64,000 nucleotides of DNA from assembly GCA_030295235.1 (NCBI GenBank), contig AP026138.1, positions 186,001 to 250,000 on the forward strand, written 5' to 3'. Made by a program: the position numbers and the translations under genes. The DNA is from Fistulifera solaris. Taxonomy: Eukaryota. The notes under the pieces are model-generated. The model saw nothing but the letters and a program-made list of their open reading frames with translations. It did no database searches and was not told the origin of the DNA. Positions within the stretch are counted from its first letter, which is position 1. Every line of letters starts with the position of its first letter. Shown here piece by piece: positions 1 through 64,000 of this stretch.

Positions 1-391
1 AATCAAGGAAGGAACTATCAATGGAATACTTGTAGCTGTTACTACGTATGATTGATGTTGTCGTTTGGTTTATGTTTTTGTTTTGTTTTTCGTCGCAACA
101 AATAATAGACTATAAATAGAGGGGCGAAACAAGACTGATTTTCCGTTGAAACATCGAGGTACACTCAAGTGCTATAGTCTTATTCCACGTAACCTGAACC
201 TTACGACCGACAGCTAAAAAAGCGGTGCACTTTTTTTGCGTTGCAGGTTGCAGCACAATTAAACAAAGAAGCATAATCAACAAGGATCCTTTGACATTCA
301 TAACATTCGTTCGTCTTTCTTCTCATTCTTCTATTATTTCTTGTTCTCCCTGTTTCACTTTTTCCTTCGCGAAGCGAAAAGAGCATTCATC

Positions 392-2603
392 ATGAGTACG
401 AACAAGAAGAAACACGATACTATTATGCACCGCAACGAATCCATTTTACGCTGTCAAGAACAGATTCGGACCTTACGACACCAACTGCAACAACACAAAC
501 GGGCTTGGAAACAGCATTATACTACAACTGCCCTCCGAAGGATCGGAGGAGATGCCTGGCTGGATTTGTCGATGAAAGAACAAATCTCGAAATCGAATTT
601 GTTGCTTCTCTTGCAGAAAGAAAACGAAGCTTTGCCGTATCCCCTTGGCGGCAGTCACTTTTGGACGCAGCAATTGCCATCGCATTTACAGAGTGATAAA
701 GAGTTGTGGCTGGCACGCTTGAAACGACCGGAATTGGGTTGTTTGAGCGAAGTGTGTGGCATAACGTTACCCGAGTCGTTGCTGCACGATCGCGATGTGG
801 TGATCGCGGCCGTTCGGGCGTGTCCCAAATTCTTGCTAGAATGGGAGACTTTGGCTGTAGCAGAATCCTTCTGGGACGATCGGCGCGTGTTTCAGGCCTT
901 GTTAGAAGCCCAAGGCCGTCGTGATCCTTATGTGCGACTCTTTTCGGTATCTTTGCGCAGTGACGCGGAACTCATGTTAGAGGCGCTGCGGCAGGGCATT
1001 CGTGTGTTTGAAGTCTTGCCGAAAGCCCTGCGGAATTCCAAATCATTTGCGTTGCAAGCTGCGGCTATTTTACAAACGTCGAGTCATAAATCGTACGGAC
1101 TAAAATCTCTCAAGGCTTTTTCGCCGCGCTTAAAGGCCGATTTGGAGGTGGTACGAGCGTTTTGTCAAGCCGATGGTACGTCACTGGCATGTGCATCGTA
1201 TGCGGCACGTCGGAATCTCGACATTGTGCGGACGGCGTGTTTCCAAGAACCGACGGCTTTTGTGTATTGTGTCAAAGGAAGGACACGGACCAAGCTCAAT
1301 CAGCATCCTTCGTTTTGGTTGGAAGTGCTGCAGCGCGCTCAAGTTTTGTGTGAATGTTCCCTGACGGTCGTCAACGGCAAACTTGTTTTGGATCCACGCA
1401 TTGCGTTATGGGATCGATTATGGGAGAATATGCCACAGAACATTCGGACGAACCGCGAAATTGCTCTGCTCCTGCTCGAAAAAGCACCCTCGAGTAGTCG
1501 GTATCGGTCACTCCCGTTATCGGTCTGGTCGGAACCGTCCTTTTGTTGCAAGTCGCCAAAATGGGTCGATTGCATTCATTGCCCGTGGCGGACAATATGG
1601 AACTGGGTCTCATGCCATATCTCCATTTGGATTTTTGTTGTCAGCTGGTGTCGCACGAGTACCTGTGTCCCCATGTCGTCCAAGCGATGATGCACCAGCT
1701 CCCTACGGCGGCATCTCAACGGCGTTTTTGGGAATCTTGGAATCCGAGCCAAATGGAGGAAACCTTGGAATTTATTTGGGAGCAAATGCCCGAAGACATT
1801 CTGAACGATAAAGCCATTATGATGAAATTTGCAAAATGCGACGAAGCGGCGGAGCATTTGGCGCGTATTATTTTATGGGAACCCGAAGATCGAGATATTT
1901 TGGAGCAATTGTTGCGCACGTATCCCGAGGCCCTCGAGGAAGTTCCCAATCACATCCAAGAGCTCTATCCGGATCTAATTGCTCAGTGCATTGCGGATTT
2001 ACCCGAGGATAGTTACCTTTTGGAGGGGCTGCATGATGTTATTTGCGAGGAATTATGGGGTCATCGGGAGGTCGCACTGGCGTGGATTCGCAAAGGCGGT
2101 GAAGATTTGTTCTTTTGGAGGATTACTTTGACGATGACGAAGAAATCTTTCTGGCTGTTGCGGAGCACAACTGGGAAGATTTCAATGTGGCTTCCGAGTC
2201 TTTGTTGAACGATAAGAAATTTTTGATTCAAGCGGTGACAAAAAATGAACAAATATGGACAGTACTGGAGACAGAGATGAAAGAGGATTTTGATATTGCA
2301 TTGACCGCGTTTGCGGCTCATCCGAATTTACCCTATTACGCTGCCGACGATGATTTTTCATTTCTGGTAGCGTTTGCTCGAAACGTTAGGGATCGATTAG
2401 AGATTCACGACTCCTTCGTCGAGCTAGTCCTTTGCTCCATGGACCTCCCTTCCTCGACCAACATTTTCACGACATTGAATCAGGGACGACACACGACTTT
2501 GCAATACAAGAAAAGCATCGCCGAGTATATCGGTTTACCCATGGGGAGCTATTTGGTGAAGCTGAAAAAGGCCTCCGAGCATCTAGCCATTTGGGGCTTC
2601 TAG
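392..2603 (+). CDS. DUF4116-like repeat protein, split over three ORFs by two frameshifts (~1540, ~2112)
   Basis: Repeated motifs typical of DUF4116 (LHDRDVVIAAV, LKADLEVVRA, DDDEEIFLAVAEHN, ASESLLNDKKFLIQAV); ORFs 341-1690, 1543-2208 and 2115-2603 overlap at T-runs; first ATG at 392. Confidence 0.65.
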
Positions 2604-2873
2604 GACTAGACTAGACTAGTGTAGAGAAGAATTGAATTGAATAAACAACTTAGTTTACTTTGCTGTACTGTTCAATGAGCAGTAGACTTAGAACCGATGT
2701 GCTGGGATCACGTTTCGCAGTCTTTCGAAAAAACTTGCGCGATGTCATTCGAATGCAATCAAGTCGTGCTTGTTCATGCATATTCGATATTACCTTATTC
2801 ACTTGTCATTATCATGCACAAACGAATCACTTTCTAGGAGCTTTTATAACCTCGTGTTTAATTGAATCGGAAC

Positions 2874-4456
2874 ATGCAGTTGCAATGGCTTTTCCTTGTT
2901 TCTCTGCTCATGCAGCCGGCTTGGTCGTTTTATCCAGCAACATTCGGCACGAAGCACTCCATCACGGCTCTATCGCTTTCCACGCGCACCGAAGAGACCG
3001 TACAAGCTCTGGAAAAATTACTGAAACAACAAAAAGCGGAATTAGCGGAAACCGAAAAACTGTTGCAGGCGATTCGTTCATCGTCCGACGACAACGAGAT
3101 GATTCGTTCGACCGCGGCGTCCTTAGCGGCGGGCTTTGAGTATGGTTTCAAAAGTCGGAGTGACGGTCCGGTGCTCAATCGAACTGTCGCAGCGTATGGA
3201 GGTCCTCCCGCAAATTTGTGGACGATTGGGACGACGCAGTTTTGGAGGAATTGGAATGCCATGAAGGGTGAATATGAAGACGAAGACGATGAGATCGACT
3301 TGACACAACAGCAACGAGATTTCCGTCATGAATTAGAACAGTTGACACTCAATTCGACCGAAATATGGGCCAAAGAGTTCGCCGATGGACCGATTGTGGC
3401 ACCGTGGATCATCAAGATCCCCTATTTGGTCGTTTGTTACATGCTAGACGTTCTTTTCGAAAAGAATACGTATTTGCGAGGTTCTTTTTACTCGAAACGG
3501 TGGCTCGGATGCCTTACTTCTCCTACATTACCATGTTACATTTGTATGAGACGTTGGGGTTTTGGAGACGCAGTGCCGACATGAAGCGTATACATTTTGC
3601 CGAAGAACTCAATGAGTTTCGACACTTGCTCATCATGGAATCCTTGGGGGGAGATCAGAAGTGGTGGGTGCGATTCCTGGCGCAGCATTCGGCAATTGTA
3701 TACTACGTCGTTCTCTGCGTACTTTGGGCTGTATCCCCGTCGCTCTCCTACAGATTTTCTGAGCTCCTGGAAACTCACGCGGTCAACACATATACGACGT
3801 TCCTAGAGGAAAACGAAGTTCGTCTCCGCCAGCTTCCTCCATCGATGGCTGCTGTCGAGTACTATGCTTTTGGTTCTTCGGATAGCTTTTACGCCGAGTT
3901 TCAAACATCTGCTCTGGTGGAAGGGGGTGAGGTAAGAGTTTGGAAACATTGTCCGTTACCTTCTTCTATGAACCTCTGCTCACACAATTGTTTATAGATT
4001 CGTAGACCAGGTTCGCAGATAAGATCCTTATACGATGTCTTTCACACAATCCGCGACGACGAGTCCGATCACGCCAGTACAATGGCTTCTTGCTTAAATC
4101 CGGATTCGAATCTTAGGTCTCTGTCCATCGAAAAGAAATTTTTGACGTCCATGGTTGTATTAGGAGCTTCCTCCTTGCTCCTCTACGCGAACGAGCTGAA
4201 CAGTGTTTCCGAAACGGCAGACATTGCGGCAGATATGGCGACCGACGCGGCGACGGCTGGCGGCGACTCGATGTTCTTGGATGCCGTGACGGCAGGCGCC
4301 ATGGGCATGATGCAGAATCTAATGGGAGAAGAGAGTGAAGAACTAACTTTAGCAGCAGGTCGTGCCGAAGGAGCTGGAACCCTTTTCCAAGTTATTGTTA
4401 GGGGAACTGTGGAAGTTCTCGAAACAATTGGACGCTTTTTCATCTCTTTTCTATAA
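2874..4456 (+). CDS. PTOX: Plastid terminal oxidase (PTOX / alternative oxidase family), one intron 3932-3997, frameshift ~3460
   Basis: Di-iron motifs [32 protein letters not shown] and IRDDESDH (after splicing); signal peptide ending AWS-F. Confidence 0.9.
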
Positions 4457-4673
4457 GGGGATTTGCATTTGAGGAACATCATGATTCAGTGATTGAGAGA
4501 GTAGTGATAGATCCTTGTTCACATTTCGAATAACCTAGACAGTTTTGTAGTTTTACTTATGGTTTGATCTAAACCCTATTTTCAAATATTTGTCTGGTAC
4601 GAAGCATGTTCACAGAATACAAAAGTCAGCACGAAACGAGGGGGGTGCAAACACACTAATGTTATTGATGCGT

Positions 4674-5106
4674 TTAAAGAATAGAACCAGCATTGGCAGC
4701 AATACGGGGCCACAATTCGGCACACTCCTTGGCAACAGGTCCTGACACAGCAGATCCCTTCATTTCTCCCTTATTGTTGACAATAACACCGGCACTGTCC
4801 TCAAAGTGAATGAACACACCTTCCTTTCGGCGGAACGCCTTGCGTTGTCGCACCACAATGGCGGGCATAACTTTTTGCGCAATTCCGGCTTTCCTTTTTC
4901 ACGGAGCACATGACCATATCACCCGAACCGGCCTTGGGAAGACGATTCAAACGTCCACCAATGTTGCATACGGCAATAATGTGCAAGTTCTTGGCGCCCG
5001 TGTTGTCGGCGCAGTTCATGACAGCCGCATTGGGGAGACCAGCTGTTACTCTGTGCTTAATTCCGGAAGCAATCGCTCGTCCACGTGCAGCGCCTTTTTC
5101 ACCCAT
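4674..5106 (-). CDS. RPL23: 60S ribosomal protein L23 (uL14), two homopolymer frameshifts at ~4872-4876 and ~4895-4899; probable 5'UTR intron ~5116-5280
   Basis: [11 protein letters not shown] and [36 protein letters not shown]; adding one A to each of two A5 runs restores [15 protein letters not shown]. Confidence 0.95.
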
Positions 5107-5756
5107 TTTGTTTCACTGTTAAAAAATAAAATAATCCGCGAACGAAAGAGAAACGACGGGAAATTGTGAGCCGATGAAATTTCAATTCAGTTCGAAAAGG
5201 CATGAAATTATCTGCTACGCGATTTCACACAAGCTTGTTGTTGCTATCCACAGCTTTAGCAAGCGATGAAACGAACTTACATTATTTTTCTTTGATTGAT
5301 AAATCTACAACGAGTTCAATAGCAACACCATCTTGATGCTTCGTTTCGAGGCGGTTTAGTAAATCGGTAACTCACCAACGGGTGAAGACAGACGCTGCGC
5401 GCGTGGTGCGCGCGTGAGAGATCAAGTCCCGATACTTCTGGACTGGCCGCTGGCCCGCGCCCAGAGCCAACGGACAAAAACGGGGTCATTTCATTCGTTG
5501 CGATGAAAAGTTCCACGTGTACCCCTTTACTATGACGAATTATATGGCGAAATAATTCGATTTTACGGAATGATGCAAGACTTCCTCGTGTAAGTAGACC
5601 ACAGTACATGTTGCACGATACACTCGAACAGCGCAAAGGATCCGCATCATCGCATCCTTTCGGCGAACAATAAAACACCCTCGGCATTGCCTCGTTTGTA
5701 TTGCATTCTTGTGCATCTCCTCTAATATCTATTAACCTACAATACTAACAATAATC

Positions 5757-7020
5757 ATGAAGTTTTCGCAAGCTTTGTTTTGTTTAGTTGCGGCCGTCCC
5801 TGCGGCTGCGGATGTTTTCATCAAAGAACAGTTCAACGATGAGGTACGTCGTCGTCGTTGTTCCTTCGGTCCATCTAAAAGAGGACTCGCTAATCTCTCA
5901 CTATTCTCTAAAAAAGGCATGGAAGACTCGATGGACCGTTCCGAGCAGCTGGAAATCGAAAAGTGAACTCGGAGAATGGAAACACACCGCCGGAGCTTAC
6001 TTTGCGGACGAGAACGATCAGGGCATTCAAACGTCGGAAAATCACCGCTTCTACGGTCTTTCCGCCAAGATGGATAAGCCGTTCGTCTCGGGAGACAAAG
6101 AGCTGGTCATTCAATATTCCGTTCGACACGAACAAAAGTTGGATTGCGGAGGTGCTTACATCAAGTTGCTGCCCGGTGGGGATGCCTTTGATGCCGACAA
6201 GTTTGGGGGTGATACGCCCTACGCGGTCATGTTTGGTCCGGATATTTGCGGATCGGCCAACAAACGAACGCACGTTATCTTGAATTATCCGGCGAAAAAT
6301 GAGAACTTGTTGATTAATAAAGAGATTCCGCCGGAAAAGGATAATCTTTCTCACTTGTACACTCTCGTGATTCGTCCCGATAATACCTTTGAAGTGTTTG
6401 TTGACAACAAATCGGTTCGATCGGGCAAATTGGAAGACGAATTCGATTTCTTGGAACCCAAGCAAATCAAAGACCCGGATGCCAAGAAGCCGGCGGATTG
6501 GGTGGATATCAAGAAAATCCCCGACCCTGAGGATAAGAAACCGGAAGGTTACGACGACATTCCCAAGGAAATTCCGGATCCAGAAGCCACCAAGCCGGAA
6601 GACTGGAGCGACGAAGACGATGGTCAGTGGGAACCTCCGATGATTGATAACCCTGAGTACAAGGGAGAATGGAAGCCAAAGATGATTGACAATCCTGAAT
6701 ACAAGGGCAAATGGGAACATCCCATGATTGACAACCCCGACTACAAGTACGACCCCGATATGTACAAGGTATGCAAGGATGGTTGCACGCATATTGGCTT
6801 TGAATTGTGGCAAGTGACGGCCGGCACCATGTTTGATGATATCCTTGTCACCGACAGTCTCGAAGAAGCTCAAAAATTTGGTGAAGAGACGTTCTTCAAG
6901 AAGAAGGATGCCGAGAAGGCGAGTTACGACAAGTTCAAAGAGGAGGAAAAGAAGAAGGAGGCGGATGAGGAACCGGAAATCGATCTTTCGGATTTCGACG
7001 GAATGGGCGATGAGTTCTAA
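5757..7020 (+). CDS. CALR: Calreticulin, intron 5844-5916
   Basis: Signal peptide, DCGGAYIKL, MFGPDICG, P-domain repeats (IPDPE..KPEDW, IDNPEYKG.W), acidic tail ending GDEF. Confidence 0.95.
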
Positions 7021-7152
7021 GAACGTGAAAAAACTTTTCCCTCTTTCATCGGCAATCTCGCTCGGTAGTCTTGCCTTTTGATTTTTAATAGCGCAATTAC
7101 ACACTTGTACGCTTTATCTAATTAAAAAGCAAAATAGAAATTGCGATGGTAT

Positions 7153-8682
7153 TTACGATCCCCTCGTTGGAGGTGGAACCAGCAAACGACCTCGTCGCGA
7201 TGCGGTTCGACCCAGTTCTCGTTCGGATTCTTCCAAACCGTACCGACGGGCAATAGCTCCAAACCAACTGACCGTTTCCAGAACAATGTTGCCAACTCCC
7301 ACAACGGCAAAGAGAGGTCTTTCATCTACGTGTTCATTCGGTGCGGTCGGCGAAAATCGAGACAATGCTTGTGATCCCGCCCCATCGATGCGGACTTTTC
7401 CCGACTGACGATCAAATCGACTGTCTGGTTCAGCACTCTTATTCTCCACCACCGCTGTCACATACTCTAATGTATTCGTTGCAAAACTGGCGTCGCTCTC
7501 TTTCGAGAATGCGGGTGACAGTAACTGTATTTTCGTTGTTGTCGAGTCATCGCTCTGTTCTTTGGTTGGGTTGTCGCATAACTGTTTCAAAATTTTACCA
7601 ATCATTTCGTCGTCGTCTTCTTCGGCCAACAGACTTCCCGTTTCCAGTAACGTTTCTTTGGCTTGGAGACATGAAAGCAGTCGAAGATCCGCCGCGACTT
7701 TGCGATCCACAGTAATGGCAACATGACCACTATCCGCCGTCACAAGGCTAACACTCCCCGCCGATAAACTGTCAACGTGTACCTGGCAGGATACCCAGTT
7801 GCTGTCGCTATAGGACGACGATTCTTGTATTGATACTTCGCACTGTCCATTGACTCCTCCCAATTCAACGATCGGATACTGCATCTGAGTAAATTCATTT
7901 CGTTCCGTGGGCCGAGGTTGACCATTCGCTTCAATCAGAACGGGCCCGTGATTGGATTTGATTCGTACTGCTCGATGAGAAAGAGTACGACGAGGATGAA
8001 CTCGGATGCTAGCTCCACTCCCAGCATCGTTGCCCGTCGAAATGAACAACGCACTGATATCAACGAGTGATTTTTCATCGTCCGGATCGTCGACGGTGTG
8101 CTGGCGGGGCAAATCACTATCGTGTACTTGAATGTCGGCCTGTGAACAATGAACTTGTTTGGCACGGAAGCGGCCCGTAGATTTGACGCGGAAACGAGCC
8201 GCTTCGACCAAATCCTCCACAATAATGCTATGTGCTTTCAAATCAATGTCGTGCCCACGTAGTTTCTTGGCATGTATCGCTCCATTTGTGTTCAGTGCCA
8301 CATCTCCTTCGATTTTTCCGGGAATCGAAATGAAACTCCCTTCAGCAAATAAGCTGCAGCTGAGATTGATTTTTTCGGGTACTTGGACGGTAATCTGCGG
8401 TAAGGAATTGTTGGTCGGAAGGAATGTTGTCAAGGCGGTGAGTGGCTCGACATTGACCGATATGTGAGGGGCTATTCTTCCTATTGATGTTTGTAGCTCT
8501 GTTTCACAAACGTCTAAGCGGATGCTGCTGTCTTCGGAATAAGAGATGACACCATCATCTCTCCATTCGGGTTGAAAAACGACCGAACAGGGCACATGGG
8601 AACGAAAGGTAAAAGTCGACCCTTGTGAAAGTTGCGCTAAAGATTTACGTATCAAATGTCGTGCGATGGCATTACTTGTCAT
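7153..8682 (-). CDS. Hypothetical protein, possibly mitochondrial FAM185A/DUF4097 (adhesin-like beta-solenoid) family
   Basis: 509 aa uninterrupted ORF; basic amphipathic N-terminus; ITVQVPEKINL and IPGKIEGDVALNTNGAIHAKKLRG resemble DUF4097 repeats. Confidence 0.5.
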   Translation of the reverse strand: MTSNAIARHLIRKSLAQLSQGSTFTFRSHVPCSVVFQPEWRDDGVISYSEDSSIRLDVCETELQTSIGRIAPHISVNVEPLTALTTFLPTNNSLPQITVQVPEKINLSCSLFAEGSFISIPGKIEGDVALNTNGAIHAKKLRGHDIDLKAHSIIVEDLVEAARFRVKSTGRFRAKQVHCSQADIQVHDSDLPRQHTVDDPDDEKSLVDISALFISTGNDAGSGASIRVHPRRTLSHRAVRIKSNHGPVLIEANGQPRPTERNEFTQMQYPIVELGGVNGQCEVSIQESSSYSDSNWVSCQVHVDSLSAGSVSLVTADSGHVAITVDRKVAADLRLLSCLQAKETLLETGSLLAEEDDDEMIGKILKQLCDNPTKEQSDDSTTTKIQLLSPAFSKESDASFATNTLEYVTAVVENKSAEPDSRFDRQSGKVRIDGAGSQALSRFSPTAPNEHVDERPLFAVVGVGNIVLETVSWFGAIARRYGLEESERELGRTASRRGRLLVPPPTRGS

Positions 8683-8824
8683 GAAGAAGCGTTGTTCGAC
8701 GTTAGAAGTTCTTTGTTCGCTTTTAGATCCAAGGAGAGCAACTTTTTTTATTGCTGGAACGACAAATGAAAGAATTGCAACGCAATAATGAGCTGTTTAC
8801 TGTTTACTGTACTATCAGTCCATT

Positions 8825-10890
8825 GTGGTCAATAAGTTGAGGGTGTCGAAAAACCAGGAAATTTACCTGACATTACCAGACTTGAGTCTCTCTGAAAAGT
8901 AGGGCACCGGTACCGAGTACTCTCCTAGTATGGTTGAAATGCAGTGTAAGGTGAAGAGATCAATTTTGTGGTCAATAAGGTGGAAGTGGTGAAAAGTCAG
9001 GATCCCGCAAATCGCGAACGTGTCACTGGTCGTCTCGCTTATTCATTAAGTTCTTTCTCATGAACTTTCATCGCCCTCGAAGAAGGAAAAAATACTTGTA
9101 GCCGTTCAACTTGTTGTGAATAAAGAGACAACGTGACGACAAGAGGAGAATTTGACGCTGGTTTGGTTAAAAAGAATCAAGTATGGAGTCAGTATACAGA
9201 CTACGATCGACACAAGAAACGTTTCTTGGTCTGACCAGATGCAACTCTTTTTGGCCAAGGAATTCGCCAAGGCCTAATTATTGCATGCTTGCTTGTTGCC
9301 GGTGCAGAGTATTAGTTGCCTCAACACATTTGTGTCGTGTTGCGAAAACGACGGAACAATCGGTCAATTAAGCTACCAATCCTTGCGAATGGAAAGATAA
9401 TGGTTGCAAAATAAAAACGAAATCTTGCCCATTGTTGCAACGCATGCTCTAGTAATTGAGCTCGTCTAGTCGGTTTAATGTGAGCCGGGCTAGACCTATC
9501 ATCGTCTTGAACATGTGTCGATTATGGTCAAGGAGTTGAGGGTGTCGAAATTTCCTGGCTTTTCACCGATGGCAGAAACTCGACACTACTTTGTACGCTA
9601 TACTATCAAGAGGAGGAAGTGGTCAAGAAGTTGGTGGTGGGTGAAGGGGGATTTGGAAAGTCGAAACGGGCGTCCGTGTCAATGAAATTGTTTTTTCATG
9701 AAAAGAAAAAGTCCGTCGAGTGTGACCGCGATCAGACCAAAGGATCGATGAAACCAGTACACTTTTCAATCATTTCATTTCTATAAAAGATAAAAGAACA
9801 AAAGATAAAAGATTAAGGAATTTTGGAGAAGGGCATGGCTTGCTTTCGCTAGACTGATGACAGAGAACATGTGTAACGGAGACAACCCGCGACAATGACT
9901 GGACAATACGCGAGATGCACGATGCACATCGGGCATCGGTGATGAAAAAACAAAGAAACCAGTCTTTTTAAAACTAGTGTGACTGACATGCCATTAATGA
10001 CGTTTTTCATTTGAGGGATATGAAATAGCGCTGCTCTTGAACCAATGACGATCCACTCCATTTCGTAAAGCGTCTTTTCTTTCTTTCGGGATTCAGTTGC
10101 CTTTTTGTTTATGGTACGTGGTCCTTCGAGCAAATGCGGCACGAAATGCTTCTACCTGGCACTATGCTATAGCGCCACACTTTGTACATATTCTCCATTC
10201 AGTAACTGTTTCAATCAAGCTGCTGTTTGTGCGGAGGAATGCAATTCTTGTCGTAAACCTCCATGTTGAATTCGCAAGTAAACCCAGAGTAAGGGCCGTA
10301 CCAGGTACCTCTCAAGGCTTGACAAAAAGCAATTATAAATAAAACAATGGCATCTATCACTTAGCTGCTAAGTGACTGGAGTAGGCTGGCATGCAAGCAA
10401 AAGAGATTGAAGAACGAATGAGAGCAATTATTTTCAGCGGGATCCAGCGTGGTCAAGAAGTTGGAAGCAAGGTTGAAGTCAAGAGGTCCATTTTGCAGGG
10501 GTCGTTCGAGTCATTGCTCCACTTTTTGATCCATACTACGTACATTGGAAACGAAATGACCGCATACAGCCCAGTAAGGTTAAGGCTACTGTAAGAGCTA
10601 AAAGCGCTCTTTTGTATCCCATCACTTATCAATTCAATGCATTATTTCCGCTTGTTCTTGATGACAATCAAGCGTCAAACCAAGACCCACTAATCAATTC
10701 AATCCATTATTTCCCCTTTTTCTTGATGACACTCAAACTCAAACCAAGACCAAGAGCTCAAGCTCAAGCTCAACAGTTCCAAATTCCCGGTTACCGGTTA
10801 CCGGTATTTAACGGTGGTCAGTGGTCAATGAGTTGGGAGTGTCGACTTTCCAGGTTTCCATGAAAGTGGAAAGTCGACATGCCAGGAAAA
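8825..10890 (+). repeat. Dispersed direct repeats of a composite motif, consensus GTGGTCAAnrAGTTG, six copies
   Basis: Copies at 8825, 8968, 9525, 9619, 10449 and 10821, all on the + strand. Confidence 0.8.
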
Positions 10891-11128
10891 TCTATCCTCA
10901 TCACTAGTCGCGTTAAAAATTGGTAGTAAAAAATGCGTGCACATCGCGTCGACGGCGAACCCAACCTTCATTCGCATTCTGATAAAAAACAATAAACAAA
11001 CCCACACGTTGGGCCTCTACATTCTATCCCTCGTTTCCTGTTTTGCTTCCTCGCAGAACATGATCCACTGATACCGCTGCTGGTACCGCTATTAGGCTCA
11101 AACCGCTTGGCGAACGCAAAGACACAAA

Positions 11129-12251
11129 ATGTGTGTACTTCGACGACGAAAGATCGCGCACCTATTTTTCGCGACGATTGTGACATGTTGTCGAGAGGTA
11201 GCAGCGTTCCCAACAACTCTCCCTCCCGTATCCAAATTGAAACAATGTCGCGGCTGGCAATCGGATGCTGCTTTGTGTCAGTCACTCAGTGACGGAGACG
11301 GTAATCTCAACGACAATAACAAGGATACTCCACAAGTCGTCCTACAACAAGCCACCGTCCAAATGACATCAAATTTCCAGCGATCTGTACTCTTTTCCAT
11401 CGGCATGACACTAGCGGGGGCGACGTTGGGACCCTTTCTGGATACCTATCACTCGACATTTGGAGTTTTGCACTACGAACATCCCATTACGGCGGCCTTG
11501 TGGTCTCGGCCGATCCCGCACTCATTACCGCCTGGTGGGTTCCGGAATTGTTTGGAGTGGCGGGCTTTTGATTGGTTGGCTGTACATTGGATTGGATGCG
11601 GGATTGTCTTCGTCATCGAAACGTCCGTCGGTGCCGAAAATACTCGTGGGAATCTCATTCTTCACCTTCCAGTACTGGTTCTCCGGAGTCCTCGTGGCGA
11701 TGGGAGTGGATCGTGTGACGATACTGAATATTATGTCCGCTATGGCAGCCATTGGTTTTGTCGCATTGGATGGAAGTCTGGCGGGCCTGGTGACCAGCAC
11801 GGCCACGGCGGTCGGCGGGCCTTTGATTGAAATTGGTTTGCTGTCCTTGACGCGGGCGGGCATGTTGGGAGAAAATGGCTATGCGTACACCGATTTGGGT
11901 GAAACGGGCTTTTTCCCTCTTTGGATCTGTCCCGTTTACTTTTTGGGGGGACCCGCCAATGGAAATTTAGCACGCGGGCTTTGGAACGCCATTTCAGAAC
12001 GTTTAGGAATTCCCGCTGAAGCATTGCCGAACAAGGGAGTTGACTGCAAGGTCTGCCAAAATACTCGCACAGTTCCTTGTCCGAATTGCGATGGAACAGG
12101 TGATTACATTGCGATGGGTGGTCGCAGAGTGTCGTGTACTTCGTGTCGCGGTCGAGGCTTTGTCATTTGCCGCGATTGTTTTGACGAGTACGGCGAAGAC
12201 CCCTACGACATTGAAGCTATCCGTGAGAAAATGTCCCGAATGCCGGACTAG
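11129..12251 (+). CDS. Plastid-targeted INSIG-like membrane protein with C-terminal DnaJ-type Cys-rich zinc finger; frameshifts ~11505-11570
   Basis: Presequence VAA-FP; GATLGPFLDTYHSTFGVLHY, GGPLIEIGL and FPLWICPVYFLGG; CKVC, CPNCDGTG, CTSCRGRG, CRDC. Confidence 0.65.
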
Positions 12252-12417
12252 AGGCACTCACATTGAACTCAAAGTTTTGCTGCTATTTCTCGAAATTTAA
12301 CCTTATTTTACAGAGAGTGATTTAAATGTATGTAGAAGAGTGCTTGTTCTCGTAGTGAAATGTACGTTGATTGACTCGTTGGGAAATACGATTAGCGGTT
12401 TCTGCAGGAGAGAGATC

Positions 12418-13177
12418 TCATAAGCCTGTGTCGTTCCATGATGTAGAAGTAGAGAAATTCTGTTGCGTGTCAGAATTGTGTTGCAGCTGCCTGCCGTCAA
12501 CACCTTGTTGCATTTGCTGGAGGAGCGTTCCAAACTGGTTGGAAGGATCTTGAGCGAGCTCTTGAGGAACGGCTACCATGTTGTTGATGCCCTGTGTCTC
12601 GCCGACTTGTTGGTTGCCTTCATACACGGGAGCGGCAGAGGTCATGCCCCGAGGTATAATATCGATCAAGAAATCGAAGGTCTCGTCTTCCCCGACCGCC
12701 GCATGAATGTCGGCCCGTTGCAAGGTTCGACGTCGGCTCCTCTCGGTATGTTGCCAAGCACGAATGGTGAGCTCTTTAATCATGAGTTCGCAGGCCTTGG
12801 TCACTAAAACGGGGGCTTCCTGAGAAATCATGAACTTCATTTTTGTCGGTCTCTTTCCAAGGGAGCCCCAGGATTCGCTTGCCTTTGGCGTTCGCGCTCC
12901 AACTCTTGTGCAATGAAGTCTTCGCTTTTCATAATTTTCTTGATTCTTGCGAGCGGGAGCGACAAATTCTTCCAGTTTTCGGTTTCTTGAGAATCGCGGG
13001 AAGGGAAGAGATGAAATCTGTGAGACTATTATTATATACCTTCTATCGTCGAAACAGCATGCTTGACTTACTTGGATCAATTTGTTTGATCTCACGTACA
13101 GCAGCATTCCACACATCATCCAATGTCACTTCATTTTCGATCTGGGAAGCTGCGCTATTTTCATCATTTTCGTTCAT
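12418..13177 (-). CDS. NFYC: Nuclear transcription factor Y subunit C (HAP5-like histone fold), intron 12986-13071, frameshift ~12855
   Basis: Splicing gives [13 protein letters not shown], followed by [26 protein letters not shown]...RRTLQRADI...FDFLIDI. Confidence 0.85.
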
Positions 13178-13753
13178 CTCTTCTTGAGTTCTTGTTTCGC
13201 TTTGCGGGCGTTTTATTCTAATTCTGACTCTATAACTCTCATTAATCACTTAAAGTCTTCGTCCCTCGGTCGTTGCTTCTTAAACGCCAAGGGAGCGATC
13301 AGTGTTTCGATTTCACTTGACGCTTCAATGATGATGGACGGCAGAGGTTGCGATGATTGATTGGTTGATGTCGATGGGCGATACAACAACGGAGGAGAGG
13401 TGGTATGTTTCGTACGCCCCCCCGCCAACAGCTATCAATGACCATGTGTTTCGGACTTGCGCGCATTGACGCACGAATTACAACGTGACGTTTCTTGTTC
13501 TGTAAATCAGCCGTTGGCTGCGGAAAGACGTAGGAACATTATATACCGCTACGAAATTGGGTTTCTGTTCTCTGCCGAAACGTGAAAGAAATTGCATATA
13601 CGTACGTAGTACGTACAGTCCCGCCAGCTATCAATTGTGAAAACCGAGTAACTCAGGGTGAATCATCATTCGTCATCGACATTTTTCATTCATTTTCATC
13701 GTTGTGTGACTCCGGATTACCGAAAAATATGCGTCTCTGTGTAAAATCTAAAC

Positions 13754-14972
13754 TTACAAGTTCAACAGAGTTTTTACCATAGAATCGGCGATGTAATCAA
13801 CGTCGTCTATGCTGACCCCTAGATGCGTAACTACCCGAAATAATTTTCCGCCTGTGGAGTATCCGCCTGTTATCTTGATGCCGTATCCTTGTTCAAGTCG
13901 CTTACAGTATTCGCTTTTTGACTGAAGCACACTCTCTGGCAAGGAGAAGTAGAATATGTTTGTTTCCACTGCCCGAGAGATCTGAAATCCATAGTTTTCG
14001 AGTTTTGCTGCTAACTGCTTTGCAAAGTAATGATCCACTGATAAGCGCTCGACATTGTTTTCAAGAGCATACAAACCCATTGAAGCTACAACTCCAGCCT
14101 GTCGCATACCTCCTCCACATCGCTTTCTAGCCCGTTTCGCTAATCGAATGAACTCGTTATCACCAACCAAGACACTCCCTACTGGGGCTCCCAGCCCCTT
14201 GGAGACAAAGGGAGACGCTGTCAGCACCAGCACACAGCGAAGCTATAGATACGCCTTGGGCAACGGCTGCATTCGCTAATCGAGCTCCTGTATCATGAAG
14301 CAATGAGTGTAATGATATGTCCTCCCGAAAAATATAAAAATATTCATTGTACCTACCATCGACGTGTAATTTCAGTCCCAGTTCACGACAGATCGAACTC
14401 ATACCTGCCATGTACTCGACGGGTAAGGCTACCCCACCTAGCATATTGTGGGTATTCTCCAAGCACAGAAGCACGGTCTTGGAGCAATGGTCGTCACTGT
14501 CATCTCGAAAAAAGTCGCGAATATCCCCTTCCGAAATTTGAGCTGTTTCTCTGTCCTCAGGTAGCTGACGCGTGTGAATACCTCCCACGATAGCTGCATT
14601 CCCACCTTCCCATAAACTTATGTGGGACTGTGCACCGATCATGACTTCCGCTGCTCGATCGTACAGGCAGTGCGAAGTAAGAGCCACAAGATTCGCCATG
14701 GTTCCGGTAGGAAGGAAGAGACCGGCCTCGAAGCCTAACATGTCTGCCACATATTGCTGTAATTTCTGAACGGTTGGATCTTCTCCCATCACATCGTCAC
14801 CGAGCGGCGCGTTCAATGAGTACTTGATCATTTCTGGGGAAGGCAAAGTCACCGTATCACTCCGCAAATCAATAATGCGACGTGGAGATGATGACAATTT
14901 TCGACGACGGCAAAGCGACTTGCGGCGCAGCTGCTGCACAACATTAGCCAGCACGGATCTAGTAGTCTTCAT
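13754..14972 (-). CDS. ltaE: Low-specificity L-threonine aldolase, intron 14288-14356, frameshift ~14200
   Basis: DLRSDTVT, GDDVMGEDPT, PTGTMAN, LENTHN, HVDGARL, SKGLGAPVGS (PLP lysine), GGGMRQAG. Confidence 0.92.
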
Positions 14973-15780
14973 TGAAACAAAGCTAAAATTTATGCATTAA
15001 TGAGTTTTTTATGGCGACGAGAACAAACATATGAAAGCAACAACAGAAGCGCATTTTGCGATTATTGCATTGCGCTGTTCACGGTCAATTCAGTCACGTG
15101 TGCGGAATGCTTCCGCGAATTAACCGATGACGTGGACTACGTATCTCGCCTAATGGTTCCGGACAGGCTATCAAGTCACGTCGATAATGAAATTTTCAAA
15201 CACACATGGAGCTATGATTGGCAATTAATTTTGACTGAGCCAGTGTTTTGCCTAGAGCCAAACTTCTATGTTGTTGTGATAAATGTACCGGCACCTAATA
15301 TATTACTGGAGTAATAGTTTGTTAAACTCGAGAATAAAATTCCCTTGTCAATCCGATTCGAGCTAACTGAACTTACTTCGACTATGAGGCTATGAAGTTA
15401 TGGCAACGATCTCGTAGCGTAACCAGAACGAGGACTTAACGATGGCAATCTTGGTTGCGCTACTAATCGGTGCAGTTTTTCCCTTGCAATTGGCTTGTGA
15501 CGAAGCTTAAATACAAGTTGAAAATCTTCACTGAAGTACAACAACATATGTTATACCGGAGAATACACTCGAAATAAATATAACGCCACGTTCAACGAAA
15601 GTTTGTTGTTCTAAAACGACAACCGGGCTAACGCTTGCTATTCGTTGTTAACGTGCGACAGTTTTCTGCCAAAGGGTTCCGCACCTAGCTCAGCCGCAGA
15701 TATTATACAAGTATTCTGAGAAAGCAGGGATGTACAATTCGAATTGAGAAAAAGCGACTGCGCAGGAATAATCCAGGATT

Positions 15781-16163
15781 TCACTCGGCACTACCATCTT
15801 GACCTTGCTGTGCTTGCGCTTTCTTGGCATCTTGATACATGGGAGCGATTCGAAAGTCCAGTTTTTCCACTCCCAAGTATCCAATGAAACACATGAGAGT
15901 AGCAAATTGTGCCATGACACGAGCCTTCATCATCCGCTGACTTTTGACCGGATCACGATCGCGGAAACTTTTGATTCCGCTCGCCAAAAAATAAGCGGTC
16001 GCCGCGCATCCAATGGGTACCAGCGGTTGCTGTGAGAACTGCGTTGGGGAAATTGAAACGTTATGAGAGCTATTTCCTCGATGTAGCAAATTTGTATTGA
16101 AGCGCAACACACGAATCGTACCTTCCGCCAAATTTTTTCTTCGAGTGATTCATTGCGCGGCAT
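15781..16163 (-). CDS. HIG1-domain protein (respiratory supercomplex factor RCF1-like), intron 16039-16121
   Basis: EKIWRK|FSQQPLVPIGC...SQRMMKARVMAQ matches the HIG1 signature. Confidence 0.85.
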
Positions 16164-17026
16164 CTTCGGAGGCCCTCATCTCGGCTCGATTCACAAGCCG
16201 TACGCATAGTTGGTAGCCATCCCATCTTTGTTATTCAATGCTTTCAAAAGATCAACAGTAATAAATAAACGTGTTCACAACTCAATGCAGCGCAGAAATG
16301 CCGTACAATCTACAATCCCTTTTATTATTGTCGAATGTGACGACGATGTGACTCACGAAAACTGCATATTTCGTTTGTTGAAAAGGTTAAGGTTCATTTG
16401 TACCAGTAAAGAAAGAGAAAGAGCGTGTCACTTTATGTTTCGATTTTCGATCGTATTATTCGTGCGCGAGAACGACTGTAGGCAAGAAAGTGATCGATGT
16501 TCCGAATTTCAAGATCAAACGACTTAATAACTGTCGTCATTTGAAATATAGTACTTTAAAGTAGAACTAGTTTCGGTTGAAAACCGTATCTTTCTAGGCG
16601 CTTTGCCGTTGAAGACCCTCTTTAGGCGCCAAAGACGGAACTCGGCCTACGGGCGTGCCCGTGCTTGCGCCGTTGGCGCATTGGTTCGAAAAGACCGTAA
16701 ATACCATGGTACACGAGCGGTTGGTTGAAATTCGATGTCTTTGTTGAAATTCGGCTGCATCGTTGGAAGGATTTAAGACCATTTGAACCGCAATTGCCTT
16801 GAGTATTGACAAACAACAAGATAAACGAAGTCTCATTGCGGTTTAAAGTGGTTATTCCTGATTTTTAAACGGAAGCGTCAAGCAAATCAATTGTTATCTC
16901 TCCTGGTTGACATCAGTACTGCAATTCTTCCCTTCGAAAGTGCTCCTGCCCTTTTCATTTATTTCGCTTTATTAGGCGGATTTCATAACACTCTTATTAA
17001 GCGCCGCGATTATTACGCATTTTTCA

Positions 17027-18228
17027 ATGACACAGGTTACAAGCGCTGCCGCTAAGGAGGCTCCGAAGACACCGGCAAACCAAAAAACACCCAACCGCAT
17101 CACCAACAACTATGCTGACGCTACTACCCCCATCACCAGCATGAAGCCCAAACGCCCTCGCTCGTCGCTGAACGGTGCACCTGCTTCTTCGGCTCAACCC
17201 GGACGTCTTAGCAATACCGAAGTTCCGTTGTCGCCGATGCATCCGGTAAAACCGGTACACCGAGACGCAAATGATGGGGTAGTCAAACTTGCCGAAGAAA
17301 CGAAAGGATCCAGTTCTTGGGTAACTCGCAAAGTCGATGCTCTTTTCAGTCCGGTGTTACGGATGCTGGAGCACAGCGACGAAGACGAGGTGGTGGTACA
17401 CGGTCTCCCGCGCGTTCAATCGGAAGAGGAAGAACACAGTGACGACTGTAGCATTTCCATTCAAGGGCAAGAAATGCCCGAGTCGGACGAATTCAATCCA
17501 TGGCAATTTATTCAGTCGTTGCCGCCCTATCAAGAGATCAGCTACCTTCGTCCGAACGTATGCCTTCCGCCGAAAGACCCGCAGGCGCCCCCGATCACCT
17601 TGGTGTTGGATCTGGATGAAACGCTGGTGCACTGCAGTGTCGAACCCGTGGATGATGCCGACTTGGTGTTTCCGGTTGATTTCCATGGGATCACGTACCA
17701 AGTGCATGTTAAGAAGCGACCGTATTTGGAAACATTCTTGGAGGCATGTTGCGGAAAGTTCGAGGTGTTGTTGTTTACAGCCAGTCAGAAAATTTATGCC
17801 AATGAGCTTCTCAACCGTATTGATCCTGGTGAGTCAACTGTGTTTGAGTTGACTTTAATGGGTTGTGTTTCATTTTCTCACGTCTTTCTTTCTCTCTAGA
17901 AGGAAAATACATCCAACATCGGTTGTATCGCGACTCGTGTCTCCCGGTCGAAGGAAATTTCTTGAAAGATCTCACCGTCCTTGGTCGAGATCTGGCACAG
18001 ACCATTCTGGTCGATAACTCACCACATGCTTTTGGTTACCAAGTTGAGAATGGGATACCTATCGAATCCTGGTTTGAAGATCCAGATGATCGCGAATTAA
18101 TTAAACTGGAGCGTTTCTTGCGGCAGCACTGTCTCGACGTTCCGGACGTGCGCCCCATCCTCGACAAAAAATTTCAGTGCCGTCGGCTGGTTAACGAAGC
18201 ACCACCTATCTTATTCGGGGATGAGTAG
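17027..18228 (+). CDS. CTDSPL2: CTD small phosphatase-like (SCP4/CTDSPL2; NIF domain), intron 17829-17899
   Basis: LVLDLDETLVH, KRPYL, FTASQKIYA, KDLTVLGRDL, VDNSPHAF. Confidence 0.9.
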
Positions 18229-19039
18229 GTCATGTGAAAGTAAATATAAAAGAAAGATCTGTCTAAGCTTCGCTAATATTTGTCAGTCATTTTTAACTGT
18301 TAACCTAGGTCATTTAGTTTGCTGTTTAGAAATGAGAACCTGTTATTTGTAGATGGCTCAAGCCATTCTGAAAGACTTTGTAATTCAATACTGCTTCATT
18401 TTCTTAGTCCTGCGTCCTGGAATTTAGAACGTATAACCTGGAATGTATTTTTGCCAGTGGACTCGCCCTAATATAGTTTTTGTCTTCAATTTTATAGCCT
18501 TCTTATCCTCGCTATCGGTTATTAAACTAGCCTTGCGCATGATCCTGCTTCTGCCGCATTTTCATGAGCTAATATATTAGACACACGCTTCAATTGACTT
18601 AGACCTTAGACCTTAGACGTGCAAGGCTAGTTAGGATTCGTGGTAATACGAAATGGTTTGTACAGTAAGGCTTACAATCTCGCTAGCTTCATTACTTAGA
18701 GCAAATATCGCTAAATACCTGCTAAAAATTCAAATACTTAAGTTTTTTGCAATACCACTCTAATGTAATCATATACTAGAAAACATGCAATCTCCTAAGT
18801 ACTTTTTGCATCATTGGCTTTTCTATCAACGAGGAAATCGCCGGACTGGTCTCATAGGTCTAAATAAACGTAGCGGATGACGTTTGTCGTGATCTTGAAA
18901 CTCGTCCCATCGTTTGCGACAACGAACAAGCTCAATAACAGCAACAATTTTCGTTTTCTTTCGCCCTTGAAGACGATCGACTTGCCGGAAAGATCATAGT
19001 ATTGTACCTTGAGTTTCAAGCAACGTCGTCAATCTCACC

Positions 19040-19924
19040 ATGAGTGTCGCGTCCTACGCTCTAGCCAATCCTACAAAGGTCCTATACGGTGCCCTCGCAA
19101 CTTGGTGGTTTGGTGGTATCTTAGCCATAATCATTCCGCTTATAAAATGGCGACAGTCTCGCGAAGCTTACTATAACATGTTCGGTCGATACATTGAGTA
19201 CCAGAACGCACAACGCCAAGCGGAACGTAACCAAAACCAAAATAATCAGATGTACAATTACAATGGGTATACGATGAAGAACTGCTCATGGTGGCAATGG
19301 GGATGCCGAAGGCAGCAATACAAGTACCATCAGCAGTATTATCAGTACCTTCAGCAAAACGGGGGCGCACAAGCGCAGCGCCGAGTCTATACGCCACGCT
19401 GGTACAATTTTTTGGGAGGAAAGATGCCCGAAGAGGATAATCGTCACCGTGAAGAAATGGGTTTCGAACAAAACAGCGGAGGCGGTGTCAAGTTTGTTTA
19501 TGCATGGTCACTTATCATGTTTGTAGCCTTGTTGCTGTATGCGTCGTTTGTCATGTACCGACAGTACCAGTTCCGGGACAAGTTGACATTCAGCGTCGGC
19601 ATGGTTTGGGTTCTTCTTCTGACCGTTTTCCAATACAGCTTTCTCATGCTCGTTCTGGTACCCCAAGGAGTTATTGAGACAGATGATCGAGACCTCGAAA
19701 ACTTCGCTTATGGATGGTATGGGCAGTTCCCTATCCTTCTTGCTTACTTCCAGTTTGCCGTAGCTTTGTTTTCTGGAATTTCGTTGTTGCTGCTCACGGG
19801 CATTCTATCCTATGTGCAGCGCATCAAGTCCAAGTCCAGCTCCGTTGCCGAAGTGGTTCAGGATGTTTCCAAAAGTGACACGGTGGGAAAAATCGCAGGC
19901 GATGGATACGATCGCTTGGCTTAA
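19040..19924 (+). CDS. Hypothetical multi-pass membrane protein with N/Q/Y-rich loop
   Basis: 294 aa ORF, about four hydrophobic segments, CSWWQWGCR motif. Confidence 0.65.
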   Translation: MSVASYALANPTKVLYGALATWWFGGILAIIIPLIKWRQSREAYYNMFGRYIEYQNAQRQAERNQNQNNQMYNYNGYTMKNCSWWQWGCRRQQYKYHQQYYQYLQQNGGAQAQRRVYTPRWYNFLGGKMPEEDNRHREEMGFEQNSGGGVKFVYAWSLIMFVALLLYASFVMYRQYQFRDKLTFSVGMVWVLLLTVFQYSFLMLVLVPQGVIETDDRDLENFAYGWYGQFPILLAYFQFAVALFSGISLLLLTGILSYVQRIKSKSSSVAEVVQDVSKSDTVGKIAGDGYDRLA

Positions 19925-20218
19925 TGAAGTAAATATTCAATGGTAACACTAGTGCAGTTTTAATTTTAAATTCATTTGTTCGGGTGCTAAAAAAAGAAGT
20001 CCACGATAGATATCTGAAAACAGATCGCTGATGATCATTAAAGAAGCTACCTTCGGTTTGAGCTACGTTACAGGTTGACGGTTAGTGCAGGCAGGGACGA
20101 TTCCTTTCGCCCTACGGCACCAATTAACTAGAGAGAGGGATGCTATCTTTTGACATGAAGGCATTACATTAAGTTATAATTCATAATTTTGTGTACTTAC
20201 TTCTTTTGTGTTCGTCGT

Positions 20219-20930
20219 TCAGTACTGACCCAAAGAAGAGAAAGCATCGGTGCTAGACGAGGTTCTTGCTTGCAGTTGCAAACGCTGTTTTGATGCTGCG
20301 AGCTCTGAGAGGAAGGCTAGCTCATTCGCAGCAGTGTCCACGCGTGGATGTTGCAGTTGCATGAGGAGCTTATTAATATTGTCGGCGGTGAGAAATTGCT
20401 GCCGTAATTGCAGATTTGGCACAGATTTATCGTGAGCGAGAGAAAAGTCACTAGCCCCTCGTTTGGATCGAATCATTGCTTCCCTGAGCTGCGCGTTCTC
20501 TCTACGAGCAGCCTCGATTTCAGTCTCCAGCTTTGCTGCAGCACGGCAGCTTTCTTGATAATCTTTCGATAGGGATGAAACGGTTTTCTATGCAAGAATA
20601 AGAAGAGGTTAGTAGTGAGAATGCTGAAAAGGCCTTCTAGTTAATGACATTCGCTTACCTGCAAGTCGGCAATGATTTCCTTGCGTCGCTGGCGAGACTG
20701 AAAAGCGGCAAGACGGTTTGCGGCACGTCTCGCCTTTTGCGGTCTGCTTCGGATAAATTCCCTTTCTGAGCGGCCTCGAGCTTCGCTTGAAGGAGGGCCG
20801 TTTCACACAATGATCCTTTCTTCACCAATCGCCGTCCATCGGATCTGCGCCGATCCTCAACAGCCGCCTCACCACTATGCTTTTCACTTGACGTGTATGA
20901 CATTGATTCAGAGTTGTCTGCAGTAGACAT
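20219..20930 (-). CDS. bZIP transcription factor, intron 20588-20658, frameshift ~20735
   Basis: Adding one A to an A4 run gives KKARRAANRLAAFQSRQRRK (N-x7-R basic region), then IADLQ|KTVSSL...KLETEIEAARRENAQLRE (zipper) across a GT-AG intron. Confidence 0.8.
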
Positions 20931-21703
20931 TGTTTTCTAGAGTCCCAAGTCCCAAAGAGGCAACGCAACAAGTGACATAAACCCGATCGAGTTGGGTGTT
21001 TTATGCGCGTGTTGAGAGTGAGAAATCGGGTAAACGATCCAAGACCTCGCGTGGAAAGGCTACCAGACATCACGCAGCAATAAACCGGTCTTTTTCATCT
21101 TCAGTTTTCGCAACACGTATGGTTTTTACGTAAGGCGCACGTAGAAAAACACAAGTTCCGAGACAAGATTTCTGGGTGCCCAGAACAGTATTTCTGCTGC
21201 ATCACACCAACTTCCCGCGGAGTTTCGTCCAAACTCGCCACTATACATCAAACTGTATGAATTACCAGTGAAAAGGCTAGACGTTGATGATGCAATGATG
21301 CATGATGCATGATTGTATTGTACTATTTGAGAAATGCTGCGGCATGCACTCGTGATGCATTCGCGCGTATTGTAAAACTGGTGTGACATGGGCGGCGTTC
21401 CGCGACCTTCTTTGTTTCACAACCATTCATCACGTTTTTGTTGTGTGACGCACGCAGCGCATAAGCATGACGACATCTGTCCCTAAAGCCTAAAGCTACT
21501 AAGGCGTAAATTTCTAGAGAAGGTGCTCCTGTCAAATTCGATGCTTTTAGGTAAATAGTCTGAATATCATAAGGGTATGAACGACTTCTCATCGCTCTCG
21601 TTTTTTACAAAACATTTTCAGCTCTCTGGGTTGGTCTCAACGTTTCAGCACTATCTGACAAAAGAAGTCTTTAGTTTAGAGATGGCTGTAATAGACCTTA
21701 CTT

Positions 21704-23980
21704 TTAAGCCAAGTAGTTGTAGCGATTTCGGTCCTTAGCATCTCTTTCCATATATTCTCGTTCAATCAACGACTCTATTCGACTCTTAACATCAGCGGCT
21801 TGGGCAGGAAACTTTACTTGTTCCATAACTTGAGGGATCAGCTGCTGATGCAGCACGGTCTTCCGCGCCTTGAGAATACGAACCAGGACGGCGTCAATTA
21901 AGTAAAGCCGATCACGAGAGACTGTTTCAACAGTTTTGTCGCGCTCTTCCTTAGTCTCTTTCATCATAATATTTTGGATGCGAATTCGACGCTGGTTCGA
22001 AACGAAGGCTGTTTGGATAAGAAATTCATCTTCGTCTTGAACTGTCATGCGCGGCTTCTTTTTTCCGTCGGGGTCCAGTTTTCGTAAGATGCGCGTGCCC
22101 TCCTTTCCCAAGGCGAGAGATTGTAAGATACGCTCCATTTCATCGCGATCTTCTAATCCGATTGCTTGCATAAGACCCGGCAGTGTCCACTTCGTTTCGG
22201 CGTCCGTAAATTGGATCAAAACAAGCGCTTGAAGCAAGCTGACATTCAGCTCATAGGGTTTCGAAAATCCGTTCGTTTTGACAAGACAGTTGCCTAGCGC
22301 GTATTGCCATGCGACGCGGCGGCCGTGGCATTTCTTTTTATAGAAGGCATCAAACGAATTTTGGCGCTCGAGTAGACTGGAGGGAAGCTGTAAATTCTGG
22401 TACTGGGGATACACAGGCCAGTACCCTGTAGTAAGAATCTGAACTTCCATTTCCACCCTGTTATCTTGCGAAGCATTTTGTTCCGCTGCCTGCTTGTAGA
22501 CCAACATATGCTCTCTGCTCAAATCAATATCTTGGAACATTCCTTCCATTTTGGAGGTATAGCCGGCGCCACATTCCGCCTTCAAAAATGAGCAAACTTG
22601 CTTCTCAATGTCCATGCTGACAACTTTGTTCCACAGCAATCGCTTTGCCAGATCACGCTTGTAAAAGGCTTCAAAGATGTCTTTGGCTTGCAGCGGAACG
22701 AATATTCCTGTGACGACGCTACTCAACCAATCGGCTGGCTGCACATCCAACTTCTTTGCGGACTTGAGGATTTGATCGAGATGTTTTGCCAATGGTTCGG
22801 CAAGAGACTCCTCACTATTAACAACTTCCTCCCAGACGCTCTTTAGTGAGATCACCTCTCCGGCTCCGGGTAATCTCGCAATCGTTTGCTTGACCATACT
22901 TTGCAGTGCCAACAGATCCGCAACAGATTGACTTCGTCGTAAACCTTCTTGTTTCACAAACGATGCTATCACTTGAGCCACCTTGGCGTGTCCTGAGGGT
23001 AATCGTCCACACAATAACCAGAGTTGTGTCAGTGGCACCGAGGTTGCTGATGTTACAAGTTCTTGCTGCAGGAAAGGTTGCCAGAAACGCTCTTGAGCCA
23101 GCAGTCCGTCTAAAATCAATGGCTGCGTGATGCAGGTATCCAGGACGTGACCAAGCCATTGCACGGGCAACCAAGGCCAAATGGGGATGACACTGAATTG
23201 TTGATGTGTCCAAGTAATGAACTGCGCGGCTGCTCCTTGACTATTGGAGGAGAAGGACTCCCAAACTTCCTTACTGGTCCGTTCCCAGTACTCGTGCAGA
23301 TCTGCTTCAATGGGAAGACTCGACAAAACTTGTAGATCTTGCCACATGTACCAGATGCTTTGTAGTACCGGTGTGCTGGTGGCGATCTTCCAATCTTGAT
23401 AAATCCAAACCTGAAACCATTCTTGATAGATAGTTTTCAAGTAAAACTGAAGCTGTTCCGCAAAGGCTGCAAGACCCGCCGTCCAAAGCGTTTGTGCGTG
23501 CGCCGAGACAGGGACGGCCGTTGTCCCGTTCCATCCGTGCGTTCGATCCAGAGGAAGTAACACGTGCTGACAGCACAACAAATATTCCGTATAAATCCGG
23601 TAAAGTTCCGGAATAATTTGCAGAAGAGGTCCCTGTCCTAGACCAGTGTGCGGTAACACAATGCGGACTGCTTGCTTCATGGATTGAATCCAGTCTTCGT
23701 AAAGACGGGGACCGTACTGGTGTCGCACCAAAGTCACCACCGACGTGTACGCATTTTGCAAGCTCAAGTCGGTCTGTTTTTCGGTTTTCTCTCCTCTATA
23801 TTCCGCCAGTTGTCGATTTAATATCTCTAGCGTCCCATCCAGTAATTCTTTCACGGTTTGTTCGTAATAATTGGCGGGCAAGGAAGGAGGCTTGGAGAAC
23901 GGACGAATGACTATCTTGCTCGTTTTTGCCTTGTTGCGGCTCGTTGCTGCGGCGTGCTGATGCATCAAATTGCGCGACAT
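21704..23980 (-). CDS. CUL4: Cullin (cullin-4-like)
   Basis: KDIFEAFYKRDLAKRLL, ECGAGYTSKMEGMFQDI, LTTGYWP, IDAVLVRILKARK, IESLIEREYMERD...YNYLA; N-terminal PPSLPANY is CUL4-like. Confidence 0.9.
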   Translation of the reverse strand: MSRNLMHQHAAATSRNKAKTSKIVIRPFSKPPSLPANYYEQTVKELLDGTLEILNRQLAEYRGEKTEKQTDLSLQNAYTSVVTLVRHQYGPRLYEDWIQSMKQAVRIVLPHTGLGQGPLLQIIPELYRIYTEYLLCCQHVLLPLDRTHGWNGTTAVPVSAHAQTLWTAGLAAFAEQLQFYLKTIYQEWFQVWIYQDWKIATSTPVLQSIWYMWQDLQVLSSLPIEADLHEYWERTSKEVWESFSSNSQGAAAQFITWTHQQFSVIPIWPWLPVQWLGHVLDTCITQPLILDGLLAQERFWQPFLQQELVTSATSVPLTQLWLLCGRLPSGHAKVAQVIASFVKQEGLRRSQSVADLLALQSMVKQTIARLPGAGEVISLKSVWEEVVNSEESLAEPLAKHLDQILKSAKKLDVQPADWLSSVVTGIFVPLQAKDIFEAFYKRDLAKRLLWNKVVSMDIEKQVCSFLKAECGAGYTSKMEGMFQDIDLSREHMLVYKQAAEQNASQDNRVEMEVQILTTGYWPVYPQYQNLQLPSSLLERQNSFDAFYKKKCHGRRVAWQYALGNCLVKTNGFSKPYELNVSLLQALVLIQFTDAETKWTLPGLMQAIGLEDRDEMERILQSLALGKEGTRILRKLDPDGKKKPRMTVQDEDEFLIQTAFVSNQRRIRIQNIMMKETKEERDKTVETVSRDRLYLIDAVLVRILKARKTVLHQQLIPQVMEQVKFPAQAADVKSRIESLIEREYMERDAKDRNRYNYLA

Positions 23981-24473
23981 GCTAGCGGTAAATTAAAACA
24001 GTAATGCAACGCTAGACGAGGGTTGAAACGGCGGTCAAAGCTAAGAATGATAACAAAGACATTGACCGGTTGCGTTGTACGGAGTAACAAGCTTGTCACG
24101 CGGTGTCGAAAACAAGAAAGGGGAGGAGGGAGACTTCCGTTAGGTCTCCAACCAGGGTGAACCTCTTCCGATAGCTCTCCCGTTAGGAGAGACGTTAACT
24201 GACTACATTCAACTTTACAGTAGAGTACGCGCCATTGGATGTGGTACTAATTACTTAAAGGCCTTCCATCCATCATTAGTTCTACTTAGGTCACGCACAA
24301 TAACCGCACAATCGTTCGCGTTGTGCGTTTGTTCCGTTCCGACTGCCGACAAGATGATCAGAACGCTGCATTCCTTATTGTCATAGTTGCCCTTCCGTTC
24401 CTACTGTTGCTCTTTTACAACATTAACATGTCGATCATTGAAGCGAAGGGCGGCGATCATTAAATCCGCGATT

Positions 24474-26915
24474 ATGCAAAAATATGGGGCACTTCCTCCA
24501 ACCGGTCCGTATGATTTTGAAAAGTTTCTCTATGACAAACCGATCCCTGAGGATGATCACGAGGAGCTTCTCCGCAGCATCGCTTTTGTGTACGATCGAA
24601 AGCTCTTACGAGATGTCAGCAAGCACGGAGAAAGCCCTTGCTACGTGTGCACTTGCTGCAAAACGTTCTCACTTAAGTTCAAGGAAGAAAACGGCGAACT
24701 TCGATTGCTACACGACCATCCTAGTACTAACTTCAGGCACAGTTTGTTTTGCACTCCAACAAAACGACCTCCCAAAGGACTGCCGCAGAAAATCAATGAT
24801 AGTGCAGAACATTCCTGCTGTTCAAGACTTCTTCAAAACATGCTTCCAGGCACCAAACTTCGACAGTCATGCTACTCGCAAGAATCTCAACGCCGTCCTC
24901 AGGAAAGAGGGTTTCGACATCGAAGTTGGCCCGACAATGCATTCAAATCTCAAGAAACACTTCCGTGAGGTCTACCGAAAGGATTTGTTGATGTACAATG
25001 AGCTGTTGGCCCAGTATCTTCGGAAATATGTCGAGCTAAATCCAAATGCCTCCGTCAATTTAGAAACTGACCAGAACTCATGCTTTTTTCGGTCAACTGT
25101 GTTCATTGAGAATGCCGCGCACTTCTTTAGAAATGCCTGCATTCCTGCAATCTTTTAGACGGAACACACATCCGTATACCCGAACACGATGGAATTGGAG
25201 TCCCGATCATAGGGGTCGATGGAAATGGAAGTAACATTCCACTTGGTTTTGGGTTGATTCCCTCGGAAAACAAGCAAGGGATGATATATATCCTTCTCAT
25301 GATGTATCAAGCTGGGTTCAATTTCGAAGAGTTTCCAGTATTCACTGACCGAGGACACATTCTCGCCGCTGTCCGGCGTTGGCAGAACATTATGGACTGG
25401 TTGTTTCCGTGAAGTATTGCTTGATTCATATTCTTGAAACATTTACCATCTATTCAATATCAATCAACGATCGCTGAGAGGGCAGAGCGGTCGCTTGGTT
25501 TATCATAGCGAGATGCAAAGCGCTCCAGATGTTAACGCCTTCTTGGATGCTGCGAAGAAGCTTGTCAAAGCGCTTCCACAAATTGAAGAAAACGAAACTC
25601 TTAGTACCGGTGCGAATTGTTATCTATGTTCTTGGGACAATTCATCCTACTCATTGGACTGTGTTTGGAAATACACCGAGTCAACATGAATCTATGTGGG
25701 AGCCCCTATATTTTACCTATCTAGCTGAAGTGAATGGCTTCACAGAGATAAGTGGAGACGTCGGCGAATGGAGGTGGTTGCTCAACGATCACGTGCCAGT
25801 TGGAAACAAGTTCCCTTTATATGGTTTCTGTTCAACAAATCATGTCGAATCGGCCCAGCAGTGGCTTCTACATCATGAAGTGAGGACTAATACCCCTCCA
25901 CTAGCCATTTCTAACTTTTTGATGGCGGCTGCCGAATCTCTTCGACAATTTCGAGATGAAATAACAACCAAATCTGCTAGGTTCCTCACCATATACTTTC
26001 GAAGCTTGCAAGATACAGGCAATGAAGATCTAGATTTTGTAATAGAGGATGCTGAAGGATGCCCGATGGCAGTTTGAAATTCAAATTATGCGGCTGAAAA
26101 GCACAAGAAGACGGAGTATGTTACTTATGAACCCACGAGCACTCCGTCCCTGTACTGCTCCTGCAGTAGAACAGCGATGCGGGAAATCTACTGCGGCCAC
26201 ATCAACCTTGTTTCACGTACAAGATCCTCAACTTGGCCCTCAATCCCACCCTCTGTGTTTTCGCAATTCTCACGAAGAGTTTGGAAAAGTTCCGACAAGT
26301 GGTGATCGTCGGCTTCCTTACAGAGTTTCTTAACAACTATCCGGCGACTTGGCGTCCCGGGATTTGGGGATATCAAGCTTGCTTATCAATCAGAAAACAT
26401 TTATCCATCACCAACTTACACTGACAAGCTTAACTCGGGGAACAGAATAATCAGTAATGGTGAACCCGGGACCACGTAAGTCAAAGAAAAAGAAGCAATC
26501 GGCGCTGGAATCAGCACGAATGACAAAGGAGTATGAGCCAAGTTCAAAGAACAAGCTCAGTCGAAATAACGATGCAATAGCAGAAGCGATTGCCGCCGAT
26601 GGTCTGTTTGATTTTGGGACCAAACCAAAGGCGGAACACATGCAACAGCTAGAATCAACTCTTGGACGTAAGCGTAGAGGCGGCAAGCCCTTACCTCGGC
26701 ACTGCTTTCACTGCAGATCACCGAATCACACAATTCGACAGTGTCTGGACTACCTCAAAGATGATCGAAGGTACATGGATCCTGCATTACTTGAAACTGG
26801 CGCAATTCTGGTCAACCATTTCCCAACATGCGTCATTGACATGGATGCAGGAATTACTTCTGAAGATTTGGACAACGATGATACCTCCGGGAGGACATGG
26901 CCTTCACAATATTGA
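24474..26915 (+). pseudogene. MULE transposase, interrupted by frameshifts and at least one in-frame TGA (26075-26077)
   Basis: LDGTH (D 25158), GVDGNG..PLGFG, FTDRG (D 25347), CLIH (25418), TNHVES (E 25847), SWIM CSC-x9-CGH (26156-26200), zinc knuckle CFHCRSPNHTIRQC (26703-26744). Confidence 0.85.
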
Positions 26916-28789
26916 CAAGATTGGCTTAGTAGAAGACTCTGATGCAGCCAATGCCATTGTCCAGTCACGGATTTTAAAGCTTACTGGAGAAGACGCTGCA
27001 GAAATTCACGCTGAAGACGACAACGAAAATAACTATCTTCTGGATATGGACCTTGCTCCGTCAGGTAGTAACCGAGATATTGTAGTAATTATTCGTGACA
27101 AGGATTACACGGAAAGAAGAAGTCACGAACAAGAATTGACCATGGTTGATGATGTCGAGGTAGGCATCCATGACGATTCCCGTCTGAACAGTGCACACTC
27201 GGGTCATCTGTCGACAATTCTAGAGGATGAAGATGTGGAACCAAGCACCGCACATAATGCTTTTGCCTCAAGTCCCGCAACAACAGAATATTCAGTAAAT
27301 GAAATGCCAACAACTAGAACAAAGAGGAGATCCAAACAAGTAAACGAATTTAAAAGCATGAAGGCAAGTCCATCTACCGCCAAAGTCATCGATATTGAAG
27401 ACAGCGACCGCATCCAGACCGAATTTGAAACCACCGCCGACCACAACAGCTTGTGCTTCCAGTCCAGCAACAACAGATTTTTCATTAGTCAAAATGGCAA
27501 CGAGAAAGAGGAAACGGCCGAAACAGCCACCAAATCAAAAAGCTGAAGGAACAAGTCCCGCCACAACTGATTCGTCAATCTTTGAGAGGCCGACCATGAA
27601 GAGTCAAAATCTGAAGCCACCACCTGATATCAGAGCTCATGCCTTGACTATCGAGTCTTCAATGAATGAGAATACAACACAAAAAAGGAAAAGATCGAAA
27701 CTGACAGCAAATTCCAGAGCCAAAGGCCCGACTCATGCCCGTAAAAAGAAGTTGAAACCGCCACCGATTGCAGAAGCAAAAGCAGGAAGTCCCGCCACAG
27801 CAGTTTCTTCCATAGTTGAGATGCCAACTATGAAGAGGGGTAATCTGAGAGCACTGCCAAGATCTCATTCGAAACAGTCCAACAACCGAAGTATCACGAT
27901 TCCTGAAGATATGATTATAAAGATACCGAAGACAGAACCCACTAATGCAAGTCCCGCCACGTCTGCTAGTGACGATTCATCACATGTATTTAAAAGGCGA
28001 TTAGACATCCAAAAGAAGAATGCAAGTCCCGCCAAATCCGGTAATCTCAGTGACGATTCGTCGCATTTCCTGAAAATGCCGCTAGATCTGCGAAGAAAGA
28101 ACTTGGCACAAAATGAAGCTCTCAAGTTCATTTTCAGTGGGTATTCCGAAAACCAGAAGAACTTCGTGAGAGCTATAACAAGTCCCGCTACTGCCACTAG
28201 TGGGACCTCATCACAATTCTTGAGAACACCCTTCGACCTGAGACGTAAGATTGTAGATCCCAGAAATGAAAATCAATTTTCATTACGTCGACAACAAGTA
28301 AGGCAAATTGGAGTAGCCCCTTTGCAACCCCCAGTCATTACTGATGAACCATCAAAGATCGTATCCTATTTTTACGACACAGCTTATCCATTTGTGGGAA
28401 CCATTGAGCAATTAAATTGTTTGGTTCAAGAACACGAGTTTGATATTCCAGAATCATTTCACGGAAAGCGGAAACAAATGATTTAACGATGAAAAGAAGG
28501 GCTTCAACCCAGCAAGGGCGCAAACCAGCGAGGACTTGTGAGTGAGAACAATATTGCAATCCACGTGCGCGGAATACTCTTGCAGAGACAGCAAAAGGAA
28601 AGAAGTGGAATAGAATCATTTATCACTGTAGGGACAAGAAAGAATGGAAACGATCTGATTTACAACAAAGAAGATGCCAGGGGATCTCTTCGGTCACTCC
28701 TTTTTGCAATCCAGTGCAAAGGGCGTTGATAAAGGTCGCGGAGTCGTCCACGACCTGAAGAGGGAAAGAAGCATCATATCAAGGTGCTA

Positions 28790-29491
28790 AGTGGTGCCAC
28801 GGCATCCATAACCAGTGAATGCCTTGAAATTATGAACTCGCAATGTTATTTCAATGACGGCGATTGTGAACAGTTTCCTTGAAAGCATAACAAGCAAGAC
28901 CGTAACGGATGAGGGAGTTATTGCACACCCGTCGTATGTCATGAGTAATCTGTGGGATTCCGCCAACCAAAATATTAAGAGAGAGGGTAGACTGCAGCTT
29001 AGTTCAGCGTTTGTGGCATTGAATTCTATGACAAAATCGAACAATTTGGGCATTCATTTATTCCCTATGTGCAAGGAGAGGCACTGGTGGTTGATGGTGG
29101 TTGATGCCGATAATCGAGTTATTTATTCGCTCGACTCCCTCGAAGATCCGGACGATCACTACTCTAATGCTGTCTGGCTTTCAGGTTTATTTAAATTGCG
29201 TGCGGTGAGGCAGCAATTAGAATCTTAGCGTCAACAAGCGAGCAGCAGGAATCAACATTACCCGATTTAGCTCCGTGGGAATACCAAGAAATGCGTCTTC
29301 CCAATAAACTATTGCAACATGATGGCCATAGTTGCGGACCATATGTATGTTTTTATGCGGCGACAATTCTGAAACATGGTCGACGTGCCCTCAATGAGAG
29401 GACATGGTTCCTTGACTCTATTTCGGAGATTGGAGTCGGAGATGATCTCCGACCTTTTGTATTTGATGTTATGTTTCAATTGGCTGAATGA
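28790..29491 (+). pseudogene. Ulp1/peptidase C48 (SUMO protease) domain inside the MULE, frameshifted
   Basis: HWWLMVVD (His 29082), YSLDSL, QHDGHSCGPYVC (Cys 29333). Confidence 0.85.
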
Positions 29492-29604
29492 CACGTATAG
29501 AGTAATGTGTGATATTAATCAACCAAGTCTAGTTTGAAACTGAAATTGTGTAGATTGGGTTTTGATTATTTACACGAAGTAGTTTTCGACGAAAGCCTTG
29601 ATCG

Positions 29605-29752
29605 GTGGAAGGTCACGTAGGCTGGGTTTTTCTTTATTGGAAGGTCGCGCTCGCTGCATCAGGGTCACGTAGGCTGGTTTTTCTTTATTGACAATTGAGA
29701 GCGGTCGCGCTCGCTGACTTTTCTTTATCAAGAGCGGTCGCGCTCGCTGACT
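29605..29752 (+). repeat. Subterminal tandem repeats of the MULE
   Basis: GGTCGCGCTCGCTG x3 and GGTCACGTAGGCTGG x2, interspersed with TTTTCTTTAT. Confidence 0.8.
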
Positions 29753-30386
29753 ATTGTTTATTGAGGATTTGGTTATCTTAGAGGGGTGATTCATGAATCA
29801 TCCGGGACTGTCATTCATAAGGCTTTGTTACTTTATCGAGCAACCTAAGTAGATTCTAAGTAATTAGTACCACATCCAATGGCGCGTACTCTACTGTAAA
29901 GTTGAATGTAGTCAGTTAACGTCTCTCCTAACGGGAGAGCTATCGGAAGAGGTTCACCCTGGTTGGAGACCTAACGGAAGTCTCCCAGGGGAGGAGCGCG
30001 ATGTTCTACATGTTGAGTGTATAGTCAAAACGTCCTCACTCATCACAAAGGCGAGGCGCGCAAGGCGCAAGGAGCAAGGAGGCGCGACAAGACTCGATCT
30101 CTCTACTGAGTCTATGTTCACCGGGACTCAGGTTCGCCTATCGCGTTTTGGCTAATGGCATGTCTGAGAAAGGTAGGGCGAACCTTGTTTGCGCAAGAGA
30201 CTAAAATATCTCTGGAAGATATTATTTAAGATTTGTCTCTCTCTGCAAGTAGAAAAAGGTTACCCGACTGCAGTGGGTTTAAGATGTGCCTCCTATCGAA
30301 TGTGTCAGGGTTTACAATTTCGCCGAACACATAAGACAAGTCACAAAAAATAAGGCAGATAACTTGCTCTAGATGATAAAACCATT

Positions 30387-30965
30387 TTAAGCTCCGCGCT
30401 TCTCGTCATCTAATGCAGCGACTTCTCGAAATTGATCTTCCAAATCGGCATATTTCTCCAGCAAACTTTCAATGGCCTCGTCGCTGACATTGGGCATGAT
30501 CAATTTATCTACCACAGTCTCATCCATTTCACACAGATCAACAAATAGGTGACGCGGATTGATTACTGTTCGTCCCTGAACCGCCATGCCGCGAATGAGG
30601 ACTTGCGCTAAGATGCGATCTTGTCCTGGGGTAGGATACCGAAAATTTTGCATGATCCAGATGTTGTTGTTATCATCCAAGCCGGCCACGGTCGTTTCAA
30701 TTTGAAAGCGACAGAATATGGGACGAATTTCACGACGGTACCGAACCGCTGAGCCGGCGACCAAGAAAGCGATATTGTTTTTCATCATGGCAGCGAGTAA
30801 GCCGTTGTGAGATGTCATTTCCCATCGCGCTAGTTCGGCATGACTGAGATACGCTGCATTATTCAGATGACCCAAGTAATCGACGTCAAAAGACCAGCTC
30901 GAGCTGTGTAGATGTGGGCATCCGTCAAGCCAACGTTCCGTTCGGGGGGAAGTTTGGCGTTTCAC
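30387..30965 (-). CDS. Thioesterase superfamily (4HBT/hot-dog fold) protein; true start lies upstream and is uncertain
   Basis: DVDYLGHLNNAAYLSHAELARW and VRYRREI. Confidence 0.8.
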   Translation of the reverse strand: MKRQTSPRTERWLDGCPHLHSSSWSFDVDYLGHLNNAAYLSHAELARWEMTSHNGLLAAMMKNNIAFLVAGSAVRYRREIRPIFCRFQIETTVAGLDDNNNIWIMQNFRYPTPGQDRILAQVLIRGMAVQGRTVINPRHLFVDLCEMDETVVDKLIMPNVSDEAIESLLEKYADLEDQFREVAALDDEKRGA

Positions 30966-31972
30966 CAGACCTTTACGAGCGAAAACAAAACGCGTGGGGT
31001 GTGTATCAATCCCATGCTGCTCGGTTTGAACTCTCAGAAGCTAATATGATGCGAGGTTGATGGTTTGGCTCGACTTCCTCGGTTTATGGGCATCCGAATA
31101 GATCTCCTTCACGACAAATGTTTTGTTCTGTTCCATTGGTTTCTTCTTTGGCCTCTCGGAGTCGGAGTGACGCTTCGGGACTAAAATGGTTTTTGTGTCT
31201 TGTTTTATCTCCCCTCCGGGTTTGTGACGCCGTTGTTGAAGGTTTAAGGCAAAAAACTGTACTTAGAAAAGTATCAAGTGTACACTTTCTATTCCACAGC
31301 TCAAATTTACTTAAGCATCAAAACCTTATCGCGCACTTTGGTATAAGATATTATGTACGTGAGATAGCCAGTGAACTGTGAGGAACGTTAGACGCGCGTC
31401 CGTCGAGCCCTCTCTTTGTACTTTCAACTATCGCATTGCCGTCCGCGCACCACTTTTTTACAATAATGTATCTGCTTAAACGAAGATGAGTGTAGAGAAT
31501 ATAGTACAAATTCTACCCGCGCCCCTGATTATAGGCAGCTGCTGCCACATCTTGCGCTTTTGCTGCCTCCACTTTGTGAGACGACGACGGCGGAAGCGGA
31601 GGTCACTCTTGTCGATCGTATGGATCCACAAAACTGCTTCATCTGCTTGTGAACGTTGTTGCTTGATCCATCAATTCATTTGTATCGGTATGTCAAGTAA
31701 CTTTTAGAGTTATCCCGTTGTTGTTCAACGGAACCGCAAAGTGAGGGATTCTGGCCGAATTGTGGGTGGAGTTTATCCAGGGTCGCGGCGTCGCGGACTT
31801 GTGTACTTTTCTACGTAGATTTCTACGGGGCAGCGCACCACGATACCTCGATTTTTCGTGTTTCCGCTCACAATCTCACCTTTCGATTTCGATTATTCAT
31901 CTTACTCACGTCAAATATCTCTCCTTTCTCTGTATACAGACTCCTTTTAGATTAAAAGTAGATTAGTGCATC

Positions 31973-34900
31973 ATGTCTGGCTACGGAACTGGTCAGTTCA
32001 ACGACAACGCAGAGATGCACGCAGAAATGCACGCGGAGCTTGAACGTCTTCGTCGTCAACAGCAAGCCGCGACTTGGTCTGCATTAGCAGCAAGAGCTCG
32101 GCAGCAAGGCTATCCTACAGCGTCACCTGCACATCTTGGTTTGATGGGTGCTGCGGACGCTTCAGCTTCGTACTACGCTCGCGCTCCTGCTTACGCCCGA
32201 TATCCGGGATTGTCGGATCCTGCGTACGGAGCACGAGTGCAAGCCGACCAGAACCAGCTGGCACAGCTCCACCATGCCGTTTTCGGAAGACAACCTGCTG
32301 TCCAGCAGCTGGCAAGCAATTATACATATGCAGCTCCGGCTGGAGCTGTGACTGGGTACGCAGAGACTGCTACACCTACACATCGATCGCCGCCTGCAGA
32401 ACAACAAAGGTTTCCCTACGGTCTCAACTCGGGCACTACCCCTTCTCCGGCATCGTATGATAACTATGCATCCCGTAACTCCTACGTTAGTCCACCGAAA
32501 CCAGCGCCGAGTTCAGCTTCCGCACATCGTCCTCCAACTTCTACTTTGAGCTCCACCAAGGTCCCAGCGAAGTCTACACCCAAAGCAAAAGCAACCCCAG
32601 GAAAAAGCCCTGCCGTAACTCCCGCCAGTTCCAAAACTACTCCGAAAACTCCCAAATCAGGAAGTAGTTATGGCAGTAGCATGTCTAAGGCCAGCGAGAA
32701 ATCGAAAGAACAAAATACGCAAAAGCGTGTCGCGACGAGTGATGGCAAAATCCTTGTCGATGGGAAAGAAACTTATTATTCGGGACATGTACCTGTCGGT
32801 TTTGACGAAGACAAATATTGGATCTCAGAGCTACAGGTGTATTTGCGGTCGCATTTTGCCGAGGCTTTTGCTGCTACAGAGGAAGATGTTGCGGCTCCGA
32901 TGCATGGTCGGAACAAGCCGATTGTGTTGGGACAGGTGGGAATTCGTTGTATGTACTGCAAAGGTAAGATATCGATTCATTCTATGTTGCTCTTTATGCC
33001 TACTCTAACTGTTCCAATAATGTTCTGCAGGAGATAATCCAGCCGAACGAGGACAGCAATCGACCTCGTACCCCAGTCAAATAAGTGGCATCTATAATTC
33101 GGTGCAGCAAATGCTGCGTCTTCACCTTGATTGTTGTCTTTCAATGCCTGCTGAAGTGCGCTCGAAGATAGAATTTATGAAAGAGTGTTGCAATAGCCGG
33201 GGTGGCCGCAAGCAATACTGGATTGAGGCGGCAAAGCGCCGGGGTTTAGTCGATACGCCAGATGGTATCCATTTTGGACGTGACCCGTTGGCACCATTGC
33301 CAGATCATGTGGGCCCCTCGGTGACAAAGGACGGTCGCCGAAAGCGTGTGATCAAGACTTCTGAAGAAGCTGTTGTGGTTCCCTCTCAAGAACTTCCGCC
33401 ACCGCCTCCTCCTGTTGACGATAGACCTTTGGTCTTCGAGGAAGATCGTTCACTCATTAGTGATTACTTGTATCTGACACTGGAGCAGATGGCTCCGTGT
33501 ACTTTAATGGAAGCAGATCGGGTTGGATGCTACAAAACCCGCAAGGTTGGCTTTCCTGGTTTAGCCTGCAAGCACTGCGTGGGTCAAGCTGGTTGTGGTA
33601 GATATTTTCCTGCTTCGGAAGCTTCGCTTTCACAGACAACCACTTCACAGACCATCATGAATCACGTTCGCAACTGCCGTCGTTGCCCTACCGAAATTCG
33701 CGAGAACTTTGAAGTCATGAAGCGCAATCGTATGGGGCCTGATGGGAAGCGCGCTGATAAACCGAAACATGGCGGGCGCAAGGTATTCTTTCATAGATTG
33801 TGGTGCCGCATTCAAGGCCTGGAGATTCATGAAGAAGAAATAAAACTCGATGACACTACGCCTAAAAGGAGGAAGCCTTACGCTAAAAAGTCGAGAAAAA
33901 GATCATATGATAGCGACGGTGAATCCGGTGAGGACGACGGCGAAGTAGTGACTTCCGAGGGTGAAAGTGACTCGGAGGCCGAAAGCGAGGCCAGCGATAA
34001 GAAATCCCAAAGACGTAAATCGTCCCCGGGAAAAAGGAAGCCGGAAAAAGAATCTTGGTTTGAGGGATGTGTTCGCCTCACCAAAACAGACGACCCACAT
34101 TGGCTCTCTGAAATGGAATGTTTCGCCAGAAGCGATCTCGTCGAATTATTTAGTCTCGGCAATGAGGATGAACTTGAAAGTTACACCGGTAGAAAGGAGC
34201 CAGCAATTGGGCAAGTGGGTATTCGATGCGCCTTCTGCAAGTCACTTCCGCCTCAAGATCGGCCCGCTGGGTCTGTCGCGTTTCCGGAGTCGCTCCCAGC
34301 AATTCATTTGAAGGTGACAGACATGATTCGATTGCATTTTCCAAACTGCCCATCGCTGTCAGACGAAGCAAGAGAAACATTTAAGTCGCTTCGTGGCTTT
34401 GATGCAAAAGTAGCTAGCGATGATGCGCAGCAGTACTGGGTCGATGCTGCCCGTGACATTGGATTGGCTAACTTTCCAGTGGATGGAAAGAGCGATGCTT
34501 GGGGAATTGCTTTCCGGCGTGATCCCCTTCAGCCAAGTCCTGCAGATGAGTTAGATCTTGAAGTCGGTAACCCGAAGGATGTTTCCAGCAAAAGCTCACT
34601 TGTCAAAATCGACGATAGGGGATTGTGCACTGATCAAGTAATGCTACTACTGCGCCAAGTCATTCCCTGTCGCTTCAAGAAGAGCGACCGCCGTTCCGGG
34701 CCCGGGTACCGGGGTAGAGATAGGTCTATGGGGTTCCCTGGCTTGTCGTGTAAGCATTGTGCAGGGAAGAACACTCTGGGTCGATACTTTCCAGTATCCG
34801 CGAAGAACATGACCGATTGCACAAGCAACTCTTTACATACACATATTGCCTCTTGTGCTCATTGTCCCGAACCCATTCGCGCTTCATTGGCGTATCTTGG

Positions 34901-35381
34901 CCATCGCAGCATCCTCCAGAAGGCGGAACTCCGAGGATGCTGGAAGAAAGCATTCTTCAGAAAGATTTGGGATAGGTTGCATGTTGAGCGTAAATGGATA
35001 TCGGCTGATGACGGAGCAGGGCCTTCTAACATGAAAAATGATGAGCATATACACGGAGATGATGATGTGAGCGAAGATGGTGTAGAAGGCGGCGGGTCTT
35101 ATGATGACGATGATGTTGGTGGGGAAGAGGATGACGACGGTGGAGAAAGTGACAGCGACAAAGAGGAAGAACTTGGAGATCAGATGGAAGCTTTGATCAA
35201 AGCCGCGGCAATCTGGCTTACTGAACAAGATGCTGTCACGGATTCGGCTAGGGCAAACGCTCGAGCGTCAAAGCAGCAATCGCGTGCTTTGCCTTCCAAG
35301 AGACCAACAAGCGGCAGTAGCTCCAACCGCGCTCGAGGAGAACAGAGCATGCCAACTAAAAGGAGGCGTGTGCACTTTTGA
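31973..35381 (+). CDS. Large nuclear protein with four Cys/His putative zinc-binding modules, intron 32964-33030
   Basis: Splicing joins ORFs 31973 and 33102 in frame; GQVGIRCxxC x2 and GFPGLxCKHC x2; basic NLS-like stretches. Confidence 0.8.
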
Positions 35382-36020
35382 AGGTGTCACTGAATTAAGA
35401 TAGCTATCGCGGTGTCTCTTTAACAACCTCGGAAAAGCAGGGAGACACGAGAGGAGTCGACAACGCCTTGGTGCATAATCTCTCAAAAGAAGGTGTAAGC
35501 TAACTGTAGTAGGTGACATAACTCAAATGGAGTAATTTTAATAATTTGGGGTATTTTTTTTAATAAAAAAACCTAGAGACATCATCAAACTTTTTGATCG
35601 TTGTTGATTGCATAGTCATTACCAACGAGCTGTAAGGATAAGGATAACCGTCATTAATGACCTAGAAAAGTCATTGTCGGTCTTGTTTCATGCACTATTA
35701 CTAATGTAGTAACACTTTTGGGTTACGTCGTTAATCGTAAAAACTGAAAGGTTAAACTAAGGTCTAAGCCATAATGTACAATTTATACCGAGTGATATAT
35801 ATGTAACTCTGAATAGTACATAGCCTTTCAGTTGGCACAAAAGATCTTTTCCCTTTCCCGCACTCGCACGGACATTCGAAACGGAGCAGTCATTCTCGCG
35901 TTGTTCCTCGTGCCTGCATTGATCTGTTTGAGATCTCTCTGATAGGCATCTTGAAAGGAGAGAGATAGCTTGAAAGATATTATATACTTCACAAAAGTCT
36001 ATAGTTTCCTTTAGTTAACA

Positions 36021-36322
36021 ATGTCGGATTCTGATGATAGTTCGAATGCCGGCCCGACGGAAGAAGACCGAAAAATGAAAGAGATGCTGGCCGAATGGGA
36101 TGAAAAAGATGACGACGACGATGTTTACGAAGACTCGGACGACGATGAGGATGATGACGCTGCCAAGGCCAAGAAAATCGCTCTATTGAGTGCTGCTGCC
36201 GACTCTGAAGAAGAGGAAGACTCCGATGAGGAGGAGGAAGAAGACGATAAGGGAGACGATGATGACGAGGAAGAAGAAGACGAGGAGGAGGAAGAAAGTC
36301 AGGAAGAGGAAGTAGAAGAAGA

Positions 36323-36357
<35 letters not shown>

Positions 36358-37568
36358 AAGAAGAAGAAGAAGAAGAAGAAGAGGAGGAGCAGCCGGCGGT
36401 AGAGGAAGAAGAATCTGAAGAAGAGGAAATTCCAGTTGAAAAGAAAAAGAAAAGACAAAAAGGAGAAGAAAGAAAAAAAGGAGAAGAAGGAAAAGAAGGA
36501 AAAGAAAAGTAAGAAAGACAAGAAGAAAGATGTTGATTCCGACGATGAAGATGATGAAGCGGATGAAGAAGAAACTGTGAACAGAGGTGAAGAGATTGTA
36601 GATACCCTGAAAAAGAAACCCAAGAAAAAGAAAAGAAAAAGGTCAAGACGAAGAAGATAACGGATGTGGACGAAGACGACGATGAGGAAGCCATCAAGAT
36701 GAAGCAAATGATGGCAGGTTGGGACTTGAACGGAGATGATGACGATGACGACGATGATGAAGATGCAAGTGATGACACCAGTGAAGAGAGCGAGCGTGAA
36801 GTCATCCTTGACGACAACGTGCTCGATCACATCGTTCTTGCCGCACCTGACCTCGACGACGCAATCAAGGAGTTCAAGAAAAGAACTGGGACCGAACCAG
36901 TCATTGCTGGAACGATCAAGGGTCTGGGTATCAAGTGTGCACGTGCCTCTTTTAATGATACCAGCTACATCGAGATCATTGCCCCGGATCCAAAAGGACC
37001 GGGTCCCATTGGTGAACTTCTCAAGTCAAAGGCGATCACTGAGCTGACTCCTTTCCACTATGCCATCAGATCATCTAAAACTGAGGCTTTGAAGGATGAA
37101 GTAAGCCAATTTGGTTACACGCCAGACCATATTACTATGTTTGGAGCTAAAGCTGATGGTAGTCCGCGCAAGTGGGAGATGCTGTACTTGTACGGCCACA
37201 AGATGGGCGGTATCTGCCCCTTCTTCATTAACTGGAACAACTCAGACCACCCATGTGCTACGCTCCCGGTTGTGGGCAAATTGAAGAAGTTTACTATTCG
37301 CGCTCCTGAAGGCGATCCTGTACATGAACTACTTGAGCACTCTGGTGTTGACTCTATCAATATCGAGACAGGTAAACCAAAGATTTCTTTTCAATTTAGC
37401 AGTGCGGAAGGAACAGTAAAGTTCTCTGCTAGCAAAGCCGTTGGGTTCAAATTCCCTGGCTTCGAAGACGAGGACGGAGAAGATGTTAGTGATGAAGACA
37501 TCGAATTCGAGTCTCCAGCTGCGCCGGAACTTCTTCCTGTTGGAGATCTCGATGATGATAGCGAATAA
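36021..37568 (+). CDS. Glyoxalase-like (VOC, Glyoxalase_3) domain protein with long acidic and KKE-rich N-terminus; frameshifts in A-runs ~36440-36660
   Basis: LDHIVLAAPDLDDA, SYIEIIAPDP, PFFINW; poly-D/E tracts and KKE repeats in three overlapping frames. Confidence 0.7.
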
Positions 37569-37656
37569 AGTATACGTAATCTTGCCGGTTCTTTAATGAT
37601 ACTATTTTAAAAAAATATTCTATTGAAAAATTTTGCGCCCTTCTCGCAAACCAGTG

Positions 37657-39537
37657 TCAGCGGTTCCACCAAAGCTCATTCGCATCAAGGTCGCGAACGC
37701 TTTCAATGCGCTTCAGGTAGATCTTGCTCTTTCGAACGTGGTTATATGTTGCTTGGCGACTTGGAGGTAGTTCTTCAACCCCAACTTCTTCGAACCCCCG
37801 TTCCAAGAACCATTCCATCGTTTGCGTACTGAGCACGAAGATAGAGGTGCATCCATGCATGACGCACATCCGTTCCAGATAGCCTAGCATGGCATCGCCA
37901 CGCCCACCTTTTCGGTATTCGGAATTCACCACTAAACAGCCTATTTCAGCGTAGCCCTTTTCGAACTTTTTTTAACTGGCCACAGGCCACGATAAGGTTG
38001 TCACGGGTATAAACATAGTACATTTCTATGTCTTTCTCGAGAACGTTTTTGGTCGATCAATAAGTGTGCCCATTTTTATCAGAGGTGAAATCAATTCATA
38101 AATACCGCTCACATCATTCACATTTGCTCTGCGGATACCTTCATAAAGGTCTCCCGAAAGGAGAGTTCCACTTCCGTCTCGCGTGTATAACTCTTGCAAG
38201 ACTGAGCCATATTTGGGAGAAATGATGTGAGCTCGTTTTACCCCGTTCTCGACCGCTTCGACAGACCATCCTATCTTGTGCAGCATGTCAACCGTTGATG
38301 GGTCTTTGCCGTCCATTCGTTCGTTTATCGTCGAGAATCCCTTTTATTAATCGAGAGGCCTGAGTAATTGAGTAAAGCTTTGGCGTCCGAAAACCTCAAA
38401 CTCTGTATCTTTTTGCCATGTACAGTGCTTCTCAGTTCGGTTTCTTTCTCAGTGAAGAAAATGACTTTACTGGCTTTCATTGCCCCAGCAACGGTTGCCG
38501 CCAAACTTTCTGAACACACATTGAAAACTTCCCCGGAAGGACTGACTCCCAAAGTGGTTAGGAGGCAAATGTCACGGTTGTCGTGTAAGCGCTTAATTTT
38601 ATCAACTTCCACTTTCCGCACGAAGCCCGTGTATCTAGAGAAAAAACAACACATAATGAGAATGCCGATGTACAAGCGCAACGAGAATTATCGGTCATAC
38701 GTACTCGTAATCAATCCCATCTAGAATACCTAGCGGTTGCGCGGAGTAGAAGTTACCCGAGACTACATTTCCATCCATTCCCGAGCTCTGAAGTCGCAGT
38801 GCCCGAGCCAATTCGCGCTCCACTTCAAATCGAACGTATCCAGCTTCCTCTTTCACAACTCGAAGTGTGTCTTTGTCGGTTACTCTGACACCGGCCAAAC
38901 GATGTTTTTCGTTCAATCGTTTCTCAATCTGATGTCGGCATCCTACTACCAAGACGACCTTCATACCCAACAACCAAGTCAGGGCGATGTCATTCATGAG
39001 ATTTCGGAAAATTGCCGGGTCTTCTAGATCGAGAAGACCACCGGGGATATGGTAAACGGCGAGAGTATTTCTATGGTTGGCGATATAGTTGGCACTGCCA
39101 CGGAACATGGAAACGAAAGGCAGGTGTCGAAGCTGTTCTGCGACATCGGGGTCGATGGGGTCGGCGGGCGTATGGATAGTGACGATTTCTATTTCGCTGG
39201 GATCAATGGATAACACAGAAGCTAGAACCGATTGATATGCTCTGCTTTCTGTTGCATTCAAACCGTTGAGTGAGTCGGACTGAGCATCTTCGTAAGAAAG
39301 GGGGAAAGCGACACCGCCGGTTGGTCCACTACTTTGACTCGTTTCGTCTTTTTCGAAGCTATTTGTTGTTGATGATAAACGCCCCAGTCTTTCACGACGA
39401 TGAAGCGATAGAGCTCGCGATCGAGGTGTGAATCCATCAACAAAATAGATCCATAAGCATGAGAAATAAAAAAGTCTGAGGAGTCGAACATCCGAACACT
39501 TTCGCGGCGAAGCTAGCGCCCGTCGTCTTTGTGTCAT
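37657..39537 (-). CDS. argA: N-acetylglutamate synthase (ArgA-type: AA-kinase plus GNAT), plastid-targeted, intron ~38636-38700, frameshifts
   Basis: MFRGSANYIANHR, RVTDKDTLRVVKEEAG, SGNFYSAQPLG, ELYTRDGSGT, STQTMEWFLERGF, YNHVRKSKIY; presequence VDG-F; start approximate. Confidence 0.9.
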
Positions 39538-40248
39538 AGGCAGCTGCTTTTGTGGCTTAACCTGTTTTTGAGCAGCGTATTCGCTAGATGTAGTAAGGAG
39601 CTGAGTGAAATAAGTCCTTTGCAAAAGCGCCGAAGCGGAAGTTTGGAACTCCTTTTTTTTGCGGATGCTGCAGTTTGCGAAAGCAATCGCAGATCGCAGC
39701 ACGTTTTCGTAAATGTCGTAACGGGTCCTGCAACTTCCCCGTAGTCCGTAGTGTTCTATGCGTGCCGCAACGACACACTCTGATACCAGGTACTTACAAA
39801 ACAGATATTTACGATCAATCCTACATTATGAGGTACAGTCATTTTGGGAGAGGATACAAAGTAAGGTCCAAGATCGAGACACACGACACACCGCAGCCAT
39901 CGCAGCGGCAGCGTGGATCATTCATCATAGTGTTGAGCTCCAGTACAAAATGTACGTGCCATTTTCGTCCGACGACTTCGACTGGAGGCGCAGCGCGGTA
40001 ACACGGGTTTACGATGAAGTGTTGCATCGACTGTTATTAGCATCAATAATAATCAGCATCGAAACAATTAAGAGATCCCTTCGATATCGCAATAACCCTT
40101 CGTTGCGTCCCTAAGAAAAATCAGGAGCGCTCAAGGTCCCTGTAAAGGAGAGCTGCGGTGGACTCTTTGAAGGGACTTGGGTCTGCTTTCTTTCGTACTC
40201 CGCCTATCATTCTACCTGTTCTTGTTCGTTTGTAGGAAGCATTCAATC

Positions 40249-42154
40249 ATGCCTCGAACTGCTGATTTGAAGAAAAAGCAGTTCGGACAAAACTCTGAAC
40301 AAGCTGGTCGTAAAACCTCCCCCGGTTGTGGGTAGTGGAAGTGGCGTTCAGCGCAATGGGCTGCTTCTGTTGAGCGCCACGAAGAAAGAAGGCGGACTTC
40401 TTTCGACACCGTCCGTTAGCACAAACGCAGGAGCTGCGGCGAAATTGCACGAGTCTACAACCGTATCGACTCATGATGCACTCCTATCAGCTGTAACGGG
40501 GAAGGTAGACAGAGATTCGAAACAGTTAGACGCTTGGGGTGTCGCTGACAAACAAGACATAGAACCACTTGCGCAACCACCAGCACCAGCTCCAGCTCCA
40601 GCAATTCAGGAAGTGAAAGTTACGGAACCCGTTCAGGAGAAATCTACGAATCATAACGAAGCTTCTGGTTTAAACTGGGATGACTATGGTGGGCGTGAGA
40701 CGGACTCTAACAGACAATTGAAGCAAGTCGCGGTGGATGGCGATCTCGATCAACAGGCTTACATGTCAAAGCTAGCCAAGGAACGCGCAGCACGATTAAG
40801 CACCGAGGAATCGATGAGAAAGCGGGAAAATGAATTACGATCGGCGGCGCGGTTGAAGGAGCTAGATGACAGAAAAGAAAAAGAGGCGCCGACTGTAACC
40901 CGCTCTATTTGGGAGCCAAATAGAGGAGATAAATCTTCTAGCGGACAACAAAACCGCCAATCTTCTGATGAGAGTGGAACGGCTTCAATAATGCACGGGC
41001 GGCAGTCTGAGGGCCCAGTCATTCATCTCTCCAGCTATGAAGATCGTGATAGGGGCGAAAGTCAATCATCATCTTGTCCTCGGATGTTGTATGACCCCAA
41101 AAGTGGAAGTATGGTAGCGGTGAAAATTCGAGAAGAGAAAAAGAAGCAACTAGTCCGCAAACCAAAGAAAGATAAGAAGCTTGAAACGAGGGAGGATGTG
41201 AAGCAGCCCCTAAAGGTTAAGAAGGAAACATCCAAGCAGCAAGGGAAAAAGTTTCCGCGCACGTGCGGCGTTCTTTATGAGCGCGATGCAACAGGCCAAA
41301 TACGCTGTGCTGACGGTTGTGAAGGCGATCTGGGCTATGGGGCACATAGTGTACCTGGTGGAAAGGTCAATAATCCAGATGCTTACGTAGAGCTCATGAA
41401 GGCACAGGATGCAGGGAATGGGGCTTTGAACTACAACTCTAGATCGTTGCAATTACTAGGACTGAAAGGTTCCGACATGGCTCTTCAAACAGGATTGATG
41501 GGCACAAATGATGATCATGAATCAAATCTCTTTGCGATGAATTCTTTCGATCTAGTTACAGCTGATGACAAGCTTGAGCTTGTTACCGGGGTTGATGATT
41601 CTCCAACTTTGAAACCGACAGCAAAAGAATGGGCTCCCAGTCAGGCTGCAATAGCTGCTATTGTTGCTTCCAGAAATAAAAATCCAGAGCCCCTGGAAGA
41701 TAGTGATGAAGACGAAGAGGAAGATGAGGGTTATTTGGTCGATGGCTTAGGGAGCGATGGAGACGACGGTCCCGTGGGCCTTGGATTTGATCCAACTCAA
41801 GACATGGACGGACTAATGCGATCTCCTCCTCGTACGGCGGAAGGCACTGACCAATTGGCGGCTGCCGTCGACTTAGAGTCACTAAAGATTGACCCACCCA
41901 TTTTTAGTTTATCATCTCAAGCTGGGCCTCTCTCTGCGCAAAGCAATATTTTTGCCTTTGGGACATCGAGCACATGGGGCACCAAGTCCGGTGATACGAA
42001 TGGCGACGATTGGGCGATGCCTGCGGGTATTAGCGGTGCTGGTGCTGGATTGTTTGGCGGTATGAACGCTTTCACCCAAAACAAAAATGACCCAACTGGT
42101 CAGACGTCACCATTCCTTGGCGGAGGGACATGGACGGCACCAACGCAACGATGA
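40249..42154 (+). CDS. Low-complexity protein with PAM2-like motif (possibly PRRC2/MOS1-like); frameshift near the 5' end
   Basis: 608 aa ORF, extended to ATG 40249 by one frameshift; LKPTAKEWAP at ~41609-41638; charged coiled coil. Confidence 0.6.
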
Positions 42155-42613
42155 TCTGACAACAACTGAGTTACGAGTGTTTACTTCTGAAGTGTTTCGT
42201 TCTTCAAACAGATCCTTATTTTGCGAGAGAATTTGCGGCTAGGCAGATGTTAACAGTTGCCGCCATGGCTGCGCCTAGCATGCTTTCAGACTTAAATCAG
42301 GGCAAGTCTCCAGTACCCTCTGCTCTTATATAATAATATGTTATCCATATGGTAAGCAGCACTGCAGTCGAGGTTGCAAGAATCAAGCGCAAGCCACAAA
42401 GGGTTGATACATAGGACTTAGTTATCGAGTACGACTTCTCATTACAATAATATTAGCTTACCTAGGTTAGTGCTCATAGAGAGAATCGCGTTGAAAGCAA
42501 ATTCAGCACAACGATAGATTCGACGAAAAAGGGCATAAACGAAAGCTCTACGCTACCAGTAGTGCGTGACGCTTTAAAAACATCCATTAAATCAAAGAGC
42601 TTTAGTTATTCGT

Positions 42614-43351
42614 TTACCAGCCTCCGTCGTCTTCAAGCTCACCAACGGATTGACGATAAGCTTCTGCCTGCCAAGCGGCTGCGGTGTCTAATTCATACGG
42701 TTCCGACACCAAAACTTCATCGTATGCGCATTTCGCGAGCTGAATACGGGGTGAAGCACGGCAATCACGGAAAAAGAGGATCTTCATGCAATCTTCGAGA
42801 AGAGCCCGAGCCTCGCCTTCTGTTAGATCGGGTCGCCACTTCTCTCGCAACAAAGGCATCGCCAAGTAAGCTCCGAATCCTGTGGCAATAAAGTTGTCGC
42901 GGACTGTAGTACCGATTTTGTCCACGCTCCCCAAGAACGGCTTTCCTTTCAGATCTTTTCCAGCAACCAACAACTCGTTCCAGAAAGGGTTAAATTTACT
43001 TCGGCGACTGTAAAGAAGCATGCGAAGATAATTCCAAGTATTTTCCGCAGTCATGCCGCTTTCTTCCGTGTACAAAGAGTCCATGACACTTGTAGTAGTC
43101 TCTTCCAAGGCCTTGGCCTTGAGAATTTCCAGGATGCGCTGAAAGTCCGAATATTCACCAGATGCGCCGATTACAGTATTTTCCACGACATGTAGACGAG
43201 GAATGTTTTGCGCCTTTGCCATACTACCATACGAGAGCAACGTATCAGCTGCTAACAGCACACCTTTGTCGTAAACGATCCCCAAAACGGAAGTTCCTGT
43301 TACCATCGGTTGCACCGTGTGTTGACGCGAAGGAACAGCGGCCGGGAGCAT
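42614..43351 (-). CDS. PSMB4: 20S proteasome subunit beta type-4 (beta7)
   Basis: PMVTGTSVLG, AADTLLSYGS, ASGEYSDFQ, RRSKFNPFWN, ATGFGAYLAMPLLR, FFRDCR. Confidence 0.95.
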   Translation of the reverse strand: MLPAAVPSRQHTVQPMVTGTSVLGIVYDKGVLLAADTLLSYGSMAKAQNIPRLHVVENTVIGASGEYSDFQRILEILKAKALEETTTSVMDSLYTEESGMTAENTWNYLRMLLYSRRSKFNPFWNELLVAGKDLKGKPFLGSVDKIGTTVRDNFIATGFGAYLAMPLLREKWRPDLTEGEARALLEDCMKILFFRDCRASPRIQLAKCAYDEVLVSEPYELDTAAAWQAEAYRQSVGELEDDGGW

Positions 43352-46300
43352 TGTAATCAGAAAAAGAAAGGAAAAGAGTCGAATGGTAGAAGATGCGTTA
43401 GCTCGGAGTATCACTTCGTTCAAGAGCAAGAGATCTATTTCGGATATTCGCTTTGTCTTGCTCTTTATTGCGATGTTGTTGCTGTTGCAGCGGAATGCGC
43501 CCGCATCTTTCGGTCGCCTTCACTGAACATCATTGGGACCCATGATGACGATGCATGCGTGACTGAACATGGGAGATGGTGCGACATCATCAACATCGAA
43601 CATCGACGGTTGACGACTCAACTCTAATATTTCCCACTTTAGCTAGACAAGACCTAGACGTCATAATCAATGAAAAACATAAATTAAACGATCATTAACA
43701 CGAAGCGGGTCATACCTGGTATGATCGAAAGAATCCCTGCCTCGCGATAAGCAAGAATGCTTGTGCTGCTGCTACATCAGGACAGGAATACATGGTGAAG
43801 AGATTCAAAAACGATGTGAAGCGGTAGGCCGCATTGTTTAAGCTCAAAGGTTGCTACCACTCCAAAGAGATGGCCGTGCATCGTGTAACCTGGTACTGAC
43901 TGGTATCGGTAGCATCAATTCTGCATTTCACCGATCGGCTCTCCTTCGCCTTCGAAACCTATAGACCATCGAGTCTTTAAAGCTTGTTCGACAGTCGGGA
44001 GAGGAAAGCTGTGATCGGGCCAAACGATATGTTCACCAGTAGCAAACGTACGTAAACGACGGCTCTTCAAAAAAATTCACTCTGCTTGTGTTGTAAGCTT
44101 CAGCAAAAACCGCTCTTACTTAGCTCACCGATCGACTTTACGTTAGGGACAGCCCTAAAATTCCACTGGGACCACATCAGCACTTTTCGACTCTCATTGA
44201 TGAAATTACGATCATTTGCGGGTCAATGCCCTTGATTTTTCGTTAAAGTGCTGGTATGGGGCCCTGTGGAAATTAAAGTCCTGGCCTGGGACATAGGTCC
44301 GCTCACCAATAAATAGGCCAAGTAAACGAAATCCAGGCTTTTTAAGAATAAACTATACCTATCGACAACACTTATTCGCAGCGATCCCAAATATCAATGT
44401 CAAACGAACCACCGAGTAAAATGGTAGCTTATACTCAAACACAAAACATAGAGTGATGCACTTACACCAGAATGAGTAGACACAAGCAGATGATTTCCGC
44501 AATATAAAAAAAACTATGGAGTTTGCGACAGGTTCAATAATGCAATGAAATGCCGCTTCCAGCAAGATAATATTTGCCTTATGACGTACCTTGTGCAAAG
44601 ACTCGCAATCAGAATAAAATGACTCATCTGCCATATGAGCATGGATAATGTATGGAAAGAAGCAACCAAATGTTTCATCGCTCATCTTTCTTCTGATGAT
44701 ATTGCCTACAGTCAAGACAGAGGTTATAGTCTGAGGGCATACTCCACACTCCCAATTCACCTTGATTTAACAATCTTGTCCTAATTGGTTGACTGCCAAC
44801 GACTTATGATGGTGTAGCCATACGAAAGGGCTATAAGCGGCGTATATGGGCTCTCTTCTGCCGGTAGCAAAAAATCATGGACACTTTGACTGCTTATCCT
44901 TCTATAGTAGAAAATTGAATTTATCATTTCTTTGAATTGTAAAAATAACTCAAATAATTGTATACTTAAATCGGCCTATACTTGCTAGCGATAACTAAAA
45001 CGAAAACATTTTTTTAACATAAAAGGCGAAACAATGGGGTAAACGTTACCCACCAGCAAATCGTCAGCAAAGGTTTTGTTTTAACTATCGCATCGGCTTG
45101 ATATGTTTCGACTATATAAAGTCTTCATTTACACGTTTGAAGAAATAGGTGGGTTTTGCTGGTTATGTAATTTTTCGACTAGCACCGATAGCACTTTCAG
45201 ACTTTGACTCAGGGCCCTTTTTTACTTGACAAGATAAACAATTCTAGATGGCTGTTTACCAAACAGTCATCTTCTAGCCTTTACGTTTTTGAGACTTCTT
45301 TTCTTTTTATAATAGCGGGCAATCGACTGGATGAAGTTTTTTCTAGTATCAATCTACACCGAAACCTATGCAAGTGCCCTTTTTAATGATGTCTTGCGCT
45401 TATCTATGCAGAGGAGGACCAACAGATCCCTATTTAGAAAAATTAAGATCGGTCCACTACAATGACTTGGATATGTTACTCGATGATCACCTCACACTTA
45501 TTTTGTACCGAGGATGGATGCTTATTAATCTGTTTTCAGTCACTAAACTCAAGATGTCTATTACTTGCGAAAAACCTGATCTTCGAACGTGTGTGCTTAT
45601 GAAGAAATGGACTCGTAACGAATTCAACCGTGAAGATTTTCAAGAAAACATTTTTTGCTGCTGAAAGTGTCTTCTTTTTGAAAACCGATAGTCTTCATTG
45701 GTTTGACAGTCGTATGGCAGTGAATCCCAATCTCGGACTCAATTTGAATTATGTTGTTCATATTCGCAGCAGTATATCAGGATAAGATCGTGTATTGAAT
45801 GTTTAGCGCAGACTTTCATGTCGAAATTGAGTTAGTTTTAAAATTGATGGTACAAGGTTTCGTTATGATTGATTACAACAACTTGTTGATGTTAGCAATC
45901 TTTTTCGCTTTCTTGTTTTTTTCAGTACAATGCATCTGTCGCTCTAAAAAATTCAGTTACTTTTGTAACAATCGATCAAAAAGTCGCCAAAGTAGCTCTA
46001 AGGTCGTCTTATCTAGTGGTGTTACATTTCATGCCTCATTTCAAGGAGTGTTTCGAATAGAAGTGTTTGTTGCATTTCGTGATTTCAATTTTCATGGAAC
46101 GTTCGATTCATGTTGACCGATGTTGATGTTTGAGGGCGGTATTCGTTGATAATGTTCTGACTAGAGTATACAGGCAATGAGTTATTACTCATTGTACACA
46201 GGTGCTGCCATTGTCGAAGGCTTGTCAGTTTGCCACGGCTCATCTCGTCTATTTTCTATGAAATGGTAGGGAAAGGAGAGACTATCGTTTATTTTTGGCA

Positions 46301-46696
46301 ACCAAGGGTTACAATATGTTTGCCTGAGTTTCTGCAGGGTCGTTCTTAGTCAGTGTGCCAAGGCTTGATTTCGAACAAGGACGAGGGAGCTCCTTCGTTT
46401 AGGCTTCATCGATGAGACTTGCTTTTATGGTCTTTAAGTTTTTTTTAGTGAAGAGACAGCAGCCGCTTTCAAGAGCACATTTTATTCGAAAGTTCCTGTT
46501 CCTTGTTTGCAAAAGTTTCGCAGGAAGTGTTTTTCAAACAAACAAGGACTTTTACTTTATTCTCCCTAGTTTTGGACGCCGCACGCGGCACCCGCACAGA
46601 CAGACAGTTTGCGCACGGAAGGTTCTCACGTTTCGTCGCCTTCGATTTGAAGCGACGCTTTTTTTCCATCTCATTATTTTTCTCATTTCAAGCAAA

Positions 46697-47359
46697 ATGC
46701 AGCTCAAACACAACATATATCTGGTTTGCCTCGTCTTTGGCATTTCAGAAGCATGGCTTCAACAAATTACGTCAAAAAGGCCCTTCGTTGTACGCCGATT
46801 GTCGGACGATTGGTCGTCTTTTCAAGTTGTAGACGACGACGATGAGGATGAAATCGTTTTCGGCCGCAAGCTTGATCGAACCACTTATGCGACAGAAAAC
46901 GATGATTCTGATTTGAAAGCGACTGTAGGTGCTTCATTAAGTGCTCCTTCAATAGAAAGAGACGCTGAACCTATCTTCCTTCCTGCCGGTAAGTGATGTA
47001 GGCACTGCTTCCTTGTTCACGGCGATCTTTGCTCACCGCGTTTATGTCGATGGCTAGGCTCTGAACTGGAGCTTTCGGAGGAGAATGTGCTGGGAGTCCT
47101 CGCCGCCTGTCGACAAGAGGTCGGGACGCTATTTGGGTACACAGCAGAAAATAGGGGCGTCGGTATCACTGGCGGGGTAGATTTGGTTGACCTAGATGGG
47201 CCCACTATTATTCTGAGATTGAAGGGAAGATTTTGGCATGAACGAAAGACAGTATTAGAACGCGTTGCAAACTATTTACAACAGCGAATTCCTGAAATTA
47301 TAGACGTGATTGTGGAGGATCCGTGGCAGTTGACCAATGAAGCTAACGAAGTTTGGTAA
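46697..47359 (+). CDS. Plastid-targeted NifU C-terminal-like (NFU) domain protein, intron 46989-47057
   Basis: Signal peptide ending SEA-W; splicing gives ELSEENVLGVLAACR...GGVDLVDLDGPTIILRLKG...LQQRIPEI. Confidence 0.75.
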
Positions 47360-47497
47360 ACTAGAAAATATGACGTAAAGGTTATGCGTCCGAACAGACC
47401 GGCTACAAAGCAAGCGTTGATTAGCTCCATGCTTTATAATATTATACTAGATATCGTTTTTGATTATCATGCGTTTTCCAGGTCTCGATAGTTTTGG

Positions 47498-49431
47498 TTA
47501 CAAGAGTTCTGACAGACACGACCATAGACCTGCAACTAAAGCTACCACACCGAAGAGGCAAAAGAAAATGGCTTCAAAGAAGTTTGGCCATTCCGGGTGG
47601 ATCTGAATGTCGGGCTCTATTACTATTTCATCATCGACCTGTTTCGTCTTCTGTTTTTGTAGGATTTGTTGACCGATCTGTTGGTTTATCGATATGTTAG
47701 ACGTGGAAAGACCATCGCGATTGAGAGATGGCTTCAGTTGCAGTGATCCCGAGCGCTTCATGTTTCGCAATGACACCGTAGTCGTTTCATCGGTGCGGCG
47801 GTATTCAAAGTCTCCAATACGTAGAGGATGCGGTGACTTCAAAGCTTGGAGATGCATGTGGGCTGAGAGATTGGATTGGCCGAACGAAGCGATTGCACAC
47901 CATACTGGCATCAAGAGAAGATAAGATAGGCACGTTTGCATTGCAACTATGAGAACTGAAGTATTCTCGTCACCGTTTGGATTATCGATCATGTCAACAT
48001 CCTCAGTCTCTATCTTTTGAACATCAAGTAGCGACGTAGTTTCATTAGGCGCACCTTCATTTCCATGTTGCATGGTACTTTTCACAACAAGAGTGTCACT
48101 AAACACAGAATTTCTATACCATGCGCCCAACAGCTTTGATTCTCTGACAAGCTCTTTGAACCGTTCGCCATGCACGGCAAGGTAGACTGCTCCGGGTCCA
48201 AGATACGACAAACAACTGCCTCCAATCGCACCCGTTACGGCAAGGACATTTCCAAGATTTTTGAACAGACAAGCAGGGATTACAGCACTCAAATATAAAG
48301 CTGTCGTCAATCCAATGCGGCGATCGGCACGATTCAATAGTGCCGAGTCTTCATTTCCCTCGTGAGCTCGTCGACCTTGGAAGAAAAGTGCCACGATAAC
48401 GTGCCGGGCTACGAAACTTTCAAGCGGATAAACGCAAAGCTTACCGAGCGAGACTGAGTTAGTCTACTATGTTGAGAAACCGCTCCGGAGAAAGTCGAAA
48501 TACGTACCATTGTGGATCCTAGCATGGCCCGAGCAGCATTTGCTGTAAATGTGCTAGGGAGACTCAGTAGTACATTCCCCTGTATATCTTGACCGTACGC
48601 TAAATAGCCGCTAATACCACACACCAACGCTAATGTTCCGCAAATAATGAGTGAAACAGTAGTAACCGTAGTCCATCGGGCGTGTGTTGGTCTCGAGAAA
48701 CTTCCAGCGATCAAAAAGGCCGAGTGTTGACATACAAATGCGAATGAAAGAACCCCCAGTCCAACAAATAAAGTGCTTGGGTTTATTGCTTTCTCTTCAT
48801 GCAGTTTCAACGGCACATCTTCAAAGGTGATGGGTGCGTTGTAAGCCACAAACGCCACTATAATGGTATCGAATACGACGCTGATGCGACTGGTGAATGC
48901 CAAATTTGCCATATCGCGCTGACAAGACAGTGGTAGGATGATAATTGTAGATATGAGAACGAGTGTTGCTCTCTGTAGTTCGATCGTTTCAATCCCTAGC
49001 AAAGAGGAAGCTGTATCCTTGACGATCATGAGATAAGAAAGCATTGCTCCGTAAGCCATAATAAGCATATTTGCAGCGACGAAAACAAATCCGGCACTTC
49101 CAAAACCTGCCTCTGCGAGAGTCTCGTAACTCCCCGTGTGACAATGCTTTGCTGTAGCGATGAGAATCCGAAGCGATTGCCGTGTAAGGACAGCGCAGAG
49201 TACGATAAGTCCAATACCTGCCGCCCATCCTGCTTGTGAAACAGCGTATGGGATACCCACGATACCAGATCCAACAATTGCGTTGATCATATTTGCGGAA
49301 CAACCCATTAGTGTTGATTTGGCTTCCTTGATTTCGTCATTCTGTAATCCTCCTCCGGTCGTATCGGCTGACCGACCTTCTGAAGGTCTGAAGAAAGGCG
49401 ATTTCTTTTGTTCATTATTTCTGCGACTCAT
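47498..49431 (-). CDS. Amino acid transporter (SLC38/AAAP, SLC38A11-like), intron 48440-48507
   Basis: NAIVGSGIVGIPYA, SFAFVCQH, YPLESFVARH (after splicing), LGNVLAVTGAIGGS. Confidence 0.9.
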
Positions 49432-49676
49432 GACAAGCAGGAAAGATAATAAGGAAACGGTTTGCGAGTGAATGAAGGGTAAAGTTCAGAGGTTCTTATG
49501 AATTATGGCTTTGTCTCTCTAGCAGGAGCGCAATGGTGTCATTGTCGATGCAACCAAGATGCAACTGCACTCGCGCTGTCTGGCCCGTCGTCGGCTTGGA
49601 TCAGTTTTGCTCCTCTCTATAGCGCATTATGGTTAAACGTTATGGATGAATACGGTTTCAAGGTCAACGTTCAACA

Positions 49677-50013
49677 TAGTGATTGCTCCTGGGATGGGAA
49701 TTTCCCGTTTCCCGGGAAATGAGATTCAAATTTCCCGTCCCGTTTCCCGCTCAAACCAGCGGGAAATAACGGGATGGGAAATCCGTCTGTTTTCGCACGT
49801 ACAAACCCCTTATTTTGTACGTGTCCGCTTACTTTCAGCACTATCACCCGTTGCAATACGGGTAGGGATAAAGTCTTTGTACACAATAGCTTATACTACA
49901 AGATACGACGTACGAACCATTTCCCATCCCGTTATTTCCCGTTCCCAGGGATTGAGGTGGCCATTTCCCGTTTCCCATCCCGGTCCTCCGAAAAGAACCG
50001 GGAGCAATCACTA
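49677..50013. mobile_element. hAT-type MITE, 337 bp
   Basis: TIR TAGTGATTGCTCC(T/C)GG; 8 bp TSD GTTCAACA (49669-49676 and 50014-50021); many TTTCCCG subterminal motifs. Confidence 0.9.
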
Positions 50014-50421
50014 GTTCAACAAGTTCCGTGTTCCGTGTTCCGTGTCTATAAAATTTAATATTGCCTTATCTCTCAGTCGGAAAGTACACATGAGTTTATT
50101 CATAGAATACTTATAGTACACTTTACTTGATACAATTGGGGCTTGATTCACGATACTCTCCTTCGTGCGTCAGCCGAAAGTACCAGGTACCGTACTAAAT
50201 AATTGGAGCGTTGTATTTATCCTTCGTCCACTCAGGACTCACAAAACTGCAGCCACTTTTCACTTTTACTCTTTTCGCCCCGACGATCTATTTTACGTCA
50301 AAATCAATATCCTGGAACCAATGATTCCAAAGATTCTGGTCGAAGGTCTTCAATCGGCAACGTGAGCGGTCTGTGCAGTATTTCCTGTTGAAATCAAAAG
50401 TCTTGTTCTACGGCTGTCATC

Positions 50422-51306
50422 ATGCCTCCCTTTGCAAAGCAATTAGCTGACGAGTCGGAGTCAACCTACAGCGGACGAAGTGGCGAGAAGAGAGCAAGGA
50501 AAACTGTTCGATTTGCGGTTGAGATTAATGTTCGGCATGTGCAGCACTGGAGTCACTATGTTGTGGATCGTTCGATCCTTTGGTTCACACCAGGAGAGAT
50601 TTTACAAATTGCCGAGCGCGATCGGTTGATTGTTGAGTTTATGCGCCAAGGACGCTTTCATGAAACAGATGAACATTCAAGTAGAGGCTTATCTATTGAC
50701 TCTGCTCAGGATCTTAGGATCCGCCAAATGTCGGCGGCCATATTGCTTGCCGAGCAGTTTAGACAGCTTGCCAGTGGTCACTACAGACCTGATGAACTAG
50801 CTGAAATGTCAAGAACAATTTCCAGAGACCATGTTCAATTAGCGCTCAAGCGGGCAGAAAGCGACTTACTGGCATCTATTCAATTTATGCTTGAATCTCT
50901 TTCCCAGTATAGAGCTGAATCTGTAAATGGACCCCGTGATCGGTGGAAAAGAAATTCATCAAAGACTTTCGCTTCGTCCCACTCTGACGGAACCACATCA
51001 ACGCAATCGAAAGTGCTCTCAAGACCTGAGCTAAGTCCGCGACGCAAACAGGATGCCGCTGTTTTCAGCGGCTCGCGACTTGAATATGCAGAAATGAGCG
51101 AGACGTGTTCTTCTGAAAACAATAATCTACCTTTACTGGATATGGACTTGCCATGGGTGTCATGTGGAGAGTGGATAGGACACCGGTCTTTCATGGAGTC
51201 AATTCCAACACCTAGATCAAATCGTTGGAGTATTTGGGATGGGGCTTTAGAACTGCTGCAGAGTTCGGCGTGGGTATCCTGTGGAACATGGAGCACCGTA
51301 GCCTAA
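50422..51306 (+). CDS. Hypothetical protein with RVxF-like motif
   Basis: 294 aa ORF; RKTVRF...LWFT..EI pattern. Confidence 0.55.
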   Translation: MPPFAKQLADESESTYSGRSGEKRARKTVRFAVEINVRHVQHWSHYVVDRSILWFTPGEILQIAERDRLIVEFMRQGRFHETDEHSSRGLSIDSAQDLRIRQMSAAILLAEQFRQLASGHYRPDELAEMSRTISRDHVQLALKRAESDLLASIQFMLESLSQYRAESVNGPRDRWKRNSSKTFASSHSDGTTSTQSKVLSRPELSPRRKQDAAVFSGSRLEYAEMSETCSSENNNLPLLDMDLPWVSCGEWIGHRSFMESIPTPRSNRWSIWDGALELLQSSAWVSCGTWSTVA

Positions 51307-51742
51307 TCCAATTTGTGAGGCAATCTTGAAAGTTAAAATACATTGCATGAAAACAGGAATAGACTAATGATAACATTACAGTAAATACCTGTTGTTTAGT
51401 TGTTTCATTTCCGTAGACTTAGACTAAGGGTCTAGCGCGTTAAAACCTTGTTTTAAAATACATCCTAGCGGTACCCAATAACACTTCCTCATCGCACGTC
51501 GCACCTTTTCACACGCGCGCAGGTTCGTACGTCAGCCCAAACTGGCATGATTGCATTTGGTATCTTTTCGACCGCGTCCGTGAAAGCGATGCGTGAGAGT
51601 GAGAAAGAGGTGTGTGGCACCTTGCAACGTGTCTTGTTGTGGTGAATGGTCTGACGGGAGACTGCCGCTTTTGTTCGACATTATTTTGTCATAACTTATA
51701 ATCCTTTCGTTGTTTTACGCAAGCACACGGCGACTGAACAGT

Positions 51743-52573
51743 ATGAGACTCTACGAACTTTTCGCTGTGATCTCCTCGGCTTCTGCATTCACGGCACTTT
51801 CAGTGGGAAGATCAAGCTCGGCCTTGCAATCAACTATAGTGACGGGGCCTGGAGGAAAGCCTGCTTCATCTGCTGATGAAGATTTGCGATTGACATTACA
51901 GATCATTATGGATCATGAATCGCGATCAACGACTGTATCGAAAGAGCAATTCATTAGCCAAATGAAAGAGGCTGAACAAGTTGCCGACGAAGTTGTCGAC
52001 GTATCGATCCCTTATGATGCCGCTGCAAAACTAGCATACGAAGCCAGCGATAAGTCAATGAAATATGCTGATTTTAAAGTGAAGTACGAGGAAAATGCGG
52101 TACTCGAAGTGAAAGCTAAGAGGCCTGTTGATCTATCCATACCGTACGATGCTGCCGCAAGAGTTGCTTATGAAGCCAGTGATAAATCTGTGGATTTTGC
52201 TGACTTTAAAGTCCAGTACGAAGAGAAAGCCGTGGCAGAGGTCAAAGCGAAGCAACCAGCTGCAGCGGCGAAACCCGTTGCTAAGGCTGCTGAAGCGACG
52301 ACCTCGGTAGATTTGAGTATCCCATACGACGCCGCCGCAAAACTGGCATACGAAAAATCCGACAAATCGATGGATTTTAGTGCATACCAGAAAGTTTACT
52401 ACGATGAGACAGTTGCAATGGTAGCGTCAAAGAAGGCTGTCGACTTGAGTATCCCTTATGATGCTGCTGCACAACTTGCTTTCATGAAAAGCGATCGGAC
52501 CACACCGTTTGCTGACTTCAAAGAGCAATACCTTGCTCAAGCTGTCGCTGAAGTCAAAGCGAAATCTTCGTAG
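51743..52573 (+). CDS. Plastid-targeted protein of four ~42 aa tandem repeats
   Basis: MRLYELFAVISSASA-F presequence; VD(L/V)SIPYDAAA x4. Confidence 0.85.
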   Translation: MRLYELFAVISSASAFTALSVGRSSSALQSTIVTGPGGKPASSADEDLRLTLQIIMDHESRSTTVSKEQFISQMKEAEQVADEVVDVSIPYDAAAKLAYEASDKSMKYADFKVKYEENAVLEVKAKRPVDLSIPYDAAARVAYEASDKSVDFADFKVQYEEKAVAEVKAKQPAAAAKPVAKAAEATTSVDLSIPYDAAAKLAYEKSDKSMDFSAYQKVYYDETVAMVASKKAVDLSIPYDAAAQLAFMKSDRTTPFADFKEQYLAQAVAEVKAKSS

Positions 52574-53050
52574 GTGTCGAGGAGTCAGGCGGTCACACCG
52601 TAGCTTAATCATAAAGTCTTATTGGCGTCTTCAAAGTTCAAAGTAGGAACTCGTCAGTTTACCTGATATAGGTAGTGCTCGGATGACAAGTATGGTAATA
52701 CCAGGTATTCTGTAATAGACGACGTAACCTTTGCTGGTACAGGTAGTTTTGCTCGGAGTAGTCTATTTGGGGTTTAGACGCGAATGATGATTCATTCGTC
52801 ATCATCATCATCTCATCTATCACTCAAGTACCACGGACGAATTGCAACTAAGGTTGAGACTATAAAGGGCGTTGTTCCGCGACAGCGAGTCACATGCTCT
52901 CTTAGCGATTCCAACGGACAAAGTCCTACAAAATACACTATAGCCATTTAATTTGATAAGTAGATATCGTAGGGTATCGCCTAATGAGTACGCTTCGGTG
53001 TAGAATTTGTTATCTACGAAACACAAGCTAAGTTTTTAGGTATCGGAGGC

Positions 53051-53651
53051 TAGGGTTCCGAACGGGTCTTACCCGGCCAACCCGTCCACCCGTCCCGTCC
53101 GGGTGGACGGATCCGGGTCCATCTTGTTGGACGGGTCTGGACGGGTGCTCATAACCTGTCTAGGAAGTTGTCCTAAACGTTCCACGTGGAGGTCATGTTG
53201 CACATACTGAGTCTCCATTCATTGCTTTTGATTGCTATATCGTAGAAAGTTTCAAGTTTAAATATTTTATCAACAATTTCAACGACAAAGCTTGTTTGAC
53301 ACGTTATTGAAACGTACACAATCGACAGTTTCCACTTTGGATTATACCTCATGAAGTAAGCCACTCATGGAAAGCATACTTATCTCTTCAACTACACGCA
53401 TAAAACTCCAATTAGATCTGGCCTACAGTAAACTAATTTTGATAGAAGAAATGATTCTTTTGGCATCAAATAGAACCAATATTTCAATTTTTCGCCTGCG
53501 GCGGGCAGACGCCGTCCGGCGGAAGGGCCCAGTCCCGCTTCTTTGGGGTCGCGGGACTGGACCCGTCCACCGGACGGGCGCCGGACGGTACGGGGGCCTC
53601 CGGCCACCCGTCCAAAGGACGGGTCAAAACCCTGATCCGTTCGGAACCCTA
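53051..53651. mobile_element. Non-autonomous TIR element (hAT-like ends), 601 bp
   Basis: TIR TAGGGTTCCGAACGG(G/A)TC; flanking duplication ATCGGAGGC (53042-53050 and 53652-53660); ACCCGTCC/GGACGGG subterminal repeats around an AT-rich core. Confidence 0.9.
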
Positions 53652-53783
53652 ATCGGAGGCACATTTCCACTTTTGCCCACAAGAGATGATAAGAAAGGCG
53701 CAATAACAAAGACAGTCAATTCAAGTTCAAGATTACCGTGCACCAGTGCTTCCCGATTCTAGCAAACTTGGTGTTTTTCATTC

Positions 53784-54269
53784 ATGTTTAAAATGACAAG
53801 AACGTTCGTGATACTACTAAGCTGCGCAATCATGTCGGCAATGGCACTTGCCGACTCTTCTCTGTCCGTGACATCCGAACAGGACCCGATGGAACGATCC
53901 CTTTTGTTCCGTAGACTGTGCGGTCGTCACCAAGGTCCGACAAAGCTGACAGCAGGAAAGCTAGCCGCGTTTGATATTAAAAAAGACCAATGGTTAGCAT
54001 ATGTTCTCGAAGGTGTTCCTTCGGGTCAAAATTGCGTTTGCGAAACCTCGTGCGCCTTTGCGCCTCTCAATATCGATCTGTACTCGAATACGGACAAGGA
54101 TATCACCTTGGATACGGCTTTCGCCTGGGATGATGCTTCCACGGAGACTGATAGCAAAGAAAGCACCACAGTGACACTCAACAATGGGTCGAAATACAAC
54201 TGCTATGCTTACGTCCTTGGAAAGGAAAAGGCTGATGGCTGCTTTATCGAATGCAATACTCAAGCGTAA
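53784..54269 (+). CDS. Small secreted Cys-containing hypothetical protein
   Basis: Signal peptide, 161 aa, beta-rich Cys-containing domain. Confidence 0.6.
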   Translation: MFKMTRTFVILLSCAIMSAMALADSSLSVTSEQDPMERSLLFRRLCGRHQGPTKLTAGKLAAFDIKKDQWLAYVLEGVPSGQNCVCETSCAFAPLNIDLYSNTDKDITLDTAFAWDDASTETDSKESTTVTLNNGSKYNCYAYVLGKEKADGCFIECNTQA

Positions 54270-54662
54270 AGTAAGTGCTGAACAGAAGATCGTTTAAGGT
54301 CACAATGGCTTGGTGATTGAAGAGAAGCACATTTATTCAGAACATCGACAGACATGTTGTAGAAAAGAGAAAATGCCTCGACTATGATAGCTGAGACGAA
54401 AATCAAAAACTCAAATTATATTTATCAGTGTCTTTCACGTTGTAATTTCCAATTATACTTCGACTAGTCTAGCTCTAGGCTTATCTTAACAACTTAAGCT
54501 CGATTTCGGAAAGCGTTGTCGTATTTGTTGTTTCCTAACCCTAATGCATAAAACTATAGCACGACTTGCATTATTTTGCAAAACAATAATGTGGGCTTAT
54601 TTTCAAGCGACGTTCTATTATTTTTAATAAAGAATACTGGTACAATCATTTAAACATCGAAA

Positions 54663-55119
54663 ATGGCGTCGAATGGGACTATGCACCGCAAATCGTCGAG
54701 TCTTGGCGACAAGCACTATTCCATGCTGGAGCCGTGTCGCGTCGTCATTCAAAGCTCGACAAGGAAAGGACTGCCTACCGTGAGACTGCCCGCGGAGTGC
54801 GTTGCGGCCAGCGAGACACCGCTGCCTCCCATGTATAATTTTACTTTAGGTGCGTAAAGTTGTTCCTCCTTCATTTTGCGACTTTACCGATGATCCAACG
54901 CTTGTGTGCGTGCTCGATCACTTAGAAAAACAAGTCATTAGCCGTCAAAGCGAACGACATCAACAGCTTCAGTTAGGAGAAACTCCAGAAGTTATAAAGC
55001 AAGGAGTCATTAATCGTATGAAAAGCGTCACAAATGCTGAAGAGGACCTTTGTATTGCAATTTTGGAGGACAATAAGTATGATTTGAAAGCTTCCCTTGA
55101 CGCATTTTTTCAATCGTAG
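54663..55119 (+). CDS. Small protein with C-terminal UBA-like domain, probable intron 54780-54849
   Basis: MKSVTNAEEDLCIAILEDNKYDLKASLDAFF resembles UBA-like folds; GT...TTTAG joins the two ORFs. Confidence 0.55.
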
Positions 55120-55247
55120 GAGTGCACGCCGAAGGAGCACAAGCAGGAGGGCACACTTGGATATAAATTGTGCTTTGAAAGTGATTATTTACATTCTTAT
55201 ATAGCTATTCACATAAGGGATTTTCTCTTAAAAATTGTGCAACGTAT

Positions 55248-56201
55248 TCATGTCGTAGAAACGACAATGTAGAGATACGAGTCAGGGTGACACAAACACT
55301 CCCATAAATCTAGAACTAACAAATCAAGCGAAGGATGACTTCCTTGAATTTTCCAACATGCTGAAGAAAAAGCCGCAAGCGATTCCTGGTGCGTATCCTT
55401 CGTTCTGTCGAACCCAAAGTCAGGAAGCCATTCCGTCAAAAGTTCACCCAAATGTAACTGCCGATCCACCAAGCACGACTTTTGCAAACACGGCAAGGAC
55501 CCAGAAGAAAGCAACACACGCACTGGAATTCGTTGATTCGCAACGTCCTCGGTGATTCGGGAGCGCCATTCGTGGCGAGTTGCGCATTTGGTTTCCTGCA
55601 AACTGTTCCACAATTCGTCGTGGGCCTCTTTCGTCATCCATTGCAAGGCTGCACGACCCGACCCCGCCCGCAAGGCAATCGCTTGTTTGATTGAATTTTG
55701 AAAATGTGACCGCAGTGACTGTATGGAAAATGGTAAAAGCTGGGAGGGAAAATTGTTAAAGTGCAAACGCAATCGCCAAGGCAGTGCATGGTTCGCGTGC
55801 ATGTCGTAGAGAACACCCGTAAACAATTGCCATCGTAACGGAGCTTGAGTGACCTCGTCTTCCCACCAGCAATCGGGTAAATCGGATTTTGAGTTGTCTA
55901 CTAATTGGAGTGGTTCTTTGGTGTCAGTTTCTTCCTCTAACTCGCCTGGATCGGGCTCTTGCCATTTCAGTCCTTGAAATGCAATAGGGGCAAACTGATG
56001 TAAGCGACGGATCGCAGTAGAGAGTCCCAAGTGTAGGTACGTTTGTCTCGAAACCATCAAGTGCAAAGGTAGCGGTCCTGTTGGAGCTGAAAGCGACGTT
56101 GGTGCCAAGGTAACGACAACAGGGATACGACCCTCGTTGTTGATTCGTTTCACGGTTTCCGAGTCGAAATGATGAGGCGATTGTTCTTGGCTCGGGCTCA
56201 T
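55248..56201 (-). CDS. ATG5: Autophagy protein ATG5
   Basis: GRIPV, MVSRQTYL, PLRWQLFTGVLYD, LPWRLRLHF, NSIKQA (conjugation lysine), HPDSYLYIVV. Confidence 0.85.
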   Translation of the reverse strand: MSPSQEQSPHHFDSETVKRINNEGRIPVVVTLAPTSLSAPTGPLPLHLMVSRQTYLHLGLSTAIRRLHQFAPIAFQGLKWQEPDPGELEEETDTKEPLQLVDNSKSDLPDCWWEDEVTQAPLRWQLFTGVLYDMHANHALPWRLRLHFNNFPSQLLPFSIQSLRSHFQNSIKQAIALRAGSGRAALQWMTKEAHDELWNSLQETKCATRHEWRSRITEDVANQRIPVRVLLSSGSLPCLQKSCLVDRQLHLGELLTEWLPDFGFDRTKDTHQESLAAFSSACWKIQGSHPSLDLLVLDLWECLCHPDSYLYIVVSTT

Positions 56202-56571
56202 CTTGCGGGGCTTGGTGCAAAGAAAGAATGGCAAAAACCAAACGAAAATCAGCCTCTGTGAGATATTATGAAGGAGAAATTGCAAGAAGAGGATACCCGC
56301 AGAGTCTTCTGAAGGTGCAATAGGTGCATGTTTTTTTGCTTTCGACGAAAAAAACAGCGATATTATAAGTCTCAGTTAGTCCCCAGTGTAATTACGAGTC
56401 ACGAGTCGCTCAGTCGCAGCGGTGACCTTTTTGACGCCACAAAATTCGCTTTCCGAGTTCGAAAACATGCCGAGAAAGAAGACCATTGAAAAAAGCGAAA
56501 GCCGACGAGATCCCATCGTTTTTCTCATTTATCCTGCCGATAGTCCATCACCTTCTTTTTGACGTATCACC

Positions 56572-57514
56572 ATGTCGTCTGCCTCAGAACCACGTGCGGT
56601 CGCTCGTGACATTTTCTCGGCGACGATAGGGAGTATTTGCTGTTGCTATGTCGGCCAACCATTTGACACGGTCAAGGTAAGAAAAAATGGATCCTGCCTG
56701 ACTTTCATACAAAACTAACACATCCTTGATTTAGGTACGAATGCAAACGAACCCTTCCATATATAGCAACGTCATGGCATCCACCCAAGCGATATGGATG
56801 CAAGAAGGCGTGACCGCGTTCTGGAAGGGTGCCGTCCCGACGGCCATGGGGATGGCGGCCGAAAATGCCATGGCGTTTGGTGTCAATGCCGCTTTAAAAC
56901 GCGCGTTTCCGGATCCAGTCACCCAAAGCGAAGAAGGGCCGCCGAGTCTACTCAAACCCTTTGCCATGGGCGCCATCACGGGATGCTGCTCGGCATTCGT
57001 TCTTCTCCCGAGCGAAATTGTCAAGGCGAAACTGCAAGTCGTGGTTGGTAAAAACATTACAGTGCAGGAAGTCATTCAGAGTATTTTGAAGCGTCAGGGG
57101 TATTCGGGTATGTTCGCCGGACTGGATGCTCAGTTAGCGAGAGATTCTTCATTTTACGCTGTTTTCTTTGGTGGATACGAGCTGTTTTGTTATGGTTTTC
57201 GCACATTCGTACCATCTATGCCTGATGAATTGAATTACTTTATCAGCGGTGGGCTTGCGGGATGTGTCGGATGGACGGTTGCGATGCCTTTTGATGTACC
57301 AAAGACAAATGTACAAGCAAGCTACGATTCCAAAATTGTTGGAACTTACGTTCCGGAGCTACTAAGAATCGCAAAGCAACGTGGGATTGGGGGTCTTTAT
57401 AGTGGTCTAGGGCCTACATTAGTTAGAGCATTTCCAGCAAATGCTGCTCTTTTCTTGGGTGTGGAGACGGGTAAAAAGCTTTTTGATAATGCAGTGTGGA
57501 AAGAGGCAGCTTAG
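56572..57514 (+). CDS. Mitochondrial carrier (SLC25; carnitine/ornithine-carrier-like), intron 56677-56734
   Basis: Three Px[DE]xxK motifs (PFDTVK, PSEIVK, PFDVPK); RAFPANAA. Confidence 0.92.
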
Positions 57515-57654
57515 TATGATATGCAGCACGTCCTTGCTGCGCTTAACGCAGTTTTGTCTTCCAAGCACTGTGAGCCTGACTCTGTTTTGACTTGATCCAA
57601 AAAAGCATACAAATGGCAGAACGAACACATTACTATTTTGATCAACATTATTTA

Positions 57655-60600
57655 TTAGACAGCGCATTACTCGTCGTCGAGCTCCTCTTGTGGAATCGAG
57701 CGAAGCGGTTTTGTTCGCTTGGGCCGTTTACTCTTTTTGGCCTTTGCAGCGTTTTTGCCCCACTGCCTCATTCTCGGCCTCAATTGCTGCAGTTTCGCTT
57801 ATCTTGTTCTCCCACTCGTCCAAGAATTGACGAGATTCTGGTTTTGCGGACTTTTTCGCTTTCCCAACAATCATCAAAAACTGCTTCTTCACGTCCTCGT
57901 TGCAAAGAGCGTCTTTGTAAAGCTTGAAGCTGTCGGACAAGCACTTGATTGTCTTCTCGTTCATTTTGAGTTGTGATATGCAAAAACAAGATCAGCTGTT
58001 TGCTCTAGGGATAAGCACTTCGGGAAACGTTGACAAAGTTTCTCTGTCAGCATCTCGTTCTGTCTGTCTTTCTTGACGTAACCAAGCAAAAACGACATGA
58101 TACCCCTGAAATCTTCTTTTTGCATTGATTGTTGGCTCAGCTGGCTGATGATATCTGGCAAAAGATTGTAGACAGGGTTGTTGCTCCTCTTGCTGAGTTC
58201 ATGGAACAGTAATCGAGACATATCACGAATTCGAGGATCATTATCTCTTAGACAAAGGGCAATTTCACAGACCTGGCCCTTGACTTTGACCATGTCGTTC
58301 AAGACTAGATGAGTTAAGACCATCAGAGTGTGTCTTCGAACCTTGGTCGAGTTATCACGTAGGCAGGCGTACAGATGAGGTGTGTACGGTTCTACCTCGT
58401 TAGGAAAACGAAAGGCCAGATCGCCAAGCGCAACAACGGTGTTAGCTCGGAGGGTAGTATCACCAGGTGGCGCTTTTGACAATGCTGTAAACAGAAGTGG
58501 TAGATGCTTTTCGCAGAAATGGCTCGAGACACACATGAATTTAGTCAAAGCTAAAACCGATGCTTCCATGAGAATCTTGGACTCGAATCGCCCTCCGTCG
58601 TTAGCTACGACACGGGCAAGAAGCGGTCCGAACTTTCCGATGAGTCCCCTATTCAAGATTTCCCTTTCGGATATCTCGGCCATATTCCTTTCATTTTCTG
58701 CTTCAGCTGCTTGAGCAATACCCAGTTCGGCCTCGATATCATCGTCTTCATGAGTACTAGCACGGCATTTGGCCTTATCCGCTTCTTCCTGCATCTTCAC
58801 GGCACGTTTCGCATTACCTCGTCGAACGCTTCCGCTTAGAGCCTCTGTATATACCAGCAAATTGAGCGAAATTTGTCCAAGCATGTGGAAAAATCGTGCT
58901 AAATGAAGTGGGTGACAAAGAGAATTTTGTCTTTCAAAGGTGAAATGACTCATAGTAACGATAATAGAACGACAAGCCGCCTCTGGCTCGGGGCAGATGA
59001 CAAAGAGAGCTTTTATTGCTTGCTCTGCTGCTGAAAACCATTGGAGAGTATCGGCTTCGCTGGCATCGAGACACCAGTCCCCTTGAGCGACTGCGCACAA
59101 CTGTTCCATCAGACGCTCAAGAATCAAATATTTGGCATCGCTCAAATCGATTTTTGCACGGGGTACACGCTGCAACAAAACCGCAGCTGCACCAATGGCA
59201 GCCCAATCCCGAGAGTCTTGAGCATGATCGCCTAAAGCCGCGTCTAGCAAAAGTTTGAGACGACTTTTACTATCAATGATGCTACGATCAGCAGTGGCGC
59301 CCATAGCTATCAGCTGAAGGGCGGAAGTGCGATTTTCATGGTCATTGGCCACGGCCGACCATAAAATACCAAAAACTTCGGCAGGAATGCGGTTTTCTTT
59401 AACCAAATGACTTATGGCTTCTTCAATCGATGCCAGCTCACTCTTGTTTGCCTTGTCAACAAGTTGAACCAGGTTATTGGCGATGCGCTTACCAGGAAGA
59501 TTCTCCGCCCCTACTGAACCAGGAACGGTTATGAAAACCTCGACAAATGCTTTTAATACTTCCTCACGAATTGCTACCTCTGGTGACCACATGAGAGCTA
59601 GCGCATGTTTCATGCCGGTGACTGCACATGGTAGTTGGAAGTGCTTCGCTTTTACAAAGAAGCGCAGGGATTCGGTCACATCGGTGGTGTTATTTGATAG
59701 CATCAAACTCTCAAAAGCCAATGTAGCGTCTTCCAACACATCGATAAAATCGAGGGCGGATTGCGTAAACTTCAAGGCCTGCGCCTTCGTGCAAAATTCC
59801 TTATCTGCGCTGGAGAGGTTTTCGGTATCTTCGAGCAGCGTGTCAGCTTCTGCTAGAGACGCTGCCAGGGCAGCTCGCTCCACTTCTTGCATCGCGACCG
59901 CAGATTCGGACTCCTCGGCATCCTTCATTGCTGCTTCATTTGCTTCGCGGATATGTGCGGGCATGTTCTCTTTCATGTACGTATAAAGTTCATTCAACTT
60001 CGCGCGATAGGGTGCAGGATCTAGATTTCCCATAAAAGGGTTGTTTTCCAAGAGCTCCGAGAGAAGCTGCGATAAGATTGTTGTGAGAGGTCTCGTCGGG
60101 TCAACGGTAAAATTCGTTCGGCATTCGCACTTACCAACAATGCTTGTTTGCGAACAATTACAGTTCTATCCTGTAATCGGTCTACTGCCATTCGCGTAAC
60201 AGGCAAAAAATGATCCTTTGGTAAGCTCTTGTTCTGGATCAAACTTATCCATGTTCGTAGGACGGTTGCTCGCGTGTATGAGCTTGTGTCGTAGAGCCGT
60301 GTAGAAAGCACAGACAACAAATTCTCCCGTGCTTTATTAGCATCGAGCATGGCCGATTCTTCGGATTTGGCGTTGTTGTGTGCTAGTGATTGGAGAATAT
60401 GGCCGATGGCTGTGACGAGGGCATTGCGCATGGTGTATGGTTCGCTGTCAAGAAAGAACATGAGTTGCGGCATATGTTTCAGCACCAAGCGAGGTTGCGA
60501 TGCCGCAAGACTTGAGACAAAAGGCGCGACATTCTTGATGCCCATGCTGTCCAATCGTGCTACTTCTCGAAGAAGTTCAACCGACAGAGTTTCGCTCTTA

Positions 60601-61422
60601 GCGCATAATTCAGCCACGATACTGGACATGTGCTCCAATGAATGCATCATATCCATGAGGGATGTCGTAATCAAGCTTAAGATTGAAGTGTGGCTCAATG
60701 AAACTTCAAGAATCTGTAGTGCAGTATCCCCACAGGCGGTTTTTCGATTGATCACTCCGCTGGAAACTTCGAGCAAGGTGTAGGCAGTTCGACAAGGCAA
60801 AATGATAACGCTCTCGTCCACGACACCACGTTGCCAGAGCAAATTCGGATATTTCGCCATATGGTGAGCTGCAGTCAACAGAGCTCCCGCTGCAATGCTG
60901 CGATATTCGGAATCAAAGCCAGCTTCTTTGCGATTAGCCTCGTTCAAGAACGTGAATGTGTAAATCATGTAGACGTGGCAAGCCCAAGCATCACGGAACG
61001 CTTGAGATACCACATCATTTGATGTTACTAAAATATCCGCTAGCGACTTCATTGCATCAGCGAGGACCTGAACAAGATCGTTTCTTGTTTCGACTGAAAG
61101 TGAAGTAGATTTTCTGAACAAACAAAACGGTTAGCATGCGAACTCGAAAGCTTTTTAAAAGATCAATCACTTACCGAACGAGCGTATACAGAGCTTGCAT
61201 TCGCTCTTCATCCAACCAGACGTCTTCATCTTCTGAAAACAACCGGTGATCACTATTCTTCAGCACGTGGTTTCCTTGCTCGAGTTTGTTCACCAATTCG
61301 GTGAATGAGTCCGCGCGGGCAGCCTCGTTGTCGTCGGCGAAATCTTCCGGATAAGGAAGAAGGTCATAAGGAGCTCTTTCCAAGTCCTGGATAGAGGAAG
61401 GGATAGGAAAGCGAGACTTCAT
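57655..61422 (-). CDS. NCAPD2: Condensin complex subunit 1 (CAP-D2/Ycs4), introns 61114-61174 and 60067-60134; C-terminal frameshifts, end approximate
   Basis: LLENNPF, KFMCVS..FCEKHLPLL, RANTVVALGDLAFRFPN, LVLNDMVKVKG, YNLLPDIIS. Confidence 0.92.
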
Positions 61423-61885
61423 GGTGTTATTAGCGGCTGGACGTCTCGATGAAGTCCATTGTGAGACTTTGGTTGTTTGTTCGATGGTTGGATCGATCAT
61501 CATTGCTTTGCGGTGAACGATGCTCGCGAGCTCGTTTTACAGTTAATGAGTAAGTATTATTACTTAGGGATTCTCAGGAATCCTTGCGTCACACAATCCA
61601 CTGTTGTAAGTTCAAATTTTAACGATACGGTACTGCCACATCTATCAGAAAACCAAGAGTAGGGTGCGTAGATAACACTTGATACAGAGCTAGTAGCGGC
61701 TTTCGACTATGATGTATGAAGTTGAATCGGTACCGCTACGATCTCATTCACAAAACGCGTCCGAACCGCCGCAAAAAAATCTGGCGCAGAAGACGAAGCT
61801 GTTTGCGTCGTCGACACCATTGAGATGCCCATTACAACCGTTTCTTTCCTGAGTAAGCTCATATTTGTGTGATTTATCAACTGTG

Positions 61886-64000
61886 ATGGATCCAATGGAA
61901 GAACTTTCTTATTCGGAAAACGTCGATGAGAGCGAAGAATGTAGTGAACGAATGTTCCACGGAAGTATTAAAATGAATGATATGTACGATGATGAAGAAG
62001 CTTACGATATGATGGATTATGGAGAGGTATCTCCTGAACCTATCGAAAGTGAAGTAATTTATGACGCTCCATTCGTTGACGCCGGTTTGGATCCGCTGTT
62101 TGAAGTGAGCGAAAATACGCTAAGTTACGACGAGGAAGGAACGACCGATCCCCAAACAATCCGGCCTAGTAGTCAACCTGGGAATTCGGCCGAACGAAAA
62201 TTTGCATCCAGTTTTTCTGGGGGAGGTTCCGAGCCATTTTCAATTTTACCGGGGCGAAAAGGAGATAACTTGCAGTCATCTCGGCAAGAGCCGCGTCGCC
62301 GGATAACTATATCGGGGCCTGGAAATAATGAAAGTGATCTTCCTTTACGATCGTCCCGACGTCGGAACCTTTACCGACCTTCTTTGACAGAATCTTTGGC
62401 GGACTCTTCCGTATCTTCCGATGGGAACGACAGTTCACGTCCAAAGTCACGCAATGCGACAGTCTTTGCGGTGAGTCGCATTTCGACACGCCGAAATACC
62501 TTGAAACGAGAAACGAGCAAAGACTCCTTAACAGCTGCTGTCGATCGTCTTGCGGAAAACAACAATGATTGGGAAAATGTGGCAGCGGCTGCCGCCGTCG
62601 TGGCCGCATCTACCCATACACTGGCCAAGCGGAGTCTTGTTCAGTTTGGTCGAGGCGACCACGTTCTGGTCATGCTGACTCTTCTTAATATTACCAATCA
62701 GCTCGATGATAAAGACATGTTTACGACAGATCCTGTCAACTGCTTCGGTTACGCCGCAGGCGAAGGCACCAATGAAGCTCAGAGACATGGGCCTTATAAG
62801 TATCTACTCTGTCAAGTACAAACGGTTCATTTCGACGAAGACGAGCGATATTATACAGTGACTCGAATGGATACTGGATCTCAACAACGAGCCGATCCGG
62901 GCTGGATGGAACCCATCAAGGACCCGCGGGCGATCGAAAGTGCCTTACGTGCCGCACGCCGGACTCCACGAACCCAAGACGCGCCGAAAGCAGAGACACC
63001 GGGGCTTTGTTTTTGGTTGGCCGTTTCACCGTTGCGCTTCTTGACCACAAAAGCGCTTCCTTTTTATAAGCACACGAAGCGATCCACGAAGCGGCTCGTG
63101 GAAAGTATTGTTCACGGCAAAGATGGATACGAACTTCGTTTCCGCTGTACGGCAATCAACTTTTTGGTTCTTTGCAGTTTGATTTATCTTTTCATCGACG
63201 TTGTTGCGCTGGCTTTCCTTTCTACTGAGACTGACTTTGCTGTCTCAGTTGTTGCATCGTAAGTTTTAGTGCGATGAATCTTTATTCCAGAAAAGAGTTA
63301 ACTGACTATTTTCAGGTTCGTTTGGGTCGTTCTACTTCTCGAACTCTTGTTTGAGTGCATGATCCGTCCTTCAAATTACTTTTCTCTTATAGAAACAGAC
63401 AAGGCCTATGCACCACTAACAGCGCGAAACATAAATAGGTTTCATCTTGGTTTTGAGCTCATTGCGTTGCTGATGTTCGTCCCATCAATGTTGTGCATCA
63501 TGACCGATTATTGTGAAGAGAATATATGGCTCAACGGTGTCGAGGCTGCTTTGAGCGCAGTCAAAAGTGAGAATGCTTGGCGAGCCGCAATAGGGAGATT
63601 TAATTTGAATCTGACATTTCTGCGATGCTTTGGGCTAGTAAGACATTGGAAACAAATGTGGATCGCACATACCCTCGAAGGCAAAGACAGCAGTCAAAAC
63701 AGTAAGTTGTCGATAGGCGAGATGGGCTACGTTCAATTCTTGACATCTAATGGCATTGTTGAAAGATTTTACTCGTAAATTGTTTCTCATGGACCATGAT
63801 CACGGTAAACGAGTTAAGAAACGCTTCAGCAAAGCGAAAGCGAACGAAGAGGTGAGTACAACCTTTTAATCTCTTGTGACTGTGCGACGCATAAGCAAAC
63901 TAAGTTTACGACATGTTGAAAAATAGGACGATGAGACAGAAATCACGGTTGATAAAGACGTCGAATTGAAATCACAATCGAAAGAAAATGATCAGCAGCT
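61886..64000 (+). CDS. Large multi-exon membrane protein, runs off the window (ion-transport-like TM region)
   Basis: Long ORF, intron 63259-63315 and further GT-AG introns; consecutive hydrophobic helices. Confidence 0.6.

Follow-up and report, generated by a model that had tools for sequence, protein, structure and literature searches.

Homotypic clusters of transcription-factor sites in promoters and enhancers are a concept that comes from animal genomics, and subterminal repeat arrays and short dispersed repeats are known from transposable elements, among them MITE-like and hairpin elements. To our knowledge, diatoms have few defined cis-regulatory elements, and a literature search found no defined cis-regulatory element for Fistulifera. 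Repeats of another kind occur in the centromere/ARS regions of F. solaris, which, in the accessible part of the published account, carry repeated consensus motifs spaced along the chromosomes (10.1101/2021.11.10.468027).

In the stretch of Fistulifera solaris DNA analyzed here (64,000 nt of contig AP026138.1, hereafter the window), six copies of a short unit lie in one divergent intergenic interval. As in homotypic clusters of transcription-factor sites, several copies of a motif occupy about 2 kb of non-coding upstream DNA, the motif is over-represented, and its flanks appear unconstrained. Unlike the members of such clusters, however, these units are 37–40 nt long, contain a near-invariant 16-mer, and are strictly co-oriented, and they are known from sequence alone. 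With MITE-like and hairpin elements they share a short conserved unit, hairpin potential, the presence of several copies, and at least one further locus; they differ in that terminal inverted repeats, target-site duplications, and any trace of a transposase are missing, in that they occupy one strand, and in their apparently low copy number. Like the repeats of a minisatellite or other tandem array they are direct copies, apparently derived by duplication, but they have no constant period, their spacers are unrelated, and Tandem Repeats Finder does not report the six units as an array. The F. solaris centromere/ARS motifs, so far as the accessible part of that study gives them, are likewise repeated, 40–50 nt long, and located in non-coding regions; they differ from the units in that their sequences are unrelated, no core of theirs occurs in the interval, and the GC content of the interval is not low.

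Results

A preliminary description of this DNA had listed six co-oriented copies of a first sequence box, and all of the 15- and 16-mers quoted there were located on the + strand. They start at 8825, 8968, 9524/9525, 9619, 10449, and 10821, with the same strand in 6/6. Matches to the pattern TGGTCAAKRAGKTGR start at 8826, 8969, 9525, 9620, 10450, and 10822, again all on the + strand; these six matches compare with 0.00 expected from 100 dinucleotide-preserving shuffles of the 64 kb window. When up to three mismatches to the 16-mer are allowed, the number of matches in the window rises to 13, where 4.64 are expected. The additional seven comprise one site with two mismatches at 8426, which falls inside the coding region of the minus-strand gene, and six with three mismatches that are scattered across the window. 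An nhmmer profile of the six units recovers just those six, with E values from 8e-8 to 6e-4, and finds no seventh unit in the 64 kb window (the next match has E 0.38), in agreement with the earlier statement that the full motif does not occur elsewhere in it. Inverted copies of box 1 are absent from the minus strand of the window at two or fewer mismatches, and are absent by profile too. The six-copy pattern is real and statistically solid.

Box 1 spans 16 nt and has the form (G)TGGTCAA-KR-AG-K-TG-R. Eleven of its 16 columns are invariant across the six copies, all variation being confined to the other five, and the mean pairwise identity is 0.85 (range 0.69–1.00). Box 2 has the form GTCGA/GGTGA-N4-YCAGG(AAA). 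Its pattern, GKYGANNNNYCAGG, gives seven matches in the window against 0.78 expected, and five of the seven, including one that is inverted, lie inside the interval. A reading of box 2 as a heat-shock element, built from GAA/TTC pentamers, was rejected by eye, since only c3 looks reasonable. All five box 2 strings quoted in the preliminary description were found, and their enrichment stands, but the variable spacing suggested there does not: in every copy, the GTCGA or GGTGA with which box 2 begins lies 20–23 nt past the start of box 1. This fixed offset implies one unit of about 37–40 nt rather than two freely spaced boxes. A variably spaced bipartite motif is thus a less apt description of the pattern than a unit of about 40 nt that is present in six copies and two subtypes.

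Outside the unit, similarity ends quickly. In-register mean pairwise identity is 0.50 at +16 to +25 and falls to random level both at +26 to +99 (0.22–0.26) and in the 60 nt upstream (0.26–0.27). The drop on the 3′ side is explained in part by indels of 1–3 nt in c4 and c5 and by the inversion in c3. A BLAST comparison of the interval with the whole window found no similarity between copies beyond 25–37 nt, and the spacers are indeed unrelated, as had been claimed. The units c1, c3, and c6 carry GTGTCGA and form subtype A; c2, c4, and c5 carry GTGGTGA, GGGTGA, or GGTTGA and form subtype B. Along the interval the order is A-B-A-B-B-A, and the unit spacings are 143, 556, 95, 830, and 372 nt.

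The individual units, all on the + strand, differ mainly in their second halves. Unit c1 (type A, 8825–8864; profile E 8.4e-8) consists of box 1 GTGGTCAATAAGTTGA followed by GGGTGTCGAAAAACCAGGAAATTT and starts 143 nt upstream of the minus-gene ATG; at the other end of the series, c6 ends 239 nt from the plus-gene ATG. In c2 (type B, 8968–9004; E 4e-7) box 1 is GTGGTCAATAAGGTGG and is followed by AAGTGGTGAAAAGTCAGGA. Unit c3 (type A, 9524–9584; E 7e-7) has A in place of G at the start of box 1 and is 88% identical to c1 over 34 nt. Its second half, 17 nt, is inverted in place relative to c1 (inverted pair I1, 8848–8864 and 9548–9564, 94% complementary), and the unit holds the inverted repeat GTGTCGA...TCGACAC. 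In c4 (type B, 9619–9667; E 6e-4), box 1 GTGGTCAAGAAGTTGG precedes TGGTGGGTGAA, and a reverse-oriented, box-2-like piece, TGGAAAGTCGAAAC, at 9654–9667 forms inverted pair I6 with 10839–10852. Unit c5 (type B, 10449–10487; E 9e-5) has the same box 1 as c4, followed by AAGCAAGGTTGAAGTCAAGAGG, and its second half is the most decayed among the six. Unit c6 (type A, 10821–10889) begins with box 1 GTGGTCAATGAGTTGG, whose 5′-terminal 7 nt are doubled just upstream (GTGGTCA GTGGTCA), and contains two forward box 2 copies, at 10841 and 10873, which pair as a perfect hairpin of 12–14 bp, GTCGACTTTCCA...TGGAAAGTCGAC. Reverse-oriented copies of the second half are present in c4 and c6 (pairs I6 and I7).

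The c6 hairpin has a fold z-score of −2.59 as RNA and −5.09 as DNA, and the other five units, at −0.38 to +1.01, are no more stably folded than shuffled sequence. When 118 sliding windows were scanned, just two regions stood out, c6 and 9420–9540, each on both strands, and the c6 region gave the top window on both. A signal that is equal on the two strands resembles that of a DNA palindrome.

All six units are held within the divergent intergenic interval 8683–11128, which measures 2446 nt between the start codon of a minus-strand gene (ATG at 8682) and that of a plus-strand gene (ATG at 11129). The interval had been called long for a compact genome. It exceeds five other divergent ORF-to-ORF gaps of the window (360–930 nt) three- to sixfold, and to that extent the remark holds; against it, two further gaps in the window measure 2.0 and 2.9 kb. 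The GC content stays at 0.39–0.46 across 8550–11100, with no low-GC trough, and GC skew on the + strand is positive over 8250–9900, the same sign as on the sense strand of the flanking genes. Between c5 and c6, at 10623–10751 on the + strand, lies a tandem duplication of 65 nt (2.0 copies, 89% identity), an indication that local duplication operates in this interval. Simple repeats with a period of 7 nt border units at two places, CTGTTTA (2.6 copies) at 8793–8810 and CCGGTTA (2.7 copies) at 10787–10805. Another divergent gap of the same window contains a second homotypic cluster, of a different motif, that includes TTTCCCGC/GCGGGAAA sites, which we take to be E2F-like.

The left-hand gene (7153–8682, − strand) encodes a hypothetical “adhesin domain-containing” protein of 509 aa with DUF4097-like relatives and 88% identity to Fistulifera solaris FisN_8Lh082; a protein entry identical to it (P0001) is listed as window-encoded proteins are. 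Searches with this gene in genome-contig and viral-contig collections found no diatom locus. The right-hand gene (11129–12251, + strand) codes for a membrane protein that has a CxxC zinc-finger region at its C-terminus, and its relatives carry PF07281 or PF23733. Its frame breaks near 11565 at a T run, where read run X1 has an extra T. In Epithemia clementina the homologous genes sit next to each other (ACA910_014443/014444), and in other diatom data homologues of both occur together on contigs 5508, 6578, and 28161 nt long, so this is an old pairing.

The interval had been said to hold no credible open reading frame, and this is borne out. None of its 17 ORFs (55–128 aa) exceeds the Pfam threshold, and their codon-usage scores, −0.13 to 0.16 against 0.07–0.24 for real genes, are in no case convincing. 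A protein-coding repeat was rejected because the units occupy different frames and match no Pfam family; likewise the minus-strand peptide (Q/H)L(I/L)DH never falls within an ORF longer than 59 aa. The 91-aa ORF that spans c3 and c4 has no relatives. The 128-aa ORF has as its sole match P0217, a 90-aa orphan ORF whose first 34 residues follow one frame of the window and whose remainder shifts frame near homopolymers where X1 differs. P0217 is apparently the same locus with two homopolymer indels corrected; it has no relatives, no family, and low recognition.

Searches for structured RNA were also negative. Rfam 15 gives no match at E ≤ 1 on either strand of 8000–12000, and ARAGORN finds no tRNA or tRNA-like gene in the whole window. 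The latter result led to rejection of a likeness between GGTGTCGAA and the tRNA B-box consensus, which we take to be GGTTCGAA. A screen for box C/D snoRNAs (RUGAUGA and CUGA, 50–220 nt apart, with a terminal stem of at least 4 bp) gave no candidate on either strand of 8683–11128.

Three read runs, X1, X2, and X3, were placed on 5500–14500 at 90% likeness. X2 and X3 are RNA-like: they cover some genes only and contain the joint of an 86-nt intron at 12985/13072. Neither has a contig over about 7900–12100, and since this stretch takes in both flanking genes, the blank is uninformative about transcription or expression of the interval.

X1 is DNA-like, with an even depth of about 18.8. One of its contigs, of 3185 nt, spans 8303–11486 with two other letters and three indels. 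One further X1 contig matches only 8825–8846 and 9619–9639 and has unlike sequence on both sides. The genome thus contains, at one further place or more, an A-type unit with a B-type unit after it. The place seen here could be an unrelated locus or a diverged homeologous interval; near the N-terminus, the homeologous coding sequence itself falls under the 90% cut-off. Scanning of metagenomes with a degenerate 24-nt pattern gave 22 loci with a single match each, GC contents of 0.27–0.68, and no motif cluster. These matches look like chance, many lying in G-rich repetitive sequence, and one locus alone among the 22 (L014) has two copies of the short motif. A 25-nt pattern found one match in viral contigs, on the 12,568-nt contig of that same locus; the contig is unrelated, and this match also looks like chance.

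The preliminary description had also proposed an origin-like array. In the accessible part of the published study, three F. solaris centromere/ARS motifs are given, and none of them is found in the interval; their cores have 1, 1, and 0 matches in the window, which is chance level, and all lie outside the interval.

Discussion

The reading that fits best, though it can be advanced only tentatively, is that the six units form a conserved homotypic cluster of cis-regulatory protein-binding elements that arose by local duplication. It is preferred because a sharply bounded core at 85% identity stands amid flanks of random-level similarity. From the sequence we infer selection, protein binding, and a regulatory role, all of them putative. 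The unit would have spread through local duplication in the 2.45-kb upstream region that the two genes of a conserved divergent pair share, and the cores would have been retained while the intervening sequence diverged to random similarity. Selection may hold the cores as recognition sites of a sequence-specific DNA-binding protein, and the resulting homotypic cis-regulatory cluster may serve one or both of the flanking genes. In that case the shared orientation would be left over from duplication and would not be required for function.

Several features speak for such a cluster. Cores that are kept while their surroundings are randomized, together with the A-B order, are hard to obtain from neutral decay and indicate that the units were duplicated locally and then retained. 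The second half of the unit tolerates either orientation, which is more in keeping with a DNA site bound by protein than with an RNA motif, and tolerance of this kind is usual for protein-binding half-sites. The position of the units, between the start codons of a pair that is kept adjacent in other diatoms, also counts for a binding-site cluster, as does the presence of a second homotypic cluster, with a different motif, in another divergent gap of the window. The enrichment of both boxes, the invariance of 11 of the 16 box 1 columns, and the 65-nt tandem duplication as a sign of active local duplication count in its favor as well.

Other features fit less well. A near-invariant 16-mer within a unit of 37–40 nt exceeds typical transcription-factor sites in length and in preservation; in these respects the unit looks more like the product of common descent than like a member of a set of sites. 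Co-orientation in 6/6 copies would not be expected of sites that act independently of orientation unless it reflects a history of duplication. Variation confined to a few columns, moreover, can reflect subfamily structure instead of selection. The preliminary description could not match the motif to any known diatom cis-element, and a literature search likewise finds none: with diatoms, GTGGTCAA gave primers or unrelated matches only, and TGGTCAA gave no paper on diatom cis-regulation.

It is possible, although we would not count on it, that the unit is a composite element particular to this lineage, kept by purifying selection, that typically works in A-B pairs and is recognized by a putative multi-domain DNA-binding reader at a few regulatory hubs. 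Two A-B pairs are present in the interval, and one is apparently present at the second locus. The reader would be, for example, a multi-finger or dimeric factor that spans the 16 nt of box 1 and a reversible half-site. The expanded region of bidirectional control between these two genes, which are kept adjacent across raphid diatoms, would be one such hub.

The same pattern might be a neutral relic, in which a short segment, such as an A-B module, was duplicated locally several times and the copies were not under selection. The cores would look conserved because they are young relative to the indels that separate them, or because of short-patch gene conversion. Co-orientation is what tandem or local duplication produces by default, and the A-B-A-B order suggests duplication of a two-unit module. 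The fresh 65-nt tandem duplication in the same interval and the 7-nt simple repeats at unit borders (8793–8810 and 10787–10805) are of a piece with such a history. What makes the neutral account unlikely is the shape of the conservation. On the 5′ side identity falls from 0.85 to 0.22–0.27 over a few bases, and on the 3′ side it does so over about 40 nt. If neutral decay were uniform, the 58–100 nt that separate close neighbors (c1 and c2, c3 and c4) should still align between modules, but they do not, and each of five separate insertions would have had to spare the cores.

That the units are fragments of a short repeat, mobile or dispersed and of low copy number, which built up in an intergenic region that is long and permissive, also seems rather improbable. 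One option would be a hairpin-forming miniature element; another would be the 3′ ends of 5′-truncated non-LTR retroelements on the minus strand, ending ...TTGACCAC. A mobile origin is suggested by the form of the unit, with one sharp end and another that decays gradually, by the doubled terminal heptamer of c6 (GTGGTCA GTGGTCA), and by the hairpins in c3 and c6. The other X1 contig, with its two copies, unrelated flanks, and loose ends on both sides, is consistent with such an origin. Nevertheless, box 1 is never inverted in the window, so that there are no terminal inverted repeats; long direct terminal repeats are lacking, and no target-site duplications were found by eye at the flanks of c1 and c2. 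Neither the ORFs of the interval nor Pfam reveal a remnant of a transposase or reverse transcriptase. Six independent insertions on the same strand within 2 kb would be unlikely. A high-copy family is unlikely as well, given just one extra X1 contig at 90% likeness, a figure to be read with the caution that lone copies of 16–25 nt would probably escape placement. Two classes of element were rejected: a DNA transposon or MITE with inverted ends, because no minus-strand box 1 is found at two or fewer mismatches or by profile, and elements with Helitron or LTR termini, because inspection by eye and searches of the window show no CTRR end and no inverted terminal copy.

It is distinctly unlikely that the unit acts at the level of RNA, as a repeated protein-binding or processing motif in one long non-coding transcript of the + strand or in several short ones. 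Such a motif would need the strict co-orientation that is seen, and the + strand GC skew over 8250–9900 shares its sign with that of the flanking genes on their sense strand. An array of small non-coding transcription units, as proposed in the preliminary description, finds no support, however: the screens gave no Rfam match at E ≤ 1, no tRNA, no C/D-box candidate, and no fold common to the six copies. Five of the six units fold no better than shuffles, and the stable structures score alike on both strands, as DNA palindromes do. The occurrence of the unit's second half in both orientations would not be tolerable for an RNA motif.

A replication origin or centromere-type iteron array is very improbable: direct repeats within a long non-coding interval and the repeated consensus motifs of F. 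solaris centromere/ARS regions (10.1101/2021.11.10.468027) speak for it, but the three motifs given in the accessible part of that study are absent from the interval, and a GC content of 39–46% without a low-GC trough argues against it. The confidence left over from these five readings (binding-site cluster, neutral duplication, short mobile repeat, RNA motif, and origin or centromere) belongs to something else.

The unit is most likely of an ordinary kind, either a cluster of cis-elements or a short repeat, and does not represent a new category. Its present status is that of a verified sequence pattern with a putative function. Should it be a short dispersed repeat or a neutral relic of duplication, the finding would be an ordinary one. 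Fistulifera is an oil-producing strain used in biotechnology, and if the unit marks control regions, it would offer a long and easily scanned handle both for finding the factor that binds it and for promoter engineering.

Flanking Genes and Intergenic Repeats

The interval that carries the six repeat units is flanked by a divergent gene pair: on the left, a hypothetical adhesin-like gene of the DUF4097 type (7153–8682, minus strand), and on the right, a gene for a membrane protein with a zinc finger (11129–12251, plus strand), for which PF07281 or PF23733 is found in relatives. The same divergent arrangement is present in other diatoms, as exemplified by Epithemia clementina ACA910_014443/014444 and by three metagenomic or Logan contigs on which homologues of both genes occur together.

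Small repeats lie beside the outermost units. Just upstream of c1, the first copy, CTGTTTA is repeated 2.6 times (8793–8810). Just upstream of c6, the last, are a 65-nt tandem duplication (10623–10751; 2.0 copies, 89% identity) and a microrepeat of CCGGTTA (10787–10805; 2.7 copies).

Other Repeats in the Window

Another homotypic motif cluster is seen at 49690–49990, inside the divergent intergenic gap 49485–50392. It comprises at least five copies, on both strands, of ATTTCCCGT(T/C)-type motifs; among them are the palindrome TTTCCCGGGAAA as well as TTTCCCGC and GCGGGAAA, which are similar to E2F sites. Repeats at 27269–28182 and 33000–37100 are located inside long open reading frames: the first stretch (27.3–28.2 kb) has seven copies of a motif of the CAAGTCCCGC type, spaced 75–400 nt apart, and the second (33–37 kb) has long repeats of GAT/GAA/GAG that are rich in Asp/Glu codons.

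Base Differences and Diverged Copies

The window differs from contigs of the DNA-like run X1 by single-base indels at 9945, 10490, 10609, 11504, 11565, 12839, and 14201. Those inspected (9945, 10490, 10609, and 11565) fall in homopolymer runs, which suggests that the window is the product of a long-read assembly that retains homopolymer errors. An apparent frameshift near 11565, splitting the right-hand gene into reading frames 11096–11830 and 11415–12251, is probably such an error and not a true disruption. Correction of the indels at 10490 and 10609 yields an ATG-started orphan reading frame of 90 residues (10391–10663, plus strand; database entry P0217), within which repeat unit c5 would fall. 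Because this frame has neither relatives nor a Pfam family, and its recognition by a language model is low, it is probably not a gene.

In the coding regions of 5500–14500, contigs from X1 and from the RNA-like runs X2 and X3 form two populations. One matches the window exactly; the other has diverged by about 5–10%, as at 11566–11925, where 34 of 360 nt differ. Both populations are also found in the RNA-like runs. The data fit two diverged genome copies, or homeologs, each of which is expressed.
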